The translations under genes were made by a program, and so were the position numbers. The notes beneath the pieces are model-generated. The model saw only the letters and a program-made list of their open reading frames with translations, was not told where the DNA came from and searched no databases. A stretch of DNA of 64,000 nt from an uncultured bacterium (GTDB taxonomy: Bacteria; Zixibacteria; MSB-5A5; UBA10806): positions 224,001 through 288,000 of the forward strand of contig CBEUCH010000001.1 of the NCBI GenBank assembly GCA_965541585.1, given 5' to 3'. Positions 1-64,000 of the stretch are shown here, in pieces (within the stretch, counting starts at the first letter, position 1; each line of letters begins with the position of its first letter).

Positions 1-1
1 T

Positions 2-1606
2 CAGCTTGAACGTTCAACGGATTACGCTCCCGGCGGTGAATTGGGCGAATCGACGTTGCATTCCGCATACAGACAATTCCAGCAGAGTTTCGATAAGCGT
101 AACGCCGGCTTCGGAAACTCCCCCAAATTCCCGACACCTCACAATTTTCTTTTTCTGCTTCGCTACTGGAAGAGAACCGGCAAACCAGAGGCCCTGGAGA
201 TGGTGGAGAAGACCCTGCAGGCCATGAGAAGAGGCGGCATTTACGATCATGCAGGGTTTGGCTTTCACAGGTATTCCACTGACGCCCGGTGGCTGGTGCC
301 GCATTTCGAGAAGATGCTGTATGACCAGGCGATGCTGGCCATGGCCTATACAGAAGCCTACCAGGCAACCGGTAAAAAGGAATATGAAAAGACGGCACGG
401 GAGATTTTCACCTACGTCCTGCGGGATATGACCGACGCGGATGGCGGTTTCTATTCGGCGGAGGATGCCGACAGCGAAGGCGAGGAGGGGAAATTTTATT
501 TCTGGAGTGTAGACGAGATCGGTGAAATCTTAAATGATGAAGAGGCAGGGCTGATCATAAAGCTTTACAACGTTCAGCAAGGCGGTAATTTCGAAGACCA
601 GGCGAGCGGCCGGAAAACCGGGGAAAGTATCCTCCATCTTACCGGAACCTGGGCTGAGGAGGCGTCGCACCTTAAAATATCTGAAACGGCTCTTAAAAAT
701 AAGGCCGAATCCGCTCTGAAGAAGCTTTTCGATGTTCGTGAGAAGAGAATTCATCCCTATAAGGATGATAAGGTATTGACTGACTGGAATGGCCTGATGA
801 TCGCCGCCTTTGCCAAGGCGGCCCGCGCTTTCGATGAGCCGGAATATGCCCGGGCAGCAGGCCGCTCGGTTGAGTTCATACTGGAAAATCTTCGCCGAGA
901 AGACGGACGGTTGCTACATCGATACCGCGACGGGCAGGCGGCCATAACCGGCAATCTGGAAGATTATGCCTTTCTAATCTGGGGATTGATCGAACTCTAC
1001 CAGGCAACATTCGATATCGGGTATCTGCAGACGGCCCTGCAATTGAACAATGATCTTACGAACCATTTCTGGGATCACGAAAACGGCGGATTTTATTTTA
1101 CTCCGGATGATGGAGAAGAGCTTTTAGTCAGACAAAAGGAGATTTACGACGGGGCTATACCGTCCGGCAATTCCGTAGCCGCATACAACGGGATCAGGTT
1201 GTCCCGGATGACAGGTAACAGCAGCTACGAGGAAATCGCCTCTCGAATAAATAGCCTGTTTTCAGGCAACGTCGGCAGATCGCCATCGGCGTTCACGTTG
1301 CTGCTGACAGCCCTGGATTTCGGTGTCGGACCTTCATATGAGGTTGTAATCGTGGGCAATGAAAATTCCGCCGAAACAAGGGAAATGATACTGGCTCTGT
1401 TTGGCTCTTTTTTACCCAATAAGGTGGTTATTTTAAGACCGGTTGATGATAGTATGTCGGAAATCACACATATCGCACCCTTCGTCCAGCACCAGACAAC
1501 TATCGATGGCAGAACCACGGTTTACGTCTGCCGGAATTATACGTGCAATCTACCTACCACTGATATCCAGCAGATGTTAGAGCAGTTACAGGCCGGGAAT
1601 CCCTGA
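2..1606 (+). CDS. Thioredoxin-domain/six-hairpin protein, YyaL/DUF255 (SPATA20-like); 5' end lies outside the window
   Basis: Motifs [48 protein letters not shown] and [13 protein letters not shown]; the frame is open from base 2. Confidence 0.9.
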   Translation, partial: [534 protein letters not shown]

Positions 1607-1793
1607 TCGAAAGGTATCCGGCCTCAGTTTTGATCACCATTTAGAGCTTACCGAAAAGCTGATCGTGTGGCAGGCTGTTTGTTGAAGACTTCAGTTTACG
1701 ATGCAAAACGTTCTTGACATATTTTTTTAAGAATATATTTTATAGTGTTGGATATTCTAAATTGGTGAGCCTCACCTTTTCTCTGGAGGAGTA

Positions 1794-4421
1794 ATGAAAT
1801 CGAAGGTTCTTATTATTATGTCGCTTCTTCTGGTGTCCCGTCTCGCAATGGCAGTCAGTCTGTCTCCAGAATCTCTGGAGAAATTAAAGGCCACCGGACA
1901 ACTCGAGCAGATAGTACAGATGATTGACGGGGCTATGGCGAAAGGCGTCTGGAAGCCCAATCCCGATCCCTATCTTTTTGGCGTTACTGCCGATGTAGAT
2001 ACGCTGCACTGCCTGATAATTCTCGTGGATTTTGTTGATAATCCTTACGACGCCCGCCGAGTTTCGGAACCTGAAGAATTCGACACTTTGCTTTTCTCAG
2101 AAGGCATAACCGATCCGGGCAGTATGACAGATTTCTATTTTGAGAATTCATACGGGCAGGCCCTCCTGGTGGGCCAGGTCACCCGCTGGTATAGGATGCC
2201 GGAAACCTATGAATATTATGTCAACCATAATAATGGATTCGGGAGTTATCCTCGCAACGCTCAACGGCTTACCGAGGATGCGGTTCTGGCAGCCGATCCC
2301 GATATCGATTTTTCGATATACGACAACGATGACGACGGTATGGTGGATGCTCTGTTCGTGGTCCACGCCGGGCCCGGAGCTGAGGACAGCGGCGGCAATC
2401 TGGATATGATCTGGTCTCATGCCTGGGTCACCAGCCATTACATTCCGCTGGATGATGTATATGTATATCGCTATACCATGGAGCCTGAGGAGACCAGTGG
2501 GGGCCAGCTGGTTACAATCGGAGTATTTTGCCATGAGTTTGGCCATGCTCTCGGCCTGCCGGATCTATATGATACCGATTATAGCTCAAGTGGAATGGGG
2601 TACTGGTCGGTTATGGCCGGTGGTTCCTGGGGGGGTGGCGGTGCCCGGCCCGTTCATTTCGATGCCTGGTGCAAGTATGATTTGGGATGGGTGAATCCAA
2701 CCGTGGTTGAAGAGCTTCTTGATGATGAGCAGATCGACGCCGTTGAGTTCGAGCCCGACGTTTACCAGTTATACAGCCTGGGGATACCGCATTATGAATA
2801 CTTCCTGGTGGAGAACAGGAGACGGCTGCTATTCGATTTTTCTATGCCGGGGGAGGGTCTAATAGTAATTCATGTAGACGAGAGGATACAGGATAACAGA
2901 AACGAAAATCACTACAAGGTAATTGTTGAACAGGCCGATGGGCAGTACAATCTCGAGAATGGCAGCGGAGCAGACGGAGGTGATCCTTACCCGGGCTATA
3001 CCGATAATCGTACGTTCGACGATTTCTCCAGGCCCGACGCCTGGCTTTATGACGGACAGCCCTCGGAGATAGCGGTGACCGATATCTCTGATTCCGACTC
3101 CACCATGTTCGCCGACCTGTCGGTGGAATATACCACACCCCTGTATCAGCTTCTGGATCTATCGTTTGACGAGACCAGCGGCAATGATAATCAGCGTCCT
3201 GAGCCGGGGGAGACTCTGGAATTGTTTTTCTCCGCACAGAACATAAGAGCGCTTGTGGATGATCTGACAGTTACCGGGAGCTGTTCTGATTCTCGCATCA
3301 TCTTTACGGATTCCATATCCTGGATAGGAAATACGCCGCCGGATGAGCCGTTTGATAACCAGGGCGATCCCATTGCCTTTTCGGTACCGGGAAATTTCCC
3401 TATCAGCTTCGTTGAGTTTATCCTGACATTCACCGCTCAGGACGGCGAGTTCGATCAGGAATTCAGGCAAAGAATTCTCGTAGGAATGCCCGACCTCCTG
3501 CTTGTCGATGACGACGGGGGACGGGATGAGAGCGAATATTTTATTTCAGCCATGGAAAACCTCGAACAAACTTATGATGTCTGGGATGTTTCGACCGAAG
3601 GCTCTCCGGCGTCTGTTCTGGGTGGATATTTGATGGTCATATGGTTTACGGGTGACAGCCGCCCGGAGCCGATGCCGACCGGGGATGTCGAGGCCCTGAC
3701 TGCCTATCTTGACAGTGGCGGGCGGCTACTTATGACGAGCCAGGATTTCGTGCAAAGGCTCTCCGAGAGGGGCGATGCTGCCGATCTGGCCCTTATAGAA
3801 GATTATCTAAAGGTCGACTACGAGACGAGGGAAACAGACGCCATGGTTTTTGGGGATGCGGGTACCGTATTTGACGGTCTCCAGTTTCTAACGGCGGGCA
3901 ACGGTGGCGCCGGGAACCAGGTTTCCCGGGATGCATTGATAATGATGAATGGCGGAATGCGGATGCTATCCTATGGAAGCGACAGGATCGCCGCCGTGGC
4001 TGCCATCAACGGTTATGCCGCAATGACTTTTGGATTCGGTATCGAGGCCATTTACAACGATTATTCCGGCTGGGACAACAGGGAAGATATCCTCGATGCG
4101 GCAATGAACTTCCTCTGGCAGGCCACCTCCGTCTCCGAGTCGGAGGATGTGATCCCGGTTAATATATCCTTAAGCCAGAACTATCCTAACCCGTTTAACC
4201 CGTCGACCGCGATTACATTTGACCTGCCGGTATCAGGGCCGGTCCGGTTGGTGATTTACGATCTCCTCGGACGGATGGTTGATATTCCGGTGGATGGTAA
4301 CCTCGATGCAGGAGGCCACAAAATAAGCTGGGATGGAAAGGATCGCCCGAGCGGTGTTTACTTTTATCGCTTGATTACATCAGATGAGACTGTTACAAGA
4401 CGCATGACGTTGCTAAAATAA
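1794..4421 (+). CDS. Secreted M6 (immune inhibitor A-like) zinc metalloprotease with C-terminal T9SS-like sorting/FlgD-Ig domain
   Basis: Signal peptide; HEFGHALGLPDLYD zinc motif; WSVMAGGSW; YFLVENR; C-terminal QNYPNPFNP...SGVYFYRL...RRMTLLK; GGAGG RBS. Confidence 0.9.
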   Translation: MKSKVLIIMSLLLVSRLAMAVSLSPESLEKLKATGQLEQIVQMIDGAMAKGVWKPNPDPYLFGVTADVDTLHCLIILVDFVDNPYDARRVSEPEEFDTLLFSEGITDPGSMTDFYFENSYGQALLVGQVTRWYRMPETYEYYVNHNNGFGSYPRNAQRLTEDAVLAADPDIDFSIYDNDDDGMVDALFVVHAGPGAEDSGGNLDMIWSHAWVTSHYIPLDDVYVYRYTMEPEETSGGQLVTIGVFCHEFGHALGLPDLYDTDYSSSGMGYWSVMAGGSWGGGGARPVHFDAWCKYDLGWVNPTVVEELLDDEQIDAVEFEPDVYQLYSLGIPHYEYFLVENRRRLLFDFSMPGEGLIVIHVDERIQDNRNENHYKVIVEQADGQYNLENGSGADGGDPYPGYTDNRTFDDFSRPDAWLYDGQPSEIAVTDISDSDSTMFADLSVEYTTPLYQLLDLSFDETSGNDNQRPEPGETLELFFSAQNIRALVDDLTVTGSCSDSRIIFTDSISWIGNTPPDEPFDNQGDPIAFSVPGNFPISFVEFILTFTAQDGEFDQEFRQRILVGMPDLLLVDDDGGRDESEYFISAMENLEQTYDVWDVSTEGSPASVLGGYLMVIWFTGDSRPEPMPTGDVEALTAYLDSGGRLLMTSQDFVQRLSERGDAADLALIEDYLKVDYETRETDAMVFGDAGTVFDGLQFLTAGNGGAGNQVSRDALIMMNGGMRMLSYGSDRIAAVAAINGYAAMTFGFGIEAIYNDYSGWDNREDILDAAMNFLWQATSVSESEDVIPVNISLSQNYPNPFNPSTAITFDLPVSGPVRLVIYDLLGRMVDIPVDGNLDAGGHKISWDGKDRPSGVYFYRLITSDETVTRRMTLLK

Positions 4422-4560
4422 TATTTGTAAAGACATCTCGGTCGATCAGTCTTTTAAGAGAGCATCTGGATGATGTCCTCTCGATGAGTTTGCGTGATGA
4501 GGTCTGTTCATCGATTAAAAACAACTTCTCATCATCCGCCGGCTCTGTCAGGAAGATAGT

Positions 4561-5580
4561 ATGACGAGCATAAAGTCGACAATGAACGTAAGTGTTTTAA
4601 TTATTGCTGCTTTGTTGGTGGCGTTCGCGTTTACCGTCAGCGGCCAGGCGCAGATCCCCGGCGATTTCAATTGTAATGGATTTATTGATTCCTCCGATCC
4701 GGTAATACTCGCAAATATGATAAACTTTATCATTCCTCCCATCGAGGATACCAGTGGTTGCACCTGGTATGCCGGCGATGCCAACGACGACAGCTTATAT
4801 CATACGATTTCGGATTGGATGCAGTTCATTTATATGTTCTCGGGCGATGCACCAGGCGATAATCCTCCTCAGCCGGAAGAACTGGATAGCATAATTGTGG
4901 CCGATACCTCAGGCGTTCCGGGAGAATCTCTGGCGCTGCCGCTGTTCGTGAAGACGGTCGATGATCTATCCGGCATTTTTGTTCAGCTTCATATTGATAC
5001 ATCATTTTTTGAAAATCTATCGGTTAGCCCCGGCTCTGACTCTCTTGATATAAATCAATATATTTCTGAAGATAGGATCTTTCTGGATCATATAGTGGAA
5101 TTAAGCGCCGGATATTACCATATCGCTGATATCAATTTCTCCATTCGGGGCGATGCCCCGCCGGATGAGGAAATAACCATAGAAATTATTGCCGGCGATT
5201 ATTACCCGTCGGCGTTTGCAAACATATCTTTTCCGACTTACCTCATCCGACCTGCTTTGATTAGTGGGACCATATATATCGAGAGAACAGGAATAGACGA
5301 TTATGGACTTCCGGATAAGCTGTCGTTCGATCTTTCAAACTTCCCGAATCCTTTTAACTCATCCACGATTATAAGATTTTCGCTGGAAACTGAATCTAAT
5401 GTAGAGCTGGCCGTTTTCGATATTCTCGGTCGTCGAATTGATAGACTCGTGGATGGCCATCTTTCGTCGGGCGATTACCTGATAGAGTGGGATGCCCGCG
5501 GTCGCCCAAGCGGGGTCTATTTCTACAGGCTGGTTACGCAGGAAACGGCGGTTACACGGCGGATGACGCTTTTGAGATAG
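4561..5580 (+). CDS. Secreted protein with dockerin-like, cohesin-like and C-terminal sorting domains
   Basis: Signal peptide; twin Ca-loop repeats GDFNCNGFIDSSD and GDANDDSLYHTISD; beta-sandwich starting DSIIVADTSGVPGESLALPL; CTD NFPNPFNS...SGVYFYRL. Confidence 0.7.
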   Translation: MTSIKSTMNVSVLIIAALLVAFAFTVSGQAQIPGDFNCNGFIDSSDPVILANMINFIIPPIEDTSGCTWYAGDANDDSLYHTISDWMQFIYMFSGDAPGDNPPQPEELDSIIVADTSGVPGESLALPLFVKTVDDLSGIFVQLHIDTSFFENLSVSPGSDSLDINQYISEDRIFLDHIVELSAGYYHIADINFSIRGDAPPDEEITIEIIAGDYYPSAFANISFPTYLIRPALISGTIYIERTGIDDYGLPDKLSFDLSNFPNPFNSSTIIRFSLETESNVELAVFDILGRRIDRLVDGHLSSGDYLIEWDARGRPSGVYFYRLVTQETAVTRRMTLLR

Positions 5581-5615
5581 AAGGTAAATCAGCCGTACCC
5601 ATTCAAGGAGGAACA

Positions 5616-6845
5616 ATGAAAACAATATTTGGTACATGGACTCATTTCTATTGGTTTTTACTATTATTGATTTTGCCCTCTAATTCCGACGGCCAGGTGA
5701 TCTCTGTTGACGAGTTCCTTCAGACGAAGCTGGTCTCCCGGGATGCCACCGAAACATTTTCATATGATTGCCCCGGCAAGTTCTATTCTTCTGTATATAG
5801 CGATAAGCATTTATCAATAACCTATTCACAACCAAGAACAATCAATACCGAAGAAGGCTCAAAAGATATTTATGATCCTCGCAGGGTTGAAATATTTAAC
5901 TCGCAAGGTAAGCTTTTAAATATACTAGCTGAGGGTGAAAAACCTCGCGTAGCCGGTTTCATTGAAGGCGAAACAGATTACTATGTTTTTGTACAAAGGG
6001 TTGGCGGCAACCATGAGATCGGTATATACGACATGGAGGGAAATATTGTAAAGTCGCTAAATCGCGGATTCTATTCTTATAGTTCACCGCAAGGAAAGTT
6101 CTATTATAACCAGGGTGGAGAAAGCGGTTTAACTATTTATAATGAAAACGGTGATAAGTTATTCGGAATACCTATCAAAGGAGACCGATTTACGGCTAAC
6201 GCTGCTTCCGATTCAACTTTATTGGTTGTTGGTAGAACCACTTTAGCTTTTTGGAATATCAATACTCAAGAGATAATATGGGAAAGAAACATTCCGACTA
6301 AACGAAATAATATTGTAGATGAATCCTCTCACATTCAATTTTCAATGCCCGGCAATATAATAGCATTACATAGCAGTAAGGGCTACTATTGCTTCAATTT
6401 CCAGGGTGATTTTTTGTGGGCTGACGAAGATTATGGCTTTGGCGCTAAGTCGTTAAAACACACAGGTGTTTCAAAGAGTAATGGCGATGTAGTTGTAATT
6501 TACTCTAAGTTTAATAACCAACATTCGCGCTTTGTGAAGGTTTTCAATAATAAGGGTATATCATTGGGCGAGCATGAAATTCAGTTGGGAGAAAATGTCA
6601 AATTTGCTAGCACTTACAGTTTTACAGCTGTGGTATATAACGATCATGTTTTGATACGAATCGGGACAAGTACTGCTGATCAGGGTATCGGTTTTGCCAC
6701 TTGCATTTTATATAAAGAAAATCAATCCTGGAGTTCCGCCGTTGTAGGTGGTTTCTGGTATTTTTTAAACAAAGACAGCCAGATGGAAAGATTAATTGGA
6801 TATGATTCAATTTCCCGGCAAGTTAGAGGATTTCAAATTAAATAG
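5616..6845 (+). CDS. Hypothetical exported protein, probably beta-propeller-like; AT-rich
   Basis: ATG 5616 follows an AGGAGG RBS; hydrophobic N-terminus; repeated (I/V)(F/Y)NxxG-like turns. Confidence 0.65.
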   Translation: MKTIFGTWTHFYWFLLLLILPSNSDGQVISVDEFLQTKLVSRDATETFSYDCPGKFYSSVYSDKHLSITYSQPRTINTEEGSKDIYDPRRVEIFNSQGKLLNILAEGEKPRVAGFIEGETDYYVFVQRVGGNHEIGIYDMEGNIVKSLNRGFYSYSSPQGKFYYNQGGESGLTIYNENGDKLFGIPIKGDRFTANAASDSTLLVVGRTTLAFWNINTQEIIWERNIPTKRNNIVDESSHIQFSMPGNIIALHSSKGYYCFNFQGDFLWADEDYGFGAKSLKHTGVSKSNGDVVVIYSKFNNQHSRFVKVFNNKGISLGEHEIQLGENVKFASTYSFTAVVYNDHVLIRIGTSTADQGIGFATCILYKENQSWSSAVVGGFWYFLNKDSQMERLIGYDSISRQVRGFQIK

Positions 6846-6875
6846 GCGGTTGATGTATACTGCCCCCCATTTTTC

Positions 6876-6904
6876 TTGACATAGAATATCTAATAACATA
6901 GAAT
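6876..6904 (+). promoter_or_regulatory. Sigma70-type promoter for the riboswitch/btuB operon
   Basis: TTGACA-N17-TAGAAT directly upstream of the riboswitch. Confidence 0.75.
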
Positions 6905-6909
6905 AATTA

Positions 6910-7062
6910 TTGAAGGGTCAAATGGCCCCGATGGGAAGGCGGTGAGAGGCCGTCGCAGCCCCGCTACTGTAATCGGGTAAGCGCCGCATCAGCCACCCCC
7001 GCAAGGGAGGAAGGCGCGGCCGCCCAGTCCGGGTCCGTAAGTCAGGATACCATCGGAAATAT
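6910..7062 (+). promoter_or_regulatory. Cobalamin (B12) riboswitch
   Basis: Conserved elements in order: GGGAA-GGCGGTGAGAGGCCG, GCAGCCCCGCTACTGTAA, GCCAC...GGAAGG, and B12-box AAGTCAGGATACC; sits upstream of a TonB-dependent receptor. Confidence 0.92.
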
Positions 7063-7093
7063 TCCTTGTTAACCTTCGAGGGCGAGGTAGGGA

Positions 7094-9319
7094 ATGCAAC
7101 CAAGCTTATTTCCGGCCGAACGGGAAAAACCGATCGGGACCCTCGGCCGGCTTTTCATTGCCATAATTTTGGGGATAATCCTCTCGTTTTTCCTGTCATC
7201 CCTCGCCAGATCGCAGACTGAAATCAAGATCGTCGGACAGGTTATCGATGCCATTTCGGGCGCTCCGATCCCCGGAGCGGCTGTGCACATCGAAGGTTTG
7301 GGTAAAACCGTGGCCACCGACGGCACCGGCCATTTTCGCTTCACTGACCTGCCGGTAGGTTATTATTCGATAGATGCTCAGAGGATCGGATATAAGCTTA
7401 TCTCCCCGATTCGGACCTATGTGAGTCCGAGCTCAGCATCGCAGATTATTGTAAAAATGTCTCCTGTACCGGTGGCCGTATCGGACCAGCTTGTGAGAGC
7501 AGGTAAAATAGACCGGGTTACTATTCGACGTGAAGGTAATCTATCGATAGTGGAGATACCGCGTGGTGGGCTGGAGAATATCAACGACCTGGTGGATAGA
7601 ATTCCCGAACTCGAGCTTGTGGAATCCGGGGCACAGGAATTTCTGAGAATCCGGGGCGCGGATCTAAATGGTACTGTCGTTATGCTCGATGGCCGGCTTA
7701 TCAATTCGACACTTACCTCAAGAGGCGATATTTCTGTGATTCCGATCGGTTCTGTAACCAGAATAGAAATCGCCAGGGGTGGCAATTATTCAACTCCGGG
7801 TCTGGCCGGTAGCGTCAATTTTCGGACGGACGACCGAGGCCATGATCGTCGAATAGCCGTTTCCGGAGAGCGCGGTAATCATGGTTTTGAATCCTATTCA
7901 TTCCGCACTGGAGGACATAGCCTCGCAGGGCTCAATCCGACTCTGGAGTGGAACAATAGTTTCTATAGAGGCGATTTTTCTTTCATTGATCCGAGGGACT
8001 CGATTCAAACACGGCAAAACAATTTTAGCCGCACTTCGAAAATATTCAGTACTATCGATTACGATTGGAAGCGTGCCGCCCTGAAATTGGGCGGTAGATA
8101 TTTCAAGCGAAAGGCCGGTGTGCCGGGCCCCATTTTCCAGCTAACGCCGGAGGCTAATTCTAATATCGAGGAAAAAGAAATATACACGAGATTCTCACAA
8201 GGATTCGGTTCCGATACAGAGCTGGATCTTACGGCCGGAGTTACGAACAGGCATGCCGAATATGATTCCCCCAGAACTCCCACAAACTTTATCCCTTATA
8301 AAACGGTGTTCGATGAACAATCGCGGGACATCAAAATACAAATCCAGCGGGCGGGGCGGATCGATCTCGACAGTTATCTAGGGATCCGATACGAGTCATT
8401 GGATGGTGAGGATCTTATTCGACCCGCAGCCGGTTTCGGTTTCCATTCCAGGCTGGTCAACGCTCTGGGCATAGCGGCTTCCTACAGGTTCGAGAAACTA
8501 AGCATATTAAATGAATCATCGGCCATAATCATCGGTCTGCGGAAAGAGGGCGGTGACCACGGGGATTTCTGGGCGCCGTCAGTGACCTCGAGAATCAACC
8601 TGGATCTACCTGCCGAACCGGGATTCGATTTCTCCTATTCGAGAGCACGCCGTCTGCCGGATCTGACCGACCTGTACTGGAAAGAGGATGTTTTTGCCAC
8701 GCCGAATGCGGACCTGCAGCCGGAAGAATCCAGAGGCTATGAGATCGGTTTCGATCTCCGGAATGGTATTTTTGGCCCGGTGAATTTGAGAATCTCACGA
8801 TACCTGACCCACTATGACAATCTGATCATCTGGCGAAAATGGGCCGGCGATAAATTCAAACCGGTAAACCTCTCTCGTGCCGAGATCAGCGGATGGGACG
8901 TCTCGCTTGAGGCTAACCCCCTGAATGGCCCGGTGTCGCTCTACTGGATCGCCTCATTTACAAAGCCGCTTAACAAAGAAAGCGAAATGAGCCATCACGA
9001 CAAGTTCCTGACATTCCGACCGATCGGCACCCAGAATGCCGCAATCGAAATTGATTTCGAAAATCTCAAATTAAGAGTGGCCGGACGGCATATCGGGCGA
9101 CGTTACACAACTGAGGAGAACACAAAATCCCTGACGCCGGTGGATCTGATTGATCTTGGAATCAACTATAAGCTGCAACTCAGATCAATCGAGGCGGCTT
9201 TTGGTATAGAACTTACCAATGTCGGCGATATCCAGTATGAGATTCTGGATCGTCAGCCTCAACGGCCCAGAGAATACAGAGCAAGAATAGAGATTCGAAA
9301 AATAGGAGGATATAAATGA
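7094..9319 (+). CDS. btuB: TonB-dependent receptor, probable cobalamin transporter, with N-terminal carboxypeptidase-regulatory-like domain
   Basis: GQVIDAISGAPIPGAAV N-domain; plug motifs LRIRG...VMLDG and RIEIARGG...LAGSVNF; barrel motif NADLQPEES; riboswitch context. Confidence 0.8.
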   Translation: MQPSLFPAEREKPIGTLGRLFIAIILGIILSFFLSSLARSQTEIKIVGQVIDAISGAPIPGAAVHIEGLGKTVATDGTGHFRFTDLPVGYYSIDAQRIGYKLISPIRTYVSPSSASQIIVKMSPVPVAVSDQLVRAGKIDRVTIRREGNLSIVEIPRGGLENINDLVDRIPELELVESGAQEFLRIRGADLNGTVVMLDGRLINSTLTSRGDISVIPIGSVTRIEIARGGNYSTPGLAGSVNFRTDDRGHDRRIAVSGERGNHGFESYSFRTGGHSLAGLNPTLEWNNSFYRGDFSFIDPRDSIQTRQNNFSRTSKIFSTIDYDWKRAALKLGGRYFKRKAGVPGPIFQLTPEANSNIEEKEIYTRFSQGFGSDTELDLTAGVTNRHAEYDSPRTPTNFIPYKTVFDEQSRDIKIQIQRAGRIDLDSYLGIRYESLDGEDLIRPAAGFGFHSRLVNALGIAASYRFEKLSILNESSAIIIGLRKEGGDHGDFWAPSVTSRINLDLPAEPGFDFSYSRARRLPDLTDLYWKEDVFATPNADLQPEESRGYEIGFDLRNGIFGPVNLRISRYLTHYDNLIIWRKWAGDKFKPVNLSRAEISGWDVSLEANPLNGPVSLYWIASFTKPLNKESEMSHHDKFLTFRPIGTQNAAIEIDFENLKLRVAGRHIGRRYTTEENTKSLTPVDLIDLGINYKLQLRSIEAAFGIELTNVGDIQYEILDRQPQRPREYRARIEIRKIGGYK

Positions 9320-10638
9320 ACAGGTTAGCGCTATCGTTATTGTTATTCTTTTCTTCGCCCGTGCTTGCCCAGAGACAGGCCTATGTGGTCAATAACCTGG
9401 CCGAGACGCTATCCATGATCGATCTGGAGGAGGAAACGGTCGAAAATCATATTGTCGTTCTGGGCGAAACCCCGAATCAGGTGGTTTATCATGGGGATTA
9501 TCTCTACATAGTCAATTCGATTTCGGCAAACGTGCAGAAAATAGACCAACAGACTCATCAGCAGGTAGCCGATATTTATCTGCCCATCGGATCGAATCCC
9601 TATTTTATTGCCTTTGACCAGGACTACGGGTATGTCACCGGATGGGTCTCGGGGAAGGTATATGAGATTGACCTTTCGACAGACCAGGTGGGCCGGGAGA
9701 TTGAGATTGGCGGTTTCCCGGAGGGAATCCTCCTTGCCGACGGATTATTATATGTTACCCAGACCTATTTCAATCCGGACGATTTCAGCTACGGTCAGGG
9801 AAAAATTGCCATAGTTGATCCGGTAGCCTTCACGCTTGAACGCCAGGTTGATGTCGGCAAGAACCCGCAATGGATCAGCCGGGCGCCCGATGGCCGCCTG
9901 CATATCGTCTGCACCGGTAATTATTTCGATGTCGAGGGCTCGGTATATATTTTCGATCCGGTTTCTGAGACCGTGGCTGATTCTGTCTTGATCGGCGGGC
10001 AGCCGGCCATGCTGGCGATATCATCTCCAGGGATAGGGTATCTGGCGGCAGGAGGCTGGATCGATCATGGACATATATACTCCTATGACATTCAGTCAGG
10101 AGATATTCTGCGGGGCCCGTCGAATCCCATAATAGCCGGGCTCGGTGTGACCTGGGTGGCGGTCGATTCCCTGGGATTTATATATTCCTGCAATTTTGGC
10201 GATGATACGGTCTCGAAGCTTTCGCCATCGGGAGAGATCCTTGGCTCTTTTAACATGGGGGATGGCCCCATTTCGATAACCATTGTCGATGACGTTATTA
10301 TCGGGATCGAACCGGAGGAAAATGTCAACCTTCCCGACAGAACCGGGCTTCTGGACAATTATCCCAATCCTTTTAACTCCGGGACGCTTATAAGATACGA
10401 ATTGCCGCCCGCCGATATGGCGCCGTTGACAATAGAGATATACGATCTGGTGGGCAGGCGGGTGAAATTGTTCCGATTGGAAACCGGAGACCGTAAAGGT
10501 GTAGTTTACTGGGATGGCACCGACGATACTGGTGGAGATTGCGCCAGCGGATCGTATTTCGCACGGCTGGCAGGCTCACGCGGCCCGGATGATGAATTAT
10601 CTTCAGAGGTTGTCGTAAAAATGATGATGATCAGATAG
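9316..10638 (+). CDS. YncE/BtuG-like beta-propeller with C-terminal sorting domain
   Basis: ATGA overlap with btuB; about 40-aa repeats (AYVVN, LYIVNS, GYVTG, LYVTQ); CTD NYPNPFNS...WDGTDD..G...SGSYFARL. Confidence 0.75.
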   Translation: MNRLALSLLLFFSSPVLAQRQAYVVNNLAETLSMIDLEEETVENHIVVLGETPNQVVYHGDYLYIVNSISANVQKIDQQTHQQVADIYLPIGSNPYFIAFDQDYGYVTGWVSGKVYEIDLSTDQVGREIEIGGFPEGILLADGLLYVTQTYFNPDDFSYGQGKIAIVDPVAFTLERQVDVGKNPQWISRAPDGRLHIVCTGNYFDVEGSVYIFDPVSETVADSVLIGGQPAMLAISSPGIGYLAAGGWIDHGHIYSYDIQSGDILRGPSNPIIAGLGVTWVAVDSLGFIYSCNFGDDTVSKLSPSGEILGSFNMGDGPISITIVDDVIIGIEPEENVNLPDRTGLLDNYPNPFNSGTLIRYELPPADMAPLTIEIYDLVGRRVKLFRLETGDRKGVVYWDGTDDTGGDCASGSYFARLAGSRGPDDELSSEVVVKMMMIR

Positions 10639-10746
10639 GGATCTTCGTCCGAAATTGGCGATATGAGGTTTTGAGAAAATAGAGATTGCCCGGAATGGCA
10701 TATTGGTTATATTACCAAGTTGAGCAAGATATTGAAGGAGGAATGA

Positions 10747-10971
10747 TTGAAAGCTAAGATTCATCCAAAGTATTACGAGACGACAATTAAGTGCGCCTGC
10801 GGGAACGCCATAGAAACGAGATCGACCGTGAAGAATATCACGGTTGAAATCTGTTCCAGCTGTCATCCGTTTTTTACCGGCAAACAGAAACTGGTCGATA
10901 CAGCAGGACGGGTCGAGCGGTTCCGCACCAAGTACGCCAAGCACCTGGATTTGAAAAAGAAGGCAAAGTAA
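10747..10971 (+). CDS. rpmE: 50S ribosomal protein L31, zinc-binding type
   Basis: IHPKY...CACG...[29 protein letters not shown] start after AAGGAGG. Confidence 0.97.
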
Positions 10972-11011
10972 GGGGCTTTTTTCTCAGGCTTGCAGGAGGC
11001 CTGCTTTTCGT

Positions 11012-12016
11012 ATGCGTCGCGGAATGTTTGAAAGCGGTTTATTGCCGAGGTTGTCGCTGTTATTGAAGGCGGCTTTCTCAGTGGATAAGAACGTCGGAGG
11101 GCAGGCGGTAATAGAGGGGGTCATGATACGATCTCCGGAGAAGGTCTCGACATCCGTGCGGCTTCCCGATGGTAGAATAATCACCAAAACGGAGCCGTTC
11201 ATATCCCTGACGAAGAGAAAGAAGATTCTTGGCAAAGCGATCATCAGGGGAGTTGTTTCTTTTTTTGAAATGCTGATCCTGGGAATAAAAACTCTAAATT
11301 ATTCAGCCGAGATGGCGGCGTCCGGGGAGGATGGGCCTATTGCGGAGAAGGCAGACTCGCAATCCGGCAATTTTAACCTGGCGATCGCAATTACGGTAAT
11401 TATATCCCTGGCCCTGGCCATGACGTTGTTCTTTTTTCTGCCGATTCTTATTACGCAACTTTTATCGATCAACAGGGAAGCGCTGGAATTCAATATTGCG
11501 GCGGGATGTGTCAGGCTGGCGATATTCCTGGCATACGTCTGGGTCCTCTCCTGGTTCAGCAGCTTCAGACGAATATTCCAGTATCATGGAGCGGAACATA
11601 AATCGATTTTCGCCTTTGAAGCCGACATGCCTCTGAAAGTGGAGTCGACTCATGGTTTCTCGACCCATCATCCCCGGTGCGGCACCAGCTTCATTCTGAT
11701 CGTTGCCATGTTTGCGATTCTTACATATTCGGTTTCCGATACTGTTTTTGCAATTGTTTTTGGACACGCGCCCGGTGTACTCGAGAGATTTTCCACTCAT
11801 TTGCTTTTCCTTCCGATCGTTGCCGGAACATCCTTCGAGCTTCTGAAACTCTCGGGCAAAACCCGCAATAATCCTGTCACCAGAATATTGATCGCGCCCG
11901 GACTCTGGCTGCAGCGAATCACAACCAATGAGCCGTCGGATGATCAAGTGGAGGTCGCCCTTACGGCACTGAGAAGCTCAATTGCCGGTACCTCTCTGGA
12001 TCCCGAACCCGTTTAA
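11012..12016 (+). CDS. DUF1385 membrane protein (start may be GTG 11081)
   Basis: GGQAVIEGVM, FQYHGAEHK, HPRCGTSF, PGLWLQRITT; usual rpmE-prfA neighbour. Confidence 0.9.
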   Translation: MRRGMFESGLLPRLSLLLKAAFSVDKNVGGQAVIEGVMIRSPEKVSTSVRLPDGRIITKTEPFISLTKRKKILGKAIIRGVVSFFEMLILGIKTLNYSAEMAASGEDGPIAEKADSQSGNFNLAIAITVIISLALAMTLFFFLPILITQLLSINREALEFNIAAGCVRLAIFLAYVWVLSWFSSFRRIFQYHGAEHKSIFAFEADMPLKVESTHGFSTHHPRCGTSFILIVAMFAILTYSVSDTVFAIVFGHAPGVLERFSTHLLFLPIVAGTSFELLKLSGKTRNNPVTRILIAPGLWLQRITTNEPSDDQVEVALTALRSSIAGTSLDPEPV

Positions 12017-12041
12017 GTTCTGAACTCGAAACCGGGATAAT

Positions 12042-13124
12042 ATGTCATCGGATTTATTAAAAGTATTGAAACAGGCGGAAGAGCGTTTTTCCGAACTTGT
12101 GGAAATTCTCTCCGATCCCCAGACGATCTCCGATAAGAAACGATTTCGGGAACTGGCCAAGGAGCAGTCGGATCTGGGGGAAACGGTTAAAAAGGGGGAA
12201 GAATATCGCAGAGTTTTAAAGGAGATCGATGAGAACCGCGAGCTGATGGAATCCCCCGCTGATCCGGAACTGGCCGAGATGGCTAAAGCCGAGGCCGACG
12301 AGCTTGGGGAAAAACTGAATAACCTGCGTACCGAGCTGGGGCTTCTCTTAATCCCCAAAAACCCGGGCGATTACAAGAACGCTATAGTGGAAATCCGGGC
12401 TGGAACCGGCGGAGGGGAGGCGGCACTTTTTGCCGCCGATCTCTACAGAATGTACAGCAGATTTATCGAGACAAAAGCCTGGAAAAAAGATGTCATGAAC
12501 ACCAACAGCACCGGTATCGGCGGTTTGAAGGAGATCATTTTTTCCGTAGAGGGCAAGGGAGCTTTTGGAGAGTTGAAACTCGAATCAGGAGTACACCGTG
12601 TACAGAGGGTGCCGCGAACCGAGGCTTCCGGCCGCCTCCACACGTCGGCGGCAAGCGTTGTCGTTTTGCCGGAGGCGGAGGAGGTTGACCTGCATATAGC
12701 ACCTCAGGATCTTAAGATAGATGTCTATCGATCCTCAGGGCCGGGCGGGCAATCCGTCAATACTTCCGATTCGGCGGTGCGAATAACTCACCTGCCGACC
12801 AATACCGTTGTCACCTGCCAGGATGAGAAATCACAATTGAAGAACAAGAATAAAGCCATGAAAATAATGCGCGCTCGCCTGCACGATAAGGCAATGAAGG
12901 AACAGCATGATAATATCGCCCGGCAGCGAAAGAACCAGGTCGGGACGGGGGATCGTTCCGAGAAAATACGAACCTACAATTTTCCGCAAAACAGGGTTAC
13001 CGATCATAGATTCGGGTTGACTCTGTATGATCTCGAAAATATCTTGGACGGCGATATCGGCGAACTGATCGGCGCGGCCAGGAAGGCGGCCTACGAATTG
13101 CAGTTGAAAGGAAATAAAGGATAA
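12042..13124 (+). CDS. prfA: Peptide chain release factor 1
   Basis: GPGGQSVN, PRT tripeptide (RF1-type PxT), EIRAGTGG, RSEKIRTYNFPQNRVTDHR. Confidence 0.97.
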   Translation: MSSDLLKVLKQAEERFSELVEILSDPQTISDKKRFRELAKEQSDLGETVKKGEEYRRVLKEIDENRELMESPADPELAEMAKAEADELGEKLNNLRTELGLLLIPKNPGDYKNAIVEIRAGTGGGEAALFAADLYRMYSRFIETKAWKKDVMNTNSTGIGGLKEIIFSVEGKGAFGELKLESGVHRVQRVPRTEASGRLHTSAASVVVLPEAEEVDLHIAPQDLKIDVYRSSGPGGQSVNTSDSAVRITHLPTNTVVTCQDEKSQLKNKNKAMKIMRARLHDKAMKEQHDNIARQRKNQVGTGDRSEKIRTYNFPQNRVTDHRFGLTLYDLENILDGDIGELIGAARKAAYELQLKGNKG

Positions 13125-13126
13125 CA

Positions 13127-13930
13127 GTGGTGCGTTATGTGGCGGCTCTGGCGCTGACTATCTTGATGCTGGGAATAGCCAGGCGGATCTCGACTCGACA
13201 TCCCACCGATCATTCCGCCGAAGCCGGAGGCATTACACTAAGCCATCGAACGGTCACGGAAGACTTTGGTGACGGCCCAAGAATCGATATGAAGGCGACC
13301 TCTACCGAGGGACTGGTGGCTATAGTGTTTTATTCGCAGGTTGATGGCGGACCATACACGGCTGACAGCCTGAGCCGCATGCCTGATGGATTCTCGGCGA
13401 TCCTACCCGTGCTTGAGAAGGGAAAGAGATGGTATTATCATATCAAAGCCTATCAATCCGAAAAGGAAAGAGCGAAATTTCCTCCCGGACCCGACCAGTT
13501 TATTAAATTTAAAGGACATGTTCCCGCCTATATTTTAGTTCCTCATATTTTTTGTATGTTCGCCACCATATTTTTCGGTTTGCTGACAGTTATTTCATCA
13601 ATAAACGCTGTTAAGGGGAAAGCGGATATCAAGCAATCCGTTCGCTACCTGCTATGGACTGTAATCTTTGCTTTTATCGGGAGCTTCCCGCTGGGGTATA
13701 TTGTGGCCTATCTTGCATTCGGCCAGGGATGGAGCGGGATCCCGATCGGCTGGGACATTACCGATAATAAGACCGTAATTTTATTTCTCTTCTGGCTGGT
13801 GACATTTATCCTCGCCCGGAAAGGACTTAAAGGCGAACGTATGGTGATATCGAAAAAGGCTTATATGTCTCTGGTGTTAACGAGCTTGATAGTAACCTTT
13901 ATAGCTTTCGTAATTCCCCACTCGATCTGA
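13127..13930 (+). CDS. Hypothetical membrane protein (extracytoplasmic domain plus about 4 C-terminal TM helices)
   Basis: Hydropathy pattern; 2-nt and 1-nt gaps to its neighbours. Confidence 0.75.
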   Translation: MVRYVAALALTILMLGIARRISTRHPTDHSAEAGGITLSHRTVTEDFGDGPRIDMKATSTEGLVAIVFYSQVDGGPYTADSLSRMPDGFSAILPVLEKGKRWYYHIKAYQSEKERAKFPPGPDQFIKFKGHVPAYILVPHIFCMFATIFFGLLTVISSINAVKGKADIKQSVRYLLWTVIFAFIGSFPLGYIVAYLAFGQGWSGIPIGWDITDNKTVILFLFWLVTFILARKGLKGERMVISKKAYMSLVLTSLIVTFIAFVIPHSI

Positions 13931-13931
13931 T

Positions 13932-15377
13932 ATGGCTGATATCGAGAAAATAGTTGCTGCAGCCGTTGAGAAAGCGGAATCCCTCGGTTCCAGTTACGCC
14001 GATTGCCGGTATATAGAGATCGATGATGAATCTTTGTCGTTTTCGGACGGCTCGCCGGAATCGGTCAATAGATCGATCGATAAGGGATTCGGGATCAGGG
14101 TAATTGCCGACGGCGCTTGGGGTTTTTTTGGATCGTCCATATTATCGGAGAGTGAAGCTTCAAGGGCGGCGAAAAAGGCGGTGGAGATCGCCAAGGCATC
14201 CGCCCGCTTAAATGATGCCCCCGTGGAACTGACGACGGTCAGTTCATATACCGGCAGTTATGTATCTAACTTCAAAACCGATCCGTTCACAATAAGTCTG
14301 CCTGAGAAGATCGATTATCTGGAAAATATCGATCGGCTGATGGCGAAAAACGATCAGATAAATAGCCGCAGTTCGCATGTAGATTTCAGGAAGATCACCT
14401 CATATCTTATGTCAACGATCGGAACAAGAATCCACCAGACAATCATACAGACCGGTGCAGGGATTGAATTTGGTATCATGAAGTCGAGAAGGGAGCGTGC
14501 CTCCAGAAGCTACCCGCAAAACGGCGGTCAGTATGAATGCAAGGGATATGAACTTTTAGCTGAAATAGATTTCGAGAATAATATTCCTAAACTAACAGAT
14601 GAGGTCATCGCTCTTTTGGGCGCGCCGGACTGTCCTTCCACGACGACCTCGCTGATTCTGGAAGGGTCGGTTGTGGGGCTTGTTATTCACGAACTGATAG
14701 GGCATCCGTTGGAGCTGGACAGGGTATTCGGTTCGGAGCGGAATTTTTCGGGGACAAGTTTTGCCACGACAGATAAACTCGGGAATCTTCGATATGGCTC
14801 TTCTCTGATCAACGTGGTATCCGATCCGACTCACGCTTACGGGCTGGGATCATTCGGCTATGACGATGAAGGGGCAAAATCCCATAGGGTTAGCCTGATA
14901 AAGGACGGTACTCTGATGGGCTACCTGTCGTCGAGGGAGACGGCGGCAAGAATCGGGAGACAATCATCGGGAGCCATGCGCGCCGACGGATGGGGAAATA
15001 TCCCGTTAGTGAGAATGACAAACATTAATCTCGAGGCGGGTGATAAGTCTTTCGATGATCTATTATCGATGGTGGACGACGGTATTTACATGTCAACCAT
15101 CTCCTCCTGGTCGCCGTCGGACGACCGTTCCAGCTTCGAGTTCGGCAGCGAAATCGCCCGGGAGATCAAAGGCGGAAAACTCGGCCAGATACTGAAAAAT
15201 CCGACGTTCTCCGGGCGAACTGTGGATTTTTGGAATTCGGTCGAGGCAATCGGGGACGAATCGCTCTGGAAGGTCTGGGGAACCCCGAACTGCGGCAAGG
15301 GTCAGCCGGGGCAGAATGCCCGGACGGGTCAGGGAGCATCGCCCATTCTGGTTTCAAAAGTTAAGGTGGGTGCCTGA
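13932..15377 (+). CDS. tldD: TldD family metalloprotease subunit
   Basis: GFGIRV...GAWGF; HELIGH (HExxxH); GSFGYDDEG; RMTN; CGKGQP. Confidence 0.92.
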   Translation: MADIEKIVAAAVEKAESLGSSYADCRYIEIDDESLSFSDGSPESVNRSIDKGFGIRVIADGAWGFFGSSILSESEASRAAKKAVEIAKASARLNDAPVELTTVSSYTGSYVSNFKTDPFTISLPEKIDYLENIDRLMAKNDQINSRSSHVDFRKITSYLMSTIGTRIHQTIIQTGAGIEFGIMKSRRERASRSYPQNGGQYECKGYELLAEIDFENNIPKLTDEVIALLGAPDCPSTTTSLILEGSVVGLVIHELIGHPLELDRVFGSERNFSGTSFATTDKLGNLRYGSSLINVVSDPTHAYGLGSFGYDDEGAKSHRVSLIKDGTLMGYLSSRETAARIGRQSSGAMRADGWGNIPLVRMTNINLEAGDKSFDDLLSMVDDGIYMSTISSWSPSDDRSSFEFGSEIAREIKGGKLGQILKNPTFSGRTVDFWNSVEAIGDESLWKVWGTPNCGKGQPGQNARTGQGASPILVSKVKVGA

Positions 15378-16705
15378 TGATGGACGAGAAGATCATCGAG
15401 ACCTTTAAAGGCGCCATTAAGAGTTCTGCTGCAGATCAAACCGAACTGGTATGCGAATCGGAGGAATTCTACCTTACCCGGTTCGCGGAGAATCTGATTC
15501 ATCAGAATATGGGGCGCTCTGATTCTACTATATGGTGCCGTGCCATATTCGGGAAAAGAATCGGAGTTGCCCGCTCCAACGATCCCGGCCGGGAGAGTGT
15601 TTCACAGCTGATCAAAGTTGCTTCCGATATCGCTTTAAATCAAAATGAGGATCCCAAATTCGAAACGCTTGTCGGATCGCCCGATAGCGTGAGTTCATTC
15701 GGTTTTTATGCCAATACCGGGGAATTCCCTGCTGTCCGCAGGGCGGAGGCTGTCGCCGAGATTGTGGGTCGTGCAAAATCGAACAACCTCACCTGCGCCG
15801 GCACCTACCAGACGTCAGCCACGTCACTGGCGGTTGTGAATTCCCTGGGCACTGAGAAATTTGCCCGGAATACCGAATACAGGTTCACCCTGACTGCCGC
15901 GGCCCCCAATGGCAAATCCGGATGGGCTCAGGCGGCGGGGCGTGACGTCGATCGGTTTGACTTCAGGTCGGTTTCACAGCGCGCTCTCGATAAGGCCGCC
16001 TTCGAGGGTGACCCGGTTGAGTTGGAGTCGGGGCAATATACCGTGATACTCGAGCCCGACGCGGTGGCGAATTTTCTTCTGTTTCTGGCCTTCCTTGGTT
16101 TCGGCGGGAAGACGCTTTTTCAGCATCGCAGTTTCATGAGCGGCAGGATCGGGGAGAAGATTACGGGAGATAACATAACCATCAGCGAGGATCCCTTTCA
16201 TCCGGCAATTGAATACATGCCTTTCGATTATGAAGGTGTCCCCAAAAGAAAAATCGGCATAATCGAAAATGGCGTGGCAAAGGCGGGCGTGTATAACAGC
16301 TACTACGCGCAGCTTGCGGGAACCGAATCTACGGGCCATGCGCTGCCGCCGGATAACAGCTACGGGCCCTATCCCAAGGCAATGGTTCTGGGGGCCGGCG
16401 ATAAAAGCGTCGATGAGATGATCGCATCGACACAATCAGGCATATATATAACCCGCTTCTGGTATTTGAATTTTCTCAATCCCATGGAAACTTTAGTAAC
16501 CGGCTATACCCGCGATGGGACGTTCCTGATAGAAAACGGCAGGATTACAAAGCCTGTGGTCGATATGCGGATTCAGCAATCCATGCTGGAGGCATTCTCC
16601 AATGCGGAGATGATCTCGACCGAACAGAGGTTGATTCCGCAGTATGGCGCATTGATGCTGATTCCGTTTATGAAGATAAACAATTTCAATCTGAGCGTGA
16701 CCTGA
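15377..16705 (+). CDS. pmbA: TldE/PmbA family subunit
   Basis: LTRFAEN-IHQN, YTVILEP, PFDYEG, TGHA, TGYTRDG; no HExxxH; TGATG coupling to tldD. Confidence 0.88.
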   Translation: MMDEKIIETFKGAIKSSAADQTELVCESEEFYLTRFAENLIHQNMGRSDSTIWCRAIFGKRIGVARSNDPGRESVSQLIKVASDIALNQNEDPKFETLVGSPDSVSSFGFYANTGEFPAVRRAEAVAEIVGRAKSNNLTCAGTYQTSATSLAVVNSLGTEKFARNTEYRFTLTAAAPNGKSGWAQAAGRDVDRFDFRSVSQRALDKAAFEGDPVELESGQYTVILEPDAVANFLLFLAFLGFGGKTLFQHRSFMSGRIGEKITGDNITISEDPFHPAIEYMPFDYEGVPKRKIGIIENGVAKAGVYNSYYAQLAGTESTGHALPPDNSYGPYPKAMVLGAGDKSVDEMIASTQSGIYITRFWYLNFLNPMETLVTGYTRDGTFLIENGRITKPVVDMRIQQSMLEAFSNAEMISTEQRLIPQYGALMLIPFMKINNFNLSVT

Positions 16706-16708
16706 ATC

Positions 16709-17332
16709 ATGAAGACAACTCTCATTCTGGCCAATGTGGTAATTCTCTGCAGTTACCCGGCAGTCCAGTCGTTCAGCGGCGTATCGGCGGGAATGGCTAT
16801 AGAGTATAATCCTATAGCGAAATTGAGTTACCCCAACAGTGGTGGCGCCGAGTATGAGATCGTGGACAATGTAGCATGGGAACCGGGTGTTTATTACGAT
16901 TTTGCCACAGGATTTAGAACGGGCACGTTTTTGAATATTTACGGCAAAACTTACGATCCTGGCGGTACGGTTACGAAATCCAGGCTGTCGTCCTGGGGAA
17001 TCGGCCTGCTGGGAGACTACGCTCATGAATTGACGGAATCGGGCAGAACGCTTCTGATAAGCGGCATGGAGATTGGCTACGGTGAGTTTACTGATGACAA
17101 TATAAATTCTAAACGTTCAAGCGGTTCGATATGGATAGCCGGCATCGGTGGCCTGAGGTATTATTTCACTCCCGGTCTGTCAATGGAAGTTGATTACCGA
17201 GTTAAATGGCACCAGTACGACCTGACGGGTACGCCGGCCAAAACCTATGATTTTTCCGGTTCGACTATAAGAATATCAGTGGGCTATGGCTTCTACTCCT
17301 CGGAGGGGAAAGGGGATAATTCGAAACCATGA
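16709..17332 (+). CDS. Outer-membrane beta-barrel protein (OmpA/porin-like)
   Basis: Signal peptide; alternating beta strands; GGLRYYF and ISVGYGF aromatic strands. Confidence 0.65.
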   Translation: MKTTLILANVVILCSYPAVQSFSGVSAGMAIEYNPIAKLSYPNSGGAEYEIVDNVAWEPGVYYDFATGFRTGTFLNIYGKTYDPGGTVTKSRLSSWGIGLLGDYAHELTESGRTLLISGMEIGYGEFTDDNINSKRSSGSIWIAGIGGLRYYFTPGLSMEVDYRVKWHQYDLTGTPAKTYDFSGSTIRISVGYGFYSSEGKGDNSKP

Positions 17333-17556
17333 GGAGACGTCAATTTTTAGAGACTACGGCTCTGATGACAGCCGCATTCTGGGCGGGAGGATTTGTAGAT
17401 CCGGTCAACTCGCAGAATTCATTCGGGAATCTCGATGGCAACCATGATGGTCATAGGTATATCAGGCCTCGCATGTCCGGCGGAAGATGCCATGACCATC
17501 GACTCATGAGCGATGGTTTCCCGGCTCCATCCGAGAGGGAAATATTTGGCCTCTGA
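17329..17556 (+). CDS. Small protein with twin-arginine (Tat)-like signal
   Basis: MRRRQFLETTALMTAAFWAGG; ATGA overlap with the upstream gene; overlaps the prmC start. Confidence 0.55.
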   Translation: MRRRQFLETTALMTAAFWAGGFVDPVNSQNSFGNLDGNHDGHRYIRPRMSGGRCHDHRLMSDGFPAPSEREIFGL

Positions 17557-18430
17557 GGATGATCTGGATCTCGACGCGCTTCTACGATGGGGTAAGGATC
17601 GCCTTAAAACCGCCGGGATCGATGACTATGAAGTTTCTGCAGAAATAATATTAAGAGATATTATAAATCTCAGCCGCTCGGAATTAATCTTACAGTCGAA
17701 TAGAAGAATCACATCCGATCAGATTGACAGATATAAAAGCCTTATTGAGAAGCGGTCGAAACGCGTTCCGCTGCAATATCTGATTGAATTTGTCGAATTT
17801 TATAATGTCAGGATCAAATGCGATCGGAGAGCATTGATACCCCGACCGGAGACAGAAATCTTAGTCGAGAATGTGATTAAGCAGCTGAAAGATATAGAAT
17901 CACCATCTGTTCTCGATATCGGCACCGGCTCGGGGAATATCGCCATTTCGCTGGCTAAGAATATCGGAGATTCAAGGGTGACCGGGATAGATATTAGTGA
18001 GGAAGCATTAGAACTTGCCAGATCCAATGCCGGGTTAAATGATATACGGGGCAGGCTGAATTTGTTGGCAGGTGATATTAGAGATAAGAACTTTGTAGAA
18101 TCTCTGGGCCGATTCGATTGCGTGGTCTCTAATCCACCGTATATATCGGAGGATGAAATCGACAGGCTTCAACCGGAGGTAGTTGAGTTCGAACCGAGAA
18201 GGGCTCTGGTAAGCCCGGGAGACCCATCAGGATTCTTCAAAGTGATATTAGAGTTTATACCTGATATTCTCCGGCCGGGAGGGCTCCTGGCCTTTGAGGT
18301 TGGCCTGGGGCAGGCCGATGAAGTCGGAGATCTGATGTCAGGAGAGTTTGATGGGATCGAGCTTTTCAGGGATCTGGCGGGCATAAATCGGGTGGTCACA
18401 GGAAAATATGTCGAGCGCCAAAAGGCTTAG
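17546..18430 (+). CDS. prmC: Release factor glutamine methyltransferase (HemK)
   Basis: PLQYL, ALIPRPETE, LDIGTGSG, SNPPY, EP..AL; probable TTG start at 17546 after GAGAGGGA. Confidence 0.95.
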   Translation: MASEDDLDLDALLRWGKDRLKTAGIDDYEVSAEIILRDIINLSRSELILQSNRRITSDQIDRYKSLIEKRSKRVPLQYLIEFVEFYNVRIKCDRRALIPRPETEILVENVIKQLKDIESPSVLDIGTGSGNIAISLAKNIGDSRVTGIDISEEALELARSNAGLNDIRGRLNLLAGDIRDKNFVESLGRFDCVVSNPPYISEDEIDRLQPEVVEFEPRRALVSPGDPSGFFKVILEFIPDILRPGGLLAFEVGLGQADEVGDLMSGEFDGIELFRDLAGINRVVTGKYVERQKA

Positions 18431-18601
18431 GTGCTAAGTGTTCATTCAGGCCTTTTCCGGAGATCTGAATAGGTTGAATCCCGGGGGTGAGGATCGCTCA
18501 ATCTCTAATGTTTATGAAGCCCTGGCTGCAGCGAGAATCTTTTATAATCGACTCGTTTTTTTGAAGTTCTTGGAATACAAAGATCGAGAAGAGGCACGGC
18601 A

Positions 18602-20740
18602 GTGAAGAAAAACAAGCCCACAAAAGAAATCCTCTTTCTGATATCAATTCTGATAGTTGGAGCGATATCTGCCAGGACGTTTCTCTATACCGGACTCCCT
18701 GTTGTGGCTGACGCCCTGGCTCATCAAGGCCGTTCGATCATAGCTTACCAGGAATTATTCAACCAGATGAGATTTCCCACCTGGTCTTTCTTTTACTATT
18801 GTGGCTACCCGTTCCTGAGATTTTATGCACCGCTTTATTATTTACTGACATCGCTACTCGCTTTCTTTGCAGGAGGAAACGTATACCTGGGAAACAAGAT
18901 CTGCCTTTTTACGCTCCATATTGCCTCGGGTTTTTCAATGTATTATCTGGGGAAAGAGCTTTTCTCTTCTCGCAAGGCGGCATTCATCGGGGCTGTATCC
19001 TATCTGTTTATTTTCTGGCATCTATTTCAGGTCGTCGCTATGGCCAGATATCCGGCCGCTCTGTTTTTTACAGAGTTTCCCCTTCTGATGCTGTTCACAA
19101 TCAGGCTTTTCCGGTATGAACGCAGCAGGGATTTGATATTGCTGGCCATTACATGGGGCTTGTTGCTTATTTCGCATCATGGTTATGCACATTTTTCGAT
19201 ATATTTTTTTGTGTTGCTCGCCGGATTTCATTTTTCAGTCAAAAGGTGGCGGAGACATCTTATTGTAGCAGGTATAGCCTTTTTGGGCGGGGTCGGGATT
19301 GCCGCATTTTCCGTAATTCCACTGGTTTTTGAATGGTCTGCATACAAGATGACAGCCGGCTCTTTATACACGACATATAGTCCAATGGTAAAGACTCTGG
19401 TCGAGAGAAAGATCGGCATGCCCCGGTACTGGGGCAGCGGTTCCTATCTTGGCATTTCGATTCTGGGCCTGGCCATTTTCGGCGGCATTTCGGGGATAAT
19501 CCGGAAAAATAAGGTCGTGATCTTCTGCCTGGTCTATCTGGGGATCTCGACATTAATGACCTTCAATTTTAAACCTCTAACGGGGATAATACCATTCTAT
19601 GCCGAGTTCAGCGGGCTTCGGCATCTCTCTTTTATGATTCTGCCGATCTGTCTATTGGCAGCATCCGGCTTTCTTGCCATAAGCGAGTTGGTAAAGAAAA
19701 GCCGGGTGATTTTTCTGATCTGTATCGTAGCGATTCTGGCAGACACTATTCCCTTTACTTTTCATAACTATTACAAGCCTGTAAAAGAGGTCTTATTTGG
19801 TAGATATCAGACTTATATGAATATAAGAAAGCGACCAGGCGGCAATCGTATTTTAGACGTGGGGAATCCGGTTGACGCCCCGTATGATCCCGGGCGGACA
19901 TATCGTTATCCCCTGGCAGGCATGATTTACAGCGGGCGAGCCGGCGTGTTCGGCCCATTTCCTCAATTCGCGCCAAGATCAAGTATGTATACATACAACT
20001 GGGTTAACGACCTTGTTCTGGACATCGTTGACCCGGGACGCGATTCTCTTTTAGAAAGCTCGAAGAAAGTTATAAAACTCTTGGATATAGATTATATCAT
20101 AAGGGCCCCCGGTCGAAATGAATCGAGGCCTGGAAAATACAGGCCGAGTTTTAAGAAAGATATCTCCTGGACGGGGACTTCATCAAGAAAGGGTGTGTTA
20201 CCGGTATTTCTGGGGTCCACCAATCAGAAGAACAGAGTGATTTTTTCAAGCGTTGCCAGGAAATGGCCCTTTTCCGATGAGAGGAAAGAAGGTGTATATA
20301 AGGTGGCGGATGACTACCAGCAGCTTCTGGACCGGTATAACATAGGGGGAGACTACAAGGCGGACACGCTATGGGTGAGAACAGAAACAGACAATACGTT
20401 TCCTGCTGCAAATCTGGAGGTTACGACTCTAGGATTCAAACTGGAAAACCAAAAAGTGGAGGTAAAACTTTCATCTACAGGGGATTGTTACATACGGCTT
20501 CCATTTAGCTACTATGATGATCTTCAGGCTACGATAAACGGTACAGAATCTCGAATATTCCCCACGGCCGACTACTTTGTTGGAATGAGGATTCCCAGAG
20601 GGACAAGCCGGATAGTTTTAACCCCGCAAATCTCTATTTTGCGGAAGGCCTGCAACCTTATTAGCATTGCGTCGCTTGTGCTGTTGACAACCTTGCTGGT
20701 GCTGCCGCGTAAACGAGTCCGGTGGCTGAAGCTGATTTAG
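18602..20740 (+). CDS. GT-C-type polytopic membrane protein (YfhO/PTPS-related family)
   Basis: DALAH...W....YCGYPFLRFYAPL; many TM helices; a large soluble loop; C-terminal LPFSYY...ATING and final TM. Confidence 0.7.
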   Translation: MKKNKPTKEILFLISILIVGAISARTFLYTGLPVVADALAHQGRSIIAYQELFNQMRFPTWSFFYYCGYPFLRFYAPLYYLLTSLLAFFAGGNVYLGNKICLFTLHIASGFSMYYLGKELFSSRKAAFIGAVSYLFIFWHLFQVVAMARYPAALFFTEFPLLMLFTIRLFRYERSRDLILLAITWGLLLISHHGYAHFSIYFFVLLAGFHFSVKRWRRHLIVAGIAFLGGVGIAAFSVIPLVFEWSAYKMTAGSLYTTYSPMVKTLVERKIGMPRYWGSGSYLGISILGLAIFGGISGIIRKNKVVIFCLVYLGISTLMTFNFKPLTGIIPFYAEFSGLRHLSFMILPICLLAASGFLAISELVKKSRVIFLICIVAILADTIPFTFHNYYKPVKEVLFGRYQTYMNIRKRPGGNRILDVGNPVDAPYDPGRTYRYPLAGMIYSGRAGVFGPFPQFAPRSSMYTYNWVNDLVLDIVDPGRDSLLESSKKVIKLLDIDYIIRAPGRNESRPGKYRPSFKKDISWTGTSSRKGVLPVFLGSTNQKNRVIFSSVARKWPFSDERKEGVYKVADDYQQLLDRYNIGGDYKADTLWVRTETDNTFPAANLEVTTLGFKLENQKVEVKLSSTGDCYIRLPFSYYDDLQATINGTESRIFPTADYFVGMRIPRGTSRIVLTPQISILRKACNLISIASLVLLTTLLVLPRKRVRWLKLI

Positions 20741-20815
20741 AGAATTACACTTAAAGCAGATATACGTTCATCTGAATTTTTTCCAGGGTTCTTCGAAGTC
20801 GTTTGATCCTGAGCG

Positions 20816-21253
20816 TCAGGATCGTTCGGTGAGTCTTCTGATAGCCTTTACAACCTGATCCTCGGGCGAGAGGAAAATACAGCTTTGATCGCCCGTGTAT
20901 TCCCGGATGTCTTTCAGACCTTCGAGATTGAAAGGATCAGCGACAGCTAAATGTGTCGTATCCTTAACCTTGAAAGCCGGGACTATCCGATGGGTCATGG
21001 CCAGATCCGTCGGGACCAGACTGGCCACCTTGGGATTAATAACGATATCATCGAGGTTGACTGCTGAAAGTCCGAAGTGTTCATGGAAAAACGACTGGGC
21101 CTGGACGGATGACATGCCGGTATAATTGGCCAGCACCTTTAGAATATCTATCTTGCGTGCCCGGCACGTTATGATGACCTGGGAGAGAATCGGTCGGGAG
21201 ATTACCCCGGTCTCTAGCATTTTTTTGATTATATGGACTCTATCGAATAACAT
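20816..21253 (-). CDS. Stand-alone GspE/PilB N-terminal (T2SSE_N/MshEN-like) domain protein
   Basis: VNLDDIVINPKVASLVP..LA...RIVP...LAVADPFNLEGLKDIREYTG parallels the N-domain of PilB in this window. Confidence 0.75.
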   Translation of the reverse strand: MLFDRVHIIKKMLETGVISRPILSQVIITCRARKIDILKVLANYTGMSSVQAQSFFHEHFGLSAVNLDDIVINPKVASLVPTDLAMTHRIVPAFKVKDTTHLAVADPFNLEGLKDIREYTGDQSCIFLSPEDQVVKAIRRLTERS

Positions 21254-21579
21254 ATCATTAAACCTCTGAATTACTTATCGAATATCGCCCCATTCTATAT
21301 TTGCCGGAACACGCAAAATACCCCGATAATTCCGGAGGGCGTTTAATAGCGCAACGGGTTTGGTCTCAATTTGAGCGAACGAACACGTCCGTATATTGGC
21401 GAAAAGGGCTTACACATTAAGAACGAGATCCATAGCTTAAAAAACTTAAGATTTGTTGAAAATAGTGGATCTTTTCCGATTTTTTATGTATTTTGCGAAC
21501 TTTGAAAATTGACGGCAGTATAAATCCGTCTGAATGTTGAATTTGAGTTGGAAAATAAATAGAAGATGAGGGATTTTGC

Positions 21580-22548
21580 ATGGTTGACGCCAGTGAATTA
21601 TGTATGAATTATGGGCCTGTGGTTGCCGTATTGAACGCTTCATTTGGGGCTGTTAAAGGAGAAGTGCTGGGGCTTCTGGGTCCTAACGGCGCCGGGAAAA
21701 CCACTATCATGAAGATCCTGACAACGCAGATCGTGCCGACATCGGGGAAGGCGAAGGTCGCCGGATTCGACATATTGATAGATGCTGTCGAGGTTCGCCG
21801 GCGAGTCGGTTATCTTCCCGAAATCCCGCCGCTTTATCCTGAAATGGAGGTTGCAGAGTATCTCGATTTCGTCGGGAAAGCCCGCGGGCTGACATCGACT
21901 GCACTTAAAAGAAGAGTTGATTATGTGACTAATGTTTGCGGCTTGAGGGAGGTATACAGGACCACCGTGGGGACTCTCTCCAGAGGCTACGCCCAGCGGA
22001 CCGGCCTGGCGCAGGCTTTGATCCACGACCCGGAGATCCTGATACTCGATGAGCCGACATCGGGATTGGATCCAATCCAGATCGTGGAGATCAGGAATCT
22101 CGTGAAATCATTAGCCCATGAGAAAACCGTCATCTTCTCGACTCATATATTGCAGGAGGTGGAGGCTATTTCCGACCGGGTCGTGATTATCACCGAGGGG
22201 GTTATCGTAGCTGACGGCACTATCGCGGAACTTCAATCGAAGGTGCTTCAGAAACAGAGATTTATACTTATAATTGGGGCATCGCAGACGGATCTCAAGG
22301 GCGCCCTGGATAGATTGTCGGGAGAACTGGCTCTGGATTACAGCGTCACCGAAGAGGACGGTTATTCGAAAGCCACTATCGAGACCGATGGTGGGATAAA
22401 TGCCTGGCAGGCACTGACAAACATGGTTCACAAAAATGGCTGGCCGGTCAGGCAGTTTACCTCTGAAAAGACCTCCCTGGAAGAGGCATTCCGCTATTAC
22501 GTGAAAAAGGGCTCTGTCAAAAGTACGGCTGAAGGAAAAGCCGCTTAG
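21580..22548 (+). CDS. ABC transporter ATP-binding protein (GldA-like)
   Basis: GPNGAGKTT, LSRGYAQR, LILDEPTSGLDP, STH. Confidence 0.92.
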   Translation: MVDASELCMNYGPVVAVLNASFGAVKGEVLGLLGPNGAGKTTIMKILTTQIVPTSGKAKVAGFDILIDAVEVRRRVGYLPEIPPLYPEMEVAEYLDFVGKARGLTSTALKRRVDYVTNVCGLREVYRTTVGTLSRGYAQRTGLAQALIHDPEILILDEPTSGLDPIQIVEIRNLVKSLAHEKTVIFSTHILQEVEAISDRVVIITEGVIVADGTIAELQSKVLQKQRFILIIGASQTDLKGALDRLSGELALDYSVTEEDGYSKATIETDGGINAWQALTNMVHKNGWPVRQFTSEKTSLEEAFRYYVKKGSVKSTAEGKAA

Positions 22549-22553
22549 GAGGG

Positions 22554-25055
22554 TTGCTGCAGATGAGAAATATTGCCATTATATTCAGAAGGGAGTTTTC
22601 GTCATACTTCAATTCTCCCATAGCCTACATATTCATAGTCGCCATCCTGGCGATTTGCTCGGGTTTTTACATGTTTTTCCTTTTCTTCCAGGTCGGGCTG
22701 GCCGAGATGCGAGATTTCTTCTCCATCAACTCCTGGTTAATGCTCTTTTTCCTGCCGGCAATTTCGATGAGGCTATGGGCCGAGGAGCAGAAGACCAGTT
22801 CGATAGCCCTGCTGCAATCTCTGCCGATGAGATCATATGAGTTGGTCTTGGGGAAATTTCTGGCAGGACTGGGATTCTATACGCTATATCTTCTGGGCAC
22901 TCTGCCCATTCCTATTGCCATATCATTCCTGGGGAATCCGGATACTGGTCCCGTTATAGGCGGATATCTGGGGCTCTTCTTCCTGGGGGGTCTGTATTTA
23001 TCGATCGGCCTGTTCTTCTCCGGGCTTTTCAAAGACCAGATAACAGCCTGGGTATTGGCGGTCATCGGATGTCTGGCATTGCATTTTCTGGGCTGGCTGC
23101 CGGTGGCAGCCCAACTGGATTCCTGGCTGGGAGGAGCGGGGACGTTTTTACAGAGGTCGGTTGGCTCTGTAGGGCATTTCGAAAATATGTATAAGGGCAT
23201 CGTCAGCGTCAACGATATCGTCTATTTTCTGTCATACGTGGCTGCCTTTCTATTCTTGAATGCGCTGACGGTTGAGCAGAGAATGAGACGGCAGGCCGAC
23301 CTGACCTTCACAGGTGTCGCCATCGCCACGATCGCGGTTGCGGCTGTACTCAACCTGGTGGTCTTCCGGCTTCCACTTGGAAGGGTGGATACAACTGAAG
23401 GCAAACTCTACACGGTAAGTGAATCGGCCAGAAATATCCTCACGAATCTCAAGACCACCGCAACGGTTCGCTATTATGTTACTCCCGAGGAAAAAATGCC
23501 TCCCGGGATGAAGGATATTCAGCGTAATGTAACCGATAAATTGTCCGAGTTCGCGCAGATCTCCGGAAATCTCAAATACGAGGTGATCGATCCCACCGGT
23601 GATGAAGAGCTGGCACAATCGCTGTCGGAGAGGGGGATTTCCCCGTTCACTTTAAGGACGACGGAAAGAGACGCCATAGGGATCAAGAAAGTCTACTCAT
23701 CTCTGGTCATATCGTATCTGGACAAGCCGGATGAGATAATTCCTCAGGTTTTACCCGGCAGCCTGCCGACGCTGGAATACGATATCTGTTCCCGGGTATT
23801 CAGGCTCGACCAGGGCGAACCGCCTGGCGTGGCGGTGATTGCACCGTATGAGCCTGTCGATCCTCGCTATAATGATCCCCGGATGAGACAGATCATGATG
23901 CAGATGGGTCAGGATATCCCCGATAAGCAGGATCGATTCACCAATTTGACCAACAATCTCCGGCAGCTTGGCTATAACGTCTCCAGGATCGTATTGTCGT
24001 CTGAAGAAACCCTGCCTGATGATGTAAAAACCTTGATTGTCCTCGATCCCAAAGGTCTTTCGGAAAGGCAGAAATACGAGATTGCCAAGGCGCTCTACTC
24101 CGGTAAGGATGTTATCATGGGCGCTCAGATGTATAAATACAACTACAACCCCGGTCGCGGCGGCAACGTTATGGTGATGCCCGCCAAGGTCGATCCCGGG
24201 GTCAACGGTTTATTGACCAACTACGGGATCTCGCTCGATGATAAGATGTTGATGGACGAGCAAAGTCAAATCGTCAGCATTCAAACCCAGGGCCCCGTAC
24301 TCGGTGGCTTTTTATCTATGCCCGTCTCGCTCGATGTCCAGTCTCCGGTGCAGGTCAGGATCTCCCCCGATAATATGAATCAGGATTTAGCCTTCACAGC
24401 CAATCTTGGCCCCATGGTCTACCTCTGGGGATCGCGTCTGGTGGTCGATTCATCGAGGATTGAAGAGTTGGGGCTTGATTTGACCACGCTGTTTACTTCA
24501 AGTTCCAATACTTGGGAGATGGAATACACGGGTGCGCCATTAACTGCTGAAAACACCAGGCCGATGAAAGAGAATATGATCGGGCGTCAATCCCTCGGGG
24601 TGCTATTGTCAGGGCAATTTCCGAATCCCTATGAGAACCAAACACCTCCGGGATGGCAGGATGTCTCGGATACCGCTCAGGTTTCGGAGGATGTCGAGAT
24701 CCTGTCCGCCGCTCCGGCCAGGCTGATGTTCATTGGATCCAGCGAAATCTTCGCCGATCAGTTTATTCCGGAACCGAGATCTCGTCGTCAAAGACCATCG
24801 CATGCGGAACTTATCTTCAAGGCGGTGGAAGGATTTACCTTGAGCGAGGATCTGCTGCATATCAGAAGCAAAGCGATTCAGGTGCGTTTTCTGGAGGAGA
24901 CATCGTCGATAGCCAAAGATATGTGGAGAGTATTTACAATATTAATGGTTCCCGTCATCATAATAGCGTTTGGAATCATCAGGATGAAGACGAGGCGAGA
25001 CAGGCGTAAGGCGTATATCAGACTGTTAGAGCAAACCGGCGGAGGGATTGCATGA
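22554..25055 (+). CDS. Fused ABC-2 permease (GldF-like) and GldG-like auxiliary domain
   Basis: RREFSSYFNSPIAY, PAISMRLWAEE, VLGKFLA, then D.T....YTVS...IL..L GldG-type region and C-terminal TM. Confidence 0.85.
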   Translation: MLQMRNIAIIFRREFSSYFNSPIAYIFIVAILAICSGFYMFFLFFQVGLAEMRDFFSINSWLMLFFLPAISMRLWAEEQKTSSIALLQSLPMRSYELVLGKFLAGLGFYTLYLLGTLPIPIAISFLGNPDTGPVIGGYLGLFFLGGLYLSIGLFFSGLFKDQITAWVLAVIGCLALHFLGWLPVAAQLDSWLGGAGTFLQRSVGSVGHFENMYKGIVSVNDIVYFLSYVAAFLFLNALTVEQRMRRQADLTFTGVAIATIAVAAVLNLVVFRLPLGRVDTTEGKLYTVSESARNILTNLKTTATVRYYVTPEEKMPPGMKDIQRNVTDKLSEFAQISGNLKYEVIDPTGDEELAQSLSERGISPFTLRTTERDAIGIKKVYSSLVISYLDKPDEIIPQVLPGSLPTLEYDICSRVFRLDQGEPPGVAVIAPYEPVDPRYNDPRMRQIMMQMGQDIPDKQDRFTNLTNNLRQLGYNVSRIVLSSEETLPDDVKTLIVLDPKGLSERQKYEIAKALYSGKDVIMGAQMYKYNYNPGRGGNVMVMPAKVDPGVNGLLTNYGISLDDKMLMDEQSQIVSIQTQGPVLGGFLSMPVSLDVQSPVQVRISPDNMNQDLAFTANLGPMVYLWGSRLVVDSSRIEELGLDLTTLFTSSSNTWEMEYTGAPLTAENTRPMKENMIGRQSLGVLLSGQFPNPYENQTPPGWQDVSDTAQVSEDVEILSAAPARLMFIGSSEIFADQFIPEPRSRRQRPSHAELIFKAVEGFTLSEDLLHIRSKAIQVRFLEETSSIAKDMWRVFTILMVPVIIIAFGIIRMKTRRDRRKAYIRLLEQTGGGIA

Positions 25056-26047
25056 ATAAGAAAATGATCTATACTCTATTCGTTGTCCTGGTGGCTTTGA
25101 TAGTCATCTCTTATGCTCTGAAGGGCCTGGACCAGGCCACTCGGTCGCCTGAGAGTTTCAATGAACTTCAAATAGATTTTAGTCCGGACGAGGTGGCGAG
25201 GATCGATGTCTTCAAGCAGGATTATCCTGACTCGGGTCTTCATTTTGCCAAACATGAATCGGGATGGGTTGTGGTCAACGCCTACAATTCGCCCGCCAAA
25301 GAAAAGGATATCGAGAAACTATTTACCGATCTTACAGAGGTGAGGGGCTCGGTCAGGGGAGAATCTGCGGATCTATACGAGGAATTTGAAATTACAGACG
25401 ATAAAGCTCTGCAGATCGAGCTTTTCGATTCCGACGATTCCAGGCTCGCGCATCTGTATGTTGGTAAAGGCTCCGGGGGCCGGGATTGTTTCATGCGGCT
25501 GGCAGAGCTGCCTGTCGTCTACCTGGCGGATGAAAACTTTATTTCACGTTTTGCGGCCTGGAACGCAGAGCCGGAGAAAAAGCTGCCGACGGATCGCTGG
25601 CTGCAATTGACATTGTGCGATATCGATCGCAACGCCATGACATCGTTTACGATCAGTAAGAAAAAGACGGAATATGAGTTTTCACTTGTCGAGGAGCCGT
25701 CCGAGGATACGCTAACGCCCCCAATAAAAGCCTGGAAACAGATCTCACCCAAGAAGGGAATAAAGCTGGAGGACAGCAAGATCAAAAGCCTCTCTTCCGG
25801 CCTGGCCGGTCTCAGGGCTTCGGATGTTGTCGATCCCTCCGAAAAAAGCAAATATGGCCTTGATAAGCCTGCTTTCATCCTCCGGGCCGGCGATGATCAG
25901 GGGAGTTCCGTTCAAGTTGATTTCGGCAGCCAGATTGATGATAGCGAAGATCGTTACGCCGCTGTGACGGGGCGGGAATCGGTATACAAGGTCAGCAAAT
26001 CGACATTCGAACGGTTTTTTGTACAGCCGTTTGAGAAAGGGGAGTAG
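25052..26047 (+). CDS. DUF4340-like periplasmic protein
   Basis: N-terminal anchor; two repeats (YEEFEIT..LYVGK and YGLDKP..VDFG); typical third gene of Gld-type ABC operons. Confidence 0.75.
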   Translation: MNKKMIYTLFVVLVALIVISYALKGLDQATRSPESFNELQIDFSPDEVARIDVFKQDYPDSGLHFAKHESGWVVVNAYNSPAKEKDIEKLFTDLTEVRGSVRGESADLYEEFEITDDKALQIELFDSDDSRLAHLYVGKGSGGRDCFMRLAELPVVYLADENFISRFAAWNAEPEKKLPTDRWLQLTLCDIDRNAMTSFTISKKKTEYEFSLVEEPSEDTLTPPIKAWKQISPKKGIKLEDSKIKSLSSGLAGLRASDVVDPSEKSKYGLDKPAFILRAGDDQGSSVQVDFGSQIDDSEDRYAAVTGRESVYKVSKSTFERFFVQPFEKGE

Positions 26048-26338
26048 TCTTTTAGGCAATATATTCCTTATATCGCCGGATTCTTGCGCCAGTTAGAAGA
26101 TCCAGGCAACTGAAGATAACAGACACTAACCTGCATTAGTACCAAAACCTACGAGGAATCCAGTGTCTGTTGCCAAGGCTAATCTGTTAGAATTACATAA
26201 GAAAGCCTGAATATTTCGTTGGATATCCCGATCAAAGACAAAAGCTTACGACATTTTCTCAATCTATAGATTTTGGGACACCTGTAACCAATTCATTGTT
26301 AATAACTTAAGCCGGACGATCTATTTACGATCAAAGGC

Positions 26339-26368
26339 TTGACTCTATTTGATCTTTCTGCATATATT
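26339..26368 (+). promoter_or_regulatory. Sigma70-type promoter for the AAA ATPase gene
   Basis: TTGACT-N18-TATATT. Confidence 0.5.
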
Positions 26369-26405
26369 ACTGTTGAAATAGTTAAATTTATTTAAGGGAG
26401 ACAGA

Positions 26406-27857
26406 ATGAGGAAGATATCCTTAGAGCAGATTATCGAGAGGTTAAAACAAGAGAATCCCTGGTGGAAAGCGCCCTATTCTCTTCCAGCCGCATACAAGAG
26501 ATGGGCGCCCAGACCTTATTTAGACCTATTGGCCCCACTGGTAGAGCAAACTAGTATACAGCGTGCTATTGTCTTGATGGGGCCCAGAAGAGTTGGCAAA
26601 ACGGTAATGATTCACCATCTTATCGACCGCCTATTAGAAGCTGGAGTTCAGTCAAAGAACATTTGCTACCTCTCAGTGGACCATCCTATTTACAATGGAT
26701 TATCATTAGAAGAATTTGTCAGGTTTTATGAAAAGGCGGCATCTATCGATATTGAGCGAGATTCATGCTACGTTTTTTTCGACGAGATACAATACCTTAA
26801 GGAGTGGGAAAAGCATCTCAAATCTCTTACGGATTCGTACCCAAACTTGAAGTTTCTCGCGTCAGGATCGGCCGCGGCGGCTCTTAAGCTACAGAGTGTC
26901 GAATCCGGAGCAGGGCGTTTCACCGATTTTCTGTTGCCGCCATTGACATTTCATGAGTACTTATTCTTATTAGAAAAAGATGATCTCATTCGAATCGATG
27001 ATCTCATTCAAGTTGAAGAAAGAGACCGCCATTTAGAATTCAAAGCCAATGACATTTCCTCCTTGAATGCCCACTTTATCGATTACCTTAATTTCGGAGG
27101 GTATCCTGAGGTGGTTTTCAGTGAGGAAATCAGGTCTGATCCGGGACGATTTATAAAGAACGACATTATAGATAAGGTTCTTCTACGGGATCTCCCGCAA
27201 CTCTATGGGATTCACGATATACAAGAATTGAATTCCTTATTTACGAGTCTCGCGTTTAATACGGCAGGAGAAATTTCGCTTGAGGAGCTCTCGCAAAACT
27301 CGGGAGTTGTCAAGAATACGATCAAAAAGTATATAGAGTATTTCGAGGCGGCTTTCCTGGTTAAAATCGTGCATAGAATAGACCGGTCGGCAAAGCGATT
27401 CAGAAGAGCTAATTTCTTCAAAATATATCTCACTAATCCTTCTATGCGAGCAGCGCTCTTCAGTCCCGTCTCCAGTGATGATTCGGCAATGGGGTCTCTT
27501 GTTGAAACGGGGGTCTTTTCACAATGGTTCCACTCAGATACACTTTTATTCTACGCACGATGGAAAGGGGGCGAAGTAGATATTGTATCGCTCGACAAGA
27601 AAATGAAGCCTGGGTGGGCAATCGAGGTAAAATGGTCGGATAGGTATTATGAACACGCGGGAGAACTCAAATCTATGGGGCATTTCTGTCGTACTCATAA
27701 TCTACCGATAGTATTTGTTACTACCAAAACAATAAGAAACTACAGGATAATTGGAAATACGACTTTTGAGTATTACCCGGCGAGTCTTTATTGCTACCTG
27801 CTCGGTTACAATATTATCAAAGGTAAAAGAACGACGATGCGTTCTAATGATCTGTGA
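26406..27857 (+). CDS. AAA_14 ATPase with DUF4143/PD-(D/E)xK-like C-terminus
   Basis: NPWW, GPRRVGKT, FFDEIQ, SGS, GGYPE, EVDIV...AIEVKW. Confidence 0.88.
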   Translation: MRKISLEQIIERLKQENPWWKAPYSLPAAYKRWAPRPYLDLLAPLVEQTSIQRAIVLMGPRRVGKTVMIHHLIDRLLEAGVQSKNICYLSVDHPIYNGLSLEEFVRFYEKAASIDIERDSCYVFFDEIQYLKEWEKHLKSLTDSYPNLKFLASGSAAAALKLQSVESGAGRFTDFLLPPLTFHEYLFLLEKDDLIRIDDLIQVEERDRHLEFKANDISSLNAHFIDYLNFGGYPEVVFSEEIRSDPGRFIKNDIIDKVLLRDLPQLYGIHDIQELNSLFTSLAFNTAGEISLEELSQNSGVVKNTIKKYIEYFEAAFLVKIVHRIDRSAKRFRRANFFKIYLTNPSMRAALFSPVSSDDSAMGSLVETGVFSQWFHSDTLLFYARWKGGEVDIVSLDKKMKPGWAIEVKWSDRYYEHAGELKSMGHFCRTHNLPIVFVTTKTIRNYRIIGNTTFEYYPASLYCYLLGYNIIKGKRTTMRSNDL

Positions 27858-28010
27858 TCTCATTTCCGATGTCGAAGGTAGCGGAGTTGCTAAAAGTAGG
27901 AAAGGGATATGAACCGTTTAGTCCGCGGCTGAAGTTACGAGCCCGGCGGTTTTCCACTTTCGCGTTGATTAAATTGCATGCGCTAAATATCAAAATTGAG
28001 AAAATGATCT

Positions 28011-29012
28011 ATGAGAATTAACGATCTCGGCGAGTTCGGATTTATCGACCGGATCAGGGAGGGTTGCCTTGTCAGGTCGGAGGGGATCATCAAGGCCATC
28101 GGCGATGATTGCGCGGTTATAAAATCACCTGACGGATCGGCAATTCTTCTTACGACGGATATGTTAGTGGAGGGCGTTCATTTCCAGCGTCAATATATGT
28201 CTCCGTTTTTGTTAGGGCGAAAATCTCTGGCTGTGAATATATCCGATATAGCTGCCATGGGGGGAATTCCGAAAGAGGCTCTAATCGCAATAGCCATACC
28301 TGAGGAAACTGAAATTGAGTTTCTCGACGGGCTTTATGACGGTATTAAATCGATAGCCGCAGAATACGATATCAACCTGTTGGGAGGCGATACAGTATCC
28401 TCGCCGAAGAACCTGGTGATCAGCATAACGCTAATAGGAGAAGCGCCGGAGGATGAGGTCTTATACAGATCCGGCGCAGCTATTGGCGATGTGATATTTT
28501 TAACAGGGGCCGTCGGTTCTTCCGCTGCTGGGCTGGATATCGCAGTCGAGAAGAGGCCGTTCGATAAAAAAGATCTATTGCCGGCCGCCCATTTTGATCC
28601 TGTTCCTCATATCAAAGCAGGACGGATTATAGCCGCCTCGAAGATCGCAAATTCCCTGATCGATGTTTCCGACGGGGTGTCTTCGGATCTGAGACATATA
28701 TGTGAAGAATCAGGCGTAGGCGCGATCATAGAATTCGATAAGGTGCCGTTGACCGGGCCGTTTCGCGAGTATTGTGAAAAATACGGTCTCGCTCTGGAGG
28801 AGCTTGCCCTTCATGGCGGGGAGGATTACGTTCTTCTGGGAACAGTGCCTGAGAAATCGGTCGGGACTCTCGAAGAAACGTTAAAATCTCAAGACTGCAG
28901 TTTTTCCCCCATCGGCAGGATTACTGAAGAAAAGGGGATAAGGGTGCAGTATGATGACGGTCGTATTCAAGAGATCGATGATTCCGGTTTCGATCATTTT
29001 CCAAACTGCTGA
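28011..29012 (+). CDS. thiL: Thiamine-monophosphate kinase
   Basis: GEFGFI, IGDDCAV, TTDMLVEGVHF, VNISDIAAMGG, IDVSDG, GGEDY. Confidence 0.96.
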   Translation: MRINDLGEFGFIDRIREGCLVRSEGIIKAIGDDCAVIKSPDGSAILLTTDMLVEGVHFQRQYMSPFLLGRKSLAVNISDIAAMGGIPKEALIAIAIPEETEIEFLDGLYDGIKSIAAEYDINLLGGDTVSSPKNLVISITLIGEAPEDEVLYRSGAAIGDVIFLTGAVGSSAAGLDIAVEKRPFDKKDLLPAAHFDPVPHIKAGRIIAASKIANSLIDVSDGVSSDLRHICEESGVGAIIEFDKVPLTGPFREYCEKYGLALEELALHGGEDYVLLGTVPEKSVGTLEETLKSQDCSFSPIGRITEEKGIRVQYDDGRIQEIDDSGFDHFPNC

Positions 29013-29106
29013 TCGCAGATATCGGAAACCACTAATAATTACATAAGTTTTCATATTTTATATTAGTTCTTGACTGAAGCACAAAATTTCTCATAGAGAT
29101 AGAGTT

Positions 29107-30342
29107 ATGCGCAGTCTATTGCTGGCGATTGCCGTTCTTATTTCCTGTCCTGCCTTGGCGGCGGTGATTCATGTAGATGATTTCGGCGATGGAGTTCAAG
29201 GTTCCGGAAGCTCGATAAACCCTTACCGCGATCTTCAAAGAGCAATCGATTCCGCTGCCAGCGGCGATACAGTGATCATAGCCCCCGGACGATACATCTC
29301 AAAACCTTATGCATTCCCCGAAACCCTATGCGGCAATTGCCAGGAGCATAAAACGGATGTGGATGCCAGTCGAGGATTCCTTATCGAGGGGAAAGGGTTG
29401 ACCATAACCGGCGCCGGAGCGGATTCCACCATACTTGTGACCAATGCGGGATACGGGGTATTGTTTTTGCATAGCTATGACTCGGAAATCAGCAATCTAC
29501 AGATAACCGGCGGCGTGCGTGATCTCGACGGTGCCGCCACCGATGCCGCGGTGGTTGTTAAATGGGGACGTGTAACGGTTCGGAATTGTCTTATCGCCGA
29601 TAACACCAATCGCCCCGATTCGGTGGTAGTAGGTATTGGCGGTGTCATGGGCAGGGAGGGGGCGGAGCTTTTTATCCTGAATAACAGGATAGAAAACAAT
29701 ACCTGGGATGGGGTGGCTTTGTATCGCGGAGCCACCGCTTATATCGCAGATAATATAATAAACGGCGGCCGGGGAGCCGGGATCGGGATAACGTGGGACG
29801 CCACTGCCACAGTAATCCGGAATCGTATCTCGAATTATTGGAAAGGGATCGGCTCGTTCGGTGATACGAGGGTAATATGCGCGAACAACGCCGTCTTCGA
29901 CAATCTCGGCTGGGGTATTATCGTTACCGGGACGTCCTATATGGACGCCACCAACAACGTGGTTTATCATAACGGCAACTGCGGCATGGCGATCTGGTCT
30001 GACGAATGCAGCGGGCGATTTTCCAACAATATAGTTGTCGAAAACGGATGGAGGGAGGAGTGGGTATGCCCCTGCGTAGGTATCTGGAACTACGGCAGCC
30101 TGTTCAATTTTGATGTTTCATACAACGACGTCTGGGACAACGCAGCTGGAGAATACGGCGATATGCCCGACTATACTGAAAGAAATGGAAACTCAAGCGT
30201 TGATCCTGTGTTTATAGATACTGATGATTTTATTCTCTCGCCGGATTCGCCGTTGATAGATAAAGGAAACCCGCTTTTAACCGATCCGAATGGCTCGCCA
30301 TCGGATATGGGATTATACGGCGGGCCGAAGGCAAAGTGGTAA
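29107..30342 (+). CDS. Exported right-handed parallel beta-helix protein
   Basis: Signal peptide; GS..NPYRDLQRAID...GDTVIIAPGRY; N-I-x-N repeats; DPVF...SPLIDKG...DMGLYGG. Confidence 0.85.
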   Translation: MRSLLLAIAVLISCPALAAVIHVDDFGDGVQGSGSSINPYRDLQRAIDSAASGDTVIIAPGRYISKPYAFPETLCGNCQEHKTDVDASRGFLIEGKGLTITGAGADSTILVTNAGYGVLFLHSYDSEISNLQITGGVRDLDGAATDAAVVVKWGRVTVRNCLIADNTNRPDSVVVGIGGVMGREGAELFILNNRIENNTWDGVALYRGATAYIADNIINGGRGAGIGITWDATATVIRNRISNYWKGIGSFGDTRVICANNAVFDNLGWGIIVTGTSYMDATNNVVYHNGNCGMAIWSDECSGRFSNNIVVENGWREEWVCPCVGIWNYGSLFNFDVSYNDVWDNAAGEYGDMPDYTERNGNSSVDPVFIDTDDFILSPDSPLIDKGNPLLTDPNGSPSDMGLYGGPKAKW

Positions 30343-30396
30343 TCTTCCGGCGGGGAAACCAATGACCAGGATAAGTTCTATCTACCCGGAGGTATA

Positions 30397-31191
30397 ATGG
30401 AAACAAGTTGGCTTGAGAGAGTATTTCTATCGATTGCCGGCTCCAATCCGATCTGGCAGGGACTTGTCGGCGGACTCATAATTACCCTGTTCAATACGGT
30501 AGGCGCTCTTGCCGTGCTTGTCTGGCGAAAGCCGTCGGAGAAGTTTCTGGACGCCGCTTTAGGTTTCGCTGCCGGCATTATGTTAACCGCCAGCTTCACC
30601 AGCCTGATTCTACCGGGTATCGATTACGGTGGGGTCTGGCCGGTGATAATCGGCATGGCCCTGGGGGTCATTTTCCTGGATCTCGCGGATCATATCATTC
30701 CTCACCTGCACGCTGTCAAGGGGCATGAGGGGCCGACGTCGAAAAGGATCAGGGGGGTCTGGCTTTTCATAATCGCTATCACTCTTCACAACGCCCCCGA
30801 GGGATTGGCGGTGGGAGTCGGCTTCGGTTCCGGCGATATATCTAACGCGTTAAAGCTGATGCTCGCCATCGGCATTCAAAATATTCCGGAAGGATTGGCG
30901 GTGGCAATCGCGTCTTTGAGTATTGGAATGGGTACCTATTTTTACGCGAGCCTCGTAGGGATAAGGGCCGGATTGGTGGAGATACCGTTGGCTTTATTCG
31001 GCGCCTGGGCTGTCTCCATGGCCGCACCGATTTTACCCTACGCCATGGGATTCGCGGCCGGCGCCATGCTGTATGTCATCAGCGACGAGATTGTGCCCGA
31101 AACGCACCGCAAGGGGCATGAACGGCTGGCCACCATCGGTACAATGATCGGCGTGGTGGTGATGCTTTATCTGGATGTGACGCTGGGGTAG
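30397..31191 (+). CDS. ZIP family (GufA/ZupT-like) metal transporter
   Basis: GFAAGIML, ITLHNAPEGLAVGV, IQNIPEG, FAAGAMLYVISDEIVPE. Confidence 0.92.
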   Translation: METSWLERVFLSIAGSNPIWQGLVGGLIITLFNTVGALAVLVWRKPSEKFLDAALGFAAGIMLTASFTSLILPGIDYGGVWPVIIGMALGVIFLDLADHIIPHLHAVKGHEGPTSKRIRGVWLFIIAITLHNAPEGLAVGVGFGSGDISNALKLMLAIGIQNIPEGLAVAIASLSIGMGTYFYASLVGIRAGLVEIPLALFGAWAVSMAAPILPYAMGFAAGAMLYVISDEIVPETHRKGHERLATIGTMIGVVVMLYLDVTLG

Positions 31192-31203
31192 GATAATCTT
31201 GGA

Positions 31204-31261
31204 GTAGGTCAAAACCCCTGTGGTTTTGAAGGAATAACAATTGGTCATGGCAAGCCATGAC
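31204..31261. repeat. REP-like hairpin pair
   Basis: GTAGG-TCAAAACC-cctgt-GGTTTTGA and GTCATG-gcaagc-CATGAC. Confidence 0.55.
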
Positions 31262-31353
31262 TCGCGGAATAAAATGCTTGAAATTGAATATCGTCAAATG
31301 ATACTATTGCTTGAATGCAGATCTTAGAACTTGACGGCGATGATTGATTTATC

Positions 31354-31953
31354 TTGATGGAGATAATCTTGTTCTTTAAGAAATCTGAAAAAAACATAGG
31401 GGCTTTTTCCAAAGAGCTTTTTCGATCTGCCGAACACGCGACAAAACTTTATTTTACTCCTATTATCGACCATATTCCGAAAAAATCTGAAGAAATCAAA
31501 GTAGACCGTTCGGTGTTTGTTGGTGTTCTATTTGAATTCATTTGCTTTCTGGTATATACTGCCAACGTCGCTCTATTGGGCAGACTAGAAAAAGAACGAT
31601 CCGACCAAATTATAAAGGAAATCTTGGGCAATTGTATAAGCTTTATAGATAAAGAGATTATTTCCGACTGGCCCCCAAATAAAAGAAAAGAGTTCCCCAA
31701 AATTTTGTTGCTCAATTATGGGAAGAGAGCATCTGAATATACAGAATCTGATAGAAAATATTTTGAAGAGAAAGATAACAGCGTTACTGCTAATTACATA
31801 TATCTTTTCGCGAAAGAGGTAGCGAGAATATCTGGTCGTGGCGATAATCTCAAAGCTATCTTAGAGGCGAGTGCGTTAGCTAATAGCATATCGCAATCAG
31901 AATATCCTTTCAAGAAGTTCCGCATTCCGTCTTTTGTAAAATCTATCAAATAA
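31354..31953 (+). CDS. Hypothetical protein; AT-rich
   Basis: 199-aa ORF; no recognisable motif. Confidence 0.6.
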   Translation: MMEIILFFKKSEKNIGAFSKELFRSAEHATKLYFTPIIDHIPKKSEEIKVDRSVFVGVLFEFICFLVYTANVALLGRLEKERSDQIIKEILGNCISFIDKEIISDWPPNKRKEFPKILLLNYGKRASEYTESDRKYFEEKDNSVTANYIYLFAKEVARISGRGDNLKAILEASALANSISQSEYPFKKFRIPSFVKSIK

Positions 31954-32160
31954 TTAATTTCCTTATCGCAAAGCTGCATAGCTATACGTCCTGCGCCAAA
32001 TTTATCCCTTTGGGTGCTGTCGGGCGATCCGGAGGTAGCATTAAACTATTGACTTCAGCCGTATTTCCTAATATCATATTACATCGACTCATCATTTTGT
32101 CCGCAGAGCGTCGGTCAGGTAGCTTGACGGACCATTACTTGAAAACGGGGAGGATAGAGA

Positions 32161-32943
32161 ATGATGAATTGCAAAATAGCCGGGATATTTCTTATGATCA
32201 CTTTATTCACGAGTTGCGCTACTACCATTCCGGAGACAAAGTACATGCCTAAGGAGAGTGATGACGTATTTCCTTTTTTTACAGAAGGCCAGCCCATTGC
32301 GGCGGTGCAGTCTACCAACGCTTTTATGTTAATGTCGATAGAACCAACTATTCTTGCTGATCGACGTTACGTTCGTCTTTGGATTCTCTATCAAAATACA
32401 TCTGAAGAGCCATATCTATTGGAACCAAAGAGTTTTGTTTCCCTAACTATAACCTCAATATCCAAAGGAAAAACAGGCACGAGTACTCCTGAATCACCTA
32501 CGAAAATTCTGGCTGATATCTCGAACGAAAAGGCCCTATCTATGATAATGCAAGCTATTGGCGGGACACTACAGACGATGGCGGCTAGACCGACAACCGC
32601 GGAAACAAGATTTAATGACGGATCTTCAGCTACTACAACAATCAATGACCAACAAGAAAAGCGAGATATGGTAGCCGACCGAACAGCCGATGCCATGGCA
32701 AACACAGCAATGTGGTATGAAATTTATCAAAATAGCATCAGCGACGGGATCCTCAGGAGAAATACCGTCTTCCCCGGGCGGAGCGTCAATGGATTCATTT
32801 ATTTTCCATTTCCCGCTCGTAGGAAATGGAATGATGCGGATAATGAAAATTACCTTTCTAGCGCGAATGAATTTCTCAAAGTTGATCTTAACTTACCTGG
32901 AGAAAGCCGAACTATTTACTTTACGCCCATTGAAGGCGAATAA
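32161..32943 (+). CDS. Hypothetical lipoprotein
   Basis: Lipobox FTSC; GGAGG RBS; TTGACT-N17-TATCAT promoter at 32049-32077. Confidence 0.7.
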   Translation: MMNCKIAGIFLMITLFTSCATTIPETKYMPKESDDVFPFFTEGQPIAAVQSTNAFMLMSIEPTILADRRYVRLWILYQNTSEEPYLLEPKSFVSLTITSISKGKTGTSTPESPTKILADISNEKALSMIMQAIGGTLQTMAARPTTAETRFNDGSSATTTINDQQEKRDMVADRTADAMANTAMWYEIYQNSISDGILRRNTVFPGRSVNGFIYFPFPARRKWNDADNENYLSSANEFLKVDLNLPGESRTIYFTPIEGE

Positions 32944-33003
32944 TATGATCATCTTGGATTCTGTACCGACAAATGACATGGTTTCTGAAATATAAATAAA
33001 AAA

Positions 33004-33028
33004 GGACAGAACAATGTTCTGTCCCTAC
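33004..33028. repeat. GTAG-family REP palindrome
   Basis: GGACAGAACA-a-TGTTCTGTCC-CTAC (GTAG foot on the minus strand). Confidence 0.65.
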
Positions 33029-33093
33029 AGATAAATTGACCACTATATCGAAAGTGCGGGGTATGGCCGAACCCGAAAACACCCTGTCTATTT

Positions 33094-33753
33094 TCAGTTC
33101 ACACCCTTTCCAAGCAGAAGGCTCAGGCCGACGCTGAATTCCGGGCCGCTGTAATTTCTGCTTCCGCCGATAGGTTCATCGAAATCGCTCATCAGGTTGT
33201 ATCCGAGCCCGACACCCAGCATGAAATATCGACCCAGGATAAAGTCGACGCCGGCGCCCACCTGTCCGCCGAATACGGTTAGTGACCTCGATTCAACAAT
33301 GACTCCGTAAATGCCCTCCTCCGTTCTTTCCTGCTGGCCGATAAATGGTCCGACAGCCACTTTCACCATTGGTCTCACCGACGAATTTAATGTCGATCCG
33401 GGGAAATAGTATTTCACACCGAGCAGTATCGGTGCAACGAAGGCTGTTTGCGTGGATACCCCGGCGATGCCTGTTTTTGTCTCAAAATCCGCCAGTATTC
33501 CCCCGATGGTTATATTCAGAGCCAGGTTTTCCTGCAGCCAGTGATCATAAAACAGGCCGCCGAAGAAACCACTGGCTTCTGTAGACGTGGTTACCCTGCC
33601 GATACCTACTTCGGTTCTGTTGCTTGTTACCTGGTTCCACATGCCTAGCCTCAATCCAAGTCCATGTCGCTTCTCCAGGGGACCCGCACTGGAAACTAAT
33701 GCCAGCGTGAGAATAATACAGGTTGTAATCAAGATTAATCTTGGAAAATTCAT
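33094..33753 (-). CDS. Outer-membrane beta-barrel protein (OmpW/OmpA-like)
   Basis: Signal peptide; APILLGVKYY, FGGQVGAGVDF, FSVGLSLLLG strands. Confidence 0.75.
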   Translation of the reverse strand: MNFPRLILITTCIILTLALVSSAGPLEKRHGLGLRLGMWNQVTSNRTEVGIGRVTTSTEASGFFGGLFYDHWLQENLALNITIGGILADFETKTGIAGVSTQTAFVAPILLGVKYYFPGSTLNSSVRPMVKVAVGPFIGQQERTEEGIYGVIVESRSLTVFGGQVGAGVDFILGRYFMLGVGLGYNLMSDFDEPIGGSRNYSGPEFSVGLSLLLGKGVN

Positions 33754-33848
33754 TTTAACGCTCCATTGTTGAATTGGTTGACTATAATACCTATCTTAGC
33801 TACTGCAATTGCGGCTCTAAAGTTGCGCTATATTCCGACTTTTATTCT

Positions 33849-34004
33849 GCAGGGGCTGGTCTAAGACCAGCCCGAAAGAAGCGGGTCGATCTGAGATCGA
33901 CCCCTACAAAACGATATCTATTTTCTGGAAATAGAAAAAGGGCGAACAGCAGTTCGCCCCTACAACAAGATTTCTTGGTTCCCAAGCGCCGCTTGGGAAC
34001 CAGA
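33849..34004. repeat. Cluster of REP palindromes: inverted REP doublet, single REP and TTGGTTCCCAAGCG hairpin
   Basis: GCAGGGGCTGGTCTAAGACCAGCCCG and CGGGTCGATCTGAGATCGACCCCTAC (33849-33907); GGGCGAACAGCAGTTCGCCCCTAC (33940-33963); TGGTTCCCAAGCGCCGCTTGGGAACCA (33976-34002). Confidence 0.75.
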
Positions 34005-34012
34005 GATTGTGC

Positions 34013-35215
34013 TTACCCTATCACGCTGTGCTTCTTGCCGATCTTGATGAAGGCTTCAATGGCCTTATCGATATGGCTCATCTCGTGGGCGGCGGAAAGC
34101 TGAACACGGATGCGAGCCTGGCCTTTCGGCACCACCGGGTAGGAGAATCCGATCACATAGATCCCCTCGGTCAGCATGTCTTTTGCGAAATCCTGCGCCA
34201 GCTTAGCGTCGTTTTCAAACTTGCCGAACATGATGGGCACGATGGGATGATCACCGGGCACGATATCGAAACCGGCGGCAGTCATTTTCTCACGGAAGTA
34301 ACGCTGGTTGTTTTCGAGTTTATCGCGAAGATCGGTTGTTGCCATGAGGATATTGAATATCTCCAGGGTTGCGCCCGCTACCGCCGGAGCCAGCGTATTG
34401 CTGAAAAGATATGGACGTGATTTCTGACGAAGCCATTCGATCATTTCTTTGGGTCCCGCGGTGCAGCCGCCGCCGGCACCGCCGAGGGCCTTGCCGAAGG
34501 TGGTGGTTATGATATCGACTCGATCCATGACGCCGTTGTACTCATGCGTGCCGCGGCCGGTCTTGCCCATGAAACCGGTGGAGTGCGAATCATCGACCAG
34601 GACCAAAGCATCATACTTATCGGCCAGGTCGCAGATGCCTTTCAGATTGGCGATGTTACCGTCCATGGAGAAGACGCCATCGGTGCAGACGATACGGTAT
34701 TTACAGCCTTTGGCTTTTTTGAGGCATTCTTCGAGGTCGTTCATATCATTGTTGGCGTAGCGGAACCGCTGGGCTTTACAGAGCCGAACACCGTCGATGA
34801 TGGAGGCGTGGTTTAAAGCGTCGGAAATGATAGCCGATTCGCTTGTGAAAAACGGCTCGAAGACCCCGCCGTTGGCGTCGAAACAGGCGGCGTAGAGGAT
34901 AGCATCCTCCGTGCCCAGAAACTCCGAGACCTTGGCCTCTAGCTGCTTATGCAGATCCTGGGTGCCGCAGATGAAGCGCACTGATGACAGGCCGTAGCCC
35001 CATTTATCGAGCGTCTTATGGGCCGCCTCGATCAGTTTCGGATGGGATGACAGCCCCAGGTAGTTATTGGCGCAGAAATTGAGCACCGTCTCGCCGGTCT
35101 TGACTTTGATCTCGGCGCCCTGGGGAGTCATGATAACTCGTTCTTCCTTGTAGAGGCCGGCTTCGCGTGTCGCCTGCAATTCTCTGGCCAGATCTTCTTT
35201 GATTTTACCGTACAT
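34013..35215 (-). CDS. kbl: Glycine C-acetyltransferase (2-amino-3-ketobutyrate CoA ligase)
   Basis: [47 protein letters not shown] (PLP lysine), [11 protein letters not shown]. Confidence 0.96.
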
Positions 35216-35269
35216 TATCGCTCTCCTGTTATCAAACGTTCACCACACAGATTCGTTTTCAGGGTTTCC

Positions 35270-35298
35270 AATCTAATCAAAGGGCTGTTTTTTGGCAA
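35270..35298 (-). promoter_or_regulatory. Sigma70-type promoter of kbl
   Basis: Minus strand TTGCCA-N17-TAGATT. Confidence 0.6.
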
Positions 35299-35318
35299 CG
35301 GGTTTTTGGGAGAACAAT

Positions 35319-35558
35319 TTGGTTACCCAGCGGCGCTTGGTAACCAGAAGGATGGATGCCGCATCGAGTGCGGCATGACAGAGAGAGAGCTTTCGTCATT
35401 CCCGTGTAAACGGGAATCCAGAGGGGGGAGGGTGTGTTCTGGTCCTACGGATCCGTAGGAATTCCCAATCAAGTCCTACGGATCTGTAGGATTGGGAATG
35501 ACAATGGGATGTCAATGCGTATGCTATCAGGAGAGGATTCCTGACGGCGCGGAATTTT
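35319..35558. repeat. Composite palindromic repeat, copy A (GTCATTCCC...GGGAAT family), carrying two nested 18-mers
   Basis: Successive hairpins; segments homologous to 36608-36743, 37960-37987 and 41701-41851. Confidence 0.85.
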
Positions 35559-36443
35559 CTATTGAGTTGTATCTGAGACTATGTTTGAAACGTTTGAAAA
35601 GTAGCCTTCATTTGAAATCGTCGTCATACCAAACCAATAGGTCGTAGAATCCTGGAGGTTTTCCACGGTCATCGTGTCACGCGATCCGGGAGCCGAAGGA
35701 GTGGGTTCGCCGACTGCAGTGTCAGCAACGGTCCAATCGCTCCAGTCGCCTGATTGCCATTCATGGTCGAGATACCGAAGATCGTATTCCACAGGGTATA
35801 AATTCTGGTTGCCGGGGACCGTCCAGGCCAGAGTTACCGAGCTACTATCTGTTTCGACAACTTCGAGATCATCCACAGGAGGCGTAGGATAAATGGGTGG
35901 AGTCTTATTATGTACGAGAATGCCATTGGCTATAAAATTATTAAACGGTGAACCGACAGTTATATCGAAAACCCTGATCTCTTCTGAATCGATTTTTGAA
36001 ATCGTTGCAATAGCTGTTTTTAATTTATTTTGCTCAACAATATAGACTTTCGATAAACCATCGAACTGCCACGATGATGCTTTTTTATATGTCATTGTCT
36101 CTGGGGAATATACAGGATGGTCAGCAGAAACTTTGAGCGTATGACCTGAATCGGATCGGAACTGGATACATTTTCCGAAGCCCTGTTTTATACCGGTGAT
36201 CCTTGCCGGTGACAGGACGTTTTGACCAAAATCGTAGGACATGACATAATCACCGACCTTCAGCGATTTTACAGGCACGTAGCCTTCCGGAGTCAGAATG
36301 GTAGTGTCACCGGAAACACATGCAATTGTAGGCCCGATATCGCAGCTTATAAGCAAAATTGCAAAAGACAGCGTGAGACAATTTACGAAAAGATGATACC
36401 TCCTTGCGATCTGTTTGCCGGGATTGTTTAACTTTATCATCAT
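35559..36443 (-). CDS. Lipoprotein with Hint (bacterial intein-like) domain and C-terminal fibronectin type III domain
   Basis: Lipobox LIS-C34; Hint from C42 (CVSGDT.I.TPEG...LKVGD) through SADHPV to VFDITV...NFIANGILVHN179, followed by K180; FN3 SVTLAWTVPG...YDLRY...L...TTYWF. Confidence 0.85.
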   Translation of the reverse strand: MMIKLNNPGKQIARRYHLFVNCLTLSFAILLISCDIGPTIACVSGDTTILTPEGYVPVKSLKVGDYVMSYDFGQNVLSPARITGIKQGFGKCIQFRSDSGHTLKVSADHPVYSPETMTYKKASSWQFDGLSKVYIVEQNKLKTAIATISKIDSEEIRVFDITVGSPFNNFIANGILVHNKTPPIYPTPPVDDLEVVETDSSSVTLAWTVPGNQNLYPVEYDLRYLDHEWQSGDWSDWTVADTAVGEPTPSAPGSRDTMTVENLQDSTTYWFGMTTISNEGYFSNVSNIVSDTTQ

Positions 36444-36607
36444 TCCCTCCCGGATGGCCGGACGTTTCGTATAGGAATATTATCTTATCTCCATTTGTAG
36501 ATTGTCAAAAGATAAGACTCCATTTCCCGATACCGTTTTGATTTATCACCCTGTCTAATATACAGTGCAGATGTGAATTTATTCCATGATTATCAGTTTT
36601 TTTTGAG

Positions 36608-36743
36608 GTCATTCCTGCGGAAGCGGGAAGTTAGGGAACCATAGGCTGGTCACCATTCTGGATTCCCAATCAAGTTGGGAATGACAATGGCTTATCTATT
36701 CGCATGCTATCAGGAAGAGATTCCTGACAGCTCGCGAAGGTTC
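36608..36743. repeat. Composite palindromic repeat, copy B (no nested inserts)
   Basis: GTCATTCCTGCGGAAGCGGGAA...CTGGATTCCCAATCAAGTTGGGAATGACAATGG...ATGCTATCAGGAAGAGATTCCTGAC. Confidence 0.85.
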
Positions 36744-37820
36744 TTATCCCTTCGTATTAATATAGAAGTTGTTCTGGAAATCGTGAGATAGTCTTTTGAC
36801 CTCTACCTTGCTGAAGCCGGCATCATTGAGCATCTCGCGAGCTTTTTCCTCCCCCCACATTGCGCCCAGTCCTGCTCCGCCTTGGGCCAGCGAAACAGAC
36901 ATGCAATGCATGCAGGATATCGTGTAAAGAAACGGGCCTATAGGATGATCGACGTTTTTATGGACATGACTGGAACCAGCTATATCCTGCATCAAAAAAG
37001 TACCGTTGGGCCGAAGAACACCTGCAATTCCCGATAGAACCTTCCCGGGACGCGCTTGATCGTGGATGGCATCAAAAGCTGTTATCAAATCGAAATTCTG
37101 GCCGTCAAGGTCGAAGGATGTCAAATCCTTCGACTCGAACCTGACGTTCGTAAGAGATTCTTTCGACGCGTCCGACCGCCCCATGGCAATTGCCTCCTCC
37201 GAGAGATCATACCCCATAAAACGACTATCGGGATATGTTTTCGCAAGCAGATTTAACGCCCGGCCGGCTCCGCATCCGACGTCCAGCACGTCGATACCGC
37301 GCTTAAGATTGCCGATAAGCCCGGGGACCAGGGGGAGGATATGCTCGATCAGAGCGGCAACCACGGTCTGACCGCTATCCTCGGCCATCACCTCGTGGAA
37401 TCGGCCGTATTCGGAGTAGGGGACACCGCCGCCATTTTCGAAGCAGTCGATGATTCTATCCTCGACCGTACCCAATAACGGGATATATTGAGCGAAAACG
37501 GCAATATTATCCGGGGCGGATTCGCGAGTAAGGAATGCTGCATGCTCTGCCGGCAGCGAGTATTTCGAGGATTCGGCATCGTAATCGACAATCCCCCCGG
37601 TAACCATAGCGCCCAGCCATTCCCTGACATATCGTTCATTCAGTTTGCCATGTTGAGCTATCTGTTGACTTGTGCTCGGCGGCAGTATGCTCATCGTATC
37701 ATAGAGGCCGGTACGATGGCCGATAGATACCATCAGGGAAAGAGCCCCCTTGTTCAGCATATCGATCAAGCCCTCGGCGAATGCCTCGGCTTTGGCGGTA
37801 TCAATCTGTGAACCTGACAT
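36744..37820 (-). CDS. Class I SAM-dependent methyltransferase with N-terminal winged helix (Rv2258c-like)
   Basis: SIGHRTGLYD, LNERYVREWL, LDVGCGAG, FDAIHD, YTISCMHCM...GLGAMWG; ATG 37820 after GGAGG. Confidence 0.88.
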   Translation of the reverse strand: MSGSQIDTAKAEAFAEGLIDMLNKGALSLMVSIGHRTGLYDTMSILPPSTSQQIAQHGKLNERYVREWLGAMVTGGIVDYDAESSKYSLPAEHAAFLTRESAPDNIAVFAQYIPLLGTVEDRIIDCFENGGGVPYSEYGRFHEVMAEDSGQTVVAALIEHILPLVPGLIGNLKRGIDVLDVGCGAGRALNLLAKTYPDSRFMGYDLSEEAIAMGRSDASKESLTNVRFESKDLTSFDLDGQNFDLITAFDAIHDQARPGKVLSGIAGVLRPNGTFLMQDIAGSSHVHKNVDHPIGPFLYTISCMHCMSVSLAQGGAGLGAMWGEEKAREMLNDAGFSKVEVKRLSHDFQNNFYINTKG

Positions 37821-37959
37821 ATTATTTTCCTCCTCTGCATGAAAGGCAGTGCCTGTCATACCGATTTTGCAATCAACGATTAAATGGATCGCTATTATCC
37901 ACAAACGAAAATATGTTTTCGGGCTTATTCTGTCAATCGGTTTTGTTGAGCGGAAAGTC

Positions 37960-38118
37960 CTGGATTCCCAATCAAGTTGGGAATGACAGAGGGGGGCGTA
38001 AGTGTCATTGCGAGGAGGCCGAAGGTCATACGACTCGTATGAGCCGACGAAGCAATCTCTACTTGAATCATGGTTTGAGATCGCTTCGCCCCGATCTTCG
38101 ATCGGGACTCGCGATGAC
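37960..38118. repeat. Composite palindromic repeat, copy C, plus a GTCATTGCGAG...GCAATCTC / GAGATCGCTTCG...CGCGATGAC element
   Basis: Exact CTGGATTCCCAATCAAGTTGGGAATGAC followed by a second inverted-repeat family with internal hairpins. Confidence 0.8.
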
Positions 38119-38149
38119 GGGAGAGTTCACGTGTCATAATTTATTATGA

Positions 38150-38296
38150 CCGTTTCCAGCGTGCGGTCAGGAACCGGTGATAGGTCCGGTGGAGCACGAT
38201 CAATACCGCTGGTGCGATTTCAAGACGGCGATGGAGATGCTTTATTGGGAAGGAAATAAGGAGGCGCTAAGGCGGTGCGATGAGCGGGCGCAGTAA
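38150..38296 (+). pseudogene. Probable 3' remnant of a NUDIX hydrolase gene
   Basis: Frame reads EPVIGPVEHDQYRWCDFKTAMEMLYWEGNKEALRRCDERAQ*, like NUDIX C-termini; in-frame TGA just upstream at 38147 and no Nudix box. Confidence 0.55.
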
Positions 38297-38367
38297 TTAC
38301 CGAGCATCATAATCGCGGGCGCAACGTGCGATGGCCGGGTTGATTGGCATTAGCTTGCGGTTAATGA

Positions 38368-39639
38368 TTACTTAAATTGACTTCTCGGCCCCGCCGCGGT
38401 TATAATCCAGTCCTTAAAAATCCTTTCCACCTGATACATCATTTCCTTCCTTCCCGTTTGCGCGAATATAAGCATGACCGAGTCGCTCTTATTATAACCC
38501 GAGACTAATATCGGAATTCCCCCTAGCTGGTCGTTGTATTGCAGGGTGCCCCAGGGAATTTTATCCTGTAAAAACATGGCGTTAAGTGAATTTGTATAAT
38601 ATTCTACTTTATTATTCCCGATTACGGATAACAAATAGATATTCACCCTCTCGTGGCTGTCCGTAAATAATTTCAACACGGCCCTTACCGCCAGGTCTAT
38701 ATCCGTCGGCTTATCTAATCCGGGCCCGAGAGGATTTATATCCAGCCCATCCATGATCCCATCGCCGTCTGTATCGGCCTTGGCGGGATCGGTCCCGAAT
38801 GCGTTCTCCTCGACATTATAGAATCCGTCGTTATCCCAGTCTCTGGTCAAATATCTGGGCGATACCAGCTGATAAATGCCGTCCTGCGAATTCTTAAGGT
38901 AGGGGAGATTGGCAAATATATTAAGTATTGAATCGGATTCGGTTACAGGATTCTGCCGGCAAAAACCAGTAAACCAGGGTCCCTGCCAAGTATCGGAGTC
39001 AATTTCCTTTCTAATCAGCCAGAGGTTGTATAGGCTATCAGGGTAATCCCGCCTGTATATCAATCCCCACTTTATGCCGTCAGGCCCCGAAGTCTCGGCG
39101 ACAATTTTCTCGGCATCGATCTTGAGCCCGTCTTGCGACGGCCTTTGGAAAGTTCGTCTTCTTTTGCCGGTGTGATAATATTCTAATAATATGTCTCTGA
39201 AGCGTGATGTATGTCGTTCGCCCATCATCAGGGCGAGCTTTGTCCGATAAGCCCAAAACGCGCTATCCGAGTCGAAAATATACCTGTATTTTTCGGTCAA
39301 TAGAAATTCGCGCATGGTCTCGTAATCGACGCTATAGTCAGCGAACATGGAATCTATAACCAGAAGCTTCGATTGAGCTTCGGCGTCTAGAAATCTGTCT
39401 CGCCAAATCCGGCGGTAGTGTTCCGGCTCCCAACTATCTATGTATTCCTTCGTATTGCCTAATCTAATGGCATAATCCGTATTGGCATGTAGCAGGGAAT
39501 CGAAGAGCGTTTGTTTTTCTGCTCTTCCCGATTTTACCAGTCTCTCCAACATCAAAGAGTCCTCGTAATCGGAACCGTATGCTAATGAACTTATCCCGAG
39601 TATCAGAGTAATTGCCAAAGGCAAAATCCAAGCTCGCAT
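38368..39639 (-). CDS. Exported hypothetical protein with Ca-binding (TSP3-like) DxDxDG repeats
   Basis: Signal peptide; DWDNDGF...E...GTDP..ADTDGDGIMDG.D.NP; GGAGG RBS. Confidence 0.75.
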   Translation of the reverse strand: MRAWILPLAITLILGISSLAYGSDYEDSLMLERLVKSGRAEKQTLFDSLLHANTDYAIRLGNTKEYIDSWEPEHYRRIWRDRFLDAEAQSKLLVIDSMFADYSVDYETMREFLLTEKYRYIFDSDSAFWAYRTKLALMMGERHTSRFRDILLEYYHTGKRRRTFQRPSQDGLKIDAEKIVAETSGPDGIKWGLIYRRDYPDSLYNLWLIRKEIDSDTWQGPWFTGFCRQNPVTESDSILNIFANLPYLKNSQDGIYQLVSPRYLTRDWDNDGFYNVEENAFGTDPAKADTDGDGIMDGLDINPLGPGLDKPTDIDLAVRAVLKLFTDSHERVNIYLLSVIGNNKVEYYTNSLNAMFLQDKIPWGTLQYNDQLGGIPILVSGYNKSDSVMLIFAQTGRKEMMYQVERIFKDWIITAAGPRSQFK

Positions 39640-39711
39640 ATCTATCCCTCCTGAGCTAATTTACTATTGCCCTTTATAATAAGATACGAATTTATGGCTG
39701 TTTTATTCCCC

Positions 39712-39872
39712 TTGCCAAATCCGCTCCCGAACCCTAAATTCCTGCCGATCGCGTGCGTCGTGCGGTCAAGTCTCCGCACTCGACCGCTACCAAAGCCTCA
39801 GGATGCCATTCCATTCCATCCTGACGCATAATACATTTCCTCCTTGCCATAATCCCCATAAAAAATTAAATT
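39712..39872 (+). promoter_or_regulatory. Two tandem sigma70-type promoters upstream of tdh
   Basis: TTGCCA-N17-TAAATT at both 39712-39740 and 39844-39872. Confidence 0.55.
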
Positions 39873-39929
39873 GCGCAACTGATGTATGCGCGTATGCGAT
39901 GATGTTAACCTGAACGAATAGAGAGCGGG

Positions 39930-40910
39930 ATGAAGAAACAGATGAAAAAGATACTGGTGACCGGGGCGGTGGGGCAGATCGGGTCGGAACTGACTATGGA
40001 GCTGCGCAAACGTTACGGCGCGGAGAACGTGATCGCCACCGGGCGGAAAACCAAACCGTCTGATGAACTGAAAAACTCCGGGCCGTTTCATTTTATCAAT
40101 GTCAATGACATAGACACGGTGGAGGAGATAGTCAGGAAATACGATATCGATACGGTCTATCATATGGCGGCCATACTCTCGGCGGTGGGGGAGAAGAATC
40201 CGCAGTTCTGCTGGGATGTCAACATGAACGGCACCATAAATATTCTCGAACTGGGTATAAAATACGAGATGGCGCGGATTATCATACCGAGCTCCATCGC
40301 CGTCTGGGGCGCGGGCGTGCCGCTGGATAACACACCGCAGGAATCGGTGCTAAAACCGACAACCATGTACGGTGTCACCAAGGTTTGCGGCGAGCTTCTT
40401 TGCGATTACTATGTCCAGCGCTTCGGACTGGATATCCGCGGGTTACGTTACCCCGGGATCATCTCCTACGAGACCCTGCCCGGCGGCGGCACCACCGATT
40501 ACGCCGTGGCCATCTATTATGAAGCGGTCGAAAAAGGCAAATACACCTGTTTCGTTCGGGAGGATACCAGGCTTCCCATGATGTATATGCCGGATTGTTT
40601 CGAGGGGACAATTCAGTTAGCTGAAGCTGATTTCTCAAAGCTGAAACATCATTCCGATTTCAACTATGCCGCCATGAGCTTCTCGGCCGGAGAACTGGCA
40701 GCCGAGATTAAAAAGCATATACCGGATTTTACAGCCACCTACGAGCCGGATTTCCGGCAGGCAATCGCCGATTCCTGGCCTAACTCCATCGACGATTCCG
40801 CAGCCCGTGAGGAATGGGGCTGGAAACCGCAATGGGATCTGGCAGCCATGACCGAGGATATGCTAAAAAATCTCAAGGAGCGAAAGGCGACAGGGACTCT
40901 GTATAAGTAA
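39930..40910 (+). CDS. tdh: L-threonine 3-dehydrogenase (SDR type)
   Basis: ILVTGAVGQIGSEL, HMAAILSAVGE, YGVTK, PGGGTTDYAV, RQAIADSWP; kbl nearby. Confidence 0.92.
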   Translation: MKKQMKKILVTGAVGQIGSELTMELRKRYGAENVIATGRKTKPSDELKNSGPFHFINVNDIDTVEEIVRKYDIDTVYHMAAILSAVGEKNPQFCWDVNMNGTINILELGIKYEMARIIIPSSIAVWGAGVPLDNTPQESVLKPTTMYGVTKVCGELLCDYYVQRFGLDIRGLRYPGIISYETLPGGGTTDYAVAIYYEAVEKGKYTCFVREDTRLPMMYMPDCFEGTIQLAEADFSKLKHHSDFNYAAMSFSAGELAAEIKKHIPDFTATYEPDFRQAIADSWPNSIDDSAAREEWGWKPQWDLAAMTEDMLKNLKERKATGTLYK

Positions 40911-40963
40911 TCGAAAGCCGTCAGGTCAGGAGACCTGACGGCAAGGTAGATTAAGCATTTTTT

Positions 40964-41034
40964 AACGGTCTGGCGCTATCGCCCGGCCGTTTTTCATATT
41001 AAAAAAAGCCGCTTCCGAAATGAAGACGGCTTTC
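40964..41034. terminator. Paired intrinsic terminators between convergent genes
   Basis: AACGGTCTGGCG-ctat-CGCCCGGCCGTT-TTT on the + strand; A7-GCCGCTTC...GAAGACGGC giving a U-tract on the - strand. Confidence 0.65.
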
Positions 41035-41056
41035 GGCAATAAAGGAGGTATCTTAT

Positions 41057-41473
41057 TTATTTTTTATGTGATCTGCACATGTCCATTACGTTATGAGTCT
41101 TGCACCATGAAATGGTCACGGCGCCTATAGTATACGATTCGACGTCGAGTTGGTTAGCATCCGCGTAATAAACACCGTGCACGGAGACCTCTTTATTGTG
41201 GTAATCTTTACCTTTAAAAAGATTTTCGGAATATACGTTTTCCAGAAACGTAATGAACTTGCCGTCCTCTGTTTTTAGCGCGTGTGTGTGACCGTATTTG
41301 CTGCATTCTGACCGGGCGCCTTCCTCGCTCTTGAGCGTACAGCCCAGACATACAAGTTTGCCTTCAAAAGTGGCACGCTTACCTTCCGCAAATGTCTGTT
41401 CCGCGCCGGCGATAAACAAGGCTCCCCAAAAGAGCGCCAGTACTACAGAAAGTGAAGTTAATCTCGCGGTCAT
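41057..41473 (-). CDS. Exported small Cys/His-rich hypothetical protein (possible metal binder)
   Basis: Signal peptide; CLGC...C...GHTH...C..H...C; GGAGG RBS. Confidence 0.7.
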   Translation of the reverse strand: MTARLTSLSVVLALFWGALFIAGAEQTFAEGKRATFEGKLVCLGCTLKSEEGARSECSKYGHTHALKTEDGKFITFLENVYSENLFKGKDYHNKEVSVHGVYYADANQLDVESYTIGAVTISWCKTHNVMDMCRSHKK

Positions 41474-41612
41474 TTTTCCTCCTGGTTGTCGTTTTTGATA
41501 TTGACTTCTATATTCATAATTATTATAACGTGATTGATCGGCTTCGGGTTCCTTTTGTGGCTGAATTAATCGCGGTTAAATAATTAAGTTTACATTCCTG
41601 ATCCATCAAAAA

Positions 41613-41851
41613 TGGATGCAGCATCACGCCCGGCATGACAGGGAGATGGCACCCTGTGGATGCAGCATCACGCCCGGCATGACAGGGAGATGGCACCCTG
41701 TGGATTCCGCATCAAGTGCGGAATGACAAGGGCGAAAAGGTTGTCATTCCCGCGTAATCGAAGATCCCCGAAGGGCAAGCGGGAATCCAGAGGGGGAGCC
41801 GTATTCTGGTCCTACGGATCCGAAGGAATTCCCAATCAAGCTGGGAATGAC
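41613..41851. repeat. Composite palindromic repeat, copy D, preceded by a perfect 2x44-bp tandem duplication
   Basis: 41613-41656 is identical to 41657-41700; 41701-41851 is homologous to 35353-35502. Confidence 0.88.
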
Positions 41852-41972
41852 ATGGCAGGTCGCGCGGCATACTATATCCGAAAGATTGAGCCGTGAAGGA
41901 AGGCCGTCAGGGTATACTATTTTTGATTGACAATGATGATATGGCACGTATGTTGATTCCCGGAGAAAACTT

Positions 41973-43160
41973 ATGCTGCCGCTTCTGTTGCTCTTTCTTT
42001 TAATAATCGTTCTGATCAGGTTTAAAATTCCTATAGGATTATCTCTTCTTGCCGGCGCTCTGTTTCTCGGAATCTGGAACTACGGATTGGGAAACGATCT
42101 CTGGATACTGCTCTATCAATCCTTCATCAATATCAAAAGCTGGAATCTTGTAATAACAGTAATCCTGATTTTGACATTTGCCAACCTGTTTGAGTCGGCG
42201 GGCCTGGTGAAATCGATGGTGTCATCGCTGGAATCATTTTTATCGCCTCGCTGGGTCGGTCGGGCAGCTCCGGCAATCATCGGGCTTTTACCGATGCCGG
42301 GAGGCGCCATGGTCTCAGCGCCTATTGTCAGGGAGATCGGGAGGAATACCGATACCAGGCCGGAGGTCTTCACGGCCGCCAACTACTGGTGGCGTCATGT
42401 CTGGGAGGCGACCTGGCCTCTTTACCCCAGCATAATACTGGCGGCGGCGGTATTGAAGATCTCCGTTTGGGACGTGGCTATTGTCAACTTCCCTATCAGC
42501 GTCACCTGCATTGCTGCCGGTCTTTTGCTGGGGAAAATCGGCAATTCTCAAAGGTCGGGAGCCAGGCCCGATTTGCTGCTTCTTCTAAAGTCGCTCTGGC
42601 CTATATTATTTATAGTCCTGCTGGGTCTGGTGCTGAAAGTCGATCTGATTTTCTCGGTGGTATTCGTAATTCTGATCCTGGTTTTTGCGTACCGGATCCG
42701 GTTTCCGGCAGTGAAGAGGGCCTTTCTGAAAAGTTTCTCTCCGAATATCATAGTCCTGATATTCGGGGTAATGACCTTGATGTATACCATGGAGATAACC
42801 GGTACGGCGGGGCTTTTCTACGAGGAACTTCTCCAGATAAATATCGCGCCGGCTTTTGTTGTTTTTGCAGTGCCTTTTGTTGTCGGAGTTCTGACCGGAG
42901 TAACATCGGCATATATCGGAGTTAGCTTCCCGGTTATCCTGCCGCTTCTGGGAACTGAGTCGTTATCCTTTAAATCCGGGATGCTTTTAGCGTTTGCGGG
43001 CGGATTCATGGGGGTTATGGCTTCCCCGGTCCATCTTTGCCTGGTGCTGACCAAGGAATACTTCAGGGCCTCACTGGGGAAAACCATGGTGCTTTTGGCT
43101 CTTCCGATCGTCATAACGTCATGTATGGCATGGGTCTTAGCCGGCATCCTGTATAGCTGA
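41973..43160 (+). CDS. DUF401 family membrane protein
   Basis: PAIIGLLPMPGGAMVSAP, NYWWRHVWE..WPLYP, SPVHLCLVLT.EYF. Confidence 0.88.
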   Translation: MLPLLLLFLLIIVLIRFKIPIGLSLLAGALFLGIWNYGLGNDLWILLYQSFINIKSWNLVITVILILTFANLFESAGLVKSMVSSLESFLSPRWVGRAAPAIIGLLPMPGGAMVSAPIVREIGRNTDTRPEVFTAANYWWRHVWEATWPLYPSIILAAAVLKISVWDVAIVNFPISVTCIAAGLLLGKIGNSQRSGARPDLLLLLKSLWPILFIVLLGLVLKVDLIFSVVFVILILVFAYRIRFPAVKRAFLKSFSPNIIVLIFGVMTLMYTMEITGTAGLFYEELLQINIAPAFVVFAVPFVVGVLTGVTSAYIGVSFPVILPLLGTESLSFKSGMLLAFAGGFMGVMASPVHLCLVLTKEYFRASLGKTMVLLALPIVITSCMAWVLAGILYS

Positions 43161-43216
43161 TTTATTTTCTAAGGGCTGGTTATAGATTTCCGATATTACA
43201 AAAGGAGAGAGAAATT

Positions 43217-43414
43217 ATGGGAGAAATGACCGGCATCATAATCGGGATATCAGTTGTGGTTTTGACATGGGTGGTGGCCAAGCTCAACGAGAAGGTTGAT
43301 AAACATATCAAGCGTTTTAAGCGGTTTGAGGACGCACTCAGAAAGAACGCCACAGGGCGAGTTGGCAGACAGGCCACCGATCACAAGAAGCAGCCCCAAG
43401 ACGTTTATCCTTAA
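43217..43414 (+). CDS. Small single-TM hypothetical protein
   Basis: AAGGAGA RBS; N-terminal TM; basic tail. Confidence 0.5.
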   Translation: MGEMTGIIIGISVVVLTWVVAKLNEKVDKHIKRFKRFEDALRKNATGRVGRQATDHKKQPQDVYP

Positions 43415-43510
43415 TAAGATAGACAAATCCACTATTATTCTCTGGTGAAATTGTTGGGAACTCCCCATCAGCAATCGTGTATAATGATGTAAGAGGAATT
43501 GCGGAGACTT

Positions 43511-44134
43511 ATGGAAACCGATTCTGGAAAAACAAAAAAGCCGGCAATCTCGGATAAAGAGCTAATGGAACTAATCCAGGCCGGGGATGATAAAGCCTTC
43601 GGATTGTTGGTGGGGCGATTTCAAGACCGCCTGCTGAACTTCGTTGGGCGGATCGTCACGGATCGCGAAACTGCCGAGGAGCTGGTTCAGGAAACCTTCC
43701 TGAGAATCTTCAACCAGAAGAACAGTTACACTCCCGAATATGCCGTTTCGACGTGGGTATATACGATAGCACTCAATCTGGCACGATCCGAGCTTCGCAA
43801 GAGAAAATTACGGCGTTATTTGAGTCTCGATTTCATCAAGGAAGAGGCTGATATCGAGTTGCCGGCCAGGATTAATCTCAAGGCTGTGAGCCTGGCCCCG
43901 ATTATTCAGCAGGCGATAGAGAAACTCCCTGAGGATTACAGGACAGCATTCGTATTATGCGATATTCAGAGGCTACCTTATCAGCAGATAGCCGAGGTTA
44001 TGAGGGTTCCGGTGGGAACGGTCAAATCGAGAATAAACCGAGCAAGATCGATGTTGAGAGATAAGCTTAAGCCATATAAGGAGATATATTATGAATTGTC
44101 GAGGGGCGTCCCGCAGACTATCAGCCTATATTGA
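43511..44134 (+). CDS. ECF RNA polymerase sigma factor
   Basis: AEELVQETFLRI, STWVYTIALN, Y..IAEVM.VPVGTVKSRINRAR. Confidence 0.93.
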   Translation: METDSGKTKKPAISDKELMELIQAGDDKAFGLLVGRFQDRLLNFVGRIVTDRETAEELVQETFLRIFNQKNSYTPEYAVSTWVYTIALNLARSELRKRKLRRYLSLDFIKEEADIELPARINLKAVSLAPIIQQAIEKLPEDYRTAFVLCDIQRLPYQQIAEVMRVPVGTVKSRINRARSMLRDKLKPYKEIYYELSRGVPQTISLY

Positions 44135-44684
44135 TAAAGACCTTTCCCCTGGTATAAGGCAATCGGTGGAGGAACACCTGCAAACCTGCAGATCCTGCAA
44201 ACAGAAACTCGCCGAATTGAAAGCTATCGTCGTGGCGGCTCATAGTATGCCGCCGATGAAGGTTTCCAGCGGTTTCAAGGAACGGGTTTTGGCCGCCGTC
44301 CATGACGACAGTAGATCGTCATTGGGATCAAGGGCTATTCGCCTGAGGCTGGCGCTGGCCGGGACGGGATTCGTGATGTCGGCGGCGCTGGTATTTTTCC
44401 TGGCAGGCCCGCCATCCTCGTCGGTAACAACTTCCGGCACCGATGGAAAAATCCAGGTTACAACGGATTCTCAGGGGCAGGTCGATGCACCGGCGGCTCT
44501 TGATTTCACCGAGGATCCCCGGATAAAGATAGAATCTTTCCCGGTTCCGGAAGAGGCTGCGAATATTGATCTGACACATGATGACAGTTTACTGTTCGCC
44601 GATTCTACCTCCAGGATTGATGAGTTCATACTTCCCGTGATCGAAAAATCCCGGGAGCGGGAGAACGTCAACGTTGAATTTTAG
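44091..44684 (+). CDS. Zinc-finger (HxxxCxxC) transmembrane anti-sigma factor
   Basis: MNC...LSAYID.DL...EEHLQTCRSC; single TM; overlaps the sigma gene. Confidence 0.88.
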   Translation: MNCRGASRRLSAYIDKDLSPGIRQSVEEHLQTCRSCKQKLAELKAIVVAAHSMPPMKVSSGFKERVLAAVHDDSRSSLGSRAIRLRLALAGTGFVMSAALVFFLAGPPSSSVTTSGTDGKIQVTTDSQGQVDAPAALDFTEDPRIKIESFPVPEEAANIDLTHDDSLLFADSTSRIDEFILPVIEKSRERENVNVEF

Positions 44685-44694
44685 AAGGGACGAG

Positions 44695-45900
44695 ATGAAA
44701 AGAAAGCTAAAGATTTTCACGACTGCGCTGACTATTTTTTTGATCTTTACCGGGGGAACGACTTATGGTGGTGTTCTAAAATCCCTCGATGAAGAGTTGA
44801 CCTCGCTGGTAGAGAAGACCGAACCTTTTCTGGTTACGGTTAAAGGCAAAGGGGCCTGGAGAAATTTAATAGCTACCGGGATCGTGTATGACAAAAGAGG
44901 CCATGTGATTACATCATCGCATGTTTTCAGCGCGGATAAGTTCGAGATTACTTTCAAAGACGGAGCGGCGTTTTCCGCAGAGAAAATAGGTGTCGATAAT
45001 CAAACCGGCCTGGCGGTATTGAAGATTGATAGCGACGATTTGAATCCCCCGGATTGGGGAAAAGTCTCAAAACTTAGAGACGGGGCCTGGATACTGGTGG
45101 TGGGCAATTCTTACGGCATTCCTGCCACCATGAATATCGGTACCTTCTCCGGGGATACAGAGGAGGGTTTTCTTCAGCTAAGCGTCGATGTCAGGCCAGG
45201 GGCCTCGGGGGGAGCGGTTCTGAATACCGATGGCAAGATTGCCGGAATATTGATAGCCCGTGAAGCGGATCCCAGGATCGCGATCCAGAGTCGGGGTCGT
45301 GATGACTTCTTGCGAAATTATGAAGGCGGCCTGAAGTTCTTCGATCTGATGCGGAAATCCGAAGACAGGGCCATTGCGATTCCCAGCGGGATGGTCGTTG
45401 ACGTTGCCGACCAGCTAATCGAGACCGGGGACGTCAAACGGGGATTTCTCGGAATCAGTCAGAAAAACCTCTCCTCAACGGAGCGCGACGAATACGACCT
45501 CCAGAGCGGAGTTCTGGTGGTCGATGTTGTCGAGGAGTCTCCTGCCGAGGAGGCCGGGCTGGAAGAGGGCGATATAATAACCGCCGTCGAGGATAAGCCC
45601 ATACAGGATACTTCCGATCTCTTCAGCTTAATTCGTTCCCATAAGCCGGGGGACAGGGTGATGATCGCATATTACCGCGGCGGCGAAAAGCAGACGACTG
45701 AAGCCATACTGGAAACCGCCGACGATGTTGATCTATTCGGTAAATGGAAGATACGAGAGATTGTTCCGAAGCTGAATGTGGACAATCGGTTATGGCTGCC
45801 AAACGCGACCGATCTTAAAGAAGATATGTCTCGGCTAAGGGATGAATTGGATCGTCTTCAGGACGATTTTGACGAGTTAAGAAAAAGGCTGAAAGAGTAG
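44695..45900 (+). CDS. HtrA/DegP-like protease with one PDZ domain and C-terminal coiled coil
   Basis: ITSSHV, PGASGGAVLN..G...GI, RGFLGI, SPAEEAGL..GDII; heptad tail. Confidence 0.85.
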   Translation: MKRKLKIFTTALTIFLIFTGGTTYGGVLKSLDEELTSLVEKTEPFLVTVKGKGAWRNLIATGIVYDKRGHVITSSHVFSADKFEITFKDGAAFSAEKIGVDNQTGLAVLKIDSDDLNPPDWGKVSKLRDGAWILVVGNSYGIPATMNIGTFSGDTEEGFLQLSVDVRPGASGGAVLNTDGKIAGILIAREADPRIAIQSRGRDDFLRNYEGGLKFFDLMRKSEDRAIAIPSGMVVDVADQLIETGDVKRGFLGISQKNLSSTERDEYDLQSGVLVVDVVEESPAEEAGLEEGDIITAVEDKPIQDTSDLFSLIRSHKPGDRVMIAYYRGGEKQTTEAILETADDVDLFGKWKIREIVPKLNVDNRLWLPNATDLKEDMSRLRDELDRLQDDFDELRKRLKE

Positions 45901-46069
45901 CCTCTTAGAGAATAGTTTTTTTAGAGTTAGTCTGATATCGGAGTCGCTATCGCATGATCTATCCGCACCCATTATAAAACCCTATATCGCCCAGAATCTG
46001 GAACTCAAGACTTTCCCATTCTGTTGGTTACGTTAGTTAGAGTACCTAACTGTGGGAGGATTTTAGGAG

Positions 46070-46098
46070 TTGACTGGATAGCCAATCTATGGTATATT
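46070..46098 (+). promoter_or_regulatory. Sigma70-type promoter of the pilin/pil cluster
   Basis: TTGACT-N17-TATATT with extended -10 TGn. Confidence 0.7.
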
Positions 46099-46216
46099 TT
46101 ACACTGGGGAGAGTATATTTCTTTTAGGGGTTCAAAGCAGCAAGCTATCTGGGAGGTTTTAGAGGTGGCTTGTTTGGATTTGAAGAGCAGATAATCGTGT
46201 GAAGGAGGTAATCTCA

Positions 46217-46612
46217 ATGAAGAAACTACGCAAGGCCAGCGGCTTTACGATGGTTGAGTTGGCTATCGTGCTGGTCATTCTCGCAATTCTGGCAGCTATC
46301 GCCGTTCCCATCTATCTGCAGTATGTCGAGAGCGCCCGCGCCGGAGAGGCACAGGAGGCTATTGCGGCGGTCTGGGCGGCAGCTAAGGTCCATCATGCCG
46401 AAACGGGAAAATGGGCCACCCAGATCTCTCAGTTGAGAAGGCTTCACCTCGAACAGGTTACAGAGGATAGATGGAGATTCACCATTACGCCCGGCTCCAA
46501 CGGAATTAGGAATATCCGGGCGACATCTAAGGGTCTGATGCCAGGGGGAGCGGGCAAGGTTGTCGCTTTTGATGCCGAACGAGGCACCTGGAGCGGCTAC
46601 GGATTCGATTAA
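46217..46612 (+). CDS. pilA: Type IVa major pilin candidate
   Basis: MKKLRKASG/FTMVELAIVLVILAILAAIAVP; strong AAGGAGGT RBS; first gene of the cluster. Confidence 0.85.
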   Translation: MKKLRKASGFTMVELAIVLVILAILAAIAVPIYLQYVESARAGEAQEAIAAVWAAAKVHHAETGKWATQISQLRRLHLEQVTEDRWRFTITPGSNGIRNIRATSKGLMPGGAGKVVAFDAERGTWSGYGFD

Positions 46613-46640
46613 TCATTAACTCTTTCCAAGGACTGGCGCA

Positions 46641-47729
46641 TTGGAGGACTACGAAACCGTAGGCGGGGTAGTTTCGGCTGAGAAACCGCTTACCATTGAC
46701 GACCTATTGATGTTTACCAAGGAGCAGGGAGCTTCGGATTTGCATCTTTCCGAAGGTTCTCCTCCGATGATTCGGATCGATGGTCGCCTGCATAAACTGG
46801 ATCTCCCGGGTTTGACCCGAGAGGGGATAAAAGATCTGCTGTTGGGTGCAATGAGCCCGGATCAGCGCAAGCGTTTCGACGAGGGATATGAGGTCGATTT
46901 CGCCAAGGAAATCGATGATAATACCAGGTTCAGATGCAATATCTACAAGCAGATTCAAGGATTGGCGGGAGCCTTCAGGACCATTCCGGCGGAGATCCGT
47001 ACGTTTGAAGAACTCGGTTTGCCGGATATTCTAAAATCACTATCGCTTATGGATCGTGGTCTGGTGCTGCTAACCGGGCCGACAGGTTCCGGTAAGACAA
47101 CTACCCTGGCCACCATGGTGGACTGGATCAACCAGCATAAGGAATGCCATATAATTACTATCGAGGATCCTGTCGAGTATTTCCAGAGAAGCAATCACAG
47201 CCTGATTAACCAGCGCGAACTGGGGGCGAATACTCATTCTTTTTCAAATGCCTTACGTGCGGCATTGCGTGAAGATCCTGATGTTATACTGGTTGGTGAG
47301 ATGCGTGATCTGGAGACGATATCGCTGGCCTTGACCGCGGCCGAAACCGGCCATCTGGTGCTTTCCACCCTGCATACATCATCGGCCACAAAGACAATCG
47401 ATCGTATAATCGATATCTTCCCCGCCGGGCAGAAGAGTCAAGTTCGCTCGATGTTATCCGAATCGGTGCAGGCGGTTCTAGCCCAGTCCCTCCTTCCCAA
47501 GAAAGACAAGGGGCGCGTGGTCGCCTGCGAGGTCATGATAGCCACGGTGGCCGTCAGAAACTTAATTCGGGAGGACAAAATCTATCAAATTCCATCGGTT
47601 ATCCAGTCCGGAGGCAAATCCGGCATGCAGTCTTTGGATCAGCACCTGCTGACCCTGGTATCGGAGGGCAAAATAGAGAGGACTGTGGCGGCTCAAAAGG
47701 CCGACAATCCGAAACTATTCTTAGATTAA
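46641..47729 (+). CDS. pilT: Type IV pilus retraction ATPase
   Basis: ASDLHL, GPTGSGKTT, TIEDPVE, LREDPDVILVGEMRD, AVRNLIRE. Confidence 0.95.
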   Translation: MEDYETVGGVVSAEKPLTIDDLLMFTKEQGASDLHLSEGSPPMIRIDGRLHKLDLPGLTREGIKDLLLGAMSPDQRKRFDEGYEVDFAKEIDDNTRFRCNIYKQIQGLAGAFRTIPAEIRTFEELGLPDILKSLSLMDRGLVLLTGPTGSGKTTTLATMVDWINQHKECHIITIEDPVEYFQRSNHSLINQRELGANTHSFSNALRAALREDPDVILVGEMRDLETISLALTAAETGHLVLSTLHTSSATKTIDRIIDIFPAGQKSQVRSMLSESVQAVLAQSLLPKKDKGRVVACEVMIATVAVRNLIREDKIYQIPSVIQSGGKSGMQSLDQHLLTLVSEGKIERTVAAQKADNPKLFLD

Positions 47730-47772
47730 CTTTGAGGGGTATCGCGTAAAGATCGATTATCGAAATAATCTG

Positions 47773-48183
47773 TTGAATCAGAGGGGCCTGACCCTGGTTG
47801 AGTTGATGGTTGCGCTTGTCGTAATCTCGATATCCGTTCTGGCCGTTTATCAGATGTTTATTACGGGAAGGGCATTGATTGTCGAGCAATACGAACGGCG
47901 TTACGCGCTGGAGAGGGCCGAGGCCTGGATGGAAAAAATGAAATATTACGAGAATGAACTCGATACCGTTCCCCTGGATTTTGCAAGATCATTCGTCGAT
48001 ACTTTGGTGCCGTCGAGCGATGAACATGTCGGGATCATGGCTGAATGTGTCATTGACGTTGAGCATAGTAACGAAAGAGATCCCGGGACAGGGATACCTT
48101 ATTATAGCACTGTCTCGGTCACTTATGAATGGGAATCTCTATCGGGTCGGGAATACAGCATAGAATTGAGGTCTATGTTTTAG
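47773..48183 (+). CDS. Minor pilin (PilV-like)
   Basis: MNQRG/LTLVELMVALVV class III signal. Confidence 0.8.
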   Translation: MNQRGLTLVELMVALVVISISVLAVYQMFITGRALIVEQYERRYALERAEAWMEKMKYYENELDTVPLDFARSFVDTLVPSSDEHVGIMAECVIDVEHSNERDPGTGIPYYSTVSVTYEWESLSGREYSIELRSMF

Positions 48184-48207
48184 GGATTGGCATTTTATTA
48201 GGAAAAT

Positions 48208-48786
48208 ATGAGAGTATTTCAAAAAATATTAGAAATGAGATCGGGCATGACCCTTATAGAGGTCGCAACCGTTATAGCTATTTCGGCGCTTTTATTTACG
48301 GGGGTGCTCATTGCCTTTACCGAAGGCGTAGGCCACTGGGGAGATACCTCCGAGGAGTTTACTCATTATAATGAAGGTACTGCTGCGCTGGCGTTGATGG
48401 GAAGATTCATAAGAAACGCCAGTTTCATCTCGATCAAGAGTTATTCCGGCGCGGCATTTGCCAAGCTGGAGCTGGATTATCCGGAGGATATCGGGAGCGC
48501 CGCTTTCTATTTCGTGAAGGAGAGTGGTAGTCTTAAATGGAACGATCAAACCGAGGGGCGCAATAAGTTTAACTTAAGACTCCTGCCAGCAGTGGAGTAT
48601 AGACAGGAAAGAGGCGAAAAGCCGTATTTGACGGTAAAGAGAGCCAGGTTTATTCCTCTTGATGATCTGGGTTTTGGGAGTCCCACTCTGATCGGCTACT
48701 CGCTGATAAAAATCGAACTTATCCTGGAGGATCCAGACAACGATACGTTATATTTGTCATCGGTGGTATCCAAGCGAAATAAATGA
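48208..48786 (+). CDS. Minor pilin (PilW-like)
   Basis: RSG/MTLIEVATVIAI class III signal. Confidence 0.78.
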   Translation: MRVFQKILEMRSGMTLIEVATVIAISALLFTGVLIAFTEGVGHWGDTSEEFTHYNEGTAALALMGRFIRNASFISIKSYSGAAFAKLELDYPEDIGSAAFYFVKESGSLKWNDQTEGRNKFNLRLLPAVEYRQERGEKPYLTVKRARFIPLDDLGFGSPTLIGYSLIKIELILEDPDNDTLYLSSVVSKRNK

Positions 48787-48836
48787 GATTTTTTGAAAGA
48801 CTCAAAGGACGGAGACGATCCGGAAGGAGATCTGTC

Positions 48837-50225
48837 ATGAATATCCGGAAATATAGATGTGAGCAAGGCAGCGTGTTGGTGATGGCGGCGGTGCTGTCGT
48901 TTTCCATGTTTTTGCTGGGGCTGTCTTACCTGGGATTCTCGAACGATATAATGATGGAGACGGAGGAGATGCTGGCCAGCGAGCAAATTCACTATGCGCG
49001 CTATGCCGGCATCACGATGGCCGATACTTATACAAGAACGAACTTTCCCGGGTCCAATTACCACGGGGGATTGAAAGAACTTAGCGATGGCGTCTGGTAT
49101 GATAGTTATATCTATTTCGGGGGTTATCAAGGGGGATATTACAGGACCGATGCCAATTATACTCTTGTCGGAATGGGACGTGTTAAAAGGCATTCGGGGG
49201 TTGAGCGGCAGTCAGAAGCCTACAGAAGCATAAAGCTGGAGACCTTCGCCGATTATCTTTATCTGTCCGATGTAGAGCGGGATCCGGAACGGGACGAGAT
49301 AATAAGGTTCTGGACGCCAGATACTCTGGATGGCAAGGTTCATTCGAATGATACCCTGCACATTATGGGTTCGCCCAGGTTTATGAAGAAAGTGACATCG
49401 GCCGCCTCCTATATCGATCCCCCTTGGAATAATGCCACGTTCGACGAGGGATTGACTTTAAACTCCAGGGAAATAGTCTTCCCTGATTTTGCGGATAGTA
49501 TTAAATTTTACAGCGGTTATAGTGGCTGGGGGACATTTCATCCCGACTCTTCAACTGAAATCACATTCAGCGGCCCCTATATTTATCGCAGATACTGCCA
49601 GCAATATAATAATCCCCCCCAACCGCCGATACTGTGTTTTCCGCCATTAATAGCAGATGCTCCCATGTTCGAGATACCCTCAACCGGCGCGCTATTTATC
49701 CAGGGCAAAGTATTCATAAAAGCCAATCGCGCAGGCGTCGATTTGATGGATGGCAACTTTCGGTCCATCGGTTACGAGGGACGACTAACGGTGGCATCAT
49801 CCGATACCATGATAATCTATGACAATCTTATCTACCGATTTGCCAGGGCAGATAATTCGATCCCCGGTACGATCGGTGAGATTAGAGACGTCCTGGGCCT
49901 GATTTCAGAGAATTTCATCATGGTGGGCAAAGATGTCGGGGATACCGTATATATAAACGCTGCCATGGCGGCCCTGAGAGGTTCGATATCGGTTCAGGAT
50001 ATTTACGATTATTGGGTCTTCAACGAAAAGCAATCGCTTTTCATATATGGCTCCCTGGCTCAGAGGAAAAGGGGGATTGTCCACACCACGGACTACAACA
50101 TCAGAGGATTCATCGAGAAAGATTATCATTACGACACAAGACTGCAGCAGTATCCGCCTCCTCATTTCGTTTCCACCGGCAATCATAAATCTATCTATAA
50201 CGAAGGGTTCTTTAGTGATGATTGA
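48837..50225 (+). CDS. Large PilX-like minor pilin, paralog 1 (DUF4900-like C-terminus)
   Basis: QG/SVLVMAAVL with no E5; DTLDGKVHSND, LGLISE, IYGSLAQ..RG, KDYHYD.RL...PPPHF; ATG 48837 after AAGGAGA. Confidence 0.75.
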   Translation: MNIRKYRCEQGSVLVMAAVLSFSMFLLGLSYLGFSNDIMMETEEMLASEQIHYARYAGITMADTYTRTNFPGSNYHGGLKELSDGVWYDSYIYFGGYQGGYYRTDANYTLVGMGRVKRHSGVERQSEAYRSIKLETFADYLYLSDVERDPERDEIIRFWTPDTLDGKVHSNDTLHIMGSPRFMKKVTSAASYIDPPWNNATFDEGLTLNSREIVFPDFADSIKFYSGYSGWGTFHPDSSTEITFSGPYIYRRYCQQYNNPPQPPILCFPPLIADAPMFEIPSTGALFIQGKVFIKANRAGVDLMDGNFRSIGYEGRLTVASSDTMIIYDNLIYRFARADNSIPGTIGEIRDVLGLISENFIMVGKDVGDTVYINAAMAALRGSISVQDIYDYWVFNEKQSLFIYGSLAQRKRGIVHTTDYNIRGFIEKDYHYDTRLQQYPPPHFVSTGNHKSIYNEGFFSDD

Positions 50226-50341
50226 TTGGGCTACAGATTGTAATGAAAATATATGAGATATCGGGTTTGTAAGAAGCCAGAACGTATAGAATCTCCCAAC
50301 CTCAGATGCGATCTGCAGGGACCTTTCTCAAGGAGAAAGAG

Positions 50342-51718
50342 ATGATTTTTTCAGAAATGAATAATAGGAGTCAGAGAGGTTCTGTACTGGTAATGGCGGC
50401 GGTGCTATCGTTTGCCATGTTTTTGCTGGGGCTGTCTTACCTGGGTTTCTCCAACCAGGTAATGATGGAGACGGAGGAGATAGTGACCGGAATGCAGGCG
50501 TATTACGCCGCCGCAGCCGGTGTCATAGAGGGCATCGTATATACTACACTATATGAACCTGGCACCAATAGCAAGATAAAGACGAAGAAGTTCTATGAAA
50601 AAGTTCAGTATGAGGGATATATCTACTTCAGCGGCTATGATATCGGGATTTATTCTCTCAACGCCGACTATATTGTAACCGGAACGGGAATTGCCAGTTC
50701 CTATTCGGGGTTTGAACGGCGGTATACCATTTCCAGCCAATTTGTCAAGGAAACGTTCGCGGATTATCTCTACCTGACCGTCGATGAACACGATTTGGTT
50801 TATGGCAACCGGATATATTTCTGGACCCCGGATACCCTTGACGGTAAGGTTCATACTAATGATGTCATAAGTATAATGCCGTGGTCTGATCGGCCGGTAT
50901 TCAAAAAGCGAGTTACATCGTCGGCGGGCTATATATCTCCTCCCGACAACCATGCCAGGTTCGATGAGGGATTATTCTTGAACCAGCCGGAGATCATATT
51001 TCCTGATCGAGCGGAGGAGGTTCGGCACTATGCCGGCGACATGTACACTTACGGCAGTAACCATCCCGATTCGGTTTATTGGCTGGCCTTTCTCGGTCCC
51101 GGCTACAAGCTGCGAAAATCGGGGGATCGGGGCGACACCTGGGCTGCAGATTGGCCGGAACTGCCATTGATACCATTACCGCCCTCAAGAGCAATTTACA
51201 TCGACGGTAAATCCTGGATTTCAACCACGCAATTTCCTGATTCTGCCAACCCCCGTGACGGCCGCCTGGATGGCCGGGTGACAGTCGCGAGCTCTGATAC
51301 AATGTACATCCGGGGGCAGACTCTCTACTCGTGTTTTGACGAGGCTAACAATATCGTGCCCACGAATTGCAATGATGCCCTGGGCCTGATCTCTGAGAAA
51401 TGGATTCTGGTATCGGACAGGCTGCCCGGCTGGCATTATGGAATTAAGATTAACGCCGGGATGGCGGCATTGCGCGGCTCGTTTTCTGTGGATAGGATTT
51501 ATAATTACAGTGCTCAGGAGCACCAATCGCTTTTCGTTTACGGTTCAATTGCTCAATACCACAGGGGAATAGTGCATCGCGGTTCATGTGGTTCGGGGGT
51601 GGGGTATTGTCAAAAAGATTACAAGTATGACGATCGGTTCAGGAAGAATCCGCCGCCGCACTTCATATCGATCGATAACAGAAGGCCCATTTATCGTGAG
51701 GGTTTCTACGTGGGGTGA
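50342..51718 (+). CDS. Large PilX-like minor pilin, paralog 2
   Basis: RG/SVLVMAAVL; same conserved blocks as paralog 1; ATG 50342 after AAGGAGA. Confidence 0.75.
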   Translation: MIFSEMNNRSQRGSVLVMAAVLSFAMFLLGLSYLGFSNQVMMETEEIVTGMQAYYAAAAGVIEGIVYTTLYEPGTNSKIKTKKFYEKVQYEGYIYFSGYDIGIYSLNADYIVTGTGIASSYSGFERRYTISSQFVKETFADYLYLTVDEHDLVYGNRIYFWTPDTLDGKVHTNDVISIMPWSDRPVFKKRVTSSAGYISPPDNHARFDEGLFLNQPEIIFPDRAEEVRHYAGDMYTYGSNHPDSVYWLAFLGPGYKLRKSGDRGDTWAADWPELPLIPLPPSRAIYIDGKSWISTTQFPDSANPRDGRLDGRVTVASSDTMYIRGQTLYSCFDEANNIVPTNCNDALGLISEKWILVSDRLPGWHYGIKINAGMAALRGSFSVDRIYNYSAQEHQSLFVYGSIAQYHRGIVHRGSCGSGVGYCQKDYKYDDRFRKNPPPHFISIDNRRPIYREGFYVG

Positions 51719-51754
51719 GAATGAGTTTTCAGTCTTGCTAAATCGGGGAGTTTT

Positions 51755-52810
51755 ATGGCGAAATCGTTTTTTGGATTAGATATCGGAACCTATTCGGTGA
51801 AGCTGGTGGAGATCGATAATGAAAACGGCCGTTACAGGCTCAAGAATTATTCCATTGTCGACCTCTACAGGGAAGGCGAAGAATACGATATTGAAGGGAC
51901 AAGCTATAGCCGTCAGAGCGAAGCACTGAAGAGTTGTTTTAGACAATTGAGGTTGAATCCCAAAAGGGTGAAAAATTTGAACTGCTCTATGGGGGGCACG
52001 ACCATTGCGGTCAAGCAGATAAGATCGATTCCCCTTGGAGCCGAGGAAATGGAATCGTCTCTATCTTTCGAAGCTCGTAAGCATCTACCGCTCGACGACA
52101 CGGATGCTATTCTGGATTTTCAGATTCTGGATGGTGGTGCCGACGCGCCTCATATGGATATATTGCTTGTAGCAACCACCAAGAAAGCATTCCAATATCG
52201 GGTGAAGCTTCTTCGGGAACTGGGGATCAGACCGAAGATTGTGGATGCCGAGAGCACCGCCATCGTCAATTCCTACCTTGTGCCAAGAGGCAAACCGGCC
52301 GGTGAGGGCGCCCTGATATTTCTTGATGTGGGCGCTAAGTTTTCAAACCTGACGATTTTTTCAGATCAGAGTATGTTTTTTTCACGTGATATTCCGATAG
52401 GCGGGCATAAGCTTACTGAGGACGTGAGATCCTTGCATGATCTTGAATACAAAGAAGCCGAGAACCTGAAAAGGGAGAAAGGCATGGGCGCGTTTTTAGG
52501 CGGATCCGAAGGCGGGAATTCATCTATCCGCGTGGAGCGCCGGATGGCGATCGATGGATTGATAGATGAAATACGAAGATCGCTTCGGTATTATACCAAG
52601 GAAACCGGCACTAGGGAATTTGAAAAAATATTGATGAGCGGCGGTTCGGCATCGATGCCCAATTTCAATTCTCACCTGGCCCAGGCGCTGTCGATGAACG
52701 TCGAGATCTACAATCCTTTCGAGCTATTTACGGTTCCGCCCGGTTTCTCCGATTCGGTGGCAGCCCAGATAGCAACGGCCTGCGGTTTGGCCTTGAGGGA
52801 GGAGCAGTGA
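51755..52810 (+). CDS. pilM: Type IV pilus assembly protein PilM
   Basis: GLDIGTYSVKLVE, LDVGA, IPIGG..LT, EIRRSLRYY, SGGSA, ACGLALR. Confidence 0.93.
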   Translation: MAKSFFGLDIGTYSVKLVEIDNENGRYRLKNYSIVDLYREGEEYDIEGTSYSRQSEALKSCFRQLRLNPKRVKNLNCSMGGTTIAVKQIRSIPLGAEEMESSLSFEARKHLPLDDTDAILDFQILDGGADAPHMDILLVATTKKAFQYRVKLLRELGIRPKIVDAESTAIVNSYLVPRGKPAGEGALIFLDVGAKFSNLTIFSDQSMFFSRDIPIGGHKLTEDVRSLHDLEYKEAENLKREKGMGAFLGGSEGGNSSIRVERRMAIDGLIDEIRRSLRYYTKETGTREFEKILMSGGSASMPNFNSHLAQALSMNVEIYNPFELFTVPPGFSDSVAAQIATACGLALREEQ

Positions 52811-53385
52811 GGGCACGATATTATTCAATCAACCTTAATAAGGCCTCGAACCAGCTCGATCAATTCGAGCAGGCACAAAAGAGAAGGAGGGTTCTCTCTC
52901 TCGCCTTTCTGTTTGCAGTCATATTTGCTGCCATGGGAGTTGTAGGCTATAAGACTTATCAGGTTCAGAAAACGATAGAGAAGTATAGATCGGAATACAG
53001 ATCGATCGAGGATAGAATTACACAGCTTGAAGCCTCCAGCGATTATCTTTCGCCCGAGGATGTATTCACTCTCGCGGAAATCACCAGGGAAAGACTGACG
53101 TGGTCGGAAAAGCTTTCCGTCCTCGGCAACATTCTGCCGAAGGACGTGGCCATAACCGAGCTTACATTTGACGGAAACCTGAATGCCTTCTTGATCAAAG
53201 GGATTTCCAAAGTCAAACCGGGATTGAAAGATCTCGATCTTGTAGTAGCCATCATTAATCTGGTGAAGGCCCAGGAAGGTTTCAGTGCCGATTTTTCGGA
53301 GATTAAATTCCAATCATCTCAGAGAGTGAGGCACCGCGAGCAGGAAATGGTTAGATTTGAGATTGCCTGTTTAATAAAGAGTTGA
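52807..53385 (+). CDS. pilN: PilN-like protein
   Basis: INL motif, TM helix, coiled coil, WS..L..L...LP.DV.ITEL. Confidence 0.8.
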   Translation: MRARYYSINLNKASNQLDQFEQAQKRRRVLSLAFLFAVIFAAMGVVGYKTYQVQKTIEKYRSEYRSIEDRITQLEASSDYLSPEDVFTLAEITRERLTWSEKLSVLGNILPKDVAITELTFDGNLNAFLIKGISKVKPGLKDLDLVVAIINLVKAQEGFSADFSEIKFQSSQRVRHREQEMVRFEIACLIKS

Positions 53386-53398
53386 ACCCGGAGAAACG

Positions 53399-54007
53399 AT
53401 GAAGACAAGTCTGATTATCTTCCTGTTGATGGTGATTCTACTTGGAGGTAATTATTTCTACTATGATCGTGTTATAGTACGCCAGCCTCAGGAGGTTGAA
53501 ATGCTCTTGAGGCAGATAGATGAAAAGAACAAGCAGCTTCTGGCGGCGCAGATTTTAGCGGAGAAGAGGGAAGGCGTTACTATGTTAATTCATAGTAACC
53601 TCGTCGAGAGCCCAAGTGATTCGCTGGCGGAGAAAGCCTCCATTCCGTTCTTACGCTATCTGACATCGACCATGGATAGACTGGGCATTCGGCTTGTATC
53701 GTTAACGCCCCGGGAAGTGATAGGTACAGACGACCCGATATCGATGAGCCAGAAGGAGTATATCGAGGTTCCTTACGAGATGAAGGTGATTGCATCGTAT
53801 AAGGAGTTTGGAAGGTTTCTGGATGTACTGGAGAAATCGCCGCACCTCATAAAGGTAAACGCTTTTGTATTAACCAACGATATCGAGCAGTCCGTTTTTA
53901 CCGAGGAGATTATCGGCAAGCCCAGGCAACATCCGATTCAGCTGGAGATAAGCACTTTAGCAATTTTGAAAGCGAGTTATAGAAGTGAATCAGGAGAGCA
54001 TTTTTAA
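53399..54007 (+). CDS. pilO: PilO-like protein
   Basis: N-terminal TM; Y.EVPYEM.V.ASYKEFGRFL..LE; gene position. Confidence 0.8.
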   Translation: MKTSLIIFLLMVILLGGNYFYYDRVIVRQPQEVEMLLRQIDEKNKQLLAAQILAEKREGVTMLIHSNLVESPSDSLAEKASIPFLRYLTSTMDRLGIRLVSLTPREVIGTDDPISMSQKEYIEVPYEMKVIASYKEFGRFLDVLEKSPHLIKVNAFVLTNDIEQSVFTEEIIGKPRQHPIQLEISTLAILKASYRSESGEHF

Positions 54008-54548
54008 AGGTTTGGCCGTGGTCGCGGTCACGGCTCTGGTTATTTTCATAGGCTATTCATTGTTCAGAGTCTACTATTGGGCGCCCGGGCAGGAGCATGG
54101 CGGAGCAGGTGCATCAGTGACTCTGGAGGAAAACATTGCGTTGAAAGCCTCCATAGACACGCTTGAGACGATGTGGAACGATCGTCAAAACTATGTTTTC
54201 AGGTTGGCGCAGGATCCGTTACATCTTGGACGCGTGATAAAGAATTTTGAGTACGCCAAGGCCGGCCAGTATGAATCGGAGGAGGAAGACGTAATCAGAC
54301 TATCCGCCACCGTCATAGACGACAATCCGAAAGCCATTATCAAATATAGCGGTAAGAGTTATGTGGTGCAGGTGGGTGATATGATAGGCAAGAATATCAA
54401 GGTATTGAAAATAGAAAAAATGCAGGTCATTATTGACAACCGGGGCAAGAGAATGGCGCTGATGAATAAGCCGATATCGGGTTCCGGGAATTCTCTGGAG
54501 GGTTCTGCTTATTCCAACAACTCCAAAAACACCATCTACAATTATTGA
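53985..54548 (+). CDS. PilP-like protein
   Basis: DP motif; LSATV..DNPKAII.....YVVQVGD.IG; lies between pilO and pilQ. Confidence 0.65.
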   Translation: MNQESIFKGLAVVAVTALVIFIGYSLFRVYYWAPGQEHGGAGASVTLEENIALKASIDTLETMWNDRQNYVFRLAQDPLHLGRVIKNFEYAKAGQYESEEEDVIRLSATVIDDNPKAIIKYSGKSYVVQVGDMIGKNIKVLKIEKMQVIIDNRGKRMALMNKPISGSGNSLEGSAYSNNSKNTIYNY

Positions 54549-54582
54549 ACATGATGTGCGGGTAATTTTTAAGGAGGAGATT

Positions 54583-56106
54583 TTGACTAAGGCATCTGTG
54601 TGGGGTACAATTATAGTATTAGCTGTGTGGTTTTTTGGGATATCGCCGGGAGCCGTCCTGGGACAACCCTCGCCAGAGAGTGATGCATTACCTGAGGAAT
54701 TGCAGCGCGGGTTGGCCAAGACGGTAACCCTCGATGCAGATGATGCTTTTCTGCCGTCGATTCTTACCATCCTGGCCGAGAAATCGGGTTTCAATATTGT
54801 AACTGGTCCCGGGGTAAACACCAGGGAGCGAATCTCCGTCCATCTCAAGGATACACCGATTGAAGAAGCCATAAACCTGGTGGTCAGGGCCGCCGGTCTT
54901 TCGTATGAAATCGTCGGGAATTCTTTTCTGGTTGCTGAGGCCGAGGCTCTGGAACAGGAGATAGGAATATCAGCGCACGTAATCGATCTTAAATACGCCA
55001 GCGCGAACGAGATGAAAGAATTGCTGCAGGACCTGACGGAAAGAATACAGATCGATACATCCGGCAACAGGATTCTGGTGATGGCCAGCCCGAAGATAAT
55101 CTCAGACATAAAAAATATTGTTCAGAGTATAGATAAGCCTGCAAGCCAGGTCTTGCTGGAGGCCAGGCTGATTGAAGTGGCCACCGACGATCTCGATAGG
55201 ATGGGAATCGATTGGGAGAAGCTCTCTCACCTTACCACGATACTCGCTGAATCGCCTCTAGTCAGGGAAAGTTTCACCGGCGCCACGGATGGCTCGTCGC
55301 GTCCACCGAACGAAACTGATTTTGGCGGCGAGTTTCCGGATCTGGATGAGCTTCCCGAAAAATACACCTTCGAGAAGATTGAAGGATTAGACAATGTGTT
55401 TCAATTCTCCCGTCAATTGAACGCTTTCGATATTACACTGGATTTTCTGATAAAGCGTAATAAGGCCAAGGTACTGGCTCACGCCCAGTTGACCACCATG
55501 AACAATCGCGAGGCGACCATCCTGATTGGCGAAACGATGATCTTCGCCGTGACGTCGAGGGAAAATGCCATCGTAATAAGAGACTCTATTGGTATCAAAC
55601 TGCATATTACTCCCACAATTAATTCGGATGATTTTATCACCGTGAAGGTCATGCCGGAGGTCTCTTCCATAATAGAACTGGTTCTCGACCTGTATCCTCG
55701 CAAAAAAATCAGAACGGCATCCACAACTGTGCTCGTCAAAGACGGTCAGAAGATCTTTATCGGCGGATTATTCTCAGTGGACGATTCAGAAGTTGAATTC
55801 AGGATTCCTCTGCTCTCAAATCTGCCTTTGATAGGGAATCTCTTCAAGCATTCATACTACGCCACCAAGAAGACGAATCTTCTGATCGAGGTAACCCCGC
55901 GTATTGTCAGGCAGGATGTGAGTTATTCGGATGCGGCGAATTTGACGAGCAATGGTAATCGTATTCTGGATGATGGAGTTATCACGGATTTAGAAAACCT
56001 CGAGCCCGATATTAGAGATTTAAAGGAATTCAAACCCGACGTTGAAGAAATAAAAAAGAATCAGGAGGAGATGACAACTCCTCTCGAAGAGAGATTAGAG
56101 GAGTAA
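54583..56106 (+). CDS. pilQ: Type IV pilus secretin
   Basis: LKYASA, IDKPASQVLLEARLIEV, NNREATILIG, GIKLHITP.I, IPLLSNLPLIGNLFK; TTG start after AAGGAGG. Confidence 0.92.
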   Translation: MTKASVWGTIIVLAVWFFGISPGAVLGQPSPESDALPEELQRGLAKTVTLDADDAFLPSILTILAEKSGFNIVTGPGVNTRERISVHLKDTPIEEAINLVVRAAGLSYEIVGNSFLVAEAEALEQEIGISAHVIDLKYASANEMKELLQDLTERIQIDTSGNRILVMASPKIISDIKNIVQSIDKPASQVLLEARLIEVATDDLDRMGIDWEKLSHLTTILAESPLVRESFTGATDGSSRPPNETDFGGEFPDLDELPEKYTFEKIEGLDNVFQFSRQLNAFDITLDFLIKRNKAKVLAHAQLTTMNNREATILIGETMIFAVTSRENAIVIRDSIGIKLHITPTINSDDFITVKVMPEVSSIIELVLDLYPRKKIRTASTTVLVKDGQKIFIGGLFSVDDSEVEFRIPLLSNLPLIGNLFKHSYYATKKTNLLIEVTPRIVRQDVSYSDAANLTSNGNRILDDGVITDLENLEPDIRDLKEFKPDVEEIKKNQEEMTTPLEERLEE

Positions 56107-56150
56107 GGAAATTTAGAATCTCGGAAACTCTAAATGACCAGGAGGATCCC

Positions 56151-58955
56151 ATGTTATTAAGAGGAAAGGCCAGGCCGGTGATTGCCGGGATTATAACGCT
56201 GGCCATGATGATCACCATAGCCGTGATATCCTGTGACAGGAGGCATGGAGTAGATCCAATAGCCTTGCAGGCAGGTAATGTGGATGATATTATCATAGCC
56301 TTAAGCCCGCCCCAGGTATATTTGCCATCGCCGGAAGATATCGACACGGTGCTTGTCCTTATCGCTGTGATAAATGAGGATGGTGTGGGCATGGAGAGTG
56401 TCGCTGTTAGAGTCACCTGTTCCCCGGTCATCGGGGTTATCAGTCAGCCGGGCCAAACAGATTCCATGGGTACCACCTACGCCGCATTCGTAAACGCACC
56501 CGGGGTCTACGGTGCTACCACCATCGAGGCAACTGCCGGCTCGATGTCCGCCGCCAGAGAACTATATATTTCCGGGCCCTCCGAATTCTCCATGAGCCTG
56601 AATTACTCGCCGCCGGAGGAAAAACTCATCGATCATGAGGGCGATCCTTACAATGTCACCGTCACGCTGGTCGACACTACGCAGAGAGGAGTGGCCGGTC
56701 AGCAGGTTAGATTCTCTATTCTGAATCGTGTCGGCAGGCTTTCTTTTGAGGACACTACGACCACCATACCGGTGACTAATAGCGAGGGAATGGTAACCGC
56801 TTTATTTTACAACACACAGGATGACGAGATTAATAATCCCGATACTGCAAAGGTTCAGGCGGTAACCACCTCGCCCTCGGATCCCTCGAATCCAATTGCA
56901 GCAACGGTTTCCATTCCCCTCCGTCCCGTGCAGAATTCCATGATCGTGGAGGCCGTTTCCGAGACCGTCTATGGCGACGGGTCGGATTCGACAATTATCA
57001 GAGCGTTCCTGCTCGATACCTACGGTCATGGTATTGTCGGCGATACCGTTGTCTTCACCAATCTGGGGAGGGATGGCCAGATTCCGCCCAAAGTGGTTAC
57101 TGATGGCAGCGGGGTTGCCGAAACCGCGTTCAGGCCCTACGCCGACCATCTGGGGGTAACGGAAATATTGGCCGGCTACAGAGAAGACACCATCCATGAG
57201 GCCATTGATACGGTGGAGGTGGAAATTCTGCCGGTTCGCGCAATCGCCGTTATAACGGTATCACTGCAGACACAAACCGTTATAGCCAACGGGCAGGATT
57301 CGTCAACCATATTTATCTTCGTTCAGGACTCGTCCGGAGGATCGATAGCCGATGGTACCTCGGTCTTTCTTGAGAATACGGGCACCGGGAGTCTCTCGCA
57401 TTTCCAGGTTGAGACCACCAATGGTCAGGCAAGGACTGCGATCAGGGCGCCTGCCAATATCGAAAGCGGCCCGAAGGTCGATTCGATCTTCGTCTGGGGA
57501 AATTCCAGCGATACGACAATCGTGGCGGATACCGCCGTCGTTACTTATGTTCCCGATGTCGTTTATGAATTGGTGATTATCAGGCCTGATTCGACTGTAA
57601 CATTAGTAGCCGGGTCGAACGCGTCCGATACCGTGCAGGTTTTCGCTAAAGACGCCAACGGCAATCCGGTGGCCAATGGGACTCAGATCAGCTTTGTAAA
57701 TGAGATTCCTTCTTCAACCATAGTTCCCCAAGAAGCCCAGACTGTGGACGGTATCGCCACGGCCGTTTATCTCGTGGGTACCGAAACTGGGAATGACAAC
57801 GTTAAAGCCTTCGTGCCTGATCCCGGTGAACCGACAGATACAATCTGGTCGGTGCGTCCGGCTGTTTTCCGCATCATATCCTCCGAAGCTACAACCCTGG
57901 TGCTGTCTTCGAGCGAGGATCACATTGCTGTGGGCGGAGCGTCGTGCCAGATAATAGCGACACTCCAGGATGCCAACGGCAACCCCCTCTCGGAGGGTTA
58001 CTTCGTTGCCTTTGAGATAGTAACTGCAAGCGGGAGCCCTACCGCACCGGACGAGTGGCCCTCCTTCGATACCGAGTGGGGAGTCTATTTTGATACCGTT
58101 GAAACTGATATAATTGGCCAGGCAATAGTGCAGATTTATTCGGGAACGGAAGCGGGGCCGGTTTCGATTGAGGCCTGCACCATACCGTTGCCTCCGGATT
58201 CTCTTTTCGTGTGCGACGAAAGGTCGTTGATTACGATCTCCTCCGGTCCCCCAGCCTTCGTTAGCGTTTCCCCCGCTCCCGTAGCGGAGGCCTCAAATCC
58301 TAACTATCCGGAGAGATTCGTCCAGGTCGGGGCAGGAGTCTGGGATGAATTTACTAATCCGGTACAATATGGAACCGCAGTTCACTTTTCCCTGATTCCC
58401 AATTATATTGCCGAGGTGGAGGGTAACTCATTTACCGGTGGAGCAAAACCGTATCATCCGGATTCGGTTGACGGATGGGCGTTCTCTCGCATCATATACG
58501 GGTGCTATGAAACGTTAGCCAGTCTGCAGGTGGTGGCGACGTCCGGCGGCGAAGACAGAGAACAGGTAGCTGACACATCTGCCGAGTTTAAGCTCCCGAT
58601 CTACAACCCCAGTGTCTTTCTCTCGGCAAATCCCGGGAACCTGCGGTGCGCCGGCCCGGGCGATAATGAATGCGACCAATCGTCAATCACGGCCCTGCTT
58701 ACGGACGGCGGAGGCTGTGCTATTCAATACGGTACAGTTAATTTCTCCGCCCTGGTGGCCGGTTCCATTATCGGGCCGACGGAGGTTATAACCGACGAGA
58801 ATGGGATTGCTGAAACCACCTATGAGATATGCGGCGACGAAATACCCACACCACCGGATGGTATCCCCCGAATTGAAACGAAAGTCCGGGCCGTCCTGTT
58901 TGGATATTCTGAGATTGAAGCGGAGGTCGATCTCGTCTGCACCCGCCCGCAGTGA
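56151..58955 (+). CDS. Large lipoprotein with tandem invasin/intimin-type Ig-like (Big_1) domains
   Basis: Lipobox VISC; repeated DANGNPV/L, TD..G.A and ANG.DS motifs; Cys-rich C-terminus. Confidence 0.8.
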   Translation: MLLRGKARPVIAGIITLAMMITIAVISCDRRHGVDPIALQAGNVDDIIIALSPPQVYLPSPEDIDTVLVLIAVINEDGVGMESVAVRVTCSPVIGVISQPGQTDSMGTTYAAFVNAPGVYGATTIEATAGSMSAARELYISGPSEFSMSLNYSPPEEKLIDHEGDPYNVTVTLVDTTQRGVAGQQVRFSILNRVGRLSFEDTTTTIPVTNSEGMVTALFYNTQDDEINNPDTAKVQAVTTSPSDPSNPIAATVSIPLRPVQNSMIVEAVSETVYGDGSDSTIIRAFLLDTYGHGIVGDTVVFTNLGRDGQIPPKVVTDGSGVAETAFRPYADHLGVTEILAGYREDTIHEAIDTVEVEILPVRAIAVITVSLQTQTVIANGQDSSTIFIFVQDSSGGSIADGTSVFLENTGTGSLSHFQVETTNGQARTAIRAPANIESGPKVDSIFVWGNSSDTTIVADTAVVTYVPDVVYELVIIRPDSTVTLVAGSNASDTVQVFAKDANGNPVANGTQISFVNEIPSSTIVPQEAQTVDGIATAVYLVGTETGNDNVKAFVPDPGEPTDTIWSVRPAVFRIISSEATTLVLSSSEDHIAVGGASCQIIATLQDANGNPLSEGYFVAFEIVTASGSPTAPDEWPSFDTEWGVYFDTVETDIIGQAIVQIYSGTEAGPVSIEACTIPLPPDSLFVCDERSLITISSGPPAFVSVSPAPVAEASNPNYPERFVQVGAGVWDEFTNPVQYGTAVHFSLIPNYIAEVEGNSFTGGAKPYHPDSVDGWAFSRIIYGCYETLASLQVVATSGGEDREQVADTSAEFKLPIYNPSVFLSANPGNLRCAGPGDNECDQSSITALLTDGGGCAIQYGTVNFSALVAGSIIGPTEVITDENGIAETTYEICGDEIPTPPDGIPRIETKVRAVLFGYSEIEAEVDLVCTRPQ

Positions 58956-58976
58956 TTTGAATATTAGAGAGGATTG

Positions 58977-60680
58977 ATGGATAAACTCGGAGAGGTTCTA
59001 CTAAAAGAGAATCTGATAACCGAAGATAAGCTCAGGTTAGGCTTAGAAAAACAGCGGGAGAACGGCAAGAGGCTTGGCGAGGCGCTTCTTGCGGAAGGCC
59101 TGATCGCCGATGAGGATCTGGCCAGGGGACTCTCCAAGCAACTTCAAATCCGCTTTGTAACGGCTGAGGATCTGCTTAAGGTCGATAAAGAGGCCCTGGA
59201 ATTTATCCCCGAGTTTTTTGCCAGGGAATACCATTGTCTGGCTTTTGCCCACGAAGAGGATCAGCTTCATGTTGTAATGGTTGATCCCGAAGACATTGTT
59301 ATTATAGACAATCTCCAGAAGATAACCTCCAGGCAGATTATAGTCGGCATCGGGGCGTTGGGAGTAATCGATGAGGCGATTGAGAGACATTATAAGGAGC
59401 TAAGGGCAACCGGCGAGGTATCCGAGGCGCTCTCAGGAATGGATTTTATCGTCTCCGCCGACGGCCAGGATCTTGATGATATAGACGTTAACGAGCTGAA
59501 AAAGGAGCTGGACGAGGCTCCTATCGTCAAACTCGTCAACCTGATTATCTCCGAGGCCATAAAAAGCAGGGCTACTGATATTCATGTCGAGCCTCTATTC
59601 GATTCTCTCCTGATACGTTACCGGGTCGATGGCGCTCTACAGGAGATAATGACTGCCCCTCTTAAATCGGCCATGGGGATTATCTCGAGGATCAAGATCA
59701 TGTCCAATCTCAACATTGCCGAGCGCCGCCTGCCTCAGGATGGCCGCATTTCAATCAAGACTCCGGATAAAGAAGTCGACGTCCGTGTCTCCGTGCTCCC
59801 GACGGTAAGAGGCGAAAAGGTGGTCTTGAGGCTTCTGGATAAGAAGGGCTTCGATTTTACTTTGACGAACCTCGGTTTGGAAAACGATATGCTCCAGATT
59901 TTCAGGAAGTGGATCAGAATGCCTTATGGAATGGTTATCGTCTCCGGTCCCACAGGGTGCGGGAAATCTACAACCCTGCATGCGGCGTTAAAGGAGATAC
60001 AGAATGAAGAGGACAATATCGTTACCGTTGAGGACCCGGTAGAATACCAGATCGACAAGATTAATCAGGTGGCTACGAACGAATCTATAGGATTGTCGTT
60101 CGCAACGACACTCAGAACGGTACTGAGGCAGGATCCTGATAAAGTCTTGATCGGCGAGATTCGCGACAAGGAGACGGCGGACATCGCCATTAAATTCTCT
60201 CTGACCGGACACCTTGTTTTCACCACGCTGCATGCCAACGACGCTCCATCCACGATGACGAGGCTTCTTGATATAGGTGTGCCGAGATATCTTGTCGGTT
60301 CGGTTACCAATCTTGTGATGGCCCAGAGGCTCGTGAGGACCATCTGCGCCGGCTGCAAGGAGGAATATAAGCCCACCGAGGAAGAGATTCTTTCGTTGAG
60401 AATGAGCCCTGATGAACACAAAGACTCGGTTTTTTGCAAAGGTAAGGGGTGCGTCCGGTGCCGCAACACCGGATATTTCGGGCGCACCGCCCTGTTTGAA
60501 TTGCTGGAGATGAAATTACCGATCAGAAAAATCGTCTTTGAGGGCGGCAATGAAGATGACCTGAGAATAGAAGCGGTAAATAACGGCCTTATCAATTTGA
60601 GAGAGGCTGGAATTCGCAAGATTCTGGCCGGTACTGTGACGGCAGAGGAAGTACTTAAGAAAACCATCGATGAAGATTAG
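58977..60680 (+). CDS. pilB: Type IV pilus extension ATPase with N-terminal MshEN motif
   Basis: KLGEVLL..NLI / RLGEALL.EGLI; ATDIHVEP; ERRLPQDGR; GPTGCGKST; LRQDPD; CAGC...CVRC. Confidence 0.95.
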   Translation: MDKLGEVLLKENLITEDKLRLGLEKQRENGKRLGEALLAEGLIADEDLARGLSKQLQIRFVTAEDLLKVDKEALEFIPEFFAREYHCLAFAHEEDQLHVVMVDPEDIVIIDNLQKITSRQIIVGIGALGVIDEAIERHYKELRATGEVSEALSGMDFIVSADGQDLDDIDVNELKKELDEAPIVKLVNLIISEAIKSRATDIHVEPLFDSLLIRYRVDGALQEIMTAPLKSAMGIISRIKIMSNLNIAERRLPQDGRISIKTPDKEVDVRVSVLPTVRGEKVVLRLLDKKGFDFTLTNLGLENDMLQIFRKWIRMPYGMVIVSGPTGCGKSTTLHAALKEIQNEEDNIVTVEDPVEYQIDKINQVATNESIGLSFATTLRTVLRQDPDKVLIGEIRDKETADIAIKFSLTGHLVFTTLHANDAPSTMTRLLDIGVPRYLVGSVTNLVMAQRLVRTICAGCKEEYKPTEEEILSLRMSPDEHKDSVFCKGKGCVRCRNTGYFGRTALFELLEMKLPIRKIVFEGGNEDDLRIEAVNNGLINLREAGIRKILAGTVTAEEVLKKTIDED

Positions 60681-60761
60681 ATCCGCGCTGTTTTCCCGAA
60701 GGGCCTTAGGGAATTCTCATAAATCTCTACCATCAAATGCTGCTAAACGAGATTAGAATTT

Positions 60762-62015
60762 ATGGCAACCTTTTCGTACGTAGTCAAAGACACTAAAGGC
60801 AATAAACACGACGGGACATTAACGGCCAGTTCTCTCGACGAGGCTTTAAATAAGCTTCGGGAATCAGGGCAAACCGTTATCTCCGTAATCGATTCCAGAA
60901 AAGCGGAGGGCGGTAAGAAAAAAGGTCTGATAGATGAGATCTCCCTTTATATCCACAAGAAGCGAACAGCCGTGCCACTCAGGACACAGGTGTTTTTCAC
61001 CAGGCAGTTGGCCACGATGATCTCAGCAGGCCTGACTATAGAGAAGTCGTTGAATAACCTCCTATACGAAGAGTCCCAGAAGAGATTCAGAAAGGTCGTA
61101 GCCCAGCTCTTAAACGATGTCAAGAAGGGTTTCGCCCTGTCGGACGCTTTTGATAGGCATCCCGGCATCTTTTCGCCGCTATATGTTGCCCTGGTCAAGT
61201 CGGGGGAGGTTTCGGGGTCGCTTCATACAGTTCTGGAGGAGCTGGCCGATTATCTGGAGTTCATACAGGATACCAGGCGGAAGATAGTCTCCGCGCTGGT
61301 TTATCCATCGTTAGTTGTAGTGATGCTTGTAATTGTGACTACGATTCTCATGGTGTATGTCGTCCCACAATTCGAAAGCGTATATTCGAGGTTCGGGGCC
61401 AGTCTTCCGGTTCCTACCCAGATCTTGATAAAGGTATCGGATGTAATAGGCGCCAACTTTTTTGCTACGTTTATCGGATTGATCCTGCTGATGGTTCTTA
61501 TCAAGGTCGCGAGTCTTACGTTCACGGGCAGAAAGGTGATTGACAGGGTCAAGCTGAGTCTCCCGCTTTTCAAGCAGATCCTTACAAATTCAATGATGAG
61601 CAAATTCTGTCGCACTTTCGGGATGTTGCTGACCGCGGGCGTTCCGGTGGTCGATTCCTTGAACCTGGTGTACCGGGTCATGGACAACGTCCATTATAAG
61701 GCCGCCGTCAGACAGGCAACAGGGCTGATCAGAGACGGTTTCTCGATATCGGCGTCGTTGAAAAAGACCGGTGCTTTTCCTAATACCCTTCTCTCCCTCG
61801 TAGCCACGGGAGAGGAGACGGGGGATATGGATAAAATGCTCGGTAAAGCTGCAACATTCTATGATAAGCAGCTGGAGGCGGTGATAATCAGGATGACATC
61901 CCTGATAGAGCCGATCCTCATCGTACTGATCGGTATCGTGATCGGCACGATCATCATAGTTATCTATCTGCCGTTCTTCAAGATGGGGTCTGCATTCAGA
62001 AGGGGTCTGACTTAG
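60762..62015 (+). CDS. pilC: Type IV pilus platform protein
   Basis: FTRQLATMISAGL, GEVSGSL, ALVYP, GEETG, IEP..IV.IG...IYLPFF. Confidence 0.95.
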   Translation: MATFSYVVKDTKGNKHDGTLTASSLDEALNKLRESGQTVISVIDSRKAEGGKKKGLIDEISLYIHKKRTAVPLRTQVFFTRQLATMISAGLTIEKSLNNLLYEESQKRFRKVVAQLLNDVKKGFALSDAFDRHPGIFSPLYVALVKSGEVSGSLHTVLEELADYLEFIQDTRRKIVSALVYPSLVVVMLVIVTTILMVYVVPQFESVYSRFGASLPVPTQILIKVSDVIGANFFATFIGLILLMVLIKVASLTFTGRKVIDRVKLSLPLFKQILTNSMMSKFCRTFGMLLTAGVPVVDSLNLVYRVMDNVHYKAAVRQATGLIRDGFSISASLKKTGAFPNTLLSLVATGEETGDMDKMLGKAATFYDKQLEAVIIRMTSLIEPILIVLIGIVIGTIIIVIYLPFFKMGSAFRRGLT

Positions 62016-62034
62016 GGACATATTTTTTTTGACG

Positions 62035-62071
62035 GCCACCGTTTCACACCATAGAAACGGTGGTTTTTTTT
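62035..62071 (+). terminator. Intrinsic terminator ending the pil cluster
   Basis: CCACCGTTTC-acaccata-GAAACGGTGG followed by T8. Confidence 0.85.
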
Positions 62072-62084
62072 AAAGGGAATTGAG

Positions 62085-62819
62085 ATGCGGATTGATCCTG
62101 AACTGGCCTTAGATCTTCTGGGGAGTAAGAAATATGCAGTGATGAAGCGGATGATGGCCAGAGAGAGATTTTCAGAGCATTTGACGCTGGTGTCTTCCAT
62201 CGCCTCACTGCAAGCCTCTGGTGATAGGCAAAATCTAACAGCGATATTGGATCTGGCGATCACCGACGGCGATGATTTAATGATCGCCTATGAGTTGTTG
62301 TTGCAGGGATATCTTTTCTGCGGATTCCCTTCGGCCATAGAATCCTTTTTCTGCCTGGAACAAGCTCTAAGAGGAAAATACGGTCTCGATTTGAATGATA
62401 TTTCACCACGGCCACTCGAATCGTCAGCCATTATGCAGGAACTCGGAGCTATGACCGGAAGAGAAGTGCATGGGGACAGATTCGAAAGAATCGAGAATAA
62501 AATTAGTGCGCTCTGTCCCGATTTAGGCTATTTAATGATAACCGCGGGTTACGGGCATATCCTGTCCCGGAGAGGATTGGATATCAAGACCCGCGAACTG
62601 GCAGTGGTTTCATCGCTGACGGCTCTGGGAGCCTATCGCCAGCTGAACTCCCATATCAGGGGATGCAGAAACGTTGGATGCGAGGATTCTGAGATCTACG
62701 AGACAATATTCGCCTGTTTATTGTGGATCTCCCCGGAGCGGGTTGTTGATTCGCTCAAACTCTGGTCTAATATCACCGACGAAGAGCTTTCCGAATCCAT
62801 CGACTATTATATATATTAG
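62085..62819 (+). CDS. Carboxymuconolactone decarboxylase/AhpD-like protein
   Basis: YELLLQGYLFCGFP; YGHILSRRGLDIKTRELAVVSSL..LG...QL.SHIRG. Confidence 0.8.
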   Translation: MRIDPELALDLLGSKKYAVMKRMMARERFSEHLTLVSSIASLQASGDRQNLTAILDLAITDGDDLMIAYELLLQGYLFCGFPSAIESFFCLEQALRGKYGLDLNDISPRPLESSAIMQELGAMTGREVHGDRFERIENKISALCPDLGYLMITAGYGHILSRRGLDIKTRELAVVSSLTALGAYRQLNSHIRGCRNVGCEDSEIYETIFACLLWISPERVVDSLKLWSNITDEELSESIDYYIY

Positions 62820-62834
62820 GACGTATAAAATCTT

Positions 62835-64000
62835 ATGAGGACAGTCCTGAAAATACCGGTCTATATTGTTGGCGTTGTATTGCTGTTTGTTTTAACCGCT
62901 GCATACCTGTTCTATTTCACCACGCTCCCGGAGATGGAACTGAATAACTGGATAGCCTTTACAGCCTCTCGCAAGAGCGGATTGAATGTCGGCTTCGAGC
63001 GGATAAACCGAGATCTCTGGAACCGTCTGACCCTGGAGGGGATCAGGATTTCGCCGGCTGCAGGCAATGGGGGCCCGTATGTGAGGATTGCGCGACTTGA
63101 ACTTGACTATGACCTGCTGAGATTACTCAAAGGTCATTATGTCTTCGATAGCCTTGCCCTAGATTCGGTTCTAATATCCTACCCGGACAGACCCGAAGGC
63201 GAAGAATCTCGCGGGGATAGTACTGGCTCCTTCTCGCTGCCCTTTTCAGCCTCGATAGATAAGATCCGGATCAATGATATTCAAGCAGTAATCCGGGACG
63301 GCGATATTATCTTTATCGACTCGCTGATTTTTTCTGCCTCCAGCGAAGAAAATGTCTCAGAATTGGAAATACATAGCGTCGCCGCCCGCTGGCCCGGCAG
63401 GGAATTTGAAATCAAATCTATAACCGGTAAGCTCTCCACGACCACTGACGGGTTCTATCTGGACAATATAGACGTGGTCACGGGCGGATCGAACCTATCT
63501 CTAAACGGTCACATCGACTCCTCATTTAAGAGTGGCATGGATCTCACATTTGATTTTGCGCCTATCGATCTTGATGAAATCAAAAGGCTTACTGGTGTAA
63601 AGATCAAAGGGATGTTGACCGCAAGCGGTACGATCCGGAACGCTATAGGTGATTTTGGCGGCGAAACAGTGGTAACCGGAATTTTCATGGGTAAACCGTT
63701 TGACGATGTAAGCCTGTCATATCGCTTCAGTAATAAGAGATTATCATTTTCGTCTATTAATGGAGATGTTTTCCAGGCTGGTTTTGCGGGAGCCGGGGAG
63801 ATTGACTTCAGCTCAAAACCGGAGAAGTACAAATATAATGGCAGAGTCGAGCATCTGAATCTTCAGGAGATCGCCCCTGATATCAGGACTGATTTTACAG
63901 GCAACATTGAGTTAAGCGGCCAGGGTTTCGACAAGGCTCAATTCATGATGCTGATAGGCTGTAATCTTGACTCTGTTAGAATAGAGGACTACTTTTTTCA
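62835..64000 (+). CDS. TamB/AsmA-like protein; 3' end runs out of the window
   Basis: ATG 62835; N-terminal TM; LTLEGIRI...LELDYDLLRLL beta-taco-like pattern; absent from the ORF track, consistent with no stop before the window end. Confidence 0.65.
   Translation, partial: MRTVLKIPVYIVGVVLLFVLTAAYLFYFTTLPEMELNNWIAFTASRKSGLNVGFERINRDLWNRLTLEGIRISPAAGNGGPYVRIARLELDYDLLRLLKGHYVFDSLALDSVLISYPDRPEGEESRGDSTGSFSLPFSASIDKIRINDIQAVIRDGDIIFIDSLIFSASSEENVSELEIHSVAARWPGREFEIKSITGKLSTTTDGFYLDNIDVVTGGSNLSLNGHIDSSFKSGMDLTFDFAPIDLDEIKRLTGVKIKGMLTASGTIRNAIGDFGGETVVTGIFMGKPFDDVSLSYRFSNKRLSFSSINGDVFQAGFAGAGEIDFSSKPEKYKYNGRVEHLNLQEIAPDIRTDFTGNIELSGQGFDKAQFMMLIGCNLDSVRIEDYFF

Follow-up and report, generated by a model that had tools for sequence, protein, structure and literature searches.

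The repeats SDR1-8 of Nostoc, described by Elhai et al. in 2008 (Genome Res 18:1484), are reportedly 21-27 nt long. Since the work on SDRs and REPs it has been an open question by what route repeats of less than 30 bases multiply in the genomes of bacteria. The repeats reported here resemble several described systems. With the SDRs of Nostoc, which are cited in PMC4390886, they share the very short structured sequence, the occurrence of filled as well as empty sites, insertion with exact edges, compensatory base changes and the lack of a known enzyme, and SDR5 is reported to insert precisely inside the HIP1 palindrome. Like the REPINs depicted in sections of PMC3116915 and PMC8266576, which are thought to move via single-stranded DNA, they are non-autonomous, intergenic doublets of two inverted hairpins. 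Insertion 3′ of the target without duplication recalls the IS200/IS605 elements, which have hairpins at both ends (summarised in a section of PMC8266576). Small single-domain GIY-YIG genes flanked by their own hairpins, as portrayed for the Ssn/NTS system in part of PMC11893778, are a further likeness. So are the double-hairpin elements of fungal mitochondria (Paquin et al. 2000), which as cited in PMC10085805 are two adjacent hairpins, potentially mobile and located in intergenic regions and structural RNA genes.

We analyzed a stretch of 64,000 nucleotides of a Zixibacteria genome, in the following called the window, together with the remaining genome and its relatives. An 18-mer inserted into REPs of the window belongs to a family of non-coding units of 16-24 bases, all of which consist of two abutting mini-hairpins.

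Filled and empty repeats in the window

The original prediction had placed an 18-bp perfect palindrome into REP hairpins at 35439 and 41806 and had named empty 28-mers at 36658 and 37960. These positions were confirmed exactly, and as claimed, removal of the inserts restores the empty repeat without duplication and every insert lies 3′ of a G. The palindrome is perfect, however, in only one of the three inserts of the window and not in the other two, and the host at 41806 equals the empty site apart from one base that differs from the empty 28-mer. A search of the window for the 18-mer gave three matches (with 0, 1 and 1 mismatches), compared with 0.02 expected from shuffles.

The host at 35439..35502 (minus strand) is a doubly filled REP of the CGTC/NTS type, and this doubly filled form recurs at two other places in the genome. 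Its first insert is the exact 18-mer at 35443..35460 (type A, see below; no strand assigned), built of two 9-nt mini-hairpins with a TAC loop and then a GTA loop; its insertion point is a G|A step within the tail of the CGTC-type REP. The second insert, a one-mismatch variant of type A at 35474..35491 (no strand assigned), interrupts a G|T step where the REP loop ends. Both inserts are missing from the orthologous site of genome G002. Two neighboring CGTC-type REPs are empty in the window. For the one at 35394..35421 (plus strand) the matching REP of G002 and of locus L259 carries a decayed nested A[B] unit, and for the one at 35352..35379 (minus strand) a related contig (run X6, record 19) has a 19-nt type A unit behind 35364. 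Both the REP at 35394 and the host at 35439 correspond to the dRS3/NTS type as presented in parts of PMC3733652 and PMC11893778. Next to this group, 35559-36443 (minus strand) encodes a protein of 294 aa that combines a hydrophobic stretch at its N-terminus with an intein-like Hint domain and an FN3 domain; this gene is missing between kbl and the epimerase gene in G002.

The empty host REP at 36658..36685 (minus strand) has an identical empty counterpart at 37960..37987 (minus strand). In locus L260 the REP matching 36658 is filled at the tail site and the site matching 38026 is empty. In the window this latter site harbors a type B unit (38026..38043, 18 nt, no strand assigned) with ATAC and GTAT loops and one base common to both halves, inserted at G|G of a GTCATTGCGAG-type REP. 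Between the two identical 28-bp REPs (36658-37987) lies a gene for a 386-aa Rv2258c-like methyltransferase (36744-37904, minus strand). Since in the L260 ortholog the first REP joins the sequence past the second, the methyltransferase gene looks like a REP-bounded indel.

The third match to the 18-mer is a type A unit at 41810..41827 (no strand assigned, one mismatch) in which GAA replaces GTA. It occupies the same tail site as the insert at 35443, here in a singly filled host REP (41806..41851, minus strand). A 21-nt insert which we call type F, with two GAA mini-hairpins in the same orientation, is situated in the loop of a CGTC REP at 41755..41775 (plus strand). Three exact copies and one decayed copy of type F are found in REPs of the genome, after G in the REP loops and with empty hosts present (further positions: G000 C7:131822, C11:84418 and C4:122092). 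This insert and the type B unit at 38026-38043 had been missed by the original prediction. The region 41613-41700 consists of two identical 44-nt tandem copies, each with a degenerate CGTC REP. We also noted a GTAG-type REP with several other short GAA/GCA mini-hairpin inserts (G000 C1:92449, C27:21180, C12:15978 and C1:311989).

A family of double mini-hairpin units

By iterative excision we counted 84 units in the genome, 51 of type A, 30 of type B and 3 of type C; 69 of the 84 are outermost and 15 are nested in other units. Type A reads T-CC-loop-GG-A and then again T-CC-loop-GG-A (18-20 nt). It was accepted with up to two mismatches, or three when intergenic, so that a few units may be chance matches, and some decayed hosts were missed. 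Type B reads G-YC-loop-GR-C-YC-loop-GR-G (16-18 nt), one G being that of the target, and type C comprises 24 nt, with CG common to unit and target. The bases common to unit and target hence number 0 in type A, 1 in type B and 2 in type C. Nesting occurs as B in the center of A, as A in a B loop and as C in A, with up to three layers, and no tandem or circle-junction forms of type A were found in the genome. When the genome was scanned for pairs of abutting hairpins, the first with a (A)TAC and the second with a GTA(T) loop, 40 sites were returned, and none with the halves in reversed order; when 48 triloops were ranked, TAC came out on top with 14, the runner-up having 7.

The 18-mer itself has 27 matches in the genome at up to two mismatches, of which only five are intact exact copies. 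This lends no support to the perfect palindrome as the working form, and what covariation maintains is two short hairpins. We compared 88 type B units from this genome and from fetched loci, the latter pre-selected for Y and R at the positions in question, which still permits mismatches. The variable stem pair is Watson-Crick within the halves in 86/88 (first half) and 85/88 (second half) units, with switching between C-G and T-A. When the same positions are paired across one long hairpin, 52/88 are Watson-Crick and 28 are C-A mismatches. Loop length varies independently between the two halves, and a type A variant has a compensated T-A pair in one half. As judged from these sequences, the conserved fold is two abutting mini-hairpins and not a single palindrome, and the double-hairpin DNA is probably the working form. 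For the perfect 18-mer, energy folding favors the long hairpin.

C(GTA)G and C(GTAT)G predominate among the loops, and GCA, GAA and GTAC occur as variants. In DNA, a C:G closing pair makes GNA loops very stable according to a section of PMC3201870, and the title of one of its references names the cGNABg loop class. A reading of the units as RNA UNCG tetraloops was discarded because the stems do not pair that way. Closed on itself, each unit would be a dumbbell with all bases paired or looped and, calculated from the sequence, with 5, 6 or 8 bp.

On one strand a G is found 5′ of the insert in 48 of 51 type A units and at 35 of 38 distinct junctions, against a background of 0.47. Only position -1 is fixed in the type A targets; positions -2 and -3 are free, which rules out a fixed guide/target tetranucleotide. 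The target G of type A is followed by T (25), A (18) or C (5), and never by G (0). Type B is preceded by GG in 29 of 30 cases, where the pattern itself demanded one G on each side. Since either strand of asymmetric variants can face the G, the G belongs to the target. In metagenomes the G rule was kept at 100 of 124 sites among the matches listed, chance matches included. Inverted repeats of at least 7 bp are present at 49 of the 69 outer sites compared with 17.5% of 1500 random intergenic G sites. The hosts comprise several CGTC and GTAG REPs, a tRNA-Gly pseudo-copy, other units and, in a relative, the tmRNA. A replication-strand bias is absent, the G strand of type A being 19 times on the G-rich and 24 times on the C-rich strand as defined by local GC skew. 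With respect to genes this strand is sense in 8, antisense in 17 and convergent/divergent in 18 cases, a weak antisense lean among sites that are not independent.

For 14 of 45 type A junctions the genome also contains the exact empty 14-mer; the corresponding figures for the controls are 5 of 204 (shifted) and 19 of 400 (random). The REP upstream of the kbl-like gene is doubly filled in the window and in L259 and empty in G002. At the REP adjoining it, G002 and L259 both carry an insert and the window has none. In 45 further ortholog comparisons we obtained five exact and three near-exact filled/empty pairs and seven sites filled in both; the other 30 were left out because the host repeat was not alignable or the locus was not orthologous. 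Three of the orthologous filled/empty pairs are in the window. The comparison also covered 12 sequencing runs, each spanning 0.05-0.15 of the stretch and all as contigs; an excised or circular form of the units was not seen in them.

Two insertions with empty orthologs are in frame within genes. A MetE-like gene has the insert just before the stop codon in G000 and G002, and lacks it in G001, G003 and G004. In the Hsp20 of G239 a type A insert adds SYGSVG; it is lacking in three congeners and coincides with a six-residue gap against solved Hsp20s. The idea that an insert of this length preserves reading frames is borne out by these two genes, but not as a design feature, the lengths of 41 of the 84 units not being multiples of three. 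Hsp20 genes with a six-residue type A insert were seen at L518 (G239), L290, L298 and L326, that is at two paralogous loci in one genome and in metagenome relatives. At L216, L232 and L310 a type A sequence encodes, in frame, the residues SYGSVG near the N-terminus of secreted proteins of one family, within their signal region; these matches do not follow a G, and no empty ortholog of them was found. In G010 a type B unit (L165:1502) is located in the tmRNA gene, and the intact tag is still called.

Different B subtypes are present at one and the same site of A. Many copies are carried passively in filled REPs, and the 38 type A junctions represent by eye about a dozen unrelated host sites. 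We conclude that the units are very probably mobile elements; that all pairs are deletions from one ancestral filled repeat is unlikely given the Hsp20, MetE-like and tmRNA sites. The core of the original prediction, a minimal non-coding unit that inserts precisely after G without duplication, parasitizes other repeats and has polymorphic filled and empty alleles, is thereby upheld, and the 18-mer is not confined to the repeat family in which it had been noticed.

Of 285 genomes of the phylum Zixibacteria, 17 have the A pattern (no control matches) and 12 have the B pattern (three control matches). Both patterns are confined to the families f1, f2, f3, f8, f11 and f19, with none in the 108 genomes of f9, and the spread across the phylum is patchy. 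Among 185,579 species the exact 18-mer occurs at 47 loci, the multi-copy ones being mostly Zixibacteria. An Actinomycetota-labelled genome (G286) has 13 B sites without any control match, with one A nested in B, and the GG rule of type B held at one of five sites examined there; a Planctomycetales-labelled genome has a single nested site at a contig end. Possibly both are cases of bin contamination. An Armatimonadetes-labelled genome was not counted since its four matches stood against eight control matches, and a Peribacteria-labelled genome gave no match. In viruses the 18-mer occurs at one locus; 17 viral loci matching the prefix of type B were taken as chance, the second hairpin being completed in none of them.

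Candidate nuclease and possible routes of movement

The genome has eight small GIY-YIG genes, and units lie within 700 bp of three of them. Two of these three are Ssn-like and flanked by filled NTS-type REPs. Our candidate is an 81-aa GIY-YIG gene (G000 C5:213847-214089) that follows tRNA-Gly(TCC). It is flanked by pseudo-tRNAs in which the anticodon arm is replaced by TCC-GTAC-GGA, which is half of a type A unit. The closest homolog (G003, 68%) has the pseudo-tRNA hairpin TCC-TAC-GGA, and 11 homologs have ATCT, ATTT, AGAT or AATT loops instead. From these AT-type loops a sister element family was predicted and then found. It has ATTT/AAAT and ATCT/AGAT loops, the same build, host sites and nesting and mostly the same G-flanked target (L486-L504), and its pattern, searched in 70 genomes, matched 14 times in G259, 11 times in G251, 5 times in G257, 4 times in G006 and 3 times each in G248 and G253. 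Hybrid units join a TAC half to an AAAT half.

The tRNA-Gly cassette is readable in 16 genomes. In all seven that have at least three pattern matches, the elements agree with the cassette in loop type (Fisher p 0.03, kin not being independent), one of the seven, G253, having only one clear element plus one TAC-type unit; the other nine have fewer than three matches. At one C-terminal position all 11 AT-loop proteins have Asp, and none of the 8 (G)TAC-loop proteins does. The 81-aa candidate belongs to Pfam GIY-YIG, has UPF0213 proteins as its nearest solved structures and falls outside the Ssn-like group in the tree. The cassette is absent at the intact tRNA-Gly(TCC) of the element-rich genomes G002, G016 and G024, and no homolog of the nuclease was found in G001 and G016 at E 1e-12. 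G257 has a GTAC-loop cassette at tRNA-Ala, yet ATTT-loop elements, and the single nuclease cassette inspected in G259 has an unrelated hairpin. Rather than a binding site, the hairpin of the pseudo-tRNAs may be a half-element that has landed there. Small GIY-YIG genes at tRNA-Asp, tRNA-Asn, tmRNA, a tRNA-Ser-like copy and tRNA-Gly (G000 C6:95264, 95623, C6:210181, C14:53547, C23:38216 and C5:213874) are likewise flanked by pseudo-copies with the anticodon arm swapped for a gene-specific hairpin, some of them in tandem arrays. An 88%-identical stretch shared with G016 and lying near an element turned out to be coding sequence with no sign of a nuclease.

The related Ssn family binds hairpin repeats and cuts only single-stranded DNA, and the cut site of SsnA lies upstream of its repeat, as stated in a section of PMC11893778. 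We considered the Ssn cut site as the insertion site and rejected it since it does not match the insertion points in the host REPs.

GIY-YIG enzymes cut DNA by hydrolysis without joining, so that joining would need a host ligase. The sequences establish the units, their edges, the target G, the nesting, the filled and empty orthologs and the pairing within the halves. We tentatively propose that a folded single-stranded dumbbell is moved by small GIY-YIG nicking and the host ligase. The unit would fold in place into two stacked mini-hairpins, which would bring its ends together like in a four-way junction, and a small hairpin-reading GIY-YIG enzyme would nick one strand on both sides of the unit. 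The freed oligonucleotide, a dumbbell, would already have touching ends. In the reverse step another hairpin, nicked after a G, would receive the dumbbell, the host ligase would seal the ends, and replication would fix the insert. The 0, 1 or 2 bases common with the target in types A, B and C could represent the core of a branch-migrating junction. The dumbbell intermediate, the nicking, the ligation and the enzyme are all put forward with somewhat less than even confidence, and the same holds for the small GIY-YIG nuclease class as the mover. More doubtful is the wider proposal that the unit is a self-synapsing 16-18-base dumbbell, the smallest known mobile element, which borrows the tRNA-lodged 81-residue GIY-YIG enzyme and the host ligase without transposase chemistry, and that loop and enzyme co-evolve as lineage-specific pairs while the units pass between phyla and give proteins inserts of six residues.

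The original prediction had instead called the unit consistent with HUH-type single-strand chemistry. A RAYT/TnpA-REP (HUH, Y1) enzyme would then excise the unit and insert it as a single-stranded circle. The precise insertion 3′ of a fixed base without duplication does resemble IS200/IS605, this chemistry both cuts and joins, and the genome has four RAYT-like genes flanked by REPs. In addition, the cut sites of TnpA-REP can be altered to GA and GT via a guide change, as described in a passage of PMC8266576. However, RAYTs occur in 25 of 25 relatives tested, element-bearing or not, no RAYT clade tracks the elements in a tree of 63 proteins (part of the matches), and none of the four RAYT genes has a unit within 700 bp, other REPs being found there. 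The replication-strand bias is absent, the first hairpin leaves no space on its 5′ side for a guide tetranucleotide, and the family lacks a conserved GTAG. The HUH proposal is thus unsupported and we regard it as unlikely.

The units could also spread without a dedicated enzyme, either copied by polymerase template switching or repair at stalled hairpins or captured as a stable oligonucleotide at a nick. Such a route would agree with the choice of any hairpin as target (several REP types, the tRNA-like T-arm, tmRNA, other elements) and with types B and C, which read s-hairpin-comp(s)-hairpin-s and so have the pattern of a double fold-back. Halves recombine, TAC/AAAT hybrids included, and the candidate nuclease can be missing in element-rich genomes. 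But type A has no base in common with its target and still has exact edges in 35 of the 38 junctions, the same unit can be found in different families and in a genome that bears the label of another phylum, and the distribution is patchy (0/108 genomes of f9) although REPs and replication proteins are general. We give the enzyme-free route a small chance.

Folded attC and CTX-phage sites undergo a single strand exchange that is resolved by replication, and a host tyrosine recombinase or a similar enzyme might act in the same way on dumbbell and target. While the four-way-junction geometry, the core of 0-2 bases and G|T as the commonest junction would suit this exchange, two recombinase boxes need far more than the 5-8 bp of the units, and no target is conserved beyond the G; a recombinase is quite improbable. 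The view that the units have no independent mobility and are a few ancient insertions traveling as passengers of filled REPs is in line with the recurrence of the same filled REP within and between genomes and with orthologous sites that are filled and decayed in both relatives. It is contradicted by the roughly one dozen unrelated host sites, by the Hsp20, MetE-like and tmRNA insertions with empty orthologs and by B units of different subtypes that occupy one site of A; the non-REP sites go most of the way towards refuting it, and it has very little probability left. A spread via RNA by reverse transcription or reverse splicing, reportedly proposed for some cyanobacterial SDRs and compatible with tRNA-like copies and tmRNA among the sites, is hardly credible given no RVT_1 match in the 98%-complete genome, loops that obey DNA and not RNA stability rules, a G strand that is not sense-biased and no Rfam family at gathering score.

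Comparison with known systems

If the link between the dumbbell and the nuclease is true, the recently described hairpin-reading GIY-YIG enzymes would be tied to DNA mobility and a chemistry for scarless short insertions would be suggested. The exact junctions, the nested layers, the natural loop variants and the 81-residue candidate make this proposal testable with short oligonucleotides and one protein. The units also represent a route by which six-codon inserts enter proteins, as in Hsp20 and at the C-terminus of the MetE-like protein.

We found no account of the double-hairpin unit family in the literature, though sequences of this kind may be contained in the supplements to the surveys of Ssn and of REPs. 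Unlike the SDRs, the main types have 16-20 nt and consist of two inverted mini-hairpins closing to a dumbbell, with a one-base G target. They are also heavily nested, occur in another phylum and have a candidate nuclease; it is by description that they are set apart from the SDRs. The fungal mitochondrial elements are organellar, longer and very GC-rich, and they too have no known enzyme. From Ssn the units differ in that the candidate partner is outside the Ssn-like group and at a tRNA gene, and Ssn is not known to be mobile. The CGTC-palindrome-C repeat (NTS) is a feature of the host REP and not of the insert, which sits in NTS-type repeats. MITEs are characterized by terminal inverted repeats in common with a full-length IS and by a target duplication, and such a duplication is not seen with type A.

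Unlike IS200/IS605 with their tetra- or pentanucleotide target and guides, the units are without transposase, guides and strand bias and have a target of one base. Compared with REPINs they have zero spacer, 3-bp stems, G|N instead of C|T junctions and no adjoining RAYT, and REPs are their targets. The GTAG foot 5′ of the hairpin is absent; GTAG appears only as loop plus stem and is lost in the GTAT/GTAA variants. Covariation and exact indels identify the two inverted hairpins as the moving unit. In sum, the units behave like an SDR or a spacer-less REPIN, yet they fall outside the definitions of REP/RAYT and IS200/IS605 elements, and with 16-24 bases these double-hairpin units are likely to be among the smallest mobile DNAs.
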